Positions 1 to 64,000 of a stretch of 64,000 nt of DNA are shown piece by piece. A model generated the notes under the pieces. The model had not been told where the DNA came from, did not search any database, and saw only the letters and a program-made list of their open reading frames with translations. The translations under genes were made by a program, and so were the position numbers. Numbering within the stretch: position 1 is the first letter of the stretch; each line of letters starts with the position of its first letter. This DNA is from Setoptus koraiensis (Eukaryota > Animalia > Arthropoda): positions 14,136,001 through 14,200,000 of the forward strand of contig CM106585.1 in assembly GCA_048013815.1 (NCBI GenBank). The letters run 5' to 3'.

Positions 1-352
1 ACAACATACAACACAAAACAAACAATGTTGTACTGTCGCAATATCATGGCCAATGTGAGCTTGGTGGGGCGCATAGGCGACTAGGCGTAGTCTTGCAATT
101 GTTGTTGCGTATAAAATCGATACTTGATACTTGATACTTGTTACACTCGCCTCGAGACTTGCCTCGAAACTTGCCACTTGGGCGTCACTGGCCATTGTTT
201 ATCGATGACCATCACGCCGGGCTGACAATGGAATTGACGCCGGCCAGCTCGCTGCAAACAGCGTCAATTCCATTGTCAGATTGCATGTTGTGATACGCTG
301 ACGATTGCAATGCCACTGGCCAGCAATATTGAAATATTGCGATTTATCAATA

Positions 353-396
353 TATCGATATATCGATATATCGATGTTTCGATACCGATATCGATG
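353..396. promoter_or_regulatory. Cluster of TATCGATA (DRE/DREF-type) palindromes
   Basis: Two perfect tandem TATCGATA at 353-360 and 361-368, then degenerate TATCGATG (369-376) and GATATCGATG (387-396). No downstream gene was identified, so function is inferred only. Confidence 0.3.
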
Positions 397-1964
397 GTTC
401 GGGATGCCCGAAGAATGAGCCTGTCGGACTCCGACGCTCGGAGAGCCTTGCCGCAACCAGCTGATATTGCGGCCGACGAGAGGCATCAATATCGAGCGGT
501 ATCGTGGCCACTTGAAGAGGGCAATATCGTGACCAATATTCACCTGTTATTATCGCCTCTTGTTTCGACTCTCGTTTCGACTGCCATTGCTGGCCGGTGC
601 AAAATGCGAGCCGGCCCGACAAACAGCCATCAGCTGCATGCAATCGATACAGCCCGCCGTTTTGATTGGCTTTTCGCGCTCGCTCTTGAAGAGTCCTTAT
701 GCCCGTCTAGCCCGGCCGCCCGACCCGCTACCCGATAGACGATTTCGCAAACGAGCCCGCAACAGGAAGAACACATAAATGCAATAATCGATTGGTTCGG
801 CGTTCGCGCTCGAACACACTCCAATGGCATGATCAACTAATGAATTTCGTCCAATGTGATCTTGTTTTTGGTGAGAATTACTTTCGTTGTGGCGCTACTT
901 TCGCTATTCACTATTCAAGCAATTAGTTGCAATGTGTTAGCCAACAACGAAAAGAGTGCTCAACAGCAAACACGACAATCCCAGCAACGAAATCTTTATC
1001 TGCCTGCCATGTATAACTTACTTCTCTAACGACCACTCACTTGTGAATCATCTGCCCATTCCGCCATAGGATCATTAACAGTAGAAACAATCCATCAAGT
1101 GGCGCCATCTAGTCCAGCCAGTTGTTCGAAGCGAACAGGTAAACCGTTAGCGTAACATCTCAAACTCAAACGCAAACCAATAATATATCAAATTGGAAAT
1201 CTAGTCCATTCGTCCAGTTCAGTAGTGGGCCTGCCAATCACTTGCCAGTGGCCACCATTAGATCCGAGCCCGAATCCAATGCCATGCTGTATGCATGTGT
1301 CAACTGACAACCGTTGTGAGAGCTACTTCCACTTATAACTTTTAAAGAATATTTACAGAGAGTAACTAATTTAAATTCATCAATCTAAGTCAACCACTGG
1401 CAACAACCAGATTCGCTTGCAATGTATCAATCACTGGCCAGTCATCACGCCGGAGCAAATGAAGTTGATTAGCCTAAATTGATGACGCCACTAATACAGT
1501 ATTAATATAGTGTGTGTGTGTGTCCTCTACGTAATAGTCGTTATTACACTAAAACAAATGTAAGAGAAAGTTTTAATGGATGACTAGCTTGATCAGCTGC
1601 AAGAAGTAATAAAATCGACAAGTTCATTTCGATTCATTTGGCTCGATCAAGATTGCATCGATCGCCCGAACGCATCGAATTGATTGCATCACTAGCCGCA
1701 ACATGCCAAGTTCATTTCAAGTTGAGCCAGCTTGTTCTTTTTGTCACCTATTGCAAGGGCAATCTAGTTTTGTCTAGATCTTTGTTGCAATACGAACGTT
1801 GTTTATTTTGTTCATTCTACTGTGATGATAAATTTCCACATAAATAGACGCCAATAATTAATAATAGTAATAATGATGGCGACCACCATTCGCGACCACT
1901 ATATCGAGATCAGATTTAGTTCAATCTGGCTCAATTTGATTCATCTTACTTGTTAGAAATCTTA

Positions 1965-2384
1965 CTATTTCTGCTCTAGCTGCACCCATTTGTAGCATGC
2001 AGACAAAATGGTCAGTTTTGCGTCCGTTCCGAAAGGTTTATTGAAGCCCTCAGCTTCTGGGCAATCCTCCATTCTTCTAATCATATCCTTGTATGTGTGC
2101 TCCAGAAGATTGCATCTATCGACAAGCTGTGCCTTCATTTTGTTCAATTCATCACTTTGCTTTAGCTCTTCTTCAATGTTGAACTCGATTACAGTTCCTT
2201 CGGCCAGTTTGCTCTCAACAGAGGCCAGTAACAGCGACAGTGGCTCCGAGGAGAATTTTTCGCTCACCACTTCCGCATAATCATCAAAATTACAAATTTT
2301 GCAATTGATTTCTGTCACATTAACAATGATAGCTATAGCTAAAATAGCCAATTGTATACGACCTGTGATGTTTTGTTTCATCAT
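1965..2384 (-). CDS. Small secreted orphan protein (139 aa)
   Basis: ATG at 2384 (the ORF-track start at 2390 is TTG). N-terminus MMKQNITGRIQLAILAIAIIVNVTEINC resembles a signal peptide, followed by a charged, helical-looking mature region with Cys residues. Single exon; no recognisable family. Confidence 0.6.
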   Translation of the reverse strand: MMKQNITGRIQLAILAIAIIVNVTEINCKICNFDDYAEVVSEKFSSEPLSLLLASVESKLAEGTVIEFNIEEELKQSDELNKMKAQLVDRCNLLEHTYKDMIRRMEDCPEAEGFNKPFGTDAKLTILSACYKWVQLEQK

Positions 2385-4412
2385 TCTCAATCTTATATAT
2401 AAAAGCAGATATAAAAGGTCAGACGATACTGTAGGGCTTGTTGCGTTGGTAAAACAGATGGATAAACAGACTGATTGGTTCGGTTGGGATAGATTATATT
2501 TCTAATGACACCAAGTATCAAGTGCTAGCTCGGCCACAAGAAAATTTCTGTTGCAAATGCACTGTTGGCGAGACACTCTCACGAAAGAGAACCACCGAAT
2601 ATGGAAATTTATGTCTGGCGACGTTCTAATAATAGAGCCTGTTTACTTTGAAAATAGGAACGAGTGTACGAAAAAATGAGCATCACTTGACAGTGTTGTG
2701 GTGACAACTTGTGACTACTATTTTTACACCTCTGATTCCATTTCACTCTCTCATTTTTGTCGCGCCACCTCGGCAGCAGATCAATCGTTTACGGCAGACA
2801 GCTCGATCAGTTAGACCATAAATGGCACCTATGACAGACTGTTCAGAATCAATGCAAACTGAACTGTTATCGATGCCTCTTTTCTCTGGCCAACATCACC
2901 TGTGCACTGTGTGTTGATATATCACAGTGGATGTGATATCACGGTAGAGAAGACAAAATAAGTCTACACTGACAGTTGTGAGCTCGACTGTCGTTGCAGT
3001 GGATGACTCGCAATTTAGCTGATGCGCACTGCAATTCGATGCGTTCGAATTGAATTCTTTCATTCTTCTCGGGCTGGCATCATTTCGATCGTTCAAATGT
3101 AAACAACATCGCTGTTGATCTCATTCATATCATCCAATCATCAGTAGCTTTGATTAATGATGATTAGCGAAAAGCGATGAAATAGACAAACTGAAATATC
3201 GTGATGAATCGACATCTTCTCAAGTGGAAGATCGTCGTCATCGATTCGACTAGACGCACACAGATTCATTAATCTGTATCAACACGACACATCAAATAGA
3301 TACCATGTGTCCTTGGCTCATTTATTAGTTCACGTTTCGTCTCAGATAATCCATAGCATGGTCTGACACGGCCGCATAGCATGCATTTACCTCAGTTGAA
3401 TCAACATAACTGAAAGAGAAAAACAGCGAGAGATGTTCGTGTTTTGAAATGGGCTTCCTCTAAATTAGATGGTCACGTTGAACGGCGATAACCACACACG
3501 CAGCTTTTTATAATTCTTAATTACATCTAACATGATCATTCAGGCATAGTTAGAAATGGGTGTGTGTGTGCAACTTAAGTTTACACATATTTATTTTTCA
3601 TTATATAATAACATTAAAAGATTGAAAAGAAGATTGACGAATGTCTCCTCATCAAATCTATTTCACATTTCATATGAAGCCACCACCGTTGGCCAAATTT
3701 ACACTGAATTGCGGTGATTCTCATCTGCAGATCTGTGTGTGATTATGGGCCTGGTTATCATGATCAAAAGATTATCGCCATTTCTTTGCGCACTGACCCC
3801 AGGCGCCGTTCGGTCACAAGAATCCGAGACATCCGCCACGTGAGCGATTTTAGGTCCGATCGATCTGCTATACTCACAAGCTTATATTCAGGCCGTTGTC
3901 GGTTGGATTTGTTTGATACACGTAGTGTGCTCGATAGAGGCTTCATCTTGATACAGTTATTATATATCGTTGTTTTGGATTTTCGCCCTCTACAGCCTCT
4001 TAATTATCTTTTCCAAATGACTCTCCTCGTTGTCGTTGCCATTATTTGCACTATCATCTTGATTATCATCTCCGGCTACTCGTTGCTGATTGGGCTGCCG
4101 TGGACCAACCACCCTAAACGAAACCATTTTTTTGCAATATTTGCGCCCTGACAGAGCCAACCCAAAACTGCTCTTGTAACCTTGCTAGTCTATTACGGCA
4201 TTTGCGGAGAACCCAGCATGCCGCAAACTTCGCAGCCTGAACATTGTATGTGACTTTAGAACGGCTAAAAAACATATTCGGCAGATGTTTGTTTTAGCCG
4301 GTTGTCAGGTGATCTTCTTATTCATGATATAACAGCGCTGACTATCGTCTGTAATACTAATGTTGAGCATCTCTTCTTCATTCACGCTTTTGCTGCAGTT
4401 CAATTCTTAGCT

Positions 4413-4486
4413 GGATTCGAAAGTTCTTTCTATCGGGATTCGAAAGTTCTTTCTATCGGGACTCGAAAGTTCTTCCCATCGGGATT
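4413..4486. repeat. 23-bp tandem repeat, about 3.2 copies (GGATTCGAAAGTTCTTTCTATCG)
   Basis: Units start at 4413, 4436, 4459 and 4482; head-to-tail with no spacers. Confidence 0.9.
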
Positions 4487-5743
4487 GCTGTGAAACACTG
4501 CTGATATCATTTCACTTGTTATCATGATGACTTGTTCGCTTTCATTTTTGCAGATAACAGATTTCGTACTATTGTTTGGGCAGATCTAACGTCAGTGCCG
4601 TTCGTTTCCTTTGTTGAATCGTTGTTGGCGAAATCATCAAATTGGACTGTAAATCAACGTCATTGTCGCCACTGGCATTATTTTTGTTCGACTGCAGATT
4701 GAATTGATTCGAGTTGTTGCTGTGTTTGTCACCGTTGTGGCAGGTATTTCGGTTACTATTTTGGTTGTTGCTGTTTTGTTTGTGATTGTCATATAAAATA
4801 CCTCATGTTGTTCGAGCTGAGCCTCCACCATTGTTGTCGCGGCTGCTCACTTCCTGTCCTTGCGGAAGATATGCTATTAGAAGTAAAGCTATTGTTCCAA
4901 TGTCACTCAGTGTTTTCCTGGTCATCACAGCCTCGATAGATGCTATTGGCGCCAATATGTCAGGATAGGGATACAAATTTAGAAAAACGTTTGTATGAGT
5001 TGTTGGAGAAACAGCAAACTTGAACAAATACAAGTTGGTGTAACAGGTTGCTAATCATGCAATAAAGCGATGAGGGCCTAGCCTGTGATTGAGCTCTCTG
5101 TTGAATTAGCTGTCGAAAATGAATAAGCGATACCTGTATTTGGATCCTACGGCCAGTAGTGCCCGATAAAATGGTAATTGTTGCTACAACGATTGGCGAA
5201 TGGGCGTGTGATTGCTTGTAATTTGATTTGTTGCATTTAATTGTGCGTCTAAATTGTTGTAGTTGCTTAACTGAGAAGATTCTCTGTAATTTGTAGTTGT
5301 TGTTGTTGTTGTTATGTTGTGTCTCTGATACTGGACTGTTGTTGTTGATAGGATTGTGTCTGGGTTTGAGCTCATTTTGAGGTGTGCATCGGCTCGTTTG
5401 CAATTGTGTGCAGGAAGGGCGCGGCAAGCTGAAGTTGGGTAGCAGTTGAAAACTACTTTTGATCTAGGAACGGGATTTATTTCGTTGCTGATGATCAACG
5501 AACGAGCGTCCGACAATTATTCGTTGACACAATAATTGTGATTGATAATTTGTGATGCCAACAAACAGGGATTGTCTCTTGATGGTGAGCGCATGTTTCC
5601 GCCAGCAACGAATTGTTGCTTGCGTAATTAAGTTGCATTCAAAGGTTGTTAGTTGAGCCACTACTGTTGCCAAAGCTACATGTAGTGCCATGCAATGTCC
5701 GGCGATTGTCTTGAGCTGTGTTTTGAACTGTCGGATATTCGTT

Positions 5744-6304
5744 CTACCGGGTCATGTCTTGTGCATATCGGCGAGCTGACAAATATATGTTTCCTTGTGG
5801 GTCGAATCGTCTTATTTTGCAGGATGTAGTAGCGCCCAGAAAAACAAGGTCTCGTCGGACGTATCCAGCAGCACTTTGTGGGTCGTGTGCATTTATTCTG
5901 ATGTCACCTTCGATGGCCAGGTGAAAAAGTTTGCTGCTGCTGGCTGCCTGTTTGGCCATTGTTCTCTGGCCAGTCAAATGGATACGATGGCGACCATCAA
6001 ATTTGCATATTTGGGCTTCATTTGTTGGAACGGGTTTTGTTTTCGGCGACGCATCGCTGATAATTGATAGTTGATACTCGTTGCTACAATTGGTTGTAAA
6101 ATTGCTGAAATTGATAAAATTATTGTCACGTTTGAGCTGGTGGTTGGAGGCGCTGACTCGTTGAACGTGCAACGAGCAAGCAGCATTTAGCACGGCCAGA
6201 GCAGCGGCCGTGAGTAGCACATCCGTAACTTGTATCATTTTGGTGGCGTGGTGGCTGGTGTTGGGGTGCTGCAACAACGGGGTTTTTCTACTGACGACAC
6301 TCAA
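5744..6304 (-). CDS. Possible first exon or fragment of an uncharacterised secreted protein
   Basis: 186-codon ORF with a signal-peptide-like segment (MIQVTDVLLTAAALAVLNAACS). Downstream minus-strand ORF fragments (to about 3950) are Asn/Thr/Gln-rich but broken by stops; exon structure unresolved. Confidence 0.3.
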   Translation of the reverse strand: MSVVSRKTPLLQHPNTSHHATKMIQVTDVLLTAAALAVLNAACSLHVQRVSASNHQLKRDNNFINFSNFTTNCSNEYQLSIISDASPKTKPVPTNEAQICKFDGRHRIHLTGQRTMAKQAASSSKLFHLAIEGDIRINAHDPQSAAGYVRRDLVFLGATTSCKIRRFDPQGNIYLSARRYAQDMTR

Positions 6305-6532
6305 ACGGTAAAGTCCCTTTTGTGTCCCGTCTCGTATTCCCCTGCAATTGATCTGACTGTAAACTACAGTCTGTAGTTGCTGATAATCACAGTCTGATTG
6401 CTTCCTCTATTTGGTTCTGTATTGTCAGCTGATTGTATCGGCGAAAATTGATTTGCAAGCGACGATTTATTGACAATGGCTTTTGTCACGTTTTGCAGGC
6501 TGTTGCAAAATCAATATTTATTCTATTCTATC

Positions 6533-6571
6533 TCTAATTATCTTCTAATTATCTTCTAATTATCTTCTAAT
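6533..6571. repeat. 11-bp tandem repeat (TCTAATTATCT) x3.5
   Basis: Read directly from the sequence. Confidence 0.85.
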
Positions 6572-8244
6572 GAGTGCAACAAGCACCAATCAACAAGTAC
6601 TGGCTGGATCTATTATCTATTTATGCACACATTTGCAATTGGTCAACACACTCACACAGCAAAAAAAAGGATGCCTGTGTGAGCCTCGGGATATATATCG
6701 GGATATATGCACGCCAAACAGCACGTGATACGACGCTGATGACCAGTCAATAATGAAATGAGATAATGTTGCAATCATCACTGTTCACATACGACAGCAA
6801 CGTTTGCATGCCTCACAACTTGTCAAATCGAAAACTGAAAACCATGCCGCCAGTACACCAACCAATGTCAATTGCAATGCAAATATTATATAAATATTTT
6901 GTCTATTTTCTTTCGATCATATCAACGCCGGCTACTAATATCCACCGTCCAAATATTTAGTAAAGAGAGTGTACTACTGACGTAATCGCATGTTCGACAC
7001 TGTTCAACGGTAGCCTCAAGTGTTCACTAAACTATTTTGTATCGCCATAGAATACTAAAATTTCACACGACACATACAAATGTGCAATTTAGCATACTGT
7101 TCAGTTAGTAAGCAAACTATGGCCAACTGGAGGATCGAGGTCCTATCACCATTTAATCAGTAGTCAAGTGGAAAAATAGACAATGACAAATATACCAACT
7201 AGCAATTGATTCAAATAAGTATACATCTTACAGCCAGCTCATTGTGTGTAACCAGCAACAATCATTATTTGCATAAAGTACTCGCAAATTATAGTTGAAC
7301 TCTCAATACAATGACATAAGTGATATAAAATGATAATGTTGCTCACTAGGCAACGTTGTGAGTCTAAAATAACTACAGGTTATTCGCCTTACCACACAAC
7401 AACAATTGAAAATCTGTTATGCCCAAAAGGGAAGCGGCTTTTTTATGGATTTTCTGCAAATTAGATGCAAATGATACAACTCCATCAAAATGTTCATTGA
7501 GATTAGCTCTCTTTGTGCGCAATAACAAAGGCAATAGACTTGGCAAAGTATGCTGACTCATAAATCATGAACAGACTGTCAATATCAAATTGAGTCCCCT
7601 CGTATCCATGTGTCTTGTTTATGTCTTGCCAGGTTATAGTCAAATGAATTCATCAAGACAGAACAAGTTCACTCACAAGTCGCAAATGATGCAAGAGTTT
7701 TGGTTCGTATTCATTGGTTCATTAATCAATTAATCGAGAGGCAGGTGAAATTGGTCGCAACATTACAGTGAAACACCTTGTACTACTACTCAATAACACT
7801 TTGGATTGGGACTTGTTTCTGTCGAAATAATGCCTGGCTATTCTAGTAGATGATATCTACTAGATTCTCGTGTATTTCACTTTGCGTGCACTAATGTTAC
7901 CCGATTCCAGTGAGTTCAACTATTGTTGCTTTGTTGCAACTATTCATTTTATGTTTTGCAAGTGACCCATTGTGACGTCATGTGCCCAACAAATACAACA
8001 ACAACAAAAACATAGAGTTTATTGCACTGCGAGGCCCAATGACGGACGGAAAGCTATCCATAGCAGTTGCTGATTTTAATTTTTCAACAAATTAAGCGAA
8101 ACTTTTAATAGTTGCGGGCCAATTGCACAGCAATGAGTTCACAGGTAGTAGGTGAAAGTTTGAGAGTTTAGTTTACATGTTATGAGAGATCGCTCTTCCT
8201 GAAAGGACGTGATAAATTATATTCACATCATGATTGCACGGTGA

Positions 8245-11200
8245 TTAAGTTCGGCTGCCAACGTAGATGATGTTAGAATGACTGTCGTGATTATTGGTCA
8301 CATGACTAGTGGTGATTGTTGGATTTTTGTTACAATCGTATATTATACTATCGGTAGAATTACAAATACTTGTGTCATTGCTGTTTCCATCATAATTTTC
8401 ATCATCTTCATTATCCAGATTAGCGCCTAGGCATACTAGCAGGCAACCAAATGCTGACTTACAAATCTCAACGACAAACACCGAAAAACAGCCCAGTCCG
8501 GCCAATAGCAACATGAAACTGGAACTCATGATTAAAAACGGATAATATTGTTGTTGGTGATAATGATATTCATCTATGGCACTAACATTAACGGGTTGAT
8601 CCAATTTGATGATGCTGCTGCCGCTGTTATTTGGTGCCAAAATTCCACTTGAGGAGTGATAATCATCAATTACGTTCAATAATGATGATGATGGATGATT
8701 GGTGTCGTTAATGTTGGGCGAATCTCCACTAACTGTCATGTTGGCAATTGTTATCAGATTATTATTATAAGTTGTCTCGTTAGTTGCATCGGAAACATTG
8801 ATACCATCCAAGCTGAATAGATGCAACATATGCAGTATCTCTATAGTCAGTATTAAAAATAAACCAGTGAAAAACATTGTTAAACAGTATGGTAATGTTA
8901 TTGATTGCTCTTGGCAACTATGCAAAGATGCTGTTGTGTCTTCTCTGATGGTATTTGACTTTGCTTCATCTTTCGATTTATCCCTCGAAGGCGGCAATAT
9001 TGATCGATCTATGCGACATTGCTGGGCCTGTTGCCGATGTTCATTGATTGAGGCATTCTCAAAAGAGCTCGCTTGACTGTCGCTATCCTTGTCGAAATCA
9101 AACTTGGAGCAATTGGTGAAACTGGCTACAATAACACTGTTTGTTTCAATCATTAAGTCAAACAATAAATTGTTGATGACATAGTGTATTATAGCCACAC
9201 TTAAAAAAGTTTTGCTGAATAAATCCAATACTTTGTCTTCTGATATCACATAGAATGAGTATGACATTATTAGGCATAAGAGGCCAGCTAAATTTAATCT
9301 TGATATGAATTCAATTCGACAAAATACCAATTGAAACACCAGCACTCCGATAATCTCGCCCACGGACCACAAAGTAACCGGACTCAGAATTATGTCACAT
9401 ATATCTAGCGGTGCTATCATGTAAGAGGACACTATATCTACGCTTATCAGTAATAGTGTCAGACAGGTGATTGTGGTCGCAAATTGCAGTAGGCACATCA
9501 AGTAAAATCGATAGCATTTAAGCAATTGCGCAATCATGGTCAGTATAGATTTAATTGGCTCGGTTTGTATTGAGTTATCAGTTTCGTGGCTGCCTATGTC
9601 GTCCGTATCTTGATGACGATCGCATTCATCGATGGATATGAGGTTAGGATGCAAAATAATACTGTCTGATTCGTTTCTTGTAATATGCATTTGTTGTGAT
9701 ATTGTAACTGGTACAGGACATGGGTTTAGGGACACACTGTCGGCCATTAATAGACTGGGCTGTTTCACTAATGCTTGCTTATGATAGCAGTTGACTAAAC
9801 TAAGTGGAACGTTCTTTGGTATATCATCGCCCATATCCAAAGAGTTGTGCATTGCCTCATCGGCTTGACTAGAATTGTGAATCACATGCGAATCCGCAGT
9901 CGATTCACAACTAGTCTGCTGAGATCTTCTAAGTATAAAACGATTTCTCAAGGCTCGCCTCTCGTAAGAATTCATCGATTCACCCTGTCGACACGATGAC
10001 AACTCGGCCAAGCTACCTGATTGAGGTCCCGGGGTTGCGTTTGGACTGGACACAACGCTGGACATTCTAAACTCTTGCTCTAACTCTATCCTTACCCTCT
10101 CGAAATCTGTCGATCTTAGAGTCTCCGATCTATGATAATAGTTGGGCTGTTTAGTAGCTTTCGTTATTGTTAAGAAGGTTGATGTTGCGGCTTTGTTGCC
10201 CTGTAGCTGATCATTCTGCATCATATTTCCAGGGTTGAATGTTTGTGCCAACGATGCCAGATTGGGTAGGATTTTTTTCATGAGGCATTTCAAAAAGTTT
10301 TTCACTTTCTCGCCTAGACCCTTCAATAAAACGAAGAGTGGCATACCTGAGTAATCTATTCCTTGAAGACTTGCACCGGGACCAAAGATGGCTATTGATT
10401 TCCATTTCGCGAGGGCTTCGCTGTATGAATCATCACAGTCCTGATCGTGGTCAGTAATTTTGATTGACACTCCTTCATCGTGCTGGTTCGTGAAGGAGAC
10501 CACTGCACTTGCCGTAAGAGACAACAGATGTATAAATGCTGACGTGATGAAATATGTTTCGAGACAAAACTGATTGGCAATATTAAATAGAATGGGCTCC
10601 ATTACGGCCAAGCCAACTGATGGGCCCAAAGTTATCAGTAGGAATGCAAATCGTTTGAATGTGGCAAAATTGTCGTCTATCATCCTCATCACTATAATGG
10701 TTGTCATCGACATGGACACTCCTTGAGCTAGGCCGAGTGTTACCAAATCAATTAGAAAATTTCTCTCGTTAATTTGCGACGCTAGAATAAAGCCAACAAA
10801 AGATACAAATTGACTTGAGACAAGCAATGATTTTGCATTCATTTTTGGCACAATCACTATGGCCATTATTCCAATAGTTGTATAATGAATGACATACGGC
10901 ATCAACATTATCCATGCCATCTGATAGTTACTGTAGTTGGAAGATTTGAGCAGTTCCTCATGAAGCAGAGGATATAATTTGACTGTTGACAGACTCAGAA
11001 GCGACACCATGAACAATATTGCAAACCTGAGCCATATTGACATAATGTTGCATCTGCCATCGCTACATTCGTGCGACGAAGAGGCGCCATCGAGATCAAT
11101 TTTGACCTGGTCGCCATTTTGTCCCTTTTTCAATTTTTGCAACTTGCCATTGATGTCCCGATGACCAGCGGATATGTTTTGCTGCTGTTGTGTTTTTGCA

Positions 11201-11376
11201 CAAATGGACAGATTGTTGGCGTCCACTTTGCTCAAGCTGTCCGATACAGATGCACTGCGACTGTTCTTGATTTCCTCCAGCACGTAAGCTAGGGGATCGT
11301 CGGTGGACTCCTTCTCTAGGGTGGCATCTTCGGCGATGGCCACAATGTCATCTGAAATATTTGCATTTGCCATCAT
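8245..11376 (-). CDS. Divergent monocarboxylate-transporter-like (SLC16/MCT, MFS) protein, 1043 aa, intronless
   Basis: Two hydrophobic TM clusters separated by a long polar cytoplasmic loop. N-half pattern (LYPLLHEEL...QMAWI; LGLAQGVSMS...DDNFATFKRFAFLLITLGPSVGLAVMEPIL) parallels the MCT pattern (FGVLF.EL...AWI; GLG...YF.KRR.LA.GI...G..VG...PPL). Confidence 0.72.
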   Translation of the reverse strand: MMANANISDDIVAIAEDATLEKESTDDPLAYVLEEIKNSRSASVSDSLSKVDANNLSICAKTQQQQNISAGHRDINGKLQKLKKGQNGDQVKIDLDGASSSHECSDGRCNIMSIWLRFAILFMVSLLSLSTVKLYPLLHEELLKSSNYSNYQMAWIMLMPYVIHYTTIGIMAIVIVPKMNAKSLLVSSQFVSFVGFILASQINERNFLIDLVTLGLAQGVSMSMTTIIVMRMIDDNFATFKRFAFLLITLGPSVGLAVMEPILFNIANQFCLETYFITSAFIHLLSLTASAVVSFTNQHDEGVSIKITDHDQDCDDSYSEALAKWKSIAIFGPGASLQGIDYSGMPLFVLLKGLGEKVKNFLKCLMKKILPNLASLAQTFNPGNMMQNDQLQGNKAATSTFLTITKATKQPNYYHRSETLRSTDFERVRIELEQEFRMSSVVSSPNATPGPQSGSLAELSSCRQGESMNSYERRALRNRFILRRSQQTSCESTADSHVIHNSSQADEAMHNSLDMGDDIPKNVPLSLVNCYHKQALVKQPSLLMADSVSLNPCPVPVTISQQMHITRNESDSIILHPNLISIDECDRHQDTDDIGSHETDNSIQTEPIKSILTMIAQLLKCYRFYLMCLLQFATTITCLTLLLISVDIVSSYMIAPLDICDIILSPVTLWSVGEIIGVLVFQLVFCRIEFISRLNLAGLLCLIMSYSFYVISEDKVLDLFSKTFLSVAIIHYVINNLLFDLMIETNSVIVASFTNCSKFDFDKDSDSQASSFENASINEHRQQAQQCRIDRSILPPSRDKSKDEAKSNTIREDTTASLHSCQEQSITLPYCLTMFFTGLFLILTIEILHMLHLFSLDGINVSDATNETTYNNNLITIANMTVSGDSPNINDTNHPSSSLLNVIDDYHSSSGILAPNNSGSSIIKLDQPVNVSAIDEYHYHQQQYYPFLIMSSSFMLLLAGLGCFSVFVVEICKSAFGCLLVCLGANLDNEDDENYDGNSNDTSICNSTDSIIYDCNKNPTITTSHVTNNHDSHSNIIYVGSRT

Positions 11377-13491
11377 CTATTGATGCACCCATTTACCCCT
11401 TAGTTGTTTGTACTCTGGCATGCGACGGCTCTTTCGCTGTTGATGTCACTGTAAACTGTGTTTCCTAGCCTGTTGACTTTCCACTACCGACTTCGGGTCA
11501 GGCGCAAAAAGTGACCACAAACCTGATGCAACAAGTCGCTTTGTCTTGAACTAAAACGATGCGAGATTTGAGATTGTACCGTCATTTACTTGCGCTTTCT
11601 GGCGACGATTTTCGGTTGTTTACTTCATACTTCGTGCAACAGAAAACTGGTGAATTTTGGTGTTCAATCAAGGCTCATTAGGCGCAAATGATGATCACTG
11701 ATCAGTTCCACTGGACGCAGTCAACAATCACAATGTTTCGATCGCTCCAGATATTGATTACGTGACTACCCTTTAAATTGGATAGAGCCAATGAATAATT
11801 CATTTATATAGCCACTGTATACGTCAGCTAACGCTGCTGATTGTTGCATGCTGGCAGTCTTATAAGATCACTAGATCGCTTGAGCTCATGCGGTAACAAT
11901 CTCACTAATCTGTGGCCATTAATCTTAAGCCTAAACTCAAGCTAGAATATTGTTATTCCTATTTATAACAAAAAACATAGATATAATTATATCGATCAGT
12001 GTCTATTGCTGTAAACAACAATATTATTTAACATTTGATTTGTGGAAGCAGGGGGAAACGACAAATCAACAATTGTTGTGTTTTATGACATTAGCAAAAT
12101 CAAGCAAACAAATAGCTCGTTTGTTGATTCGGCAATCGCTAATTGCCCCCAGCGTGACAAAACAATTGTTGCTAGTCATGTTATGAGCACGAAGGGGGAA
12201 ATTTTCCAGTTGCTCGATTCATTCAATTCTGACACAAACTGTTCCTATCCGACTGATCCTCGCATGTGAGAGCCAGACTCGGCGCCCACGACGGGTCAAG
12301 GATTGCTATAGTTGGATAACCAGTTGTTTGCCGAAAATTTTAAGCCGAGTCCCAGATTTCAAATGGAAAAAAAGCGCTGGAGCACTGGAAAGTGAAAATT
12401 TTCGCTATGACATTTCATTCCTCATTGAGGGACGGATTATGAAACTGCGACATGCTGCAAACAGATTGTACCAAAAATGAACGTGATGTAACATGAATGA
12501 AGGGATTCTAGTTAAATCCTCCTGAGTTTGCCTGTGATCTGTTGACAAGCAGCGATTCACTGTATAGTTTAGCACAACATTTATGACCTATCGGAAAAAC
12601 TCCACAATAAATGAACAATCCAACCTCATGTTCAATTCAATTGCCTCAACTGATTATGTACCATTGATCTATCAATTACGGCCAACAGTTTGGCGAACTT
12701 CTAGAAATTACGCCATGCCATCACCAAGATAATAAATCCAATAAGGAATTGCATAACTATTGTTGACAATTGTTTTTTTTTTCATATATTTGCCCATTAT
12801 ATGGCATGCAGATCGTGGGCTACAAGTGTCGATCCAGCCATAAGCGATAAGCCATTAACAGGTAAGCCGATGTTTGCATTTCAACACGACGAGATCCTAA
12901 CTAGAGCGCTGAACAAGCTTACATAGTAATATTACGGATTGTTTGATACAAACTGAGTTGGCAATTCAATATGGACGGATATACTTTTTGGCAAACTGTA
13001 CACACGGAATGTTTCTCAGGTAAGCCTCAGCTGGTGGGCAGTGGGCCCAGGTGAGAATATTGAGCCGACGATGTTTGCTGACCGGCTCCGACTGCCAGCG
13101 CGAACAGTGGGTGTCAGCCAGTCAGGTGTGTAGATCGCTAAACTTGTGACAATATTCAACAGCAAGATGAAACAGCATCACAATTTACGTACAATTTTGT
13201 TTTTATACAGCACGCTATTGTCTAGAGATGCCGCGAGATACGTTTGCGTCTCGAGAATCTCAAGCTGATGAGCGAGCGCGAGCCCCATCAATTAATTACT
13301 GCAACAACAGATTGTTATTGTGATATTGTAACACAGCATCTTGATTGGAGCGGCAATGCTGCACGGATCATCGCAAAAAAATATATGGCTTTTTACAATC
13401 ATTAAACGATATCTGAATAACTGGTATTACAGGCAGTGGTGGCAGTTGTTGTTGCTGTAATCAATTTATTTGTTGCATGATCTAGCCTAGG

Positions 13492-14259
13492 ATGGCGCAA
13501 CAACAAGTCACAATGGTGAGACCATCAAAAAGAAAAGAATCGCCATTGGTGTCAGAGAGCAATGAGGAGACTGAGCAAATGGACTCAAATCGCCAGCCCA
13601 TATCATATAACAACAGCGGTGTTGCCCCAATGGAAACTAACGCCTCTGCCTCTCAGCAGCAGCAGCAGGCAACAGCGTCTACAAGTGGCGGTGACAATAC
13701 TATTAAAATTCTAAATATTAGAAAATTCTCAGGCGATGACACAGAGTTTGGTCAGCAATGGCTGAATGATATTGAGTCGGCTGCTCTGATTAGCGGTTGG
13801 CCAGAGTGGCGTCTATTGTGCAATTTCGAGTTGCATTTGCAGGGCGCAGCCCTCGAATGGTACGAAAATCGCATTAGTAGTAGCAGATTTAATATCATGT
13901 GGACCGAATTAAAGCGCAAGTTTTTAGTGAGATTCGAGCCATCTAAGCGCACCGGTTGGTCGAAATTCTTTCGCAGTATGTGGGATCCGTCAGTGGAAAC
14001 ATTGGAGGTGTTCTATGACAGAATGACATACATTGGCAGGATGAACAAATTCGACGAGGATCTCATTGTTTGGATAATGACTACCGCCTTGCCAGACAAT
14101 TATTTGGGCTGCTTCTTGGATTTAATCAAATGTGAATCATGTTCGGAGTGGTTCGACATGGTTAGTGAGGCAGTGAAACAGGAGAATAGGAGAATAATGC
14201 TGGCTAATCAGCACGACCAAATCGGTCAAATGCACAAGAGGCCGCGATACGACAACTGA
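13492..14259 (+). CDS. Stand-alone Ty3/gypsy Gag capsid-domain protein (Arc-like, candidate domesticated gag), 255 aa
   Basis: Retrotransposon-gag capsid motifs: KFSGDD...QQWLNDIE...GW...LHLQGAALEWY...WTELKRKFLVRF, plus an MHR-like segment WDPSVETLEVFYDRMTYIG. No CCHC knuckle, no downstream protease/RT/IN, no flanking direct repeats seen. AATAAA at 14349-14354. Candidate splice acceptor TTACAG at 13427-13432, upstream of the ATG. Confidence 0.82.
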   Translation: MAQQQVTMVRPSKRKESPLVSESNEETEQMDSNRQPISYNNSGVAPMETNASASQQQQQATASTSGGDNTIKILNIRKFSGDDTEFGQQWLNDIESAALISGWPEWRLLCNFELHLQGAALEWYENRISSSRFNIMWTELKRKFLVRFEPSKRTGWSKFFRSMWDPSVETLEVFYDRMTYIGRMNKFDEDLIVWIMTTALPDNYLGCFLDLIKCESCSEWFDMVSEAVKQENRRIMLANQHDQIGQMHKRPRYDN

Positions 14260-15739
14260 CACATTTGATGCCGTCATGTCACATTGAATCCATAGTAATA
14301 GCAATTGAACGATAATTGAGTGATTGATTGATGCTGATGACAAAACACAATAAATGATACATGTAATACTATCTCGTTGCACTGACTGTCATTTCGTGCC
14401 ATGTCCATAGCTCCTTATGTCAATTTTATCAGATGAAACTGATCGTCTTAGTTGCTGCCGCAACAATCCAAGCTGTGAGCCACACCATGCTGGGGCCCCT
14501 GCATGCCAAGAAGCAAACCGTTGATGTTGAGCGATCAAAACGATTCGATTAGCAGCCAGAGTGAAAGATTGTCACGAAACTGTTCATCGAGCTGTCTGTT
14601 GTGGCTCTATCATGGGGCATTCGTATTCAATGAATGAAGATACCGCAAGCCTCACTCGTCTCCTGGATAATATAACATAACAAACGGATAATTCGCATAT
14701 CCGTGCACTAGCTTACACCTCGGTATAGACATTGCGTGTTCGTGCACAAAAAAAGAAGCAAACGTATATATATCACACACGTCTCATATATCACATGGCG
14801 GATAAGAGGATATGCTCATTGCACAGGCGCCGAACAAACATACTAGCGTTCGCGACCTTACTTTTATCTCCCATTTTATTTAGACTCTCTGCTTGCACTG
14901 CTGAGAGCCCCAGTGCGCCCTCGAGTGTGTGTCCTCTCCGCCTGTCTCGCTAGCATGGGTAGGGGGTCTGAATGGAGGAACAATGGAACGGATAAGGAAA
15001 GCCTCTGTGGCTGCTGTGTGCATGAATTAAAGTGAAGAACCTCCACCACTATTTGAGTAGCTTGAGGAAGGAAGGATAATCGCGATAGATTAACCTCTGC
15101 TATCATCATTCCAAACACTCGCTCGTCAAGTACACGCTCTCGAAGCCAATTCGCAGCAATCAGAAGTGACCTTGCCCACTGTGATTGGTGGTTAGTTCAA
15201 CGAATCAGTTACAATATCAAATATACCACGAGCAACTGAGGACCATGTGAGACACAATGCACACCATCCAAGTCCGTGGAGTATAACCAAATATTATATG
15301 ATAATAACAATGTTGCCTCGAGTAAATTCTACGTCGACCAATCGCGGTCAATCAGAAGCATGGAAAATAATTGGTTCATAGTGAACGTTTCAATAGAGGA
15401 TATTCTTTGTTGAGTGACCTGCAAACTGAAGATGAGATCCTAGAGGCTTCTATTGCCAATGCAAATGCAAACAATCATATGAGCGGTGTCAACATCACCA
15501 AAGGGGCATTTTTTATATCTATTATCGCATCAATATTGTCTAAGAGATGTATACTGGTTAACATACTTACGTTGCATAGTGTCAACAAAGGTGGTGCTTT
15601 GTTTGTCAGTAGCACCAAATTTGATCAGGCCTCGCCACTGGCTCGCCTTTGCCGATCGAGCTATCAATTCAAGTATACATACATTATCAGCTATAACCTT
15701 TGCTAATATATACCTATTATTGAAAATTAATTTATCAGA

Positions 15740-18210
15740 ATGGCAATCAGACCCCTAGTTACCTTACCAAATGTCCATCTGGGCACATATATACAGGGAT
15801 GCCCCAAGTCAGACGCTAGATGCATTACATCGAGAAGAATGGCATCCAGCTTGTCTTGCTTGCCATTCAGGGCTGACCACAATCACTATACAATTGGAAA
15901 CAACAGAATTCGAAGCACCACTCGCACCTTACACAATAATTACCATTATATCACATTGAATATCAACAATCACAGTTACATATCAGCCGCTCATTTGGGA
16001 ACAGTGAGGCCCGAAATGAGGAAGCTGGCTGCATATTCACAGACGAGAGCTTGTTTTACTAACAGTGGCCGTCAGAATCCTCTAGTCAGATCAGTAGCTA
16101 TCCAATGTGATAATTGTGGCAACGGTGTTGTCGGTCGTCGTGGCTATGCCACAAAACATGATAAATACCTGAGCAGTAATGACTCATCAACCGGCGGAGA
16201 CCAGCAACAGAAAAGGGGTTCGCCAACATTCAAGGACAGCATATTCTTCAAGCGAAACAAACAACAAGATTCAGCGGCAACAACGAGTAACAATGGTCGC
16301 CAGAATGAGATCTCCGTGTCAGTTGATACAGACATTCCCGCTGCCAGCGCCGACGACGACAACTCATCGGGTTCGAATCAACAACAGCAGCAAGATAAAA
16401 CAAGAAACAGGAACAACAGCACTTTTGTTCATCGCAACGATCAGATAACACGTCAAAATAGCGGCCAAATTAGACAATCACAGTCGGATCAGACAGCCAC
16501 TGATGCTGACCAATTGACAGAAACAGCGGAGGATCTCATTTTTGACATGTTCAACAACGGTAACGATGGTATCAAGATAAAGGAGTTTCTATCGTCATTA
16601 TCGACTGCTGGCTTACATTACGACACCGATCCTAGATTGAATGAATTCAAGAAGAACCTCAAGGCGCTGAGACGAGACGAGGGCCCCATGAGCAAGAAAG
16701 ACTTCAAGGCGGCCATAAAGCCAAATATAGTGCTGATTAGTCGAGCGATGCGAGGCGATTTTGTTATACCCGATTGGACACGTTTTACCAAAACATTGGA
16801 GGAATTCTATTGGCGATGTCGCATTAATAAGAATGGTAAAGTTGCCAATTATATACCACAACTGGCCAAATACAATCCTGACTATTGGGGCGTGAGCATA
16901 TGCTCAATTGACGGTCAGCGTTATCACGTTGGCGATGTTGACGTTCCGTTCACTATACAGTCTAGTGGAAAACCGATAAATTATGCCATTGCCTTGAATG
17001 AGCTTGGCTCAACCATAACACACAAATACGTCGGACAAGAGCCATCGGGAAGATTATTCAATGATCTGTCGTTGAAGATATTCGACGAAAGCGGCCACCC
17101 GAAGCCACATAATCCAATGGTTAATTCGGGCGCGATAGTCACATGCTCGCTCCTGATGAAGCTCATTAAGCCGGACATGAGAAGCTCAGAGAAGTTCGAT
17201 TGGGTTTGCGATTTCTATAAATCCATGGCCGGTGGTGAGTATATTGGCTTCAACAATGCAACATTCCTATCCGAACGGGAGGCGGCCGACAGAAATTATG
17301 CCATTGGATTTTACATGCGCGAAAACAAATGCTTTCCCGATGACACAAACCTACAACAAGTAATGGATTTCTATTTTCAGGTGAGTCGCATGCAAGACTT
17401 TATTCGACAATTAAATACATATGTTGTGACAATTGTATCAACTGACAATTGAACTCTTGAATTCTTTACATCACCTCACTTCAACGCCTTCATCAATAGC
17501 TGTGCTCGCTTGAGGTCAATTGCAAAACAGTTAGCATGATAGCGGCCACATTAGCCAATGGTGGTATATGTCCAGTAACAGAAAAGAAGGTCATAGATAG
17601 CAGGGCAGTAAGAAATGTATTAAGCCTAATGCATAGCTGCGGGATGTATGATTACTCTGGCCAGTTCGCCTTCTATGTAGGACTTCCGGCCAAATCAGGT
17701 GTTTCCGGATGCACGCTTGTCGTAATACCAAATGTAGGTGGTTTGGGACTGTTCTCGCCGCCTTTAGATACATACGGCAATAGTGTCAGGAGTCTGCAAT
17801 TTTGTCATGAGCTAGTGGATCAGTTCAATTTTCATCAGTACGACAATTTGCGCCATGTTCCACATAAAAGCGATCCTAGAAGAAAGAAATACGAGACACT
17901 TGGATTGAACATTATTTGTTTGTTATTCGCTGCGGCCAAGGGTGACATGTCCGCCATAAGGCGCTACTATATGTCAGGAATGGATATGTCATTGTGCGAC
18001 TACGATCATAGGACAGCTTTGCATGCCGCTGCTGCCGAAGGCAATCTAGATATTGTTGAATTTCTATTGCAGGTAGCAAATGTGAATCATGAACCAAAAG
18101 ATCGATGGGGTCGACGTCCCATAGACGATGCATCCTATTGTGGTCACCTAAATGTTGTTGATTTCCTTAAAGCTTGGCCTCAAATAAAAGACCAAGGTGC
18201 TAGTCGTTGA
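15740..18210 (+). CDS. GLS: Glutaminase (kidney-type, with C-terminal ankyrin repeats), about 783 aa
   Basis: Exons 15740-17380 and 17500-18210; intron 17381-17499 (GTGAGT..AATAG, 119 nt) joins FYFQ|LCSLEV. Motifs GKVANYIPQL, FTIQSSGKP (catalytic S-x-x-K), PHNPMVNSGAI, SCGMYDYSGQF, PAKSGVSG, and ankyrin DYDHRTALHAAAAEG. Confidence 0.97.
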
Positions 18211-18898
18211 TGTTACATCTCCGTTTCCTATATTGTTAGTTAGACTAATGGAGATCAGGCTAACCATTGTTTTGTTGTTGTTGTATCATTGTAGCATCAT
18301 GTTTATCTCCAATGTGGGGAAAAGAACTAAAAATTTAAACACAAATACTTGTAATGTTATGTTGATCAATTATCTTAGTTTATTATTATACGATTATCCT
18401 ATCGACGAATAATTTTATAGAACAAATGTCTTATATTTAATGTCTATTCATTTGTATATAAAAATATAAATGAAACAATCATACATCATAACATCAAAAA
18501 CTCTTCCACTCCTGTGGATGCTATCACTGTGAATTCGAACTACAATTGAATGCTAGTATAATTATTATTGACTTCTTGCCTGCATCGATCGTTTGTGATA
18601 CAGTTCATGGAGAATTCATTTGTATTTGTTAGGAGAATCACACAACTAATCACAGCATACGATATATGATTTTGATGTCGTTGAAGCTTGAATCAAATGA
18701 AGAGTTTTCCGAATTAACAGATGAAGTCGACACTTTTGAATGGGAATCTGCATTTTTTTTTCTAGAAATAATTCAGTCATCGATGATGAACCAATATTCA
18801 TCGTATCAGATACACATAGACAATCTTTATCAATACGGAATACGCAGTTGTCTAGAGTAGTTTATTGAGCGTCATCAATTTATGCAAGTGAGCTACGA

Positions 18899-21566
18899 TT
18901 AATGTAAAAGATCATTCCATTGTTGTGGATTGGCCATTGGTTGTGACATTGGTGGTTGCTGTTGTTGTTGTTGTTGCTGGTGTTGTTGCTGTTGTTGTTG
19001 TTGAAGCTGCTGCTGTTGAAGCTGCTGTTGTTGTTGTTGCATTTGAATCTGTTGGGGTAGTCTACCTGCCGCTCGAACATGTCGCACTTGAGTGGCCATA
19101 GTCTGAGCTTGGGGCACCGATCTAAGCAACACAGGTTGCGTAGGTTGCTGGAGAATGTTCCTAAGAGCCTGAGCATTATTGTTTACGTTGACTTGCTGTT
19201 GCATGGTCATCCTTTGTTGATTTAGCTGACGCTGCTGATGTAATTGAGCCGGACTACTGTTGATAGTGTTAACAGTGGTCTGGTTCAACTGAGTTCTAAT
19301 AATTTGTGGACCAATCTGCTGTTGGTGATGAACTTGCTGTTGTGGCTGCTGTTGCTGCTGATTGTGAACTTGCTGCTCTGAACCATGCTGGGGAATATTA
19401 CAGTCTTGCTGAAATTCATTCTGCTTTTGGATCGCCTCTTGCAGTTGGTTTTGTAGTGTCTCAATCAAAAGTGAATTTTGTTGCCTTTGCTGCAGGGTTT
19501 GAGGTTGGCCCCCTTGATTACCAATGGTAGTATTATTAACCATGTTGTTGGATGTTATAGGCATCTGTTGAGAAGTCACCATGCCTGAAACTTGTTGTTG
19601 CATCATCGAACCGGGTATAGTTTGTTGGACATTCAAATTAGCGGCGTTGGTCACGATAATTTGAGGATGTCCAACCTGCTGATTTACACCTTGCACGTTC
19701 TGCAACAACTTTGACTGAGGGTGCTGCTGCTGATTACCAACTATTATCTGACCACCTTGAGTTGTTTGTACTACTTGATTCTGATTAGTAGAGTTCCCTA
19801 CACTTGAAGTGACTACATTGACCGATTGCATATTTATATTGGGCATAAAAGCTTTTGGTTGTTGCGGTGAATTCGCCACGGGCCCCAATGCCGTGTTGAG
19901 TAAAGGATTTTTCACCTGGGCCGGAGCTGATTGATTCACTTGCATGGACTGCATAGGCGACGTACTTATATTTCCAGCTAAATTTCCCTGGGCCAACTTA
20001 GTATTGTTGCCAGTGTTCGGCATTGATCCAGACCACACTCGGAATGCTCCTCTATTTTGCGGTGGAACTGATGGATTAGTAACTTGCTGTTGCGTCGGCT
20101 GCATTTGCTGATGGCCTTGGTTTTGACTATTAATAACAGAGACATTAGTAGATTGCACAATAATAGGAACTTGCTGTTGATGAAGCATACTTTGCTGGTG
20201 CTGCTGTTGCTGTTGTGGCTGCATTGGATTTCGGGGAATTTGCACTTGATGCCTCACAATGTTCTGGGGATGTTGGCCTTGTATCTGGTGACCCATGGTC
20301 ATGGTATTAGTAGAGTGCATCGACTGTTGTGTCACCTGATTTGACTGTGGCGAGGGCGCTTGTTTGTTTTGAACTACAGTTTGAATTGGAGACGGAACTA
20401 ACTGAGGTCCTGTCATGGTGTTCGCCGAAGATACCGGGTGGCTAGAGATCGGCATAGTTGACCTGATATTTTGCTGCATCTGTTGTTGTTGTTGCTGTTG
20501 TTGTTGTTGCTGTTGTTGTTGCTGCTGCTGCTGTAGCTGTTGTTGTTGCTGTGACAGTGGCTGTTGCTGAATTATTATTGGCCTAACAGAGTTGTTCTGG
20601 TTGTCATTCGGACCAGTTTGTCTCTGAACAGGTTGCTGCATGATGACAGTTTGGTATTGTTGTTGAGGCGAACTATTTTGTTGCTGGGCTTGATGTCTGG
20701 GTTGCTGAAGAGTCGATTGATTAGTGATACTCGTTTGCTGTGGAGTATTAGACTGCTGTCTATGATGCATCATAGGGCCATTCGGTGGAAGTTCTAGATG
20801 TTGCGACAAACTCTGTTGTTGGTTGCTTCTTGGACCTGTAGCTAGCTGATTGACTAATATCGGATTGGAGGTAATCTGTTGTGGAACAGATGTTACTGTA
20901 AAAGGGGAAGATGGCGACTGGTTGGAATTGGTGACGGTATTATTGTTTGTCCATGTGCCACGAGTAGAATTGTCATTGATAGAATTCTTTGTCTGTTGTT
21001 GCTGTTGTTGTTGTGACATTGGCTGTTGTTGCTGCTGCTGGTTGGGTGTAACTTGGCTCCTTTTGATGTTAGGTTGATTGCTCATCTGTTGAGGTGAGTT
21101 AATCATCTGCTGAGATAGAGGCGATTGAATGGAGTGCTGCTGAGACAGCGGCGATTGAATGGAGTGCTGCTGAGACAACGGCGATTGGATAGAATGCTGC
21201 TGAGGCGATGGTTGAGAATGAATCACAGGTGCTGGGGATGCGTGGGAAGCATGTCCCACTGATGAAGGTGAAGGATGCTGAGGTGAATTAGCAGGCGATA
21301 AGGGTCGCTTTTGACCCTTATTAGAGTGCATCGACTGTTGTGTCACCTGATTTGACTGTGGCGAGGGCGCTTGTTTGTTTTGAACTACAGTTTGAATTGG
21401 AGACGGAACTAACTGAGGTCCTGTCATGGTGTTCGCCGAAGATACCGGGTGGCTAGAGATCGGCATAGTTGACCTGATATTTTGCTGCATCTGTTGTTGT
21501 TGTTGCTGTTGTTGTTGTTGCTGTTGTTGTTGCTGCTGCTGTTGCTGCTGCTGCTGTTGTTGCTGT

Positions 21567-21598
<32 letters not shown>

Positions 21599-21617
21599 TT
21601 GTTGCTGCGCTTGTTGC

Positions 21618-21661
<44 letters not shown>

Positions 21662-23245
21662 CTGTTGTGTCATTGGTTGTTGTTGTTGTGACATCGGTTG
21701 TTGCTGCTGCTGTTGTTGCTGCTGTGTCAAATGTGCATGCTGATTTTGCAATGCCTGAGACTGATTTGCGCCTACGTTTAAAGTTTGTGATCTCTGAACG
21801 GGACCCTGCAAAACCAGCTGTTGGGGAGAAGGCTGCATACTGGAATTGTTGTTTGCCTTCTGCAAATTCTTGGAGGCTACTGAATTGGAACTTGAGTTAT
21901 TGCTACCAACGCTGCCGTTATTACTTAACAGAGCGTTAAGATTGGCATTTTGCTGCTGCGTTTGCGATGGTGCGTGCTGTTGCTGCTGCGTCAAAGATGC
22001 CTTACCATCTAGGTATTGGCGTTTATTATTATCATTGATTGCATTTATTGAGGGTGGCGATGTTTTGATGTTAGCGTTTGCTGTGGTGCTATTGCTAGAG
22101 TTAACATTGATGATAGTTTTATTGTTGTTGTTGATACCATTATCAGAACTATTATTTGTATTGTTCTGAGTTTGTGTGACAGATAGAGTAGGCGAATTTA
22201 GCAGATTGGCTGATTTCACAGATGGTGGACCAGTATTAATAGAGGACGATGCAGTGGGATTCTCTTGTAGTTGATAATCTCTGAGTAAGACTAAATGTCT
22301 GGGATCACGGGCATATAATTTGCTTAAGGCAGAATGCAAGTCACCACCGGCCTTCTCAAACAACTTGAATAAAAAGGACATCTTCCGTGGCGTTATAATC
22401 GATAAAGAGATCTGGCGTTCGCACATACAGCCAACAATGCAATCTAAGTCCAGTCCAAAGTACGACGGACTCTCTATGCATGGAGTTTGATAGGGCGGTG
22501 AGTTACATATCAATATACAATGCTTACTTCTCTTGGCTGGTTGCTTTTGTTGTTGTTGTTGCAGTACTGGTTGTGGTGATAACTTACAATTAGCGATAGT
22601 GTTGTTAGCATTATTACTGTTAGAAGTATTATCAGTTTTAGCGCTATTATCTTCGTTAGTATCAATTTGATCATGATTATTAGTCAAATGATCATCTTTC
22701 TTGGTGGTGATGTTATTATTACTACTACTCTTGTTATTATTTGCGTTATTAGTGCTGGTGGTGGTGTTAGAGGTCTTATTGGTGTTGTTGTTTTCGCTAT
22801 TGCTAGTTTTGCTGTTGTTGGTTACCAATAATGAAGAAGATTGCGATAGTTCATGTAGTGCTTGGAAGTCATCGAATATTTGCAAGGCCGATGCCATTCC
22901 TTCTGTGACATGGCTTAAATTTTCAGCTCCGCCACCAACAAATTGTAATGTCTCAATCCATAACAATAGTTTATGCGCACTAGATGTGGGCCCAATACAG
23001 ATGGAAGCCGGTTCTGGTGCAGAATTAATAGTGTAATAGGCAACAAGAGCAAATAAAGAATTACCACAGTTGGCAGCATTTCCATAAGTTCGGTCCTCCA
23101 GAGGATAGCCGCAAAAATGTTCTAGAGTGGGTATAATATAATTAGTTTTAATACTCTCTATGTAGGCACCCAAATTGGCTGTCGCCTCCAGAATGAAAAC
23201 AACATCAGCCGCCTGACTAGAGGGGGGCGATGAGTTACAATCCAT
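18899..23245 (-). CDS. MED25: Mediator subunit 25-like, 1448 aa, intronless, Q/N-rich
   Basis: N-terminal MED25 VWA domain: DVVFILEATANLGAYIESIKTNYIIPTLEHF, LQFVGGGAENLSHVTEGMASALQIFDDF, KHCILICNSPPY, ISLSIITPRKMSFLFKLFEKAGGD, DPRHLVLLRDYQL. The remainder is low-complexity; the C-terminus ends in an LL-type motif (WNDLLH). Confidence 0.9.
20311..20530. repeat. 220-bp intragenic direct repeat, copy A (copy B at 21322-21541)
   Basis: No mismatch found by eye between the copies; offset 1011 bp; encodes a Q-run followed by MQQNIRSTMPISS...TQQSMHS twice. Confidence 0.92.
21111..21200. repeat. 30-bp coding tandem repeat x3 (QQHSIQSPLS)
   Basis: Units at 21111, 21141 and 21171, within MED25. Confidence 0.9.
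21322..21541. repeat. 220-bp intragenic direct repeat, copy B
   Basis: Matches 20311-20530. Confidence 0.92.
21491..21667 (-). repeat. Mixed CAA/CAG polyglutamine tract (59 codons, one Ala interruption)
   Basis: Read directly, within the MED25 ORF. Confidence 0.92.
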
Positions 23246-23904
23246 GGTTGTGATGGGGCGGCGGTTGTTGTCGATTGTGGCCTGGTTGCGATATCTATTG
23301 GTATTGTTGGTGATGTTGATGTAGAGGTGTTGCTACAGTAATATCAACGATAATAATAATAATAATAATAGTAATAGTAATAATATATTGGGGGCAATGA
23401 TAATAGAATAGGTAATAATAATATCTATAATAGTGTCTCTGATAATGTCTGTAATAGTATTATCGGCATCAATATAGTGGTAATAATAATAATAATAAAC
23501 CTAATAACATTTTTTGCTCTAGTCTCGATTGAAGTCCATGTCCAATGATGCCATTATTATTTACGAATAACGTCGTCGTATACAACGATTGTGTTTGTGT
23601 GTGTGTGTGAGTGTGTGTGTGCGAGAGTATGAGTGTCAGTGTAGACCTTGATTATATCCTTCTATAAAAAATTGTTGTGATTCGTCAATTTTGGTTCGAT
23701 ATGCTGTCGTTCGATCAGTGTGCCTGCGTGTGTAAAATGTTCAATTAAGTAATAATGTTGTTGTTGTTGTTGTTGTTTACTGGAATATAATATCTCTGCG
23801 TCTTTATTCTCGATCTTGCGGAAGAATTATCATGAGAATTTTTGTTAATATATATGTAAATGATAATCAATATCAATAGTAATAGCAACAGTCGTTCTCG
23901 GTCG

Positions 23905-23961
23905 CTCTCTCTCCTCCTCTCTCGCTCTTCCTCTCTCTCTCTCTCTCTCTCTCTATCTCTA
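23905..23961. repeat. (CT)n/(GA)n microsatellite in the MED25-Rap1 divergent intergenic region
   Basis: Pure CT run 23931-23954 with degenerate flanks. Confidence 0.85.
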
Positions 23962-24942
23962 TCGGAAGAACAAATCTTATAGAACCATGATGTGATGAAA
24001 ACAAGAAGAAGACTCTCTTTTTGGCTCCCCTCCTTTTTTCTCTTTCATTGGGGCAAACGTTGGCAAGGAACAACAAGATGACGACTACTGCGACAACGAC
24101 GACGGCTACAACGAAACTAGCATATGCGATTCTATTCTGTAGTTCTTTTCTGTCTGTCTATCCCTCTTTCGCTCTTTCCAATGAATCTGGCACATACTGT
24201 ATCTGTGAGTGTGTGTGTGCATATAAATATACAAACTATAGTGTATAAAACTGGTACAGACACACACACACAGACGCACATGCACATGAACAAACAGACA
24301 GACAGACAGACGGACAAATGGGCCAACTGATCGGAGCTATTAGCCGATTTGTCGGGCCTAGTGATGTACTGACAGAAAGATAGAAAGAGAGCGAGCGATA
24401 CTAACGAACATCATGTTGAATGAGGTATTATTAATATTTTATGAACTTTTGTCGTGTTTGCTCTGATTCCATTATTACTATCGGCATTATTCGGCAGTAT
24501 ACCGAGAGTTAAATACAACAATATCACTGACAAAATAATAATGACAACAACAACAACAACGACAATAATAACGACAACAATTAATAAGGAGAATGATAAT
24601 AATGATTAAAAAAGCCAACAACTTGTACCACTATGTTTGAACAATCAAAAAACAACAATTCTTGTATCCACAAATGCCGCCCTATGTTCTGTGGCAAAAT
24701 ACCCTACACGCCCACTCCTACCGCGTACCCTTGTCAGCAGGTGTTCGTACTTGTCGCTCTCTCGCTCTCCCCTCTTTCTCTGTGTGTGTGTCTCTATCGT
24801 TGCTTGCACCGCAATCCGCCTGCCTGTTTGCCTGTTAGTGTTGTGATGCGCGAAGTGTCAGCGGCTGTTTTGTGCGCATGGTCTGTCTGTCAATTGTCAT
24901 AGGTTTCGTCTATTGGTGCGTCTGTTGGCGAAACAACATACG

Positions 24943-24946
<4 letters not shown>

Positions 24947-24982
<36 letters not shown>
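24947..24982. repeat. (CA)18 microsatellite
   Basis: Read directly. Confidence 0.9.
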
Positions 24983-24984
<2 letters not shown>

Positions 24985-25581
24985 CTACGATAGAGAGAAA
25001 ATCCCATGGGATATTTGTACACCTAAAAGGGGGATGAGTTATCAAACATCGACCGTAAAGAGCTTGCTCGTTATTCACTCACGGTCCAACTTGCTCGTTA
25101 CACTCACGATATTATAACGTTAGGCACAATAGCCAGGGATCTAAATGTATAACCAAACAACAACAGTCGCTACATGTAAACTACACGTACTAATTAATCC
25201 GCAACACTATTGTAATTCTCTATTATTATTATTACCATCATTGTATAATTACCAGCAGCATCATTGCATCAATAACTATTTACTTACCACCACCTATATA
25301 TCATTTATACATACAAATATTTATCCCTTAGCTGACTTAAGGATCGAGGAACGTTACCGCAACATTCAAATATTATTATTAAAATTACTGTCATAGCAAT
25401 TAGTATTAACGTTATTATTACTATTATTATTATTATTATTGTAAACACTATATTACTATAGCATCACTATTATAATATTATTATATTATAGATATTATTT
25501 ATTTCATCACACATACTTATACTTGACTTGAAGAACAATTAACAATAATTCTCAATATTACAAAAATTTATTGGCTACTGA

Positions 25582-26239
<658 letters not shown>

Positions 26240-26370
26240 TATGTAAAATATTTTAATTCTAATATGGCCTCTCAAAACCTGACAAAAAGATTCGCGTTGT
26301 TATTATACTTGATCTGCTTGTCCAAATAAAATTACACTTTTGTTTGAGATCAACAACAAGACGGCTATAT

Positions 26371-28182
26371 CTAAAATCCTCCTCTCCTCAGCTGATGGAG
26401 GTATCTATCGTTACTCGATCCATCCATAGTCTGATTGGACTGAGTGGGGAAGACGTTATTTCCAAATTGTGCATTGGACATCACTGACTGAGGATGATTC
26501 AAGTGGGTAGATTTGTTGGGCATTGAGAAGTTGTCATTTCTGTTATCATTTGATATTGGGTTAGTAGAGCGCCAAGACGATGATGATCGCTTCCAGTCAT
26601 CTTGCCAGTAGTTATCTAACTCTCTTGGATCCCTCTCACGTTTAAGTCCTCCTGCTACTGGGATTGGTGGGGGCACTAGGCTAAGAGAGTCGTTCATTCT
26701 GCCGCGTGGCATGCCTGATTGAGCTGCTTGTTGACGCTTTCTTAATTCTTCACGTTCTCTGGCTAGACGTTCACGCTCAGCGGTAGTCTTTTCTCGTTCA
26801 ATTCTTAGTAGATTAGCCCTTTCTCGTTCGAGATTTTCACGTTCTATACGCAACTTTTCTTTTTCGCGTTCTAATCGATCTTTTTCATCACGTTGTCGGC
26901 GTTCTATATCGCGCTGTCGGCGATAAAATTCATCCTGGCGCCTTCGGTCCTCCCGGAAGGTCCTCACCCTTTCTCGTTCTCTGAAGCGACGTTCTACCTC
27001 GGATCTTTTGTCTATGAGTCGACTTGTGAAGCCACCTCGCCTAGTGCCCAGAAATGGCCTTCTGATTGGTGAGTGCCTGATTGGAGATTTGTTAGAGGGT
27101 GACATGCGGCTTCTCTTACGGTCTCGGCTAGAATGCCTCTTTCGACTGACACTGCTACTTCTCTGGGAGCCATCTTTATCTTTATCTTTGTCTTTTCTCT
27201 TCTCTTCATCTTTATCCTTCCTCTTCTCCTCGTCCTTATCTTTTCTCTTTTCTTCGTCTTTATCTTTCCTCTTATCCTTCTCATCGTCCTTCTTCTTCTC
27301 TTCATCTTTATCTTTTCTCTTCTCATCATCTTTGTCCTTCTTCTTTTCCTCATCTTTGTCTTTCTTCTTCTCCTCATCTTTATCTTTTTTCTTCTCTTCA
27401 TCTTTCTCTTTTCTCCTTTCATCTTCTTTATCCTTTTCCTTCGCTCTATCCTTCTCTCTCTTCTTCTCTTCATCCTTCTTCCTCTCCTCGTCTTTCTTTT
27501 TCTCCTCATCTTTGTCTCGATCTACATCCTTCGAATTATCTTTGTCTTTCTCTCTCCTTCTATCATCATCTTTCTCTCTCTCCTTATCTTTGTCTCTCAC
27601 CTTCTCCTTCTCTTTTTCCTTCTCTCTCTCCCTGACTTTATCTTTCTCTCTTCTTCTTTCATCATCTTTGTCGGTTGTTTTGTCCTTTGTCTCTCTCTTT
27701 TTCTCTTCATCTTTGTCCCTGGGTTTGTCTTTCTCTCTCCTCTTCTCATCATCTCTGGATTTATCCTTTTCACGTTTCTTTTCGTCATCTCTTAATTTAT
27801 CTTTTTCTCTACGACTATCATCTTCTTTGTCTCTAGTTCGGTCTTTGTCCCTTTTCTTTTCGTCATCCTTAGATTTATCCTTGTCTCTCTTTTTTTCGTC
27901 GTCCTTGGGTTTATCTTTATCTCTCTTCTTCTCGTCGTCCTCTTTGACTTTATCTTTATCTCGCCTCTTCTCTCTCCGGCTTCTATCTGATGATTCCTTG
28001 GTTTTTTCCATGTTATGTTTGTTGTCAGGGGTATCTTTTACTCTATCATTCCTGAGCCTATCTGAATTAGTATTATTGGTATCATTGTTGTTAGAATCAT
28101 CCTGTTCGCGATATTCATTATCCTCTACTTTGATTTGAACTGCATCAGTGATGGTCGAATCAATGTCACCGTTGTTGTCCAT
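26371..28182 (-). CDS. SAFB/SLTM-like nuclear protein (K/D/E/R-rich plus R/E coiled coil), 603 aa
   Basis: The coiled-coil block EKDRLEREKEKLRIERENLERERANLLRIEREKTTAERERLAREREELRKRQQ and the following LKRERD..YW motif resemble the SAFB/SLTM C-terminal half. Long EEKRKDKD-type repeats and an RS-like patch. No SAP or RRM domain visible. Confidence 0.58.
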   Translation of the reverse strand: MDNNGDIDSTITDAVQIKVEDNEYREQDDSNNNDTNNTNSDRLRNDRVKDTPDNKHNMEKTKESSDRSRREKRRDKDKVKEDDEKKRDKDKPKDDEKKRDKDKSKDDEKKRDKDRTRDKEDDSRREKDKLRDDEKKREKDKSRDDEKRREKDKPRDKDEEKKRETKDKTTDKDDERRREKDKVREREKEKEKEKVRDKDKEREKDDDRRREKDKDNSKDVDRDKDEEKKKDEERKKDEEKKREKDRAKEKDKEDERRKEKDEEKKKDKDEEKKKDKDEEKKKDKDDEKRKDKDEEKKKDDEKDKRKDKDEEKRKDKDEEKRKDKDEEKRKDKDKDKDGSQRSSSVSRKRHSSRDRKRSRMSPSNKSPIRHSPIRRPFLGTRRGGFTSRLIDKRSEVERRFRERERVRTFREDRRRQDEFYRRQRDIERRQRDEKDRLEREKEKLRIERENLERERANLLRIEREKTTAERERLAREREELRKRQQAAQSGMPRGRMNDSLSLVPPPIPVAGGLKRERDPRELDNYWQDDWKRSSSSWRSTNPISNDNRNDNFSMPNKSTHLNHPQSVMSNAQFGNNVFPTQSNQTMDGSSNDRYLHQLRRGGF

Positions 28183-29750
28183 GCTGTCAGTTACAGGGAT
28201 ATCAATATATGATAATTAATTTAGTAATACTAGGCGACAATCAAAAATGATGCTAGTTAAATTAATATTCAATAAGTGTAGCCCAAATCCAAACCAATTC
28301 ATGAAACAAGAATTCTCATTTAGCCGCTGAAATATCTTGTAAATTGCATTGTGCCTTCTTCCAACATCGTAGTGCGTGCAATCAGGCTTGTGCGGACCAA
28401 ACTCTTTCCCCTTTCTTAAATTGCAAACACCAGCAATTACTCAGCTTTTACCCCCATTCAATGATGGCAATTCGAACACCACATTGATACAGTCAACTAC
28501 AAAAAGATAGTCCACTCTGGCCAATCGTAGACCTATGCGCATGCCGCGGGATTTAAACTTCTCTGCAAAGAAACCGGCAAGAGATGTGCGAACAGATTTC
28601 GCAATGCTGGCCCGACAGTCTGAGCGGTGGGTACGATGGAGTTCGCTCAATCAGTGGGCGGGCACTCGGGCGCTAGTCGCAGTAGGGGTACATGCGGAAC
28701 GACCGAGGAGATCACCTCATGCCCTTATCAGAGGGGTCTACAAGAGTTTTTGCCTCCGTTTATCCCAACTCGGATGCTTGCCGGGTGTCCCCTTTTCAAT
28801 CTCGAACACCATCAATCAAACTCCTTTAATTGTGTGTCACCCATCATGAAAGTGCATAATAAGCAGAGCTCGTCAACTGCCGGCTTCTCGCCGATAAGAG
28901 AGTATCATTGCTCTTGTGAAAATTAATTCAATTTAATAAACGATTTCGCATCTAGAACATGCTCACACTCACTCTTATGCTCATTCTTCGATTGTCTTTT
29001 TCGACCACGACATCAGGGGCTCGTGGAGAGCTATGGTCTCAACGTTCTTACACAACCTAAAAAAAGTGGGCGGAAAAGCCGCTCGCTGCCGCCCATTCAT
29101 TTTGCTCAACCGGTCTCTCTTCTCGCAGCACAAATGCGAGATGGACAATGATAATAAATTCATATACAGGTCGTTGAGTGCATGTTTCAATTGAGATAAC
29201 AAGCGGTAAATTTGAATGGCAATTTCAAAAAAAAAAAAGAAATTTTTAGCGAACACTCTTTGGAAAATTCAAACTCACAACTTTATTTTATGATTCATTG
29301 TGCTACTTTGTATGGCCCACCTGTAACCATGGAAACCCCTTTTATGACAGAGATGAGGGGATCGACTTTCAATTCATCCGTAATCAAAATCTAGAACGCC
29401 ACTGCGTGGATACGATGGAGAATTCTCTGCAAACACCAGGACTGTTAATAGTCAGAGAAGCAAGCTGAACAGTCCCATGAAAGATGTATATAATTGATCA
29501 CGAATTTTCAGAGAAATTAAATAAAGAAATTTTGTACGAGTTCACAACATTCATTATTCTTGAAATACATGGATAGCCTATCTTTCAATAAGGGATGGTT
29601 TATGTTGTTGGGTTTTGATGCTGATGTACAAGTGATCAGATCTTTCACCAATCTCTAACCAATAAATAGAGCCTAGATCGATGGGTGACACCTAAATATC
29701 AATAAACAACTCTCTCTGCGAGGCCGACATAGATAAACTTAGAAAATGTA

Positions 29751-31514
29751 TCATGGCCATTTACGCAGTTTGTTGATTCGACCTATCTCCTCAGGACTCT
29801 TATCTCTCGCAATCATCAGAGTATGTCCAAATCCACAAACTACGTTCAAAACATGGATTCCATCTAAGGGTCTGACTTCCTGGGGAGTTGTGGAGGATTT
29901 TGATTTTCCTTCGCCGTAACCGAGCTCTCCGTAGGTGGGACTAGGTCCCCAACTGACGACAGATTCGTCGGCGGCCAATACGATAGATCTGTTGGCACAT
30001 GCAACAGATCTTATTCGCCATCCACAGAGATCCTGGACATTCTTCGGATACATGGTTGCTTCACCGGAAGACTTGTTTTGACCCCAGAAATAGAGTAGAC
30101 CATTTACATCAGTGGCCATGCTGTGAGTTGCACCAGCGAATACTCTGGCGGCTCCTCTCCCGTGAGAATTAGGCACGTCAAAGACACGGATACTTCGGGG
30201 AACAAATTCATTCTTAGTTTCTGAGTGGCCTAGTCTATGATAACCTCCGAATCCCCATGAGAAACATCTATGTTTTTTATCCACTGCCAGGGAATGGTTT
30301 GTACCGCAAGCTATATCTACTATACTGACGTTGTCTAGCGCAGTTATGTGACCATCTCTGGATTTTTCTATAAATGCAACTATCCTTCTTGGTGAATGTT
30401 CGCAATGAAATGCATACTTGTTGCCTGTCGTGAAGTATTTTCCTTCTGAGTTGTGTCCGAGTTGACCGTGCTCAGGGTGACCAAAGGAGTATAAAGAGCC
30501 CTCAATATCGACAATCAAGCTGAATTCAGCACCACAAGCCAACTTGACTATTGGTTTATTTTCCTTGAATGAGATTTTGGTTGGTGTTGTTATCTGTTGG
30601 ACTGATGGCTGATTAGTGCCACATTGCCCCATTTTGTTATCACCACAACCATAAACAACTCCATCTGATGTCAAAAATAGAGTATGAGATCTACCACAGG
30701 CAGCCGCCACAACATTCTTGCTTTTGAGTGCTTCTACGACTGTTGGCACAAATCTTGTCTCTGTGTCTCCCAATCCTAGTTGGCCCTTATCATTTCTCCC
30801 AAAAGTCAGGGCCACACCTTCAGTGGTAACTATAACAGAGTGACAAGCATTACAACCGCTGAAGACTCCTTTGACACGACTTGATTTATCGGGATTAGCA
30901 GGATCTAGACAGACTCTGTGGGGTGCCCAAAGATTTCGCGCAGCCGGATGTACCTCAACGGGTTTCTTAGCATTTTTAGGCAATTCCTTTCTTCCAGTCA
31001 TATCCCAGTTGGCTCCTCCACATATCAATAAAGTGCCAGAGGGCTCCTCTTCAGGTTGGGGTGGCTCGGGAGCGTTTGTTTTGGTTTGTTCTGCGTTATC
31101 TATGGACGGTTCTGCTTTAGAGTCATTGCTATCCGCTTCGCTATTATCATCTTTATTTGGCTTTGCTTTTTCCTCCTTCTCTTTCTCTCCGTCTCCGTTC
31201 TCTCCGTCTCCGTTCTCTTTTTTGCTACCGTTAGCCTGCTGTTGAGTGGTTGCATTAGCATTTTTGTCAGTCTCTTTGATGTCAAGATCAGTCTGTTGTT
31301 TTTTCTCCTTCTCATCTGGATGTTCATTGGTCTGCCTGTCAACTCCATTTTTTGTATCTATGTTATTGTTATTATTTAAAGTGTCATTATCTGTGACGTC
31401 AGTCGCTGGTTGTGTGTCAGTAATTTTTGTATCAGTATTGTTACTTATATCCCCCTTGAGCTTTTTACACACCTCATCTGCACTTGGCGAAGATTCTCTT
31501 TTAGTTGGCGACAT
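29751..31514 (-). CDS. RCC2: RCC2/TD-60 (RCC1-repeat beta-propeller), 587 aa, intronless
   Basis: GTLLICGGANWDMTGRKE, NLWAPHR, FGRNDKGQLGLGD, GHPEHGQLGHNSEGKYF, SWGFGGYHRLGH, YPKNVQDLCGW, SWGPSPTYGELGYG..KSSTTPQEV; acidic disordered N-terminus. Confidence 0.95.
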   Translation of the reverse strand: MSPTKRESSPSADEVCKKLKGDISNNTDTKITDTQPATDVTDNDTLNNNNNIDTKNGVDRQTNEHPDEKEKKQQTDLDIKETDKNANATTQQQANGSKKENGDGENGDGEKEKEEKAKPNKDDNSEADSNDSKAEPSIDNAEQTKTNAPEPPQPEEEPSGTLLICGGANWDMTGRKELPKNAKKPVEVHPAARNLWAPHRVCLDPANPDKSSRVKGVFSGCNACHSVIVTTEGVALTFGRNDKGQLGLGDTETRFVPTVVEALKSKNVVAAACGRSHTLFLTSDGVVYGCGDNKMGQCGTNQPSVQQITTPTKISFKENKPIVKLACGAEFSLIVDIEGSLYSFGHPEHGQLGHNSEGKYFTTGNKYAFHCEHSPRRIVAFIEKSRDGHITALDNVSIVDIACGTNHSLAVDKKHRCFSWGFGGYHRLGHSETKNEFVPRSIRVFDVPNSHGRGAARVFAGATHSMATDVNGLLYFWGQNKSSGEATMYPKNVQDLCGWRIRSVACANRSIVLAADESVVSWGPSPTYGELGYGEGKSKSSTTPQEVRPLDGIHVLNVVCGFGHTLMIARDKSPEEIGRINKLRKWP

Positions 31515-33490
31515 GATAGATTCTGCTGATTCTGATATATAGTCGAATTGTGAATGATAATGTATGGTGGTGATTAATTAATTGTTATTACTGTCGCAGT
31601 ATGTAATGTTAATTAATAGAAGACCTTGCTTCGTTAAATCCACCACAAATTCGAAGCCACAGTTATTTGATGGAATATAGTTGTTCGTATGTGTGTGTGT
31701 GTGTGTCTTGTGTTCACGCATGAATGTACATAAATATGTATGTAAACTAAATTGATTTTGTGTTGTAATATAGTAAGAATTAATGTTAGTGAATTATAGG
31801 TTAGGTTGGTGTTTGTTTTTTTTTGTTTGTTTTGTATTGTTTTTCATAAATAACCGATTCCGCAGTAATACTAGCAGAATGTTAGCTGGCTGGACAATGT
31901 GTGTTGTGCATGCAATATTGCTTGATAAGTACCGATAAGTAGTAGTAGTAGAGGTAGCAGTACCCACAGAGAACAGTTACAGTTAAGTAGAAATATCACT
32001 CTTGGTCCGATTTGGCTGTTCTTGTCATTAGGTTTTGTTCGTTCAGTTTTATAATTTGAGGATTTGAGTGCACACGATTGAGCCGAGATGATAGAAATAT
32101 TTCCGACTGATAACGACAATAATGAGGTATCACTGTGCTTGTGTGATATGGTCCGGGTTGGGTGATAGTATTATTTGGCTTAGAAATAATAGTGCAATAA
32201 TCATGTAATGTAGATACAAATAAATATGTGTGCTGTTATCGGTTAGCTACTAGCTATGATAAACCATTAGTGTTGATGTGATAAATATGATTATTGTTTC
32301 GTGGTTGGTTGTGCCTGCAGTTGTTAAGATTCCGACTGACAATGTCCTCGATTGTTCCTAAAAGAAGCTAGATGATCAAATATATTATACAATATACGGT
32401 ATAATAATGTGTGCGAATGAGATGATGCTGCCACGGTGCGACCCTGCTCATATGTGCAATGGTCGTAATCCAACGTCGTTCGTCATCAACAAATCCAAAA
32501 TCTCGCTCGCTTGTCAGTCTGCTACGTCTATGGTGGATGAAAGATAATCTATGATGAGTATTATTACTATTTAACAAAAAGATCTTTCGCACTGTTTATG
32601 ATGTAACATGAAGTAGCTGCTGTCTTGAGTTCAATCCGAACTATACTGTTGAGCGTATATACAGTACAGTATACACAATCGCATGCACAATAGAATGTCG
32701 CTGGTACAACAACAACAACAACAACGACGACGACGACGGTGACAGGGCTCACGATGATCGGCCTAATGATACAATAATATAAATAAAAATAATTAGATCG
32801 GAAATTATGGTGATAATATTGATAATAATACTGATATAGTAATAGCAATGGTGCCAGCGGGTACACGTATGGCGGTGAGGTAATACAACAGGGACAAGAG
32901 AGAGAGAGAGAGAGCGAGAGAGAACCACTGCCGAACCTTGTGCGGCGGCTGTTGCTGCTATCGCCGCCGCCGCCGCTGCTGCCACTATCGTCGTCATCGT
33001 CGTCGTGGTCGTTGCCGCCACCGCCGCCGCCTTGTTACTAGTGTTTGCCATCACAGAACCGCTCCATTCTTTTGTCCGATTCTCTGCCCTTTACACTGCA
33101 ATGGCAGTGTGTTCCTTTTGCAAGTTCTATTTGTGCGTGTGTGTCTGTGTGTGTGTATGTGTGTCTGTTCCTGTGCCAAACCTCACACACGATATTCGAT
33201 TCGTGTAAAAGCGCTCACTATCACTGCATGAATTCTATTGTAACAATAATATTGTATCACAGTAAATGTGCACTCAACTCACATCGAACACCATGCCGCT
33301 TACTTGTATTTATTGTTCTTTTTGGCACGCCACATCTCAATCTGTTCGCTTGTTTCGCACAAAAGTTGGCGCACAATATCTTCCATGTTGCGCAAACGCA
33401 TGACGGACATCTGTAACAAGCCACGGCAGCCCTCCCATCATCCAGATTTTTGCAAGGTACATTTGTAATAAAAATCTCTGTATAAACAAC

Positions 33491-33736
33491 TTATGCATAT
33501 GTAATCCACTGTGATACGTAACGAAATTCTGTTTCGGCAATGCATCGCTCCCATCTAGAGATATACCTATGAATGGTGGCATGATATAACTCGAAGATTT
33601 CCGAGCTCCACAGTTCCAATATGTGAACCTTATTTGACTCGTCTGGTGCCAGGTTCGCGCGATCGTCGGATCGATTGAATAATTCATAGCGACAGTCGAT
33701 TGCATGAGCAACCCAACTAATACGAGTTGCCGGCAA
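33491..33736 (-). mobile_element. Possible degenerate mariner-type transposase C-terminal fragment
   Basis: NLAP...W.SEIFELYHATIHRYISRWERCIAETEFRY resembles the mariner C-terminus (DLAP...W...EFY..GIHKL.ERWEKCV...G.Y) with shortened spacing. No TIRs and no DD34D core seen. Confidence 0.35.
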
Positions 33737-35013
33737 CTGATAGAGGAAACATCTCGAGAGACCTCAAAACGCAAGAACCAAGCGCTGTCGCAGAGTTCAA
33801 CACTGTCGCCCGACAAACACTGGCGCTTTGCGAGTACTAAGCGGATTTGAGTTGTGGATGGATCAATTAGGATAGAAGGTATATGCTGTAATGTTATGTA
33901 ATTATAGAGTCAACCTCGTTTGCACAGGCACGTGGTATTTGTGTTACATCATAACCAGATGTGCGCGTGTTCGCCTGTCAGACCTCGTCGCTGCACGCAG
34001 CCGCCTAACTTTGATAGAAGTGATACATTTTAATTGGGCACAGGCTAATCTTTATGATTAGTTCTTTATATCTTGTTTATGTTAGATCGTGGGCACATTA
34101 CGACAGTAGGACTTTTTAGATTGTTCGTTGAGTGATGTTACATTTTTTTCTCCTTATCTTTTTCCTGTCGCATTTTTATTCTTTTTGTTTGTGGTTCACT
34201 TTTCTGTTGTCAGAGCGGTTACCGCAACGGCAGATTGAGAGAGACAAACTTTGCAAAAGCGGGAGATAAAGAGCGCTAAAGAAAACGAGTGGCACAATGG
34301 GAGATCAATGGAGACTACGCAATAAGGAGATCAGGGGAGTTTACCGAGAGCACGCAGGTAGATGACAGAACAGGTTCTCTGTTTCAGCGGACTGACCTCG
34401 ATCAGAGACATAAACACACCGAACCTGACCTATACAATCTCCTTGCCTCAATGACAGGGGAGGGAATAACAAGTTGTCGTCACTGACACTATAGTAAAGG
34501 TGATATATATTAAAAACGCAAAATAAAAAAGTATTGTTAGGGCTACGCTGTGCCCTGCTACTGGTACAGTTTTCTTTTTTTCGATAGTTTCCGATACACC
34601 ATTGAAAGAGTAACGTGCAGATGGCGCCTGTGCCTAGCTCAAAACAGACAATTGTGCTTTGACAATAGGGTTTCCCACTGACATGGACAACATCGACCGC
34701 AGTTATTGTGCTGATTTTCATTTGAGCAGCGACTCAGGGCACTAATGTGCCAGCGAGCAGCACAATGTGTTCTGTAGCATTGCGTTTTTAATGTTGCACC
34801 CCCATTCATATGCGTGCAATATTGCAAGCGTGTCTCCAGTTGTTTACATTTTATCTCAAACACCAATGTATAGGTGACGTTGGTTCACTATATTTATCCA
34901 ACTCTATTTTTTTCTCTATTACCATCAATCTGGCGAAACAAAACCACACAAAATCAAAACTTTGATACCAGTAGAAATCACAGTACGGCATATAGAGGGC
35001 CTATCCAGAGGCC

Positions 35014-36825
35014 ATGGACAAATTTCATTTACTATTGAAGCAAATTGAAAAGGAGTACGACCTTCTGTCTGCCGAGAACGCCGCCCTGAAAGAAATTATA
35101 TCCAAAGATGCAATTGTCAACGAGTCACCGTCATCGGTGAGCAACAAACAAAATATTAGCCCCCAACAGCACAAAAGGCATGGAGCCTCTAATATACTGA
35201 CCAATACATTGGCCTCAAGTGCAAGTAGCAAACGTGATTCCGTTGTCAATGCCAGTCATATGTTATCTAATAAGCTAAAATCCAAATATAAAATCAAATC
35301 GGCATCTACACGAATATTTAGATCTTCTACAACAACCCCAAATTCTGTCAATAAATTAATTAGACAATTTGAATGGCATAAGGATGGCGTATGGTTTGTC
35401 ACTGCCTCAGCGGTGCCTAACAATCGCATCTTGATTGGTACCGCTTCGGCCGACGGAACTGCATGTGTCGCAGACGCCACCAGATTAATCAATGATTTTT
35501 ACAATACATCAAATTTTGGCGTTGGCCCAAGCTCAACCTCCGCCAGTATAGTGCAACAATACAGTCAACCTAGCTCTAGTACATCACCATCAACGAATAT
35601 CGGCTTGTCGACATTCAAGAATGCTGTTGAAAGGACCACCGCTAGCGTATCGTCTTCCAAAATGGCTGGTACACAAGCTACTAATATAACAAGCTCATCG
35701 CCTACATCGTTTGCTAATTTTCCCGGTTTGCCTCACACTTATTACGTTGGCCATGCTGGCTCAGTTAATTGTATTAGGTTCCATTCTAGTCATGACCTTG
35801 TTTTAACTGCTGGCGGAGAGGGAACATCTCACATTTGGCGTTGTCCACCTATCTCCACTATGGAGCCATTACCATCGCGTAGCAATTCCCAAGATGACGA
35901 CCACTCACCTGATAGTCAAGGACCAACCGGTGGCTTCGTGCCTGGTCTTGGAAGCTCCGCGGAAGGAGACACCAGTACTTTAGTGGGGGGTATTAGTAGT
36001 CAGCAACAACAGGCTCATCTAATTAAGCAACCCCTGAAAGAGCTTACAGGTCACACTTCTACAGTTATATCGTGTGATTGGCTCTTCGGGGTAGATCAAT
36101 GTGTAACTGCGTCATGGGATAGAACAGCCAATATATATGATATAAAAACTGGTGAGCTTGTTGTACAACTGGCTGGTCATGATCAAGAGCTTACACACGT
36201 TTGCTCTCATCAGTCATTGCCATTGATAGTGACAGCATCTGATGACACTACTTTTCGTTTGTGGGACTTTCGAGAGGCCATTCATTCGGTCTGTGTCTTC
36301 CAAGGCCACGCAGAGTAAGTAAACTTCATTCAATCTAGATTCCACCAGTAGATCGCATCGACAGCGTAGCAACTTTGACTAATTTGTGATAATTCTCAAC
36401 CATTTTCTATGTGATTCAGATCTGTTTCTTCTGCAACATTTTTTGGCACGGACAAAGTGATTTCGGCTAGTGACGATCGCACATGTAAGATCTGGGACTT
36501 GAGGAATATGAGATCACCGTTGACTACCATAGACGTTGAGGCGCCCATAAACAAGATATCGGCATCACAAAGTCATAATCTATTAGCTATTCCATTGGAC
36601 AATAGAACTGTAAGATTCTATGATATCAATGGGAACCGCATTAACAGATTGCCAAGGACACACCATCAGCGAATGGCCACCTGTACAACATTTATACCAC
36701 CACCTTCTCAAGCAGCGATCCCCAACACCTCGCCATCATCATCAACGGCAAACAATCTTTTACTACTTACGTGTGGCTTCGACAAACGGGTTGCTCTTTG
36801 GTCCTTGCCCAATTTATCATTATAG
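35014..36825 (+). CDS. WDR37: WD repeat-containing protein 37, about 568 aa
   Basis: Exons 35014-36314 and 36420-36825; intron 36315-36419 (GTAAGT..TTCAG, 105 nt) joins GHAE|SVSSA. N-terminal coiled coil LLKQIEKEYDLLSAENAALK; WD repeats (HKDGVW, IGTASADGTA, YVGHAGSVNCIRFH, GHTSTVISCDW, TASWDRTANIYD, GHDQELTH, TFRLWDFR). Confidence 0.93.
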
Positions 36826-37770
36826 TAAAAGGATTCTATTATTAAAAACAAACTACTATCATGGTAATGGACTTTTGAATCTTGACGAGAGAGATGTTCA
36901 ACTCGTTGAGCCTGAATAAGCTCTGTTTTTCAGCTGGAACTAGGTTCTTTTTGTGTCCGTTTTAATATTCAGTTCTCAGTCCGTTATAATCAGTAAAACT
37001 ATTTGAAATGGTGCAAGAAGAAGGTGTTAAGTTTATATCGGAATCATTTCTGTCTGAGCTATTTCGCTGACTCGTTGAGGGATAAAACAAGTTCAATAAG
37101 TGCAGAACAGAGAAGGAAACCACAACGATTAACTAAAGAACGCAGATAAAACATGTTTTATTATGAATTTCACTATCCTAACAAATTTTGAATTGAAGAA
37201 TCAAGTTAACACTTGGGGTGTGCTGGGCAAGCTTCCAACTTTGCCCCTTTTCTAGAACAACTTCCGCTTCACCCGGGAAAACTCCCTATCTGTAATAGCT
37301 TACTGTCACTTTTACCGCGAAGGGTTGCAGGGATAATGTGAATCTATGCGACTGGGTCGATGCCTCAATCTATTAGCCCAATTCGACGGCATTGATCATC
37401 GTTGAATTCCGCTTACTTTGCTATTTCAACTCTCTGACTGATATTCGACACGAATAGGTTCAATGTATACCCATTCTTCATGACTACACGTGCAGATGAG
37501 TTCTCTTGTGTATTCATTTCTCATCATTGTGACGGCTTACAATCAATATTCTGATCATTCCGAACACAATATTTACACATGCACTGCATCTAAAAATAGC
37601 GCAACATGTTCGAACGGTGACTAGATGATCATGCAACAATCATACTACCCATGACAAAACAAAGAGGTTAACTAATCCATTTGGTTTCGAATCAGAAATT
37701 TAAAATGCGATATTATCGTCTTCTTGTCTATAGTTATACCAGATAGGTATAATTGATAAGATTGTTGAGA

Positions 37771-38838
37771 ATGGATGCAATATTTGCTAATGGAATTGTT
37801 TTGTTTTTGATGATTTGCAGTCACCAACATCTCCAACTAGCGCTTGGGGACAACACCATTAGTATAAAGACATGCCATGACGCTACTGTTGACTATCCCG
37901 AGGCGATATTCAAAATGAGAAACTATGATTGTGCCAAGAATTGTAAACAATTAGTCGACAAAAATGAGCCAGAGAAATATTTGTCATTCATCGATGATCA
38001 TCCAGGATATTCAAAGCCTCCTCAGTGTTGTTGTTTGCACGATGTAGATCAAGTGCCATATCTTGAACTAAATGGCCATCCATTGACATCGTCCAAACAA
38101 AACGAGGCTTCAAGCACAAAAGAATTGGTGGTTTATGATTGTAAAGCGAGCGAATATTATGAAGGGATTATTGCCGAAATGATTGACCTGGAAAAACATC
38201 GTCTAGTGACTGCTTGCGATTATCTAAGTAGATCCAGTCCACTTAGTTTAGTTGAAGTGAAACATTTGATTGAATTGCTATTAGATATACAAGATAATTA
38301 CTATTACAATCCGGATCAGCTTGCCTACGATATGATTATAGATGAAGAAATTAAGAAACTGATCAACTCCAGAACGCTATGGTTGAACACAATCAAACAG
38401 ATCGCATTACCCACCGAGGCTGAATGGATGAACGATAGAAAATTCTGTCAAATTTATGCAAATATCGGCCATAGGACGAGCGAAAACACCGAAGCGGAGT
38501 TAGAGGCGAAATCTAAAATAGTTGACAAATATATTGGTTTGGCAAGAGGCCAGGAATCGACTATAATCACTGGAGCACTCGATAACTATCTAAATCAATT
38601 GAGATTATTGTGTTTGCCTGATGGTGTCACTGTACAAAACAGACCAACAAGATTAGAGGCCGAAAAGAAGGCAGAAGAGGAGAGATTGTCAAAAAAATCG
38701 GTTGGGGTTAAAAAGAAGGCCAAACTAGAACAGGATTCTAGCTACGATGTCACTCTGACAAAACCATGGCTGATAAAGAAGAAATTGCAAGTTAATTCAA
38801 TCAATTCCAGACGACCGACAACCAACAATGAGCGATGA
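37771..38838 (+). CDS. Secreted orphan protein with Cys-rich N-terminal module, 355 aa
   Basis: ATG at 37771 (the track start at 37753 is TTG). Signal-peptide-like MDAIFANGIVLFLMICSHQHLQLALG, then C-x18-CxxxC-x27-CCC, a helical middle region and a basic tail. Long clean ORF with no recognisable family. Confidence 0.7.
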   Translation: MDAIFANGIVLFLMICSHQHLQLALGDNTISIKTCHDATVDYPEAIFKMRNYDCAKNCKQLVDKNEPEKYLSFIDDHPGYSKPPQCCCLHDVDQVPYLELNGHPLTSSKQNEASSTKELVVYDCKASEYYEGIIAEMIDLEKHRLVTACDYLSRSSPLSLVEVKHLIELLLDIQDNYYYNPDQLAYDMIIDEEIKKLINSRTLWLNTIKQIALPTEAEWMNDRKFCQIYANIGHRTSENTEAELEAKSKIVDKYIGLARGQESTIITGALDNYLNQLRLLCLPDGVTVQNRPTRLEAEKKAEEERLSKKSVGVKKKAKLEQDSSYDVTLTKPWLIKKKLQVNSINSRRPTTNNER

Positions 38839-40091
38839 TGTGGCAGTATTATCGATTAGTTATCTAATAACGACCACTGGCGAAAATATGTAGCAACAAA
38901 TATAAAATTAGTCACATTGTTACGTGATTACCACACTATGACATTATGACTTCCTTGCTACAACTATCGCAATAGATTCCGATTAAGCATTTGCCAGTCT
39001 GTGAGTTCATATAGCAGATTTGCAGCCATCTTGATTAATTTTTATGACTTGATCGGCTAAGTCGTTGATTGGCATGTTTTAACCTGCTATTTGCTGGCTA
39101 ACTGTGTCAATATCTGCTGTTCTCACGTCACTCGTCTGATATGCCACCCCAACTCTTCTCGACTGATGCTCGTCTTGTGAGCTAGAATTACAATCATCCA
39201 GAAACGAATCACAGAGATATTTTTCGTATCGCCAAAACTGGCAACTCACAGTGAAGTAAATTACTTTCACCTCATTTTAGCAACTTCAATCAAATTTTTG
39301 TAGCCGATTAAGAGTACAGTGATTGGTGCATGAGAGGTATCGCCAAGACGTCGTTTGCTAACCACTGTCGTTTGCCGATGGCATGGCGCTGTTTATAAAT
39401 GGATGAAAAAGGATACAAATGTGTGGTATAAATGGATATACGATTGTCCATTATGAATGAGGTAAGCTCGTTGAAAATAAATCAGATAAGAATGAGAATG
39501 GCATAGGAGCCGTGCTGCATATTAGGTAGACACATGCATTAGTTTTGGTCGTAGTGGTCGTTGTTTGTAACGGCGATACCCTCACTAGACTACACGGACT
39601 AAAAGGAGAACTGTTGCTCATTGTTGCAAATATTCTTGCTAGTGGCCTTGAATTATCAACAACAATAACAACGAGACGTAATGGCTGATGATACAATTGT
39701 GTCTTGCTTGTGCAGAATTGTGTGTTACACCAGATTAATACGAAATTGCCTGGCTTGAGCAGATTTCAAACACAATTTTGTTTCTTTCTTTCTCACATCT
39801 CGTCGGAGATATCCATCGTCGACAGTAACTTAAAAGTCTTCACTGTGTTATTTGCCGGCTACGAATTGAGCAATTGCAAAAAACCATATACGAAACGGTA
39901 CGGCTCTCAATTAATACGGTCCAATCATCATTCGCGTGGTGAATTGGCCACTTGTTGAATAAGCCAAAAAAAATTAAGCGCTGAAAAGGTTAATCTTGCT
40001 GATAACACGCAGACACAATAGAGATAGATTGTCAGCTGGTGTTCAATGTAACAAAATTTCCATCTCGATGGCCAATATATGCGCCATACTG

Positions 40092-40138
40092 TTACGCAAC
40101 ATTGTTACGCAATATTGTTACGTAAAATAGTTACGCAA
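40092..40138. promoter_or_regulatory. Four phased TTACG(C/T)AA sites (PAR/C-EBP bZIP-type) in a 13-bp tandem repeat
   Basis: TTACGCAA at 40092, 40105 and 40131; TTACGTAA at 40118; exact 13-bp period. Confidence 0.4.
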
Positions 40139-40889
40139 GGCTCAAGTGAAGGTTTTCAATATTACGTCACACAGACTATTGTTTGTTGTTGGCGACTGGA
40201 CGATGCTATTGCGTGCCATTGTCAATGTGTTAGCTTGTCAGCTTGTTGACCCATCCATTCAGGTTGCTTGTTTATTGTCGCGTGCAATATTTATAGAGTG
40301 GACAACAATTGTTGTTGTCCGCTCTCGTTGATAGCCCAGTGAATAACTGTCAACTGTCTACAATAAAAAAAACAAGCTTCTTTTTGTCAGGCTGGCCAAC
40401 TGTTTGCTCATATATATATATATATATACTGTGTATGTATTACGTGTTAATGGTCATTATGTAATTAATGTTGCCACTTTGTTGCTAGCGCAACAAGTCA
40501 AATGACATACAAACGCACATAAATTAATCGCTGACCCCTTGTTAATGAGTTGGCTGGCTATTTGATTGATGTCACGCCACAATCATTAACAAGTCGATGT
40601 AAAGATTGATACAAATATGCGCTGCAAACACACGAAAGTGTCACATGCTGATCGATACTTCTGCATATTGCAATTTGCAACACGACGTGTATTAGCACAG
40701 TGTGGAGTCCATCGGGCCATGCTGGCCCAAACTGGCAAAAACAGCAAACAATTTCTCACACGACGACGACGACGACAAATTCCAAATCAATCGGTCAAGC
40801 AGTGAGTTAACAAGTTAGGGGCTAGATAAGGGACAGCGTGCGCTGGTTGTTGGGTCACGTCACACCAAGGCCAACATCGGCCCGTGATC

Positions 40890-40969
40890 GACGGCTAGCC
40901 AACGACGACTAACCAATGACGACTAGATAGCGACGACTAGCTAACGACGACTAGCCAACGACGGCTAGG
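40890..40969. repeat. 14-bp minisatellite (GACGACTAGCCAAC), about 5.7 copies
   Basis: Units at 40890, 40904, 40918, 40932, 40946 and 40960. Confidence 0.88.
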
Positions 40970-41829
40970 GGTCATCTGCATTGGAGAGCATCAGAGGGGC
41001 ATAAGAGAGAAAAACGCGGTGCAGCAACAGGTTGCGAGTGCCGTTACGCAACTGTACCGATATGCTACAACGTTACGTCGCTTGCTACAGTTATACGTGT
41101 ACGTCTTGCCAGCGGACGCCTGGTTAATCAATCAAATGGCAAATGTTGAGATTTAATTTTTTAAAATATTGCCATCGCCATTGCGCTACAACCGCGTTAG
41201 CTGGAACAAACACAAACGCAAAAAGTCCGACAACTTGTTTGCAGCAAGTGATCGATATTATCATCGTCGTCGTACCTATCATTTATCTGGCCATCTCTCG
41301 CTTGCCAGTGTGTCGCTCGTGTGTCTCGGCGCCAACCATCATATGATGATACAATATGATGTACAATCGCATAAGCGACTGGTGATCGCACGGCGATAAT
41401 CGCGCAAACAAAGTATTGACACCAATCAAGCGACGATAATTAGCGCCCGACGGTATTCGCAGTGGGCACTATCTATAATGCAGAATCTATAATGAGTTGG
41501 CTGTAACTGATTTCGTCTACTTTGCATCACACGCTTTCAAGCGTGCATTTAATTCATTTATTTTATTTATTTTTACCATTGTCCTTTCGCCTTCACAATA
41601 TGAAGTGTACGCTGTTCATGCTACGGCTCCGCGGGCCAGCTCGAAAGGCTCAAATGAGCCTTTCGCAAAAATAAAAATATGCGATAAAATGGTGGCCGGT
41701 CGGCTGGGCACTCTCATTAGCCCATCCGAACGGCACAATCTGCTGCTGATTATTAGGTAAACAATTATAATCACGATATGTTAGTTTAGCGGATAACGAG
41801 TCCGACGAGCAAGCCAAGTGCGACGGCCA

Positions 41830-41832
<3 letters not shown>

Positions 41833-41868
<36 letters not shown>
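41833..41868. repeat. (AC)18 microsatellite
   Basis: Read directly. Confidence 0.9.
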
Positions 41869-41871
<3 letters not shown>

Positions 41872-42946
41872 TATACCGCCCAGTGGGCAATAATTACGTA
41901 ACAATGGTGTTGTCGACCAGCATTGTATTATGATGACGGCGACGATGATAACGCAGGCTTGCTGTCGGCAACTGGCCGCCATTCTGCTGGCCAGCAGCCA
42001 CTTGCGATAGCCAGTTACCTGTCGGCCGGCGAGAGCAACGCTGAGCCAACAGGTGAGGTGCACAAAATGAGTTCGTGACTATTCACTCGCGACTTACAAC
42101 GGGACACTTTCACTTACTTCAGTTTTTCCCTCTCTCTCTCTCTCTCTATCTCGCGCTCTGTCTCGGTATTGGCCAGACATTGGCCAGACATTGGCCAGAA
42201 ACGTTGTTGCTGGTTGGTGTTGGCACCAACCAAAAACAACAACAACAAGCCGTGGAGCAGCTCGGCATAAACGAGCGCCACTTATCATTATTGTTATTAT
42301 TCTTTCAGCGGCCACCATCAAGGTTGATCCTAATCAAGCGCACAATTACCGCCGGTCTCTCATTTTAAATTCTAATTGAGAGCACAACGTGCTTACAGCG
42401 CGCGCGCGCGCTCGATTAATCTGACATTGCGATAATCTGACATTGCGAAAATATATAAGATATAAGATATAAGACGACGACGACGACGACGAGGGCAGGT
42501 GATAAGTAATTTGTGGGGGGAGCCAAGCAAACAAATTCGCATTGATAACAAGTTCAATTTGAGCTGGTGGCCGGCAACGACAGCGCACACACACACACAC
42601 TTGTCGTCATCAGGGTGACCATCAATCATAATTTGTTGCGCCCCCGCCCGCCCGCTCGCTCGCCCGCCTTTATATATTTCGCTTATATCACTGCGATAAA
42701 CATAGGTGGGCTGTTACGAAATTGACGGACGGAAAGCTGTTAACAAGACCGAGTTGACAAGCCGCTGATCGGGTTGATAGGGGCTCGAGCACGAGCCCAC
42801 AAGATACAATCCAATGCGACAGCGCGAAGGGCTCTGCCCCAGCCATGGGCAATCGGAGCCACGCTTGCCCTCAATACGCTCGGCCGGACAATGCTCGCCC
42901 TCGATCTGGCCGGTGTTTATACCGCTGGCCAGTGTTTGGCCGGCGG

Positions 42947-42954
42947 TATAAATA
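42947..42954 (+). promoter_or_regulatory. TATA box of the 43110 microgene
   Basis: TATAAATA followed about 33 nt later by Inr-like TCATTT (42980-42985) and a CAA-rich leader to ATG 43110. Confidence 0.55.
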
Positions 42955-43109
42955 AGTTGACGGCCGACCAGAAATTAAATCATTTCAAACTGTCAGTCTC
43001 GAGTCAGCACATCACAGCCAAAACAACAACAACAACAACAGCAACGACCGGCACAAACAAGCATCATTTGTAACCGAATATCACCAGCAAACAAAGCAAC
43101 TAATCAACA

Positions 43110-43599
43110 ATGAACAAATCAGCAGCTACCCTTTTCGCCGCTCTGTTGGCCCTAGTGGCCCTCGTGGCCCTAGTGCAAGCCTCAGGATACGGAGGCCACC
43201 AAAGCTACGGTCAGAACTACGACAGAAAGGTTGGATTCAAGACCGTAAGTAGCCCCAGTCAGCGACTTTGAGCCGCATCTTTGCACTCAAACTCTGCGCA
43301 ACACTTGGCCCCGGCAATGCAAGCAATACGGGCCTCAACATTACAGTTGAGGCCCAATTGCAGCCCGATGTGTCAGCAGAAAGCGACATTGGCCAGCTCA
43401 TAGTGACGCTTATGCAACACGACGCCAATCTAATAAACCCAATCAACCCAATCTGACCACTTTGTATATTATTTACGCAACACAGGTCATCTACCATCCG
43501 TACAACGCCGTATCGAGCCGCTTCGATCACCGCGTCTACCCGGCCTACTCTGGTTACTCGTCGGGCGGTTACGGAGGCTACAGTGGATACGCAGCGTGA
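43110..43599 (+). CDS. Small secreted Gly/Tyr-rich cuticle-type protein, 82 aa (not in ORF track)
   Basis: Exons 43110-43244 and 43486-43599; intron 43245-43485 (GTAAGT..CACAG). Product MNKSAATLFAALLALVALVALVQASGYGGHQSYGQNYDRKVGFKT|VIYHPYNAVSSRFDHRVYPAYSGYSSGGYGGYSGYAA. Confidence 0.82.
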
Positions 43600-46500
43600 G
43601 TTAGACCAAATGCACAAAATTTGTATTCATTGTTCAGCAGCTAACGGCAACAACAACTACTACTCGCTATTGTATGATTCAGATTTGATTTCGATCGCTT
43701 CGAAAGCAAACAATAGCATAGTAGAAATATGTTGGCGCCAATACAAACTCAGGGCTCATTATTAGCATATGTCGTCTGTTAGCATAATGTAGCTTAACGG
43801 TCACTCAGATAGGACAACTAAGAGTTAACTTGCCGGCTCATCAATTGCTTCATTAATTAGTAGTCGATCAGTCGATTAGTCGATGGATCGACTACTAAGT
43901 AGTAGTGGTAGTCGCTTGCAGCCAACAATGATAATAAACACTCACTATTTAATATAAGCGTCCGATCTGGTGTCTGTTTCCTCATTTACCTGTACCAATC
44001 AGCCAATCTCCTATCTGCCCATCTGCCGCTCATTTTCACTGCCAACTCTGTCCGAGATACATAATAGCTTGATTGGTTGCATAAATATGCAAGCGAGCAT
44101 GAGCTTAACTGGAATACCAGTCAACTGATAAATACTCACTGCCAGTAACGCCAATGTCGCCAGATCAATCAATGAACTCTCTCCCTTTCTCTCTCACTAG
44201 CTAATTTGTATCTAATGATCCGAGTCAGCTAATGAAGCGATACAAGTAGGGCCCAGGGCAATTTCCTAGTAGATTTGTCTGCTCGATTAAATTGATCGCG
44301 ATGAATATGTATTTGAGTTGAGGAGCTTGCCTTTAAGATTGCCAGACACTGATAATCTGGGCGATAATTCAAGAAGCCAATCAATGCCAAATGTCGCACA
44401 CCAGGGTCGAGCGTCGCTTCTGGTTCAGGTGTCTATTTAATTTGCTAACATGCAACATTATGCAAATGAATGTCGCAATATACAGAATTCAATCAACTGT
44501 CCGGCGCGCCTAAACATAAAGTGAGAGAGAAAATGACGAGCGATAACTTACATAGCGCTTTAACTTATGCCTTCATATGCCTAACCCTGGCAACCTTGAC
44601 TGATCTGCTCTGATTATCTTTAATGTCCTCTCTAAATTATCTCAAAAATCATAATCACAACTAACAAGCCGCCAACAATATTGTTGTTTGTTTTAAATTT
44701 ATTTATTTGCTAACCAAACCATATTAACGCCAACAACCGTTAATGCGACAACAGTCCAGCTCCTTACATTAAAACTGGATTGGATTATACCATTGGCGAT
44801 ATTCCAAGCAACAACTACGGCCCAGCACCATACTAATAAATGAGCATACGATTGGTATTGGCCACCTGATAAAATACAATTTAATTTAATATATTTGCAT
44901 TTGCCAGTCTGACCTCCGCCACTACCACCACCACTACCGCTACTACTGTTGCTGTCATGCAACAACAACAACAACACCAGCAGAAACAACAACAGCAGAA
45001 ACAACAACAGCAGCAACAACAACTACAGCACGACTAGACAGAAGCTAAGCAAATCATCAACAGCCCGTGCCCCTTCATCGATCTAATCAATCTGTTCAGA
45101 TAAATAATTGCCTCTGTTTTGTGTTGCTCAAACACACAACGCCCCAGCGATTGTCCAGTTGACTAAGATGATAATAAAAGCGCTTTAGTTATTCATGTTT
45201 TTATATAACTAAAGATAAATTTAAAACGCGTCTCTATTGTGTCGATTATCCGCTGTTTGAGATAACAACTATTGCAAATTTTACTGGCGATGTCACAGGC
45301 GAGAAGTGACGCAATATCTTTTAGAACGCAACACAACAATTGATTTCAAGCAATTCGAAGGTGATTGCCATCGTCGGGGCATGCAAACAACCTGGCCCTG
45401 ACACCACAACAAGCAAACCAGAATTGCATCAGCTAGAAAAAGCCGGACTATTAAGAGCCAATTAGAATATAATCTCTAATTAGCGCTTGCTTGTTGTTGT
45501 CGTCGTCTGCAACAACACTTGTAGTGAGTGTTGCTACATCGTCGTCATCATTAACAATAATAAACACAAAGAAATGATGGAAATAAACACACAAAAGTTA
45601 GCTTGAGATTAGAAAGTTGCCAAACACAATATCATAACAGACGGTGAGCGACGAAGCATGAAATGATTTTTATTCTTGGTTGTTGCATAGTCAGTTTTGG
45701 CTTTTATTTCATCAGGTTTCACTGTCGCAACAACAACCAAATTTCGTTGTTGGCGAAACACACTGTCTCTCTCCCTATCGTGCAGTTCAAACAACAACAC
45801 GATATTGGACGAAAGAAATATAACGTTGCCAGGCAACAACAGGTGCTGTTTGCCAACAATATTTAGTTTGCGTTACAGGCAATTGTGCGAATGAATGCGA
45901 ATGAATGAAAAATGAAAATTGAAAACTGAAAACATCCTGAGATAATCTAAATCGATGCATTAGCGCCACTGCTCCTTCATCATCGCGAGCGACGCCAACA
46001 ACGACAACCGCAACTGCCGACAACTACAACTTACACGTTTGCCAATCACAACTTGTTGATCAGTCATTTACATAAGTTACTTAAGTTGTTTATCTGACAA
46101 TGTTGATTATGCCTACATAATTGCCAGACAAATATTGAAAAAAAAAGTAATACCTTACTGTAGTGATAGTAGTAGTATGAAAAATTAATTTTTGTTTCGC
46201 CACTGTTTGACGGCTAATGAAAATCTCATTTGCGTTTGTGTGATTAAGTTGAGTCGTTTGTCGGCTGCACTATCAAACTGATAGTATCAACAACAACTCA
46301 GTTGCAACGACACTGATTTAATCAATTAACGATCAAGCTTGATACCACTATCATCTGGCTCTTGATTATTTTGATTGAATAGCTTAATATTGATAGTGAA
46401 ATAGACGTTAATCATTTGTCCAACTATGTGACGCGCATGAGCTATCCAATGGGCTATCATCTGATGTGTTTAATAAGGCTAAAATGGCTGCATAATGACG

Positions 46501-47529
46501 ACTGCCTGCATTTTCTTTCACGAATCGAGCTGCCAGCTTACAGTGACGAAGAGTCAATGTTTCAAAAGACGCATCTTGCTGGCAGATTGCGGAGAGGTTT
46601 GTCGATGAACAATGTCCAAAAAGTTGTACTGCCGGGCAATCGTATACTGTTCAGTAATCATCAGGCAAATGAGAAAGGAGGCTGGTATTGCTGGTATCGT
46701 GTGATGCAAACAAAATGATTGATGATGGCAACGAGGCCAACCACGGAAACCAACAACAAGCTTTCTTGGCAGGGAGTAGATATGATTTACAGTTTGAGCG
46801 TATACTCGGGGTGTATACAGGTGAGAGAGCGGCCAGCTCAGCGTTGAGGGTGCTGGTTCGTACAATGCAACAAAAAGAACGAGCAGCACTCGTTGTATCT
46901 TTTCAACTTTGGCTTTCGCAACACGTGCAAAATAGGTAGTTACGTTGCATGTAAACAAGTATGCATCTATGATATGTGCATTGTTGAAATCGCCGACATT
47001 GAACTTGACTCTAACAACCGCCGAGCATCATGCTTGAGCAACACAATCTGTCTTGCCACCTATTGCAACAATTACTAGCTTTCACTCACCTGTCGGCTTG
47101 ATAGATTAAACAACAGCGGCAGCAGCAATGACGACAACCTCCTAATCGCTCGTTCCATTGACGCGATAAGCAAATGATGTTGCGAAACCAAACCTTGTTG
47201 TTGTTGTTGTTGCTGCTGTTATTGTTGTTGTTGTTGTAGCTAACCTCTAACCCGCTGTAATTCACACATCGCATCTCGCAACAAATCATATTCATTTCTT
47301 AGCTCGATTGTTGTTGAATATTAATATCAACTGACCTGCTGCAACTACAGATGCTAGTATGCAGCGTAAACAGAGGGGGCGCCCAAGAATTTACGCCTTG
47401 CCGAGTCACGCCTCTAATTAGCTTGTCTACTCGGCTTTGTGGGTGCACCGTCGTGAGATTTGTGTAGATTCCTTAGCGAATTCCTGCAGAGTAATGCGTG
47501 CAACACTGTTTGAGTCGTGCCACCACGAC

Positions 47530-47537
47530 TATATAAA
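47530..47537 (+). promoter_or_regulatory. TATA box, left palindromic gene
   Basis: TATATAAA 137 nt upstream of ATG 47667, followed by a CAA-rich leader. Confidence 0.7.
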
Positions 47538-47666
47538 GGAGGCGATTTTGTCAGAATAAGCATCAAACACTCTCGAGTAATTCTCAAACCAACAAACATC
47601 AAACTCAAACAAACAACTTTCGCTATTACAGCAAAACAAACCAAAACCAAATACAAACAACCGAAA

Positions 47667-47956
47667 ATGTTTAAAGTAATCGTAAGTATATCACCACAGC
47701 TCCCTCTATCTTGGAGACTGTGACAAATATAAACGTTAATGTTACAAAGTTATGCAAATGTTCAACAACTAACAAACCATTTATACCGTAATTCACACAG
47801 ATCTTGTTGGCCGTCCTCGCCACCTTCGCCGCCGTCGCCACCGCCCAGTATTACTACGGAGGTGCCTACCCAGCATACTCAGCTGGTTATGGATACGCAG
47901 CATACCCATCATACGGATACGCCGCTGCCTACCCAGGTTACTACCTGAAAAAGTGA
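47667..47956 (+). CDS. Secreted Tyr/Gly/Ala-rich cuticle-type micro-protein, 56 aa, copy 1 (not in ORF track)
   Basis: Exons 47667-47681 (MFKVI) and 47801-47956; intron 47682-47800 (GTAAGT..ACTAAC..CACAG, 119 nt). Product MFKVIILLAVLATFAAVATAQYYYGGAYPAYSAGYGYAAYPSYGYAAAYPGYYLKK; AATAAA at 48245-48250. Confidence 0.88.
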
Positions 47957-49579
47957 GAGGTTTCAACCGAACCAAACAACTCTATTTGAACACCAACACC
48001 GAAAATCACAATCAACAGTTAGTTATGCACACAATGGATGCATCTCTCCCAAACAATAGATCGAAACCAGCCAATGAGTTTGTGCAATGATTATTCAATT
48101 GGTGATCACCTCCAATCTAGTTTTCCCAATTCGATTGGATTGAACAATCATTTAGATGGATGGCGAATTTCCGTTTACTGTTACCATTAATTGCATTGTA
48201 TTGTGCCGTATGCGACATGTCATCGTCACTAAGATTGTGTAGTAAATAAAATCATACCATTACATCGAAACCCATTATGAGGTCTTTCATGAAATTACCT
48301 GTGTGTCTCTGTGGTTTTTACTTTATTTCTCTCTGTGCTAATCAATTATGTCACGTGAAATTCGTAGCAATACACATCGCTCTGACGCAGTTCTAATTCA
48401 TAAGTGTGCGCAAAGTTACTTGGCAATCTGAAAAACTATCAGAACCATAACTTTAGAAGGTTACACCAAAGTAGAGGGTTAATTTTTGTTTCAGATGAAA
48501 CCATTCTTGAGGAACAAGAATTGAATAAAAAAAAAGTATGAAAAGTCGCGCAATCCTGGTGAAAATCACAAAAAAACAAGGTACTTGGACCAAAATATAT
48601 TCGTAATTGCGCCTTATATCATGAAAATAACATCTCGATCGCGTTACAAACTATTGCGCTTGTGCGTCTATTTCATAAAAATTACGTGGAATTTCTCAAA
48701 GAATAGTGCAACTGATTTTCGATGGTCTTGTGGGGCGTACAAAAACAAACGACTTATACTTGGGTCATTACAGTGAACTAGATAGCGCCCTATAGTATCA
48801 CAAATAGTAATGATGGTTGGTATACTTTTTTTGAATTCTAATTGTAATAGTTTAGATGTACACACGGGTAATCTCATGGTAAATCTAAACTATTTCAATG
48901 AGCACTCAGAACAAGTATATCGAACCAATCTAGTTCAATGCGACAACCTAGTTAAACCTTGCGGGGATAAACTCAATTCAGGAATTAAGGTACCCAAAGT
49001 GCAACAAACCAACAATAGAAAATGCAGATTACCTTATTAATATAGGGTTTGAGCCAAACATACACCAAAAAATCATGGCCTTGGTATATTTAAAATGTTC
49101 TCCGATTTGCACAAGGGAAAGATCTGCATATTGCTCCAATAATCTACTATTGAGGCTTGCACATTGTTGTCAATCCAGTCGAGTTGTTTCTTATAATGAT
49201 AAAGCAATATTTGCTGATGCAACTCAAAAACTTGATATACTGATATGGGTATCATATCATGCCTGCAAATTCTTGCATGCAATAGTTATGTGAAAAGAGT
49301 TTTTATTCGCACTGGCATCACATAATTGATTGTCACAGAAAGAAATGAAGTAAGAACCAGAGACACACAGACAATTTCATGAAAGACCTCATAATGGGTT
49401 TCGATGCAATGGTATGATTTTATTTACTGTATAATCTTAGTGACGATGACATGTCGCACACAACAAAATACGATGCAACAGATTGCATCCATTTTGTGTC
49501 TAAGATTTCAGCACATGATGCTGATTGTGATTTTTGGTGTTGGTGTTCAAATAGAGTTGTTTGGTTCGGTTGAAACCTC

Positions 49580-49869
49580 TCACTTTTTCAGGTAGTAACC
49601 TGGGTAGGCAGCAGCGTATCCGTATGATGGGTATGCTGCGTATCCATAACCAGCTGAGTATGCTGGGTAGGCACCTCCGTAGTAATACTGGGCGGTGGCG
49701 ACGGCGGCGAAGGTGGCGAGGACGGCCAACAAGATCTGCGTGAATTACGGTACAAATGGTTTGTTAGTTGTTGAACATTTGCATAACTTTGTAACATTAA
49801 CGTTTATATTTGTCACAGTCTCCAAGATAGAGGGAGCTGTGGTGATATACTTACGATTACTTTAAACAT
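49580..49869 (-). CDS. Secreted Tyr/Gly/Ala-rich cuticle-type micro-protein, 56 aa, copy 2
   Basis: Exons 49855-49869 and 49580-49735; intron 49736-49854 (119 nt). Same protein as copy 1 (one synonymous GCC/GCT change seen); AATAAA on the minus strand at 49419-49424. Confidence 0.88.
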
Positions 49870-49998
49870 TTTCGGTTGTTTGTATTTGGTTTTGGTTTGT
49901 TTTGCTGTAATAGCGAAAGTTGTTTGTTTGAGTTTGATGTTTGTTGGTTTGAGAATTACTCGAGAGTGTTTGATGCTTATTCTGACAAAATCGCCTCC

Positions 49999-50006
49999 TT
50001 TATATA
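49999..50006 (-). promoter_or_regulatory. TATA box, right palindromic gene
   Basis: TTTATATA on the plus strand reads TATATAAA on the minus strand, mirroring 47530-47537. Confidence 0.7.
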
Positions 50007-50928
50007 GTCGTGGTGGCACGACTCAAACAGTGTTGCACGCATTACTCTGCAGGAATTCGCTAAGGAATCTACACAAATCTCACGACGGTGCACCCACAAA
50101 GCCGAGTAGACAAGCTAATTAGAGGCGTGACTCGGCAAGGCGTAAATTCTTGGGCGCCCCCTCTGTTTACGCTGCATACTAGCATCTGTAGTTGCAGCAG
50201 GTCAGTTGATATTAATATTCAACAACAATCGAGCTAAGAAATGAATATGATTTGTTGCGAGATGCGATGTGTGAATTACAGCGGGTTAGAGGTTAGCTAC
50301 AACAACAACAACAATAACAGCAACAACAACAACAACAACAACAACAAGGTTTGGTTTCGCAACATCATTTGCTTATCGCGTCAATGGAACGAGCGATTAG
50401 GAGGTTGTCGTCATTGCTGCTGCCGCTGTTGTTTAATCTATCAAGCCGACAGGTGAGTGAAAGCTAGTAATTGTTGCAATAGGTGGCAAGACAGATTGTG
50501 TTGCTCAAGCATGATGCTCGGCGGTTGTTAGAGTCAAGTTCAATGTCGGCGATTTCAACAATGCACGTATCATAGATACATACCCGTATACATATAATGT
50601 AATTACCGATTATTTTATTTGGTTGCACGTGCAAGTCTTTTTTCTATTTGCCGTCATGGTGAACTTCTTTAGTGCGGCACTATTCAAATACTCATTATGA
50701 TCCCAGTATGAACACTAGCCAGACATATCAACCTGTTTTGAATAACTTTCGCTACCCTATCACGCTATCAATCCGAAAATAAATTAATTATCATCTCGTG
50801 CGTCGTTGGCGCAACAACGCCGTCCTTAAAAATGAGGCAATACAACGAGATCTATAATTAATTTTGAATTTATCTACCCAGTTTTTATCCGCCTTGAGCC
50901 ATACATCAAACTGTGCGTGCCGCAAGAG

Positions 50929-52090
50929 TTATTTGATTCTCATCAGCCCAGCTAGCTGATGATGATCCCCAGGAGTGGAGCCGGTCGAATATCGAGTTGA
51001 TATTTGCCATGTTCTCTTCATGTATGTATTCAATAGTCTATCCACATATGGTATTTTTATATTCACCCGGAAAGGACTGAGTCTATCGATTGAATTGCCA
51101 GCAACAAGACCTATCTTTTTCTTTGCACAGTCAATTTGTTTGTGTTCGGTCGTATGTTGACTGTCGATCGTCGTGCCGAGAAGCAGATTGTAAATACCCC
51201 CAGCAGCGAACGTAATGCATTGGGATGGAAAAGCGGGTCGATAGAATAGAAGTTATGGGTGTTTGTAGCGACCGGATCACGACTACCAATGATGCCGAAC
51301 ACCGAGCCGATTTTTATTCCAAGGTGAGGATTCGCGTCGCGAATAAAATAGTTCTCAACGAGACGTAAACTAGTTTTAACAGGCAGACATGTGTTGGGTC
51401 GGCAAGTCGAAGATCGGTGATGCCCCAAATTTGGATATGTATCGATTGGCTCAATCAATGACGGCCGGTCAAGATATAATGTGCTATGTGTTGTATCTAA
51501 TTAGCGAGAAAGTTTGTTAATCATCATATAGCATCAAAAACTTGAATTTCCACCGTATTGGGTGATGACATATTTACCAGATAGATATAGACACTTACTA
51601 GATATGTTGATGTTACTGGTACAGAGATCGATTGATAACTGACTAGTCTCCATCATAATGATACTGTCATTGGTCATTTGTGGGTTATATTTATTTCGTG
51701 GATCTGCCACCAGGGCCGCGGGTACAGGAGGCGTGGCACGAGAAGGTGGCAACGTGCGGTCTGTGATGCCGTTTGGGCATCACAAAATGGATCTGCAACA
51801 GTATTGAGAGTGTCAGTTGAAAATGACCACGACAGAATCCGTGAGGTTGCACTCGTTTTATCGAAACAATCACTTCACCGACCGCTCACTTCACCAAATC
51901 CCGCCACGCGCATTCGTTCGGTTCGGCCGACTGTGCACGTTGTTAGTGTGCGCGTTACTGTGCTTGTTGCACATTTCGAACAGTTGACAGAAGTTTGAAT
52001 TTCAACGGTCAAATTGAAAACACTGCCCTCAACTGTACGTGCCAACGTGCGCTCTATACTGTTGATATGTAGTGTATCATCCAATCGCAT
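50929..52090 (-). other. Candidate multi-exon gene or pseudogene, head-to-head with PRC1
   Basis: Chain of minus-strand ORFs (51875-52090, 51534-51752, 51111-51458, and a frame ending at 50929). One phase-compatible 102-nt intron at 51497-51598 (GTAAGT..ATTAG). Full structure and family unresolved. Confidence 0.3.
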
Positions 52091-52205
52091 TGTCGTACCA
52101 TACTAGTGTTTTTAATCATTTTATTTTATTATATTATACTATTTATTGATTTCATTTTCATTTATCATCATCATCATAATCTCATTATATCTTAATAACG
52201 TCATC

Positions 52206-54047
52206 ATGTCATCACTGCCGCGTGCATCCGAGATTACAATGGATGAGAATGCAGCGGGCGAGAATACATTGGCTTATCTGGACGACAATCTGGAAACAAC
52301 TTTAGACGAGACCAGTTGCTCCTCGGAAGTGGCCGCGCTCATTGCCAAAGACCTGGCCGACAGAGGAGAGCGGGTCTTCACGAACGCCATTAAAAATCAC
52401 ACCACTATGGGATGGCCCACTGCAAGATGTGAGAAGCAGCTCAAGTACTTGGTCGAATACATACATAGCTGCTATGACGAAATTGAACGTTACGAAGCCC
52501 ACCATCTGAAAAAATTGTGCGACTACAAGACAGTGCTTCTAGAAGAAGTTCAAAAGATGCTGTCCGATCTACATTTACCCCAATACGAACCCGATGATAA
52601 TCAGACTTTGTTCCATTTCGTAAAATGTCTCAAACAAAAACACACCGAGTTGGGATTAGTCAAGAAAGAGCGTATGGACAGACTGGCTGTTTTAAAAGAC
52701 CGACTAAAGGCACATTGTAAATTACTCGAGATACAGGTGAAACCTGTCGATCTGCAAACTGATATACCCAGCGAAACAGAATTGATGAATTTACAGACTG
52801 CCGTTAGTGATATGGAAAAAGAGATCAAACGAAGGCGAGACAAACTTGCTTGTCTTAAAGACATGATCAGCACACTTATGGGACAGTTAGAATGGCAACC
52901 TCGCAATGACTTTGAAAGACATGTTCTACAAGATCATCCGCGAAACGAGTCCACGCATCGACCATTATCAGAGGAGTATCTCAAGAAAATGCAAATCTTC
53001 CACAAAGAAATGGAGGATCAATATGCCAAAAATCAAAAAGAATTTGAGCTTCTCGACTTTCAAATTAAAGCTTTATACAGTCGTCTAGATACACCTGAAG
53101 AGGAGCAGAGAAAGTTCTTATCTACGCATTTTGATTGTAAGCCATCAATACTGAATGAAATGAAAGAGGAGATAACTAAATATGAGCTATTGAAAAAACA
53201 AAACATTGGTAAATTCATTGATAAGATACGGGCTGAATTAAGTATGGAATACGATAAATGTTTCATAGCTCAAACAGATCGACCTCAATTCACTCAAGCA
53301 ACACCAGATGAAACTGACTTCAGTGAAGAAATGTTAGAATTACATGAAAAAGAGTTGGATCGTATCCGAAGTTACTATGCTGCAAATAAATCAATTTTGG
53401 AGAAATTCCAAAAATGGCAGGAAATGTGGTTGAAATTGATCGATTTCGAAACCAAAGCCAATGATCCGAATCGATTTAATAACAGAGGAGGGCAACTATT
53501 GCAAGAGGAACGTCAGAGAAAAGCGCTACAAAAAGGCCTACCTAAAGTTGAGGCCGAACTTACGAATCTCTGCGCTAAATGGGAGCAGGATAACCCAGGA
53601 AAGAGATTTAGAATTTTCGACTCTGATTTGAACACATTCATTGCCGGTTGCTGGGCTGAATTGCACGAGGCCAAAGAATCTGAAAAGCGCGAACGGCTAA
53701 GGGTTAGGAATGTAGCCGCTAGTGGTAGCCAACGAGGTAAGAAACCTGTCCCAGCGCTTCAGCAATCCACTATTGTCACAAGGAGAACACCAGTGAAACG
53801 CATTGCCGGCATGATGATCACTCCTACCCCAACGAAAATTCAGTGCAGAGGGACACCAGCTTCGTCTCACAAATCCCGCAGCATAGTCAGTGGCATAGAT
53901 TCTAGTGCTAGAAAAGGATTGGCTCCCGTAATCACATCGAATGCAAAAAATGGTTTACCAACTACGTTCATAAACAATTCATTAAGTTTGAATGAGGAAG
54001 AATTCGAGAATGCCATCCAGTCTTGCCATACTTCCGCCAGAAGATGA
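52206..54047 (+). CDS. PRC1: Protein regulator of cytokinesis 1 / fascetto (MAP65/Ase1 family), 613 aa, intronless
   Basis: ATG at 52206. Motifs NIGKFIDKIRAEL...DKCF, EEMLELHEKELDRIRSYY, KWQEMW, KANDPNRFNNRGGQLLQEERQRKALQKGLPKVEAEL; basic C-tail with TP sites. Confidence 0.93.
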   Translation: MSSLPRASEITMDENAAGENTLAYLDDNLETTLDETSCSSEVAALIAKDLADRGERVFTNAIKNHTTMGWPTARCEKQLKYLVEYIHSCYDEIERYEAHHLKKLCDYKTVLLEEVQKMLSDLHLPQYEPDDNQTLFHFVKCLKQKHTELGLVKKERMDRLAVLKDRLKAHCKLLEIQVKPVDLQTDIPSETELMNLQTAVSDMEKEIKRRRDKLACLKDMISTLMGQLEWQPRNDFERHVLQDHPRNESTHRPLSEEYLKKMQIFHKEMEDQYAKNQKEFELLDFQIKALYSRLDTPEEEQRKFLSTHFDCKPSILNEMKEEITKYELLKKQNIGKFIDKIRAELSMEYDKCFIAQTDRPQFTQATPDETDFSEEMLELHEKELDRIRSYYAANKSILEKFQKWQEMWLKLIDFETKANDPNRFNNRGGQLLQEERQRKALQKGLPKVEAELTNLCAKWEQDNPGKRFRIFDSDLNTFIAGCWAELHEAKESEKRERLRVRNVAASGSQRGKKPVPALQQSTIVTRRTPVKRIAGMMITPTPTKIQCRGTPASSHKSRSIVSGIDSSARKGLAPVITSNAKNGLPTTFINNSLSLNEEEFENAIQSCHTSARR

Positions 54048-54680
54048 GCTCATATGTCGTTCCAATGTTGACATGATTAAGCACACCGGTACATATTTAG
54101 CCTGACAAGTAACTGATGCCGTCTTTTACAAAGCCACAAGTTTTGATCCATTATAGATGATCAGTTGAGGATCCATCTTTAAACACTCATAGACTATTAT
54201 CGAGATTGAAACTCAAACAAAAATATAAAAGCTAAATAAAACTACAAGTTTTTGAAATTTTCCCTTTTAGTCCAACAACTTTATTTCTTCTTGATTAGAG
54301 GCCTATTGTTGTTATTGTAGTTGTTCTATGAAAGCTTAATTAGTGTCCTATTCTAATGAGTTCGAGTCAATGGAATTGGAAAAATGCCGGTAGGATGTGT
54401 CTGGCCGCCCTTCCGAAAGAACAGTTACTTCAGCTGTTGTTAGTGTAATATTAATATATCGTCTGTGTGTGATAATAGGTCAAGTCTCACAAAAAAACTA
54501 AGTGTTATAATTATGTGCTTAATATATATACAGTGATATATATATATATATATATATGTATGTTGAGACATAGTTTTGCCGTCACTAGTGATAGACTCAA
54601 CTACTACTACCACTACTATTTCTACTTTTACTTGATCTGGCTGACCAGCAATACCAATAATGATGATCGATATAGTTGTA

Positions 54681-56364
54681 TCATTGGTGAATTTGCGAGC
54701 CACGATAATTGGCACGAGGAATATGGAAATATTTGAGAGCTATATCATTGGCGGGCGATCCATTGTGTTGTTTGTCTGCTAAAGAGTGACGTAAGGTCGA
54801 TTGATTTACCATAATACGATCATCATCATCTATGACCGCGCAGCGGCGTGAACTTATTACTTTTTGTTTCTCATAGTAATGAGAGTCTTTAAAGCGATTC
54901 AGGTAGACTATCACAACAAAGGTGGTTATCAAAAACGACAACACAACACTAGAGGCAACATCTTCCCAATGATGGTAACGTAACTTAACCAACTGAATGT
55001 CAAATAGAGCACCAGCCATTATTACGAGGAAAACAACGACACAGGTGAGCATCCGGAATGGTCTCGCTGTACCGACATAGCTTAAGTAGTAGGCCAAAAA
55101 GATGGCATAGTAGCTCATTAGTGAGGCAGTTAGTGATGGCCACGAGGCAGCCAAATGTTTTCTTGCTAGTTCTTGGGTCAGTATTGGGCTGCTCTTGCAT
55201 ATATCGTCCAACTGCTTGTCCAGCAGAGAAACCCAAATATGGGGATAGAGACGACTGGTGTCCGATTGGATCAGATCCCTCTTGACAATGGCGGGTACAG
55301 GGCCCGAGGCGTTTGTAAGTGATGCTGCAACGGCCTGATTGATGGCCGACAAAGTCACGCTTGATTGGTCTTCTACGCTGTTAACCAGTGATTGGGGAGC
55401 TAGTGTCGGTTCACCTGATGAGATCACTGTTGTCTGACACTGCGAATAAGCCTCTGGGCACACTGAAGCAAAATAGGGTCGCAGTCTACCTGTTGTCCTG
55501 CTGAGCAAATCGGTGGCGATGAATACAAGGAGAAATCCTAGCAGGTAGGCACCTAGAGATACAACAAAATGTTGACAGGTTAGTGCGATCGTTCGTGGCT
55601 TGAACATTGGTTACCAGTACAGTGATTATAACATTTTACATAGATGTAGTCTTACCTGTTATTCTCAGAGTTCTTCTAGTGATTGAGTGTAGCTTGCAAC
55701 AGGCGCACGCCGAGCGAATCTTTCTGAATTTCAACGCTCCAAACATAGAGTTTACCAATTCGCAGAATATGATCTAATTATAAAACAAGGGTGACATAAG
55801 TATAGATATTCATAGTGTATGTTTGTGAGTTTCATGTGCAAAAGAAAATAAAGCAAGTTATTGGCAAAAAGTTGAAGAGAGCAAACTCACAATGGCCAAT
55901 GGCGAGAGCATTGAGATCAGAATGAACTGGAGCTCGGTGGGCCCATTCTCCAAGTTTCTCACCAGTTCATTTGTGTCTTGTGGTGGCTGGTATTTGTAGT
56001 CGTTGTCATCACAGTAGAAGCCCGTTATTCTTGGCTGAAAGTTAAGCTCATAATGATAGTAGTAGGCTCCGTAACCTAATCCCGCTAAAGCTAACACTTC
56101 CAATAGGAACACAGGTATTGAGTAGTAGTCCAGTTTGTATTTTCTATCGCCTCTGCTGGTCTCCATTTGTCTGGTTGGCGATGGAGTGGATGAGCCCGGA
56201 TCTAAATTAGGTTGAGAGGATGAATGCAAGTCTAAGTGGAATGTGTCATTAGATGCGTGCCGTGAGCCTAGTCTATTCACCCCATAAGCTATGGCTCTTG
56301 GAGTATTATTTGGCGAGCTATTGATTGCGTTTTCACCTGTGTCTCTATCGTAGTCGTTCATCAT
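54681..56364 (-). CDS. PAP2-superfamily lipid phosphate phosphatase-related membrane protein (wunen/PLPP/PLPPR-like), probably inactive, at least 487 aa
   Basis: Exons 55891-56364 (possibly from 56401), 55656-55773 and 54681-55552; introns of 117 and 103 nt, GT-AG and phase-consistent. Motifs GFYCDDNDYKY, TDLL..TTGRLRPYF..VC and HHWEDV; six TM-like segments. Confidence 0.85.
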
Positions 56365-59196
56365 TGTGACGGCAATGTCTGATTTTCTTCTGACCAATGT
56401 CCTATGTCTTAATCTATATGTTTGTCCAATTTATGTATCCGGTTATTTTGTCTCGTTGTTGTTGTTGTTGTTGTTGTTGTTATTTGTTGTCAACTTTGTA
56501 ATTTTACGATAATTAAATAATATATAATAATTTGGTAATAATTATAATTATTAATCATTGATCTGGCGTAAACTGTTATAATTGAACTTGTAAGTATGGT
56601 GTTTGGCGTGATTTAAACATTTACTCCAGAGTGAGTCTAGCGTGAAAGTGTTGCGTTCTTCTAGCCGAGGGGCGTAAATAAGCAAACAATTGTTGAAATT
56701 ATTGTCTCAATTATTGTCGTTCTAGGTGTAGCAGCACATGTAATTGATTGCTTGCTCCAATCGATTGGCGATATTCGTGGTGCGTCTCGATGTATTCAAT
56801 AGGTGTATAGGAATGGATGAACGACGCGACAGACAGACTTACACAAAATAGTCACTACTTACTTTCACGTGTAACGTTTCACGGGTAGAAGCAACAACAA
56901 CAGCAGCAGCACTTTCGATTAAGAATCAGTTGATGATGCCGGATTAGACGAGACTATTTGTGCCAATATTTGGTGTTCATTTATTCGTCATTGATCGTCG
57001 TGGTGAAAACATTCTCATTGAATTGATTGACAAAATGCTGCTCGGGACAGGAAACATCAATGAGTAGCGTGAGATTGATTATTTATTATTGTGAGTAGCG
57101 CTACCACGTTAGACGCCACTTTTGATTATAATTTTGATAATCTGTTTTTATGTTTGTTCACTGTTTGCGGTTAATGCTGTAGCTGCTGCTCACCAAAATG
57201 CCACAACAATCTATTGTTTATACCCTGGACGGCAGCAAGGATTGAATAAAAAGTCACTAAACAATGTTATTTGAGACTAATCAATGTCGCTGCTTTATTA
57301 TCACTGCTAAAGATTCAAAATCTACCTAGTGTCGGCTGTGGTTGTTGTTGCGAGCTCACCAATGGACTAGTAAGCCATTAAATGTGCTAGTACATCTTGT
57401 CTAATTAATGATAATTATGTGTGCGTGTGAGTGTGTCTGCTTGAATGATGATATCCATATATATCAAATTATTCCTATATATCAAATTTGCAACGATATA
57501 TTTATATTTATATTTTGTGGCGCGCCAATCGGTATACACATTTCGCTATCACAGTGATGATGGTGAACGGGCCCAATCTCAGCCGAGACAATAACCATGA
57601 TCAAAATGATTATAATTTCTCTATCATAAGACAATGCTGACACAATATTGTCATTGCAAGCGGTTAGCAATTAGTGCTCATGACTACAATCGGCTGCAAT
57701 CAATCAAACGATCATGATGATAATTATTATTGTATGCCGGTTGTTTTATCTGGTTTGGCCTCTGCCTCGGCACACTAGGCGCCACATTTTGATTGACAAC
57801 AATGTGGGCTGGGGTGTATCAATCGATAAGTTATGACAAATCAAAGCTTATCGCATCAGCGTGTCGTATCAGCAATCTTGTGTCAGCTAGCAATTTCATT
57901 TACTAATGAGCCTACCTAGATTAGATCATACAGACTGCTAGCTGGCAATTGTGCGATACATTGAACGATAGATAGCGAGATCAAACAAACAGCGCTTGTC
58001 AGAGTTGCTCTCGATTTTTCCTCAATCAGACCATTCTAATAATTGTGCCTATGCCCACAATTCACAATTGTCAGCCCAGTAACTGAAGTGGTTGACTATG
58101 AATAAATATTACAATTGATGCCAATAATAACAGCAAATTATAATACAAATTTGATTAGTCTGTGCTCGTTGCATCTGATTACTGACGCAATGTGGAACAA
58201 ACTGTTAACAATAGAATGGAAACTGATTTCACTGGTACAACAATCAACTTTCCTTCTCTCTCTATTTCACATGTACACCAGTGCTGGGGCCACATTAGTC
58301 ACAATGTCGCAAGCACATGATGATTTGATAAATTCAATGCGTCTCACAATGAATATATTCAGTTGTTCAATAATACTGTGATTCGAACTCAAACTTTGTT
58401 CATCAGTGCTTTTGGCAACGGGCTGTTTCGTACCCCTTCGATACCAAAACAGATTTTGCTGATATACAATAACGTGAACATACAAACAACAACAACAACA
58501 ACAACACTACGCTATCATACAATCCGCCTTTACTGATTCATACAAAATATTACGATACCTGCCAATCGAACACACTGACAGATCTAGCATGAGAAATATT
58601 ATTTCATTGCAGTTATCATCACAAATATATTCGCTTTGAAAACAATGTTGTTGAGCTATAGCCGTACTAGTAGTCTGTCAGTCAGATCAGGTAAAGTAAT
58701 AATCAGACACGATATGTATCGTGGTGTATTGACTGCACACAGGTAGCTCACATTACTTTAATTATTGCACTTTGAACATGACTGAATGTCAGACACAACA
58801 ACGTTTAACTTGCACCAAAAGCTTTCTTCTTCATTTAAACTAGTATTAGGCTAGTATCAATGGGCGACTCAGCAAGCTCGTCGATCAGTTCAAAAACTAG
58901 GCAGCCGAGGCAACTGTGAGAAATGATACAAACAACAACAACAACACGTCGTTCGGCTAACTAATCATACACTGACGGCTACAATGTTGAAAGTACTGGC
59001 GACCAAAGTCGCCTCAGGAATAAAACTAAATGGAATGAATTTGCCTATTTCTTTTTCGATTCTATTTCGAGCACGAGCTGAATATGGAACATGGTCGAGC
59101 GACTTGAGGTTACGTTATTTTGTACCACGTAATCTGTTGCAATTGTGTTGCTGTAGTATGCTTGCTGTTGTATGACTGTTGTCAATGGTAACTCAC

Positions 59197-59414
59197 CTTT
59201 GCTTATGGCTGCTTCCGGTTTGTTCTTTTTTCTCCTTTTCTTTCTGTCTGATCCCATGTTCGTTGTTGTGGCTCGCAGAACAAGTGACCACTCTTGTTTG
59301 CGTTGATGTTGGTGTGGGTGTCTTTGCGTCAATTAAAAAACTATATAATGCATCAGCAACGGCAATGATATCGGTAGACGTTTCCGCGGCTCGTGATTTC
59401 AGAACAGAAGCTAG
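59197..59414 (-). CDS. Probable upstream exon of the PAP2-like gene
   Basis: TTTAG acceptor at 59415-59416 and AG|GTGAGT donor at 59196. The 218-nt exon is open throughout and ends in phase 2, matching the acceptor CATAG|G at 56402 in frame with the PAP2 ORF (about 2.8-kb intron). It could be coding or UTR. Confidence 0.45.
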
Positions 59415-60382
59415 CTAAATTTATCACTTGTTGTTGGACTTGTTAACAGTGTCGCTGTCATTGGCATTAACAGACATAACAACACTGTTAAACTGATATT
59501 ATTATTATATTATATAATTAGAATGGTGTGCAGCTAAAGCAAACGCAATTTACAACTTGTAATGTGTGCTTGCATGTGAAATGTTGTTATATACTGATGT
59601 TTGTTGGAGTTAATGTATTAAAACTAAAACTGCATTGGATAAGAGCAAAAAACTTTAAGCTTCACTTGTAGAGTTTGCATCAGTATTAGTGTGAGCAATA
59701 TTGATCCTCATAAAACGACGCTCCGACTGGATGTTTCGCATTTGACGATGATGTGTGTGTTAATGTAATCTGTCAATTGTTCAATTTGCCATGCTCACAC
59801 AATATGTTTATTTATTTATTTTTCTATAAGCTAGTTTGACAATAACGAATGACATGGGTGGGTGTTGGACAAATAACGACGACAACAACAACAGCAACGA
59901 CATGGACAGCAACGACAGTTTTATTGGCAACGACGATGATGGTGATGGTGATGGCGACAAGTTGACTTGATTGAGGGCGACACACACATACATGCAATAA
60001 TGATAATCAATAGCATTACCATTATTATTGTTAATTAATTTTAACTTTACACTACATCGTCATCGTCGTCGTAGCCGATGTGTAACGCGCCTAATGTCGC
60101 TGTTGTCAATAGTTAATCGAGCAACAGGTTGTGGCTTGATCTATCTTGGAAACTACCAACGCCGCCACTCTAATGAACTCCGCCACAAACAAGCTAGAAC
60201 AACAATTTTGAGTTTGCATTCTAAGCTCATTGTAATCCTAGGCGCTCGAAATAATCCGAACAATGGCCACCAGATAAACGGCCTCGCCACTTTTGCGCAC
60301 TCTACTACATTAGCCAGCTCATTTCTAGCGCCAACAACATTTATGCTCTCGCCAACTGTCAAATGTTTGCTCATGTTGTTGT

Positions 60383-60416
<34 letters not shown>

Positions 60417-61344
60417 GTTGCTGCTGCTGTTGTTGTTGGTGGTGTCGCAGTGAAACAGATAGCTCTGTCTAAATTTCATTCAAATCGCCACAATTGATCC
60501 CAACAACACCGGAGTGTGTATCAAGTAATTGGAGCTATCTGCATGCTCCCAAAGGATGTCTCTTTCTCTGTCTATGACTACTGCTCACAGTTAGCTGTTC
60601 GCCAACAACAAGCAGTTTGATATAGCTGTTGCCATATCGCACCGATTGAATAGCTAGCAAGCAGCAAGTGGCAGAGAATAAAGAATAATGCACAATGGAG
60701 TCCAGCAGATACATACACACACATTTGCATACAACAATAAATCCTTTGTTATATATATATATATATATATATTATATTTCTGACCACTTGCCAGGGGTGT
60801 GGCCTCTCGATTTAGTTGTGATATCTTTTGTTGTGATATATCTAGCTTTAATTTCGTCATTACAAACAGCAAAAGATAACCACAGATCATCACTAGCACT
60901 ACTCCACTGGCAGTAGCTGTTGCGCCAGTTTAACCAGAAAACCTCAGCCAAGAAGCAGTGGTAGTCTGCTATCTTGTTGATGGGACACTTGTTGAACTAC
61001 ACACCTTTTTAGTACCAAACACAGTTATAATAAAATTCTTTTGTTCCTGACCAGTCGAGACAAGTCAGCAGATAATAAGTGCTGTTGCTCCTTTTATTCA
61101 TATAGTTTCTCAGGTGTCACTGGTGAAAGTGAGCGCCCACACTGTCGATACCGTGTAGCTCATTTGCCCTCGTGACACCGTGCACTTAACATAAAACTTA
61201 ACATAACAACAACAACAAGTAGTTACAACTATTACATAATACCCCAAGCTGGAATAAACAATCTTGAGATATAAGTTATATATCAGATAATTATGGACCG
61301 CTACTGCTGCTGTTGCTGTTGTTTCTATTCCAAATGTCACTTTA

Positions 61345-62367
61345 TCAGGCTCTAGAGCAGCTTATGAATTGTGTCACTACCTGATTGAATTTCTTCGGGT
61401 GGGCCTGGTGCAGATTGTGTGAGGCCGATGGAAATGTTTGTATGTTTGAATCGTAGATAAGATAGTCCAACGGTTTAACGTGTTGCTCATAGTCAACAAT
61501 GGGATCATTTTCACCGTGCAACACTAATGTTGGACATTTGATTGTGCTCAATCTGTGACGAATATCAAATCTTTCATCAAATTCCATTGATGCTATTACA
61601 AAATCAACATATCTATGCCACATATCGGCAAATTGTTCCCGTCCATAACTGTCTTGGTAACTTTTGAGAGCTTGCGAGTCCCAAATGTCGACATCGCGAG
61701 TCTTTCCTATTGCCTGGCATGATTTTTTGTCCATGTAAGGCGTAAAGCCCCACAGAATGAGATTGTCCACCCGCGATTGATGTTTTATGGCCAATAGGCA
61801 GGCAACTTTGGCGCCATCGCTCCAGCCAAGCACTGAATAAGTCTTGTAGTTGAGGTGTCGCATTAATTTTGCAGCAATATCAGCGTCCTGCTCATAGGAT
61901 TCAATTGTGAACTCTTTCCTCAACGGAGTGGACTTTCTAATATTGGCGTGATCATTGCAAACCATTAATAATTCATTGGAACAAATAATGATATTTATTG
62001 ATATTTAAAATTTTAGCTCACACTAATGGTAATTCGTGTGCAGACACTGCTTGTATCTAGTCCTACTCACCCGTATCCCGGTAGATCCATGGCAATCAAA
62101 GTGAACTCGTCCAGACTGAGACCACTCTTTTTGTCGAATTGTTGCTCGAATTCGTTTGAGCTGCCTGGTTGCCATAATTGGAGAACAGAATGATACACAT
62201 TACAACAACAACAACCAGAGAAAATCTGCACTGTCGATCGCCGGCGATGGGCCCCCCGAAAACTTACCAACAGCTCCATGTAATAACAACACTTTTGATG
62301 GTCCATGTCCGTGAATGGTGTAGAATATCTTTTGGTTATCTATTTCAGCATAATTGCCAGTAGCCAT
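61345..62367 (-). CDS. BPHL: Valacyclovir hydrolase/BPHL-like alpha/beta hydrolase, 261 aa
   Basis: Exons 62268-62367, 62071-62164 and 61345-61936; introns of 103 and 134 nt. Reads GHGPSKVLLLHGAVG|SSNEF..IAMDLPGYG|KS; nucleophile GWSDG, acid residue in HGENDP, His in ASHNLH. Confidence 0.88.
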
Positions 62368-63474
62368 TTTTCGCTCGATGTTTGCTGTGTTACTTGGTGA
62401 TGAACGGACAGATAAATCAGGGTTCTAAGTTGATTGATTTAAAGTTTGTATCTAGTTTGCGGCACTCCGTTGTTCTTAGTCGCAATAAGTTGGCCTTACG
62501 ATGAGATGATCAAAGTGCGACACAAAGAATCCAAATAAGATGTTTCTAGTCGACGCTTACTGTTGCTTTTGCTGTTGTTGAGTGACGAAAATACAACAAC
62601 ATTCATACAATTGGTGAGCGGGTATCGAAGATGATACAACTTTATGTGAATAAGAAAGACAATCGAAGCACTACTTAAACCACTCAATAAGCAGGTAACC
62701 GCTATTCTTAGTAGACATACAGTCGCATACTCTTTTCGTCACTCTTTATTGCCTTATATCAACCAATGCAATGGTCCGTCAGGAGCTTCTTTTCGAAGCA
62801 ACTTTCCCGATGTTAAGCACCACCCGAATAACTAAGATTGCACAACAATCTATTCGCTTCTATGGTGTATTAACTGTAGTATTAGTTACTGTTTCAACGG
62901 ACGACGATGACAACTGGTAGCGGTGGTAATCTCACCTGCCGACTGGTGCGACATGTACCTAGCGTCAATGACAAGAACAACTTTTCGAGCGATCAATGAG
63001 CACTCAAAATCAACTGCTATTTTAGATGTTAGCTGTTGGCTGGATAATGAGGGAAGTCATCGTTGCGTGTTGGCTGGTCTCTAGCGTTGGTACCAAACAG
63101 AAACTTGAATTTTAAACAAGCACAGAGATAATAACTAGTCTTGTTCTCTTAAGCTACAAAAACTACTATTTGGTTAGCTAGTGTTTGTTTAATATATCAA
63201 TCACTGATACAATACAATATATATACTATATAACAATTGTTGTTATTATTATTATTATTAATATTATTATTATCATTGTTATTACTATTATGACCAGAGA
63301 GAGAATTCTTTAACCATCCATACTACTGCATCTGCCGCTGCTCACTACTACTGATTCTATCATCTCGCTGCCGCTACTGGTGCTGCTGCTGTCTTGCCAA
63401 TGGCCAGACACACAAACCAACAGTCTACAGCAAGTCACAAATGAGTGACTTCATGACAGAGTCATGCTAGCCAG

Positions 63475-64000
63475 TCATTCATTGTCGATAATGACGACAC
63501 TTGTTGTTTCTTCCCATGAATCTGTTCCTATGAAGCCAGTGCTGTCAAGACAGGCCATGTCAGTAGCATTGGTGGTGGGGACGATGACGATGTTGTTCTC
63601 ATTAGTGTTTGCCGTTGTTGTTGTTGCGTTTGTCGCAGAAGCCGATGACGGTGCTGTTGTTGTAGTAGTGGTGGTGGTGGTGGTGGTTGAGGTTGTTGTT
63701 GTTGTTGTTGTCGACGTAGACAACATGTATCGCTCATAGATTGATCTTAGCCGATATTCGACGTCGCCCAAATGAGGCCTCATGAATCTGTCGCCGTGCC
63801 AGCATTGTGCCATTAGTTGCCAGCATTCGTTGTCGAATTGAGGCAAACGCTCCGGTCTGACACCTTTCCTCACGCAATTCCACAATTGATCCCTAGTTTG
63901 ACATTGTTCAAATATATGTGGCAGTCTAACGTGTCCCGCGCATATATACCAAAATAATATTCCAAAAGCATAAACGTCAACACTATTGTCGTAGCGACCA
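63475..64000 (-). CDS. DSTYK: Dual serine/threonine and tyrosine protein kinase (DSTYK/RIPK5), 3' end; 5' part lies beyond the window
   Basis: [33 protein letters not shown]...[29 protein letters not shown]...RPHLGDV matches DSTYK kinase subdomains IX-XI, followed by a poly-Thr tail. Confidence 0.92.

Follow-up and report, generated by a model that had tools for sequence, protein, structure and literature searches.

A solitary Ty3/gypsy-type Gag capsid reading frame in an eriophyoid mite genome: truncated retrotransposon remnant or co-opted gene

Analysis of a 64-kb stretch of genomic DNA (the window) showed an intact reading frame, here called the gag ORF, that almost certainly encodes a Ty3/gypsy Gag capsid, as judged from sequence profiles and a predicted fold. 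The reading that we favour, with a probability of about 0.5, is that the ORF is the remnant of a truncated retrotransposon and is not under selection. Co-option as a host gene, all functions taken together, would be less probable, at well short of even odds. The features on which the analysis draws are as follows.

8245..11376, minus strand: upstream host ORF of 1,043 aa, in divergent orientation, without Pfam or PDB sequence match
11377..13491, no strand: 5′ flank, non-coding, without TE protein similarity and with no repeat in common with the 3′ flank
13492..14259, plus strand: the solitary gag ORF, 255 codons followed by a stop, with a Ty3/gypsy-type N-terminal region and a two-lobed capsid domain
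13492..13722, plus strand: N-terminal region, residues 1-77, predicted disordered (pLDDT 53-66), Q/S/N/T-rich, net charge -1
13723..13935, plus strand: capsid N-lobe, residues 78-148, a short strand and helices 87-101, 105-114, 118-127 and 137-148
13945..14124, plus strand: capsid C-lobe helices, residues 152-211, comprising 152-161, 171-184, 189-198 and 202-211
14140..14256, plus strand: C-terminal helix 217-248 and short basic tail, residues 217-255, aligning with the linker ahead of the CCHC knuckle of three relatives, P0001, P0003 and P0005
14260..15739, no strand: 3′ flank, extending to where the glutaminase begins, without Pol, knuckle motif, or Pfam family in its ORFs
14349..14354, plus strand: AATAAA hexamer 90 nt past the gag stop, a possible polyadenylation signal, though a single hexamer may occur by chance
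15740..18210, plus strand: glutaminase (EF-hand_14, Glutaminase, ankyrin), exon ORFs 15740-17452 and 17536-18210, searched separately

The gag ORF carries no internal stop and no frameshift across its 255 codons, and its ATG lies two codons past an in-frame stop. Its stop-free run of 257 aa was longer than the longest run that 300 shuffled versions of the intergenic sequence 11377-15739 produced (mean 110, maximum 190 aa), which bears out the uninterrupted frame reported by the initial annotation. The same annotation had described a disordered N-terminus of about 60 aa; disorder was indeed predicted, but over about 70-77 aa. Both motifs that it quoted were located in the translation, one at residues 169-178 and the other near the C-terminus. 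The former, which it had labelled 'MHR-like', lies inside the C-lobe, and its first residue, E169, is invariant in the six closest sequences. Net charge is -6 overall, made up of -1 for residues 1-77, -5 for residues 78-216 and 0 for residues 217-255.

In composition the ORF stands somewhat apart from its surroundings. GC3 was 0.53, as measured on just 255 codons, and exceeded that of each of the window's ten host genes (0.37-0.46), suggesting a composition that has not equilibrated with the host. Codon adaptation did not discriminate, as the non-coding flanks (0.75-0.77) scored within the range of the ten host genes (0.69-0.82). Composition was continuous across the region of the gag ORF.

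Identification as a capsid protein was supported by both profile and fold. Pfam family Retrotrans_gag (PF03732) matched residues 112-183 with a score of 31.6 bits, where 24.1 is the curated cut-off (E = 2e-7). A search of PDB sequences with the single sequence gave only a weak match, to the Arc N-lobe (E = 0.29). When a family profile of the gag ORF together with 55 relatives no longer than 500 aa was used, the best match was dArc1 (6.4e-23), with further matches to the Arc capsid domain of human and rat (2.7e-18 to about 3e-18), dArc2 (8e-18), Ty3 Gag (2e-11 and 2.5e-10), the Copia VLP protein (9e-10) and PNMA2 (9e-8). An AlphaFold2 monomer model, computed from the family alignment, had a mean pLDDT of 83.8, with residues 78-248 above 90, and contained 4+5 helices within residues 87-248. 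In a Foldseek search of the PDB with this model, the leading ranks were all capsid proteins. The dArc1 and dArc2 capsids came top, with probability 1.0 and a TM score of about 0.6 (E = 1.8e-5 for the dArc1 capsid domain); PNMA2 was matched at TM 0.51-0.58 and Ty3 at probability 0.87-0.92, and Arc CTD, PEG10 CA-CTD and Copia were also found. Against viral models, metavirus Gag ORF1 was the best match, with caulimovirid coat proteins and retroviral Gags next in rank. The Gag capsid identity proposed from the letters alone was supported by Pfam and the profile, and both of its lobes by the AlphaFold2 model and Foldseek; the Arc and Ty3 capsid structures, with which the initial annotation had proposed a comparison, were both matched by profile and by Foldseek. 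Similarity to Arc and dArc was at the superfamily level only, with 14-21% identity in the Foldseek alignments. Accordingly, the description as a solo Ty3/gypsy capsid gene held, with both lobes, an Arc-like fold and no NC, Pol or LTRs, and the ORF is no orthologue of Arc or dArc.

Relatives of the gag ORF were few and distant. An exhaustive phmmer search of 1.84 billion representative proteins, with no length limit and E ≤ 1e-3, returned 77, only four of them below 1e-10. The best, P0001, is a protein of 318 aa with 35% identity (1.4e-23), and the top five (P0001-P0005) all come from short Logan contigs, as singletons or near-singletons. Among representatives of about 15 billion proteins, many eriophyoid-derived assemblies included, no relative exceeded 35% identity. 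A word-indexed search of 5.8 billion proteins of 140-446 aa with the whole ORF found zero relatives, although the same search also misses P0001-P0004, which are present in the collection; with the alignment as query it returned P0005 alone, again missing P0001-P0004, which are in both alignment and collection, and its blanks call for caution. Over the capsid core, the gag ORF is 29-32% identical to P0001-P0004, whereas these are 35-62% identical to one another. On these alignments the gag ORF would be an outlier to a loose clade formed by the four. Its nearest proteins, at 29-35% identity, are saturated for dN/dS.

The relatives also indicate what kind of element the ORF came from and where it was cut. 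In the long relatives P0012, P0017, P0020, P0032 and P0043 the domains run Gag, protease, RT, RNase H, integrase, as in Ty3/gypsy (RT before IN). Kinship with such Gag-PR-RT-RNaseH-IN polyproteins, a Pfam score above the gathering score and two helical lobes together mark the ORF as a Ty3/gypsy-type Gag capsid. In the alignment, the start of the relatives coincides with the second Met of the gag ORF (residue 8), indicating that the native start is retained. A CCHC knuckle follows the capsid in P0001, P0003 and P0005, and the gag ORF ends inside the basic linker that precedes it; the NC part is missing, as from one 3′ truncation. Since the ORF ends where the relatives' knuckle begins, a single truncation of a single insertion explains its architecture as well as domestication would. 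The Pfam score of 31.6 bits compares with 16.9-32.2 for P0001-P0009. Being no worse than those of intact relatives, it gives no sign of decay in the capsid domain, which fits youth as well as constraint.

Searches for the rest of an element were negative throughout. No zf-CCHC Pfam match and no knuckle-spaced Cys/His motif was found in six frames of the flanks and the whole window. When the 77 relatives, seven of which are polyproteins of 1,252-2,707 aa, were compared with the 64-kb window by tblastn, they matched the gag ORF only; a relaxed search of the flanks for Pol traces (E ≤ 10) gave chance-level matches, and ORFs in both flanks had no Pfam family. No direct repeat of at least 25 nt brackets the gag ORF within 6000-24000, and a word-7 blastn of flank against flank returned nothing above 17 nt, consistent with chance. 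The absence of a zinc knuckle, of protease, RT, RNase H and integrase, and of an LTR pair, all asserted by the initial annotation, was therefore corroborated. None of the three features of a complete LTR retrotransposon (LTR pair, Pol domains, CCHC knuckle) was found. A solitary 5′ LTR in 11377..13491 would be unrecognisable, however, because there is no second copy with which to compare it. The gag ORF is present once in the window, detached from any element, and no other TE signal was found there. Scans of the window for tRNA and Rfam families gave zero matches.

These results bear directly on the suggestion that the protein might carry RNA. By Pfam, motif scan and charge, a nucleic-acid-binding module, whether knuckle or basic domain, is absent from the gag ORF. 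The missing zinc knuckle and the acidic net charge (-6) both weaken the idea, and RNA trafficking is the least supported part of the initial annotation.

The host and its genomic setting were examined through the neighbouring genes. The glutaminase shares 73% identity with its counterpart in Fragariocoptes setiger (Eriophyoidea) and 67-75% with those in about 20 further assemblies, compared with at most 61% for other mites, ticks, spiders and scorpions. The host is therefore an eriophyoid mite, in agreement with the mite host proposed from the sequence; the collection searched lacks its own proteins, as high-identity matches were absent there for the gag ORF and the glutaminase alike. Eriophyoid genomes are 23-35 Mb in size, intron-poor and TE-poor, with TEs amounting to 1.54% in A. 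lycopersici, and their gene order has been reported as 'very little conserved'. Gypsy elements occur nonetheless: A. lycopersici has 70 kb of LTR/Gypsy DNA, in which one copy of 5,475 bp shows 0% divergence (PMC7738191 supplement), and Floracarus has 140 kb of Gypsy DNA.

The window itself is gene-dense, with long single-exon genes that include Med25, RCC1-like, WD40, PRC1/MAP65 and PAP2 besides the glutaminase, and the gag ORF lies alone in a 4.4-kb intergenic stretch. It had been placed between an MCT-like gene and a GLS gene. The glutaminase is there, as is the 1,043-aa ORF upstream, but the 'MCT-like' identity of 8245-11376 gained neither Pfam nor PDB sequence support. That minus-strand ORF may encode a fast-evolving or lineage-specific membrane protein. 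The gag ORF might also have been an upstream exon of the glutaminase; this was excluded by the stop codon and the 1.5 kb between them, and a fusion is seen in no relative.

Several further observations concern the window at large. Med25 (18899-23245, minus strand) is a single exon of 1,448 aa with very long CAG/CAA (poly-Q) tracts, an internal duplication of 263 nt (20307-20569 and 21318-21580, 95% identical) and a tandem repeat of 30 nt x3.3 at 21107-21204. A 603-aa ORF at 26371-28182 (minus strand) is extremely K/D/E/R-rich, without a Pfam family and with strong strand skew. It contains tandem repeats of 24-nt period at 27179-27669, and the opposite-strand ORFs 27008-28138 and 27133-27795 look like by-products of this repeat. 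A 169-aa ORF at 25588-26097 (plus strand) appears by eye to be an exon of a Ras/Rap-type small GTPase, with a P-loop at its N-terminus. Two small tandem arrays lie at 4413-4486 (23 nt x3.2) and 40889-40968 (14 nt x5.7).

To be accepted as co-opted, a Gag should display shared synteny or a host-congruent phylogeny, plus selection, according to Wang & Han 2021 (PMC8321522). Their study of 2,011 eukaryote proteomes reported 14 deep Gag co-option events, none of them in chelicerates (PMC8321522). Synteny was compared here at glutaminase loci only, 13 in number and drawn from eight related mite sources. Gag-like coding potential was absent at all 13, where the neighbours seen in the window are not kept either; neither the 1,043-aa ORF nor Med25 had a homologue at any of them. 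Because the flanks differ in every source and gene order is scrambled, absence of Gag from these loci says little about an orthologue elsewhere. The glutaminase neighbours varied over the eight sources and included GPCR, kinase, TMEM208, CRAL_TRIO, ribosomal S19, PhyH, CPSF73-like and RFC-like genes, so that the loci (L001-L013) directly illustrate the scrambled gene order reported for eriophyoids. Two of the related mites have stretches lacking called genes upstream of the glutaminase, at L011 4725-10000 (5.3 kb) and L001 1545-10000 (8.5 kb), both without Gag-like sequence.

According to the favoured reading, one Ty3/gypsy insertion would have lost everything from the knuckle onwards, that is, NC, protease, RT, RNase H, integrase and the 3′ LTR. 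Such a truncation would leave an undamaged capsid ORF that keeps the native start of gag and breaks off within the linker ahead of the knuckle. A solitary 5′ LTR, no longer recognisable, might lie upstream and could drive transcription; the product of translation, if any, would be an acidic capsid-domain protein without a nucleic-acid-binding module. The ORF would then be intact through youth and not through any need of the mite. The GC3 offset, the position at which the ORF ends and the young gypsy copies of eriophyoids fit this reading. The absence of Gag beside glutaminase in the eight related mite sources was counted in its favour too, though it is uninformative given the scrambled gene order. 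Base rates point the same way: far more TE copies end up truncated than co-opted. Against a remnant stands the flawless capsid ORF, when the rest of the element is unrecognisable in 64 kb, and differential preservation of this sort is a classic mark of co-option. Moreover, eriophyoid genomes are so extremely streamlined and TE-poor that useless DNA should be short-lived, and the lack of any relative above 35% identity gives no sign of an abundant active family.

These objections to a remnant are what co-option would account for. In one form of it, the gag ORF would be a host gene whose product still self-assembles, the outcome of a Gag domestication in the mite lineage independent of Arc, dArc and PNMA. 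Both lobes are intact and confidently folded in the model, the best fold matches are to the capsid-forming dArc1/dArc2 and PNMA2, the rest of the element has vanished from a genome dense in genes and poor in TEs, the ORF stands isolated in sequence space, and an AATAAA follows its stop. A knuckle is not known from dArc2, Arc and PNMA2 either. We nevertheless consider self-assembling co-option unlikely, given the lack of an RNA-binding module with a net charge of -6, a GC3 unlike that of host genes, an architecture for which one truncation accounts, and a survey of 2,011 proteomes in which no deep chelicerate Gag co-option appeared (PMC8321522). Any particles formed would more likely be empty or protein-carrying than RNA carriers like those of dArc1, because there is no NC or basic region. 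Empty or protein-carrying shells have been reported for PNMA2. More doubtful still is a co-opted Gag that acts as a restriction factor, co-assembling with or capping the Gag of related retrotransposons and so poisoning particle formation. Ty1 p22/Drt2 in yeast and Fv1-type Gag-derived genes in mammals are restriction factors of this kind. A capsid domain without NC or Pol would suit the role, truncated Gag being the typical form of such inhibitors; Ty1 p22 and Drt2 CA-CTD structures were among the fold matches, at low rank, and the host group, poor in retroelements as it is, still has gypsy and copia copies that are live and open to restriction. With only 29-35% identity between it and its nearest relatives, however, the protein may be too diverged to co-assemble with current elements, and a related element is seen nowhere in the 64-kb window. 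Taking particle former and retroelement brake together as one eriophyoid-specific Gag co-option, independent of Arc, dArc, PNMA, RTL, SCAN and Crtg1, we hold it to be a tentative and somewhat unlikely reading.

The gag ORF could also be a still-mobile, non-autonomous gag-only element, supplied with Pol in trans and with repeats that escape recognition, or an assembly artefact that joins TE and host DNA. A solitary LTR would be unrecognisable without its second copy, and the non-coding flanks, at 2.1 and 1.5 kb, are large for such a genome. With no direct repeat of at least 25 nt in 6000-24000, flank-versus-flank matches at chance, continuous composition across the region and host genes close on both sides, we judge either of these improbable.

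Gag-to-host-gene conversions are rare, and each is a natural experiment in a new use of a capsid protein. Where a genome has been stripped of most of its introns, intergenic DNA and TEs, a flawless capsid-only ORF makes a sensible starting point in the search for another. If co-option were true, a complete capsid gene without NC would have been kept in a genome that ranks with the most streamlined known in animals, and this would be the first chelicerate case. Conservation in related mites would add a non-insect arthropod lineage and a very small NC-less capsid gene to compare with dArc2 and PNMA2. As a restriction factor, the gag ORF would help to keep the genome TE-poor. As a young truncated copy, it would be an ordinary TE remnant, its use limited to showing that gypsy elements have recently been active in this species.

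The gag ORF can be compared with several known systems. Fly dArc1, unlike the mite ORF, keeps its zinc knuckle; it is known to be conserved, expressed and capsid-forming. Like dArc1 and dArc2 (PDB 6tap, 6taq, 6s7x/y), it is a Ty3/gypsy Gag cut down to an N-terminal region and a two-lobed capsid, alone in a host genome; identity in structural alignment is only about 14%, and its nearest kin are other Gags, so it is not an orthologue. The mammalian Arc capsid domain (PDB 7r1z, 6gse, 4x3h) has the same bilobed fold (profile E = 2.7e-18), but the N-terminal domain of Arc is large and basic and forms a coiled coil, where the gag ORF has an acidic disordered N-terminus, and their origins are independent. 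Yeast Ty3 Gag (PDB 6r22-6r24, 7q5b) and metavirus Gag ORF1 represent the parental kind by profile, fold and viral-library match, although Ty3 has a Gag with NC, followed by Pol, between LTRs, all of which the gag ORF lacks. Drosophila Gagr (PMC7231272) and beetle Crtg1 (PMC8321522) are likewise arthropod gag-only genes of LTR-retrotransposon origin, with synteny and selection established across families; their likeness to the gag ORF is one of description. Ty1 p22/Drt2 (PDB 7nli, 9rxy) is also a truncated capsid protein without NC or Pol, matched at low rank through the C-lobe fold, but it is of Ty1/copia type and CA-CTD only, whereas the gag ORF has both lobes and is of Ty3/gypsy type. The PNMA2 capsid (PDB 8rb3, 8uyo) is likewise a capsid domain that derives from Gag and has no RNA-binding module (TM 0.51-0.58); it belongs, unlike the gag ORF, to a family of mammalian genes whose synteny and expression are established, and the two share 16% sequence identity. 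In architecture, as far as its sequence and predicted model convey, the gag ORF resembles dArc2 and PNMA2.
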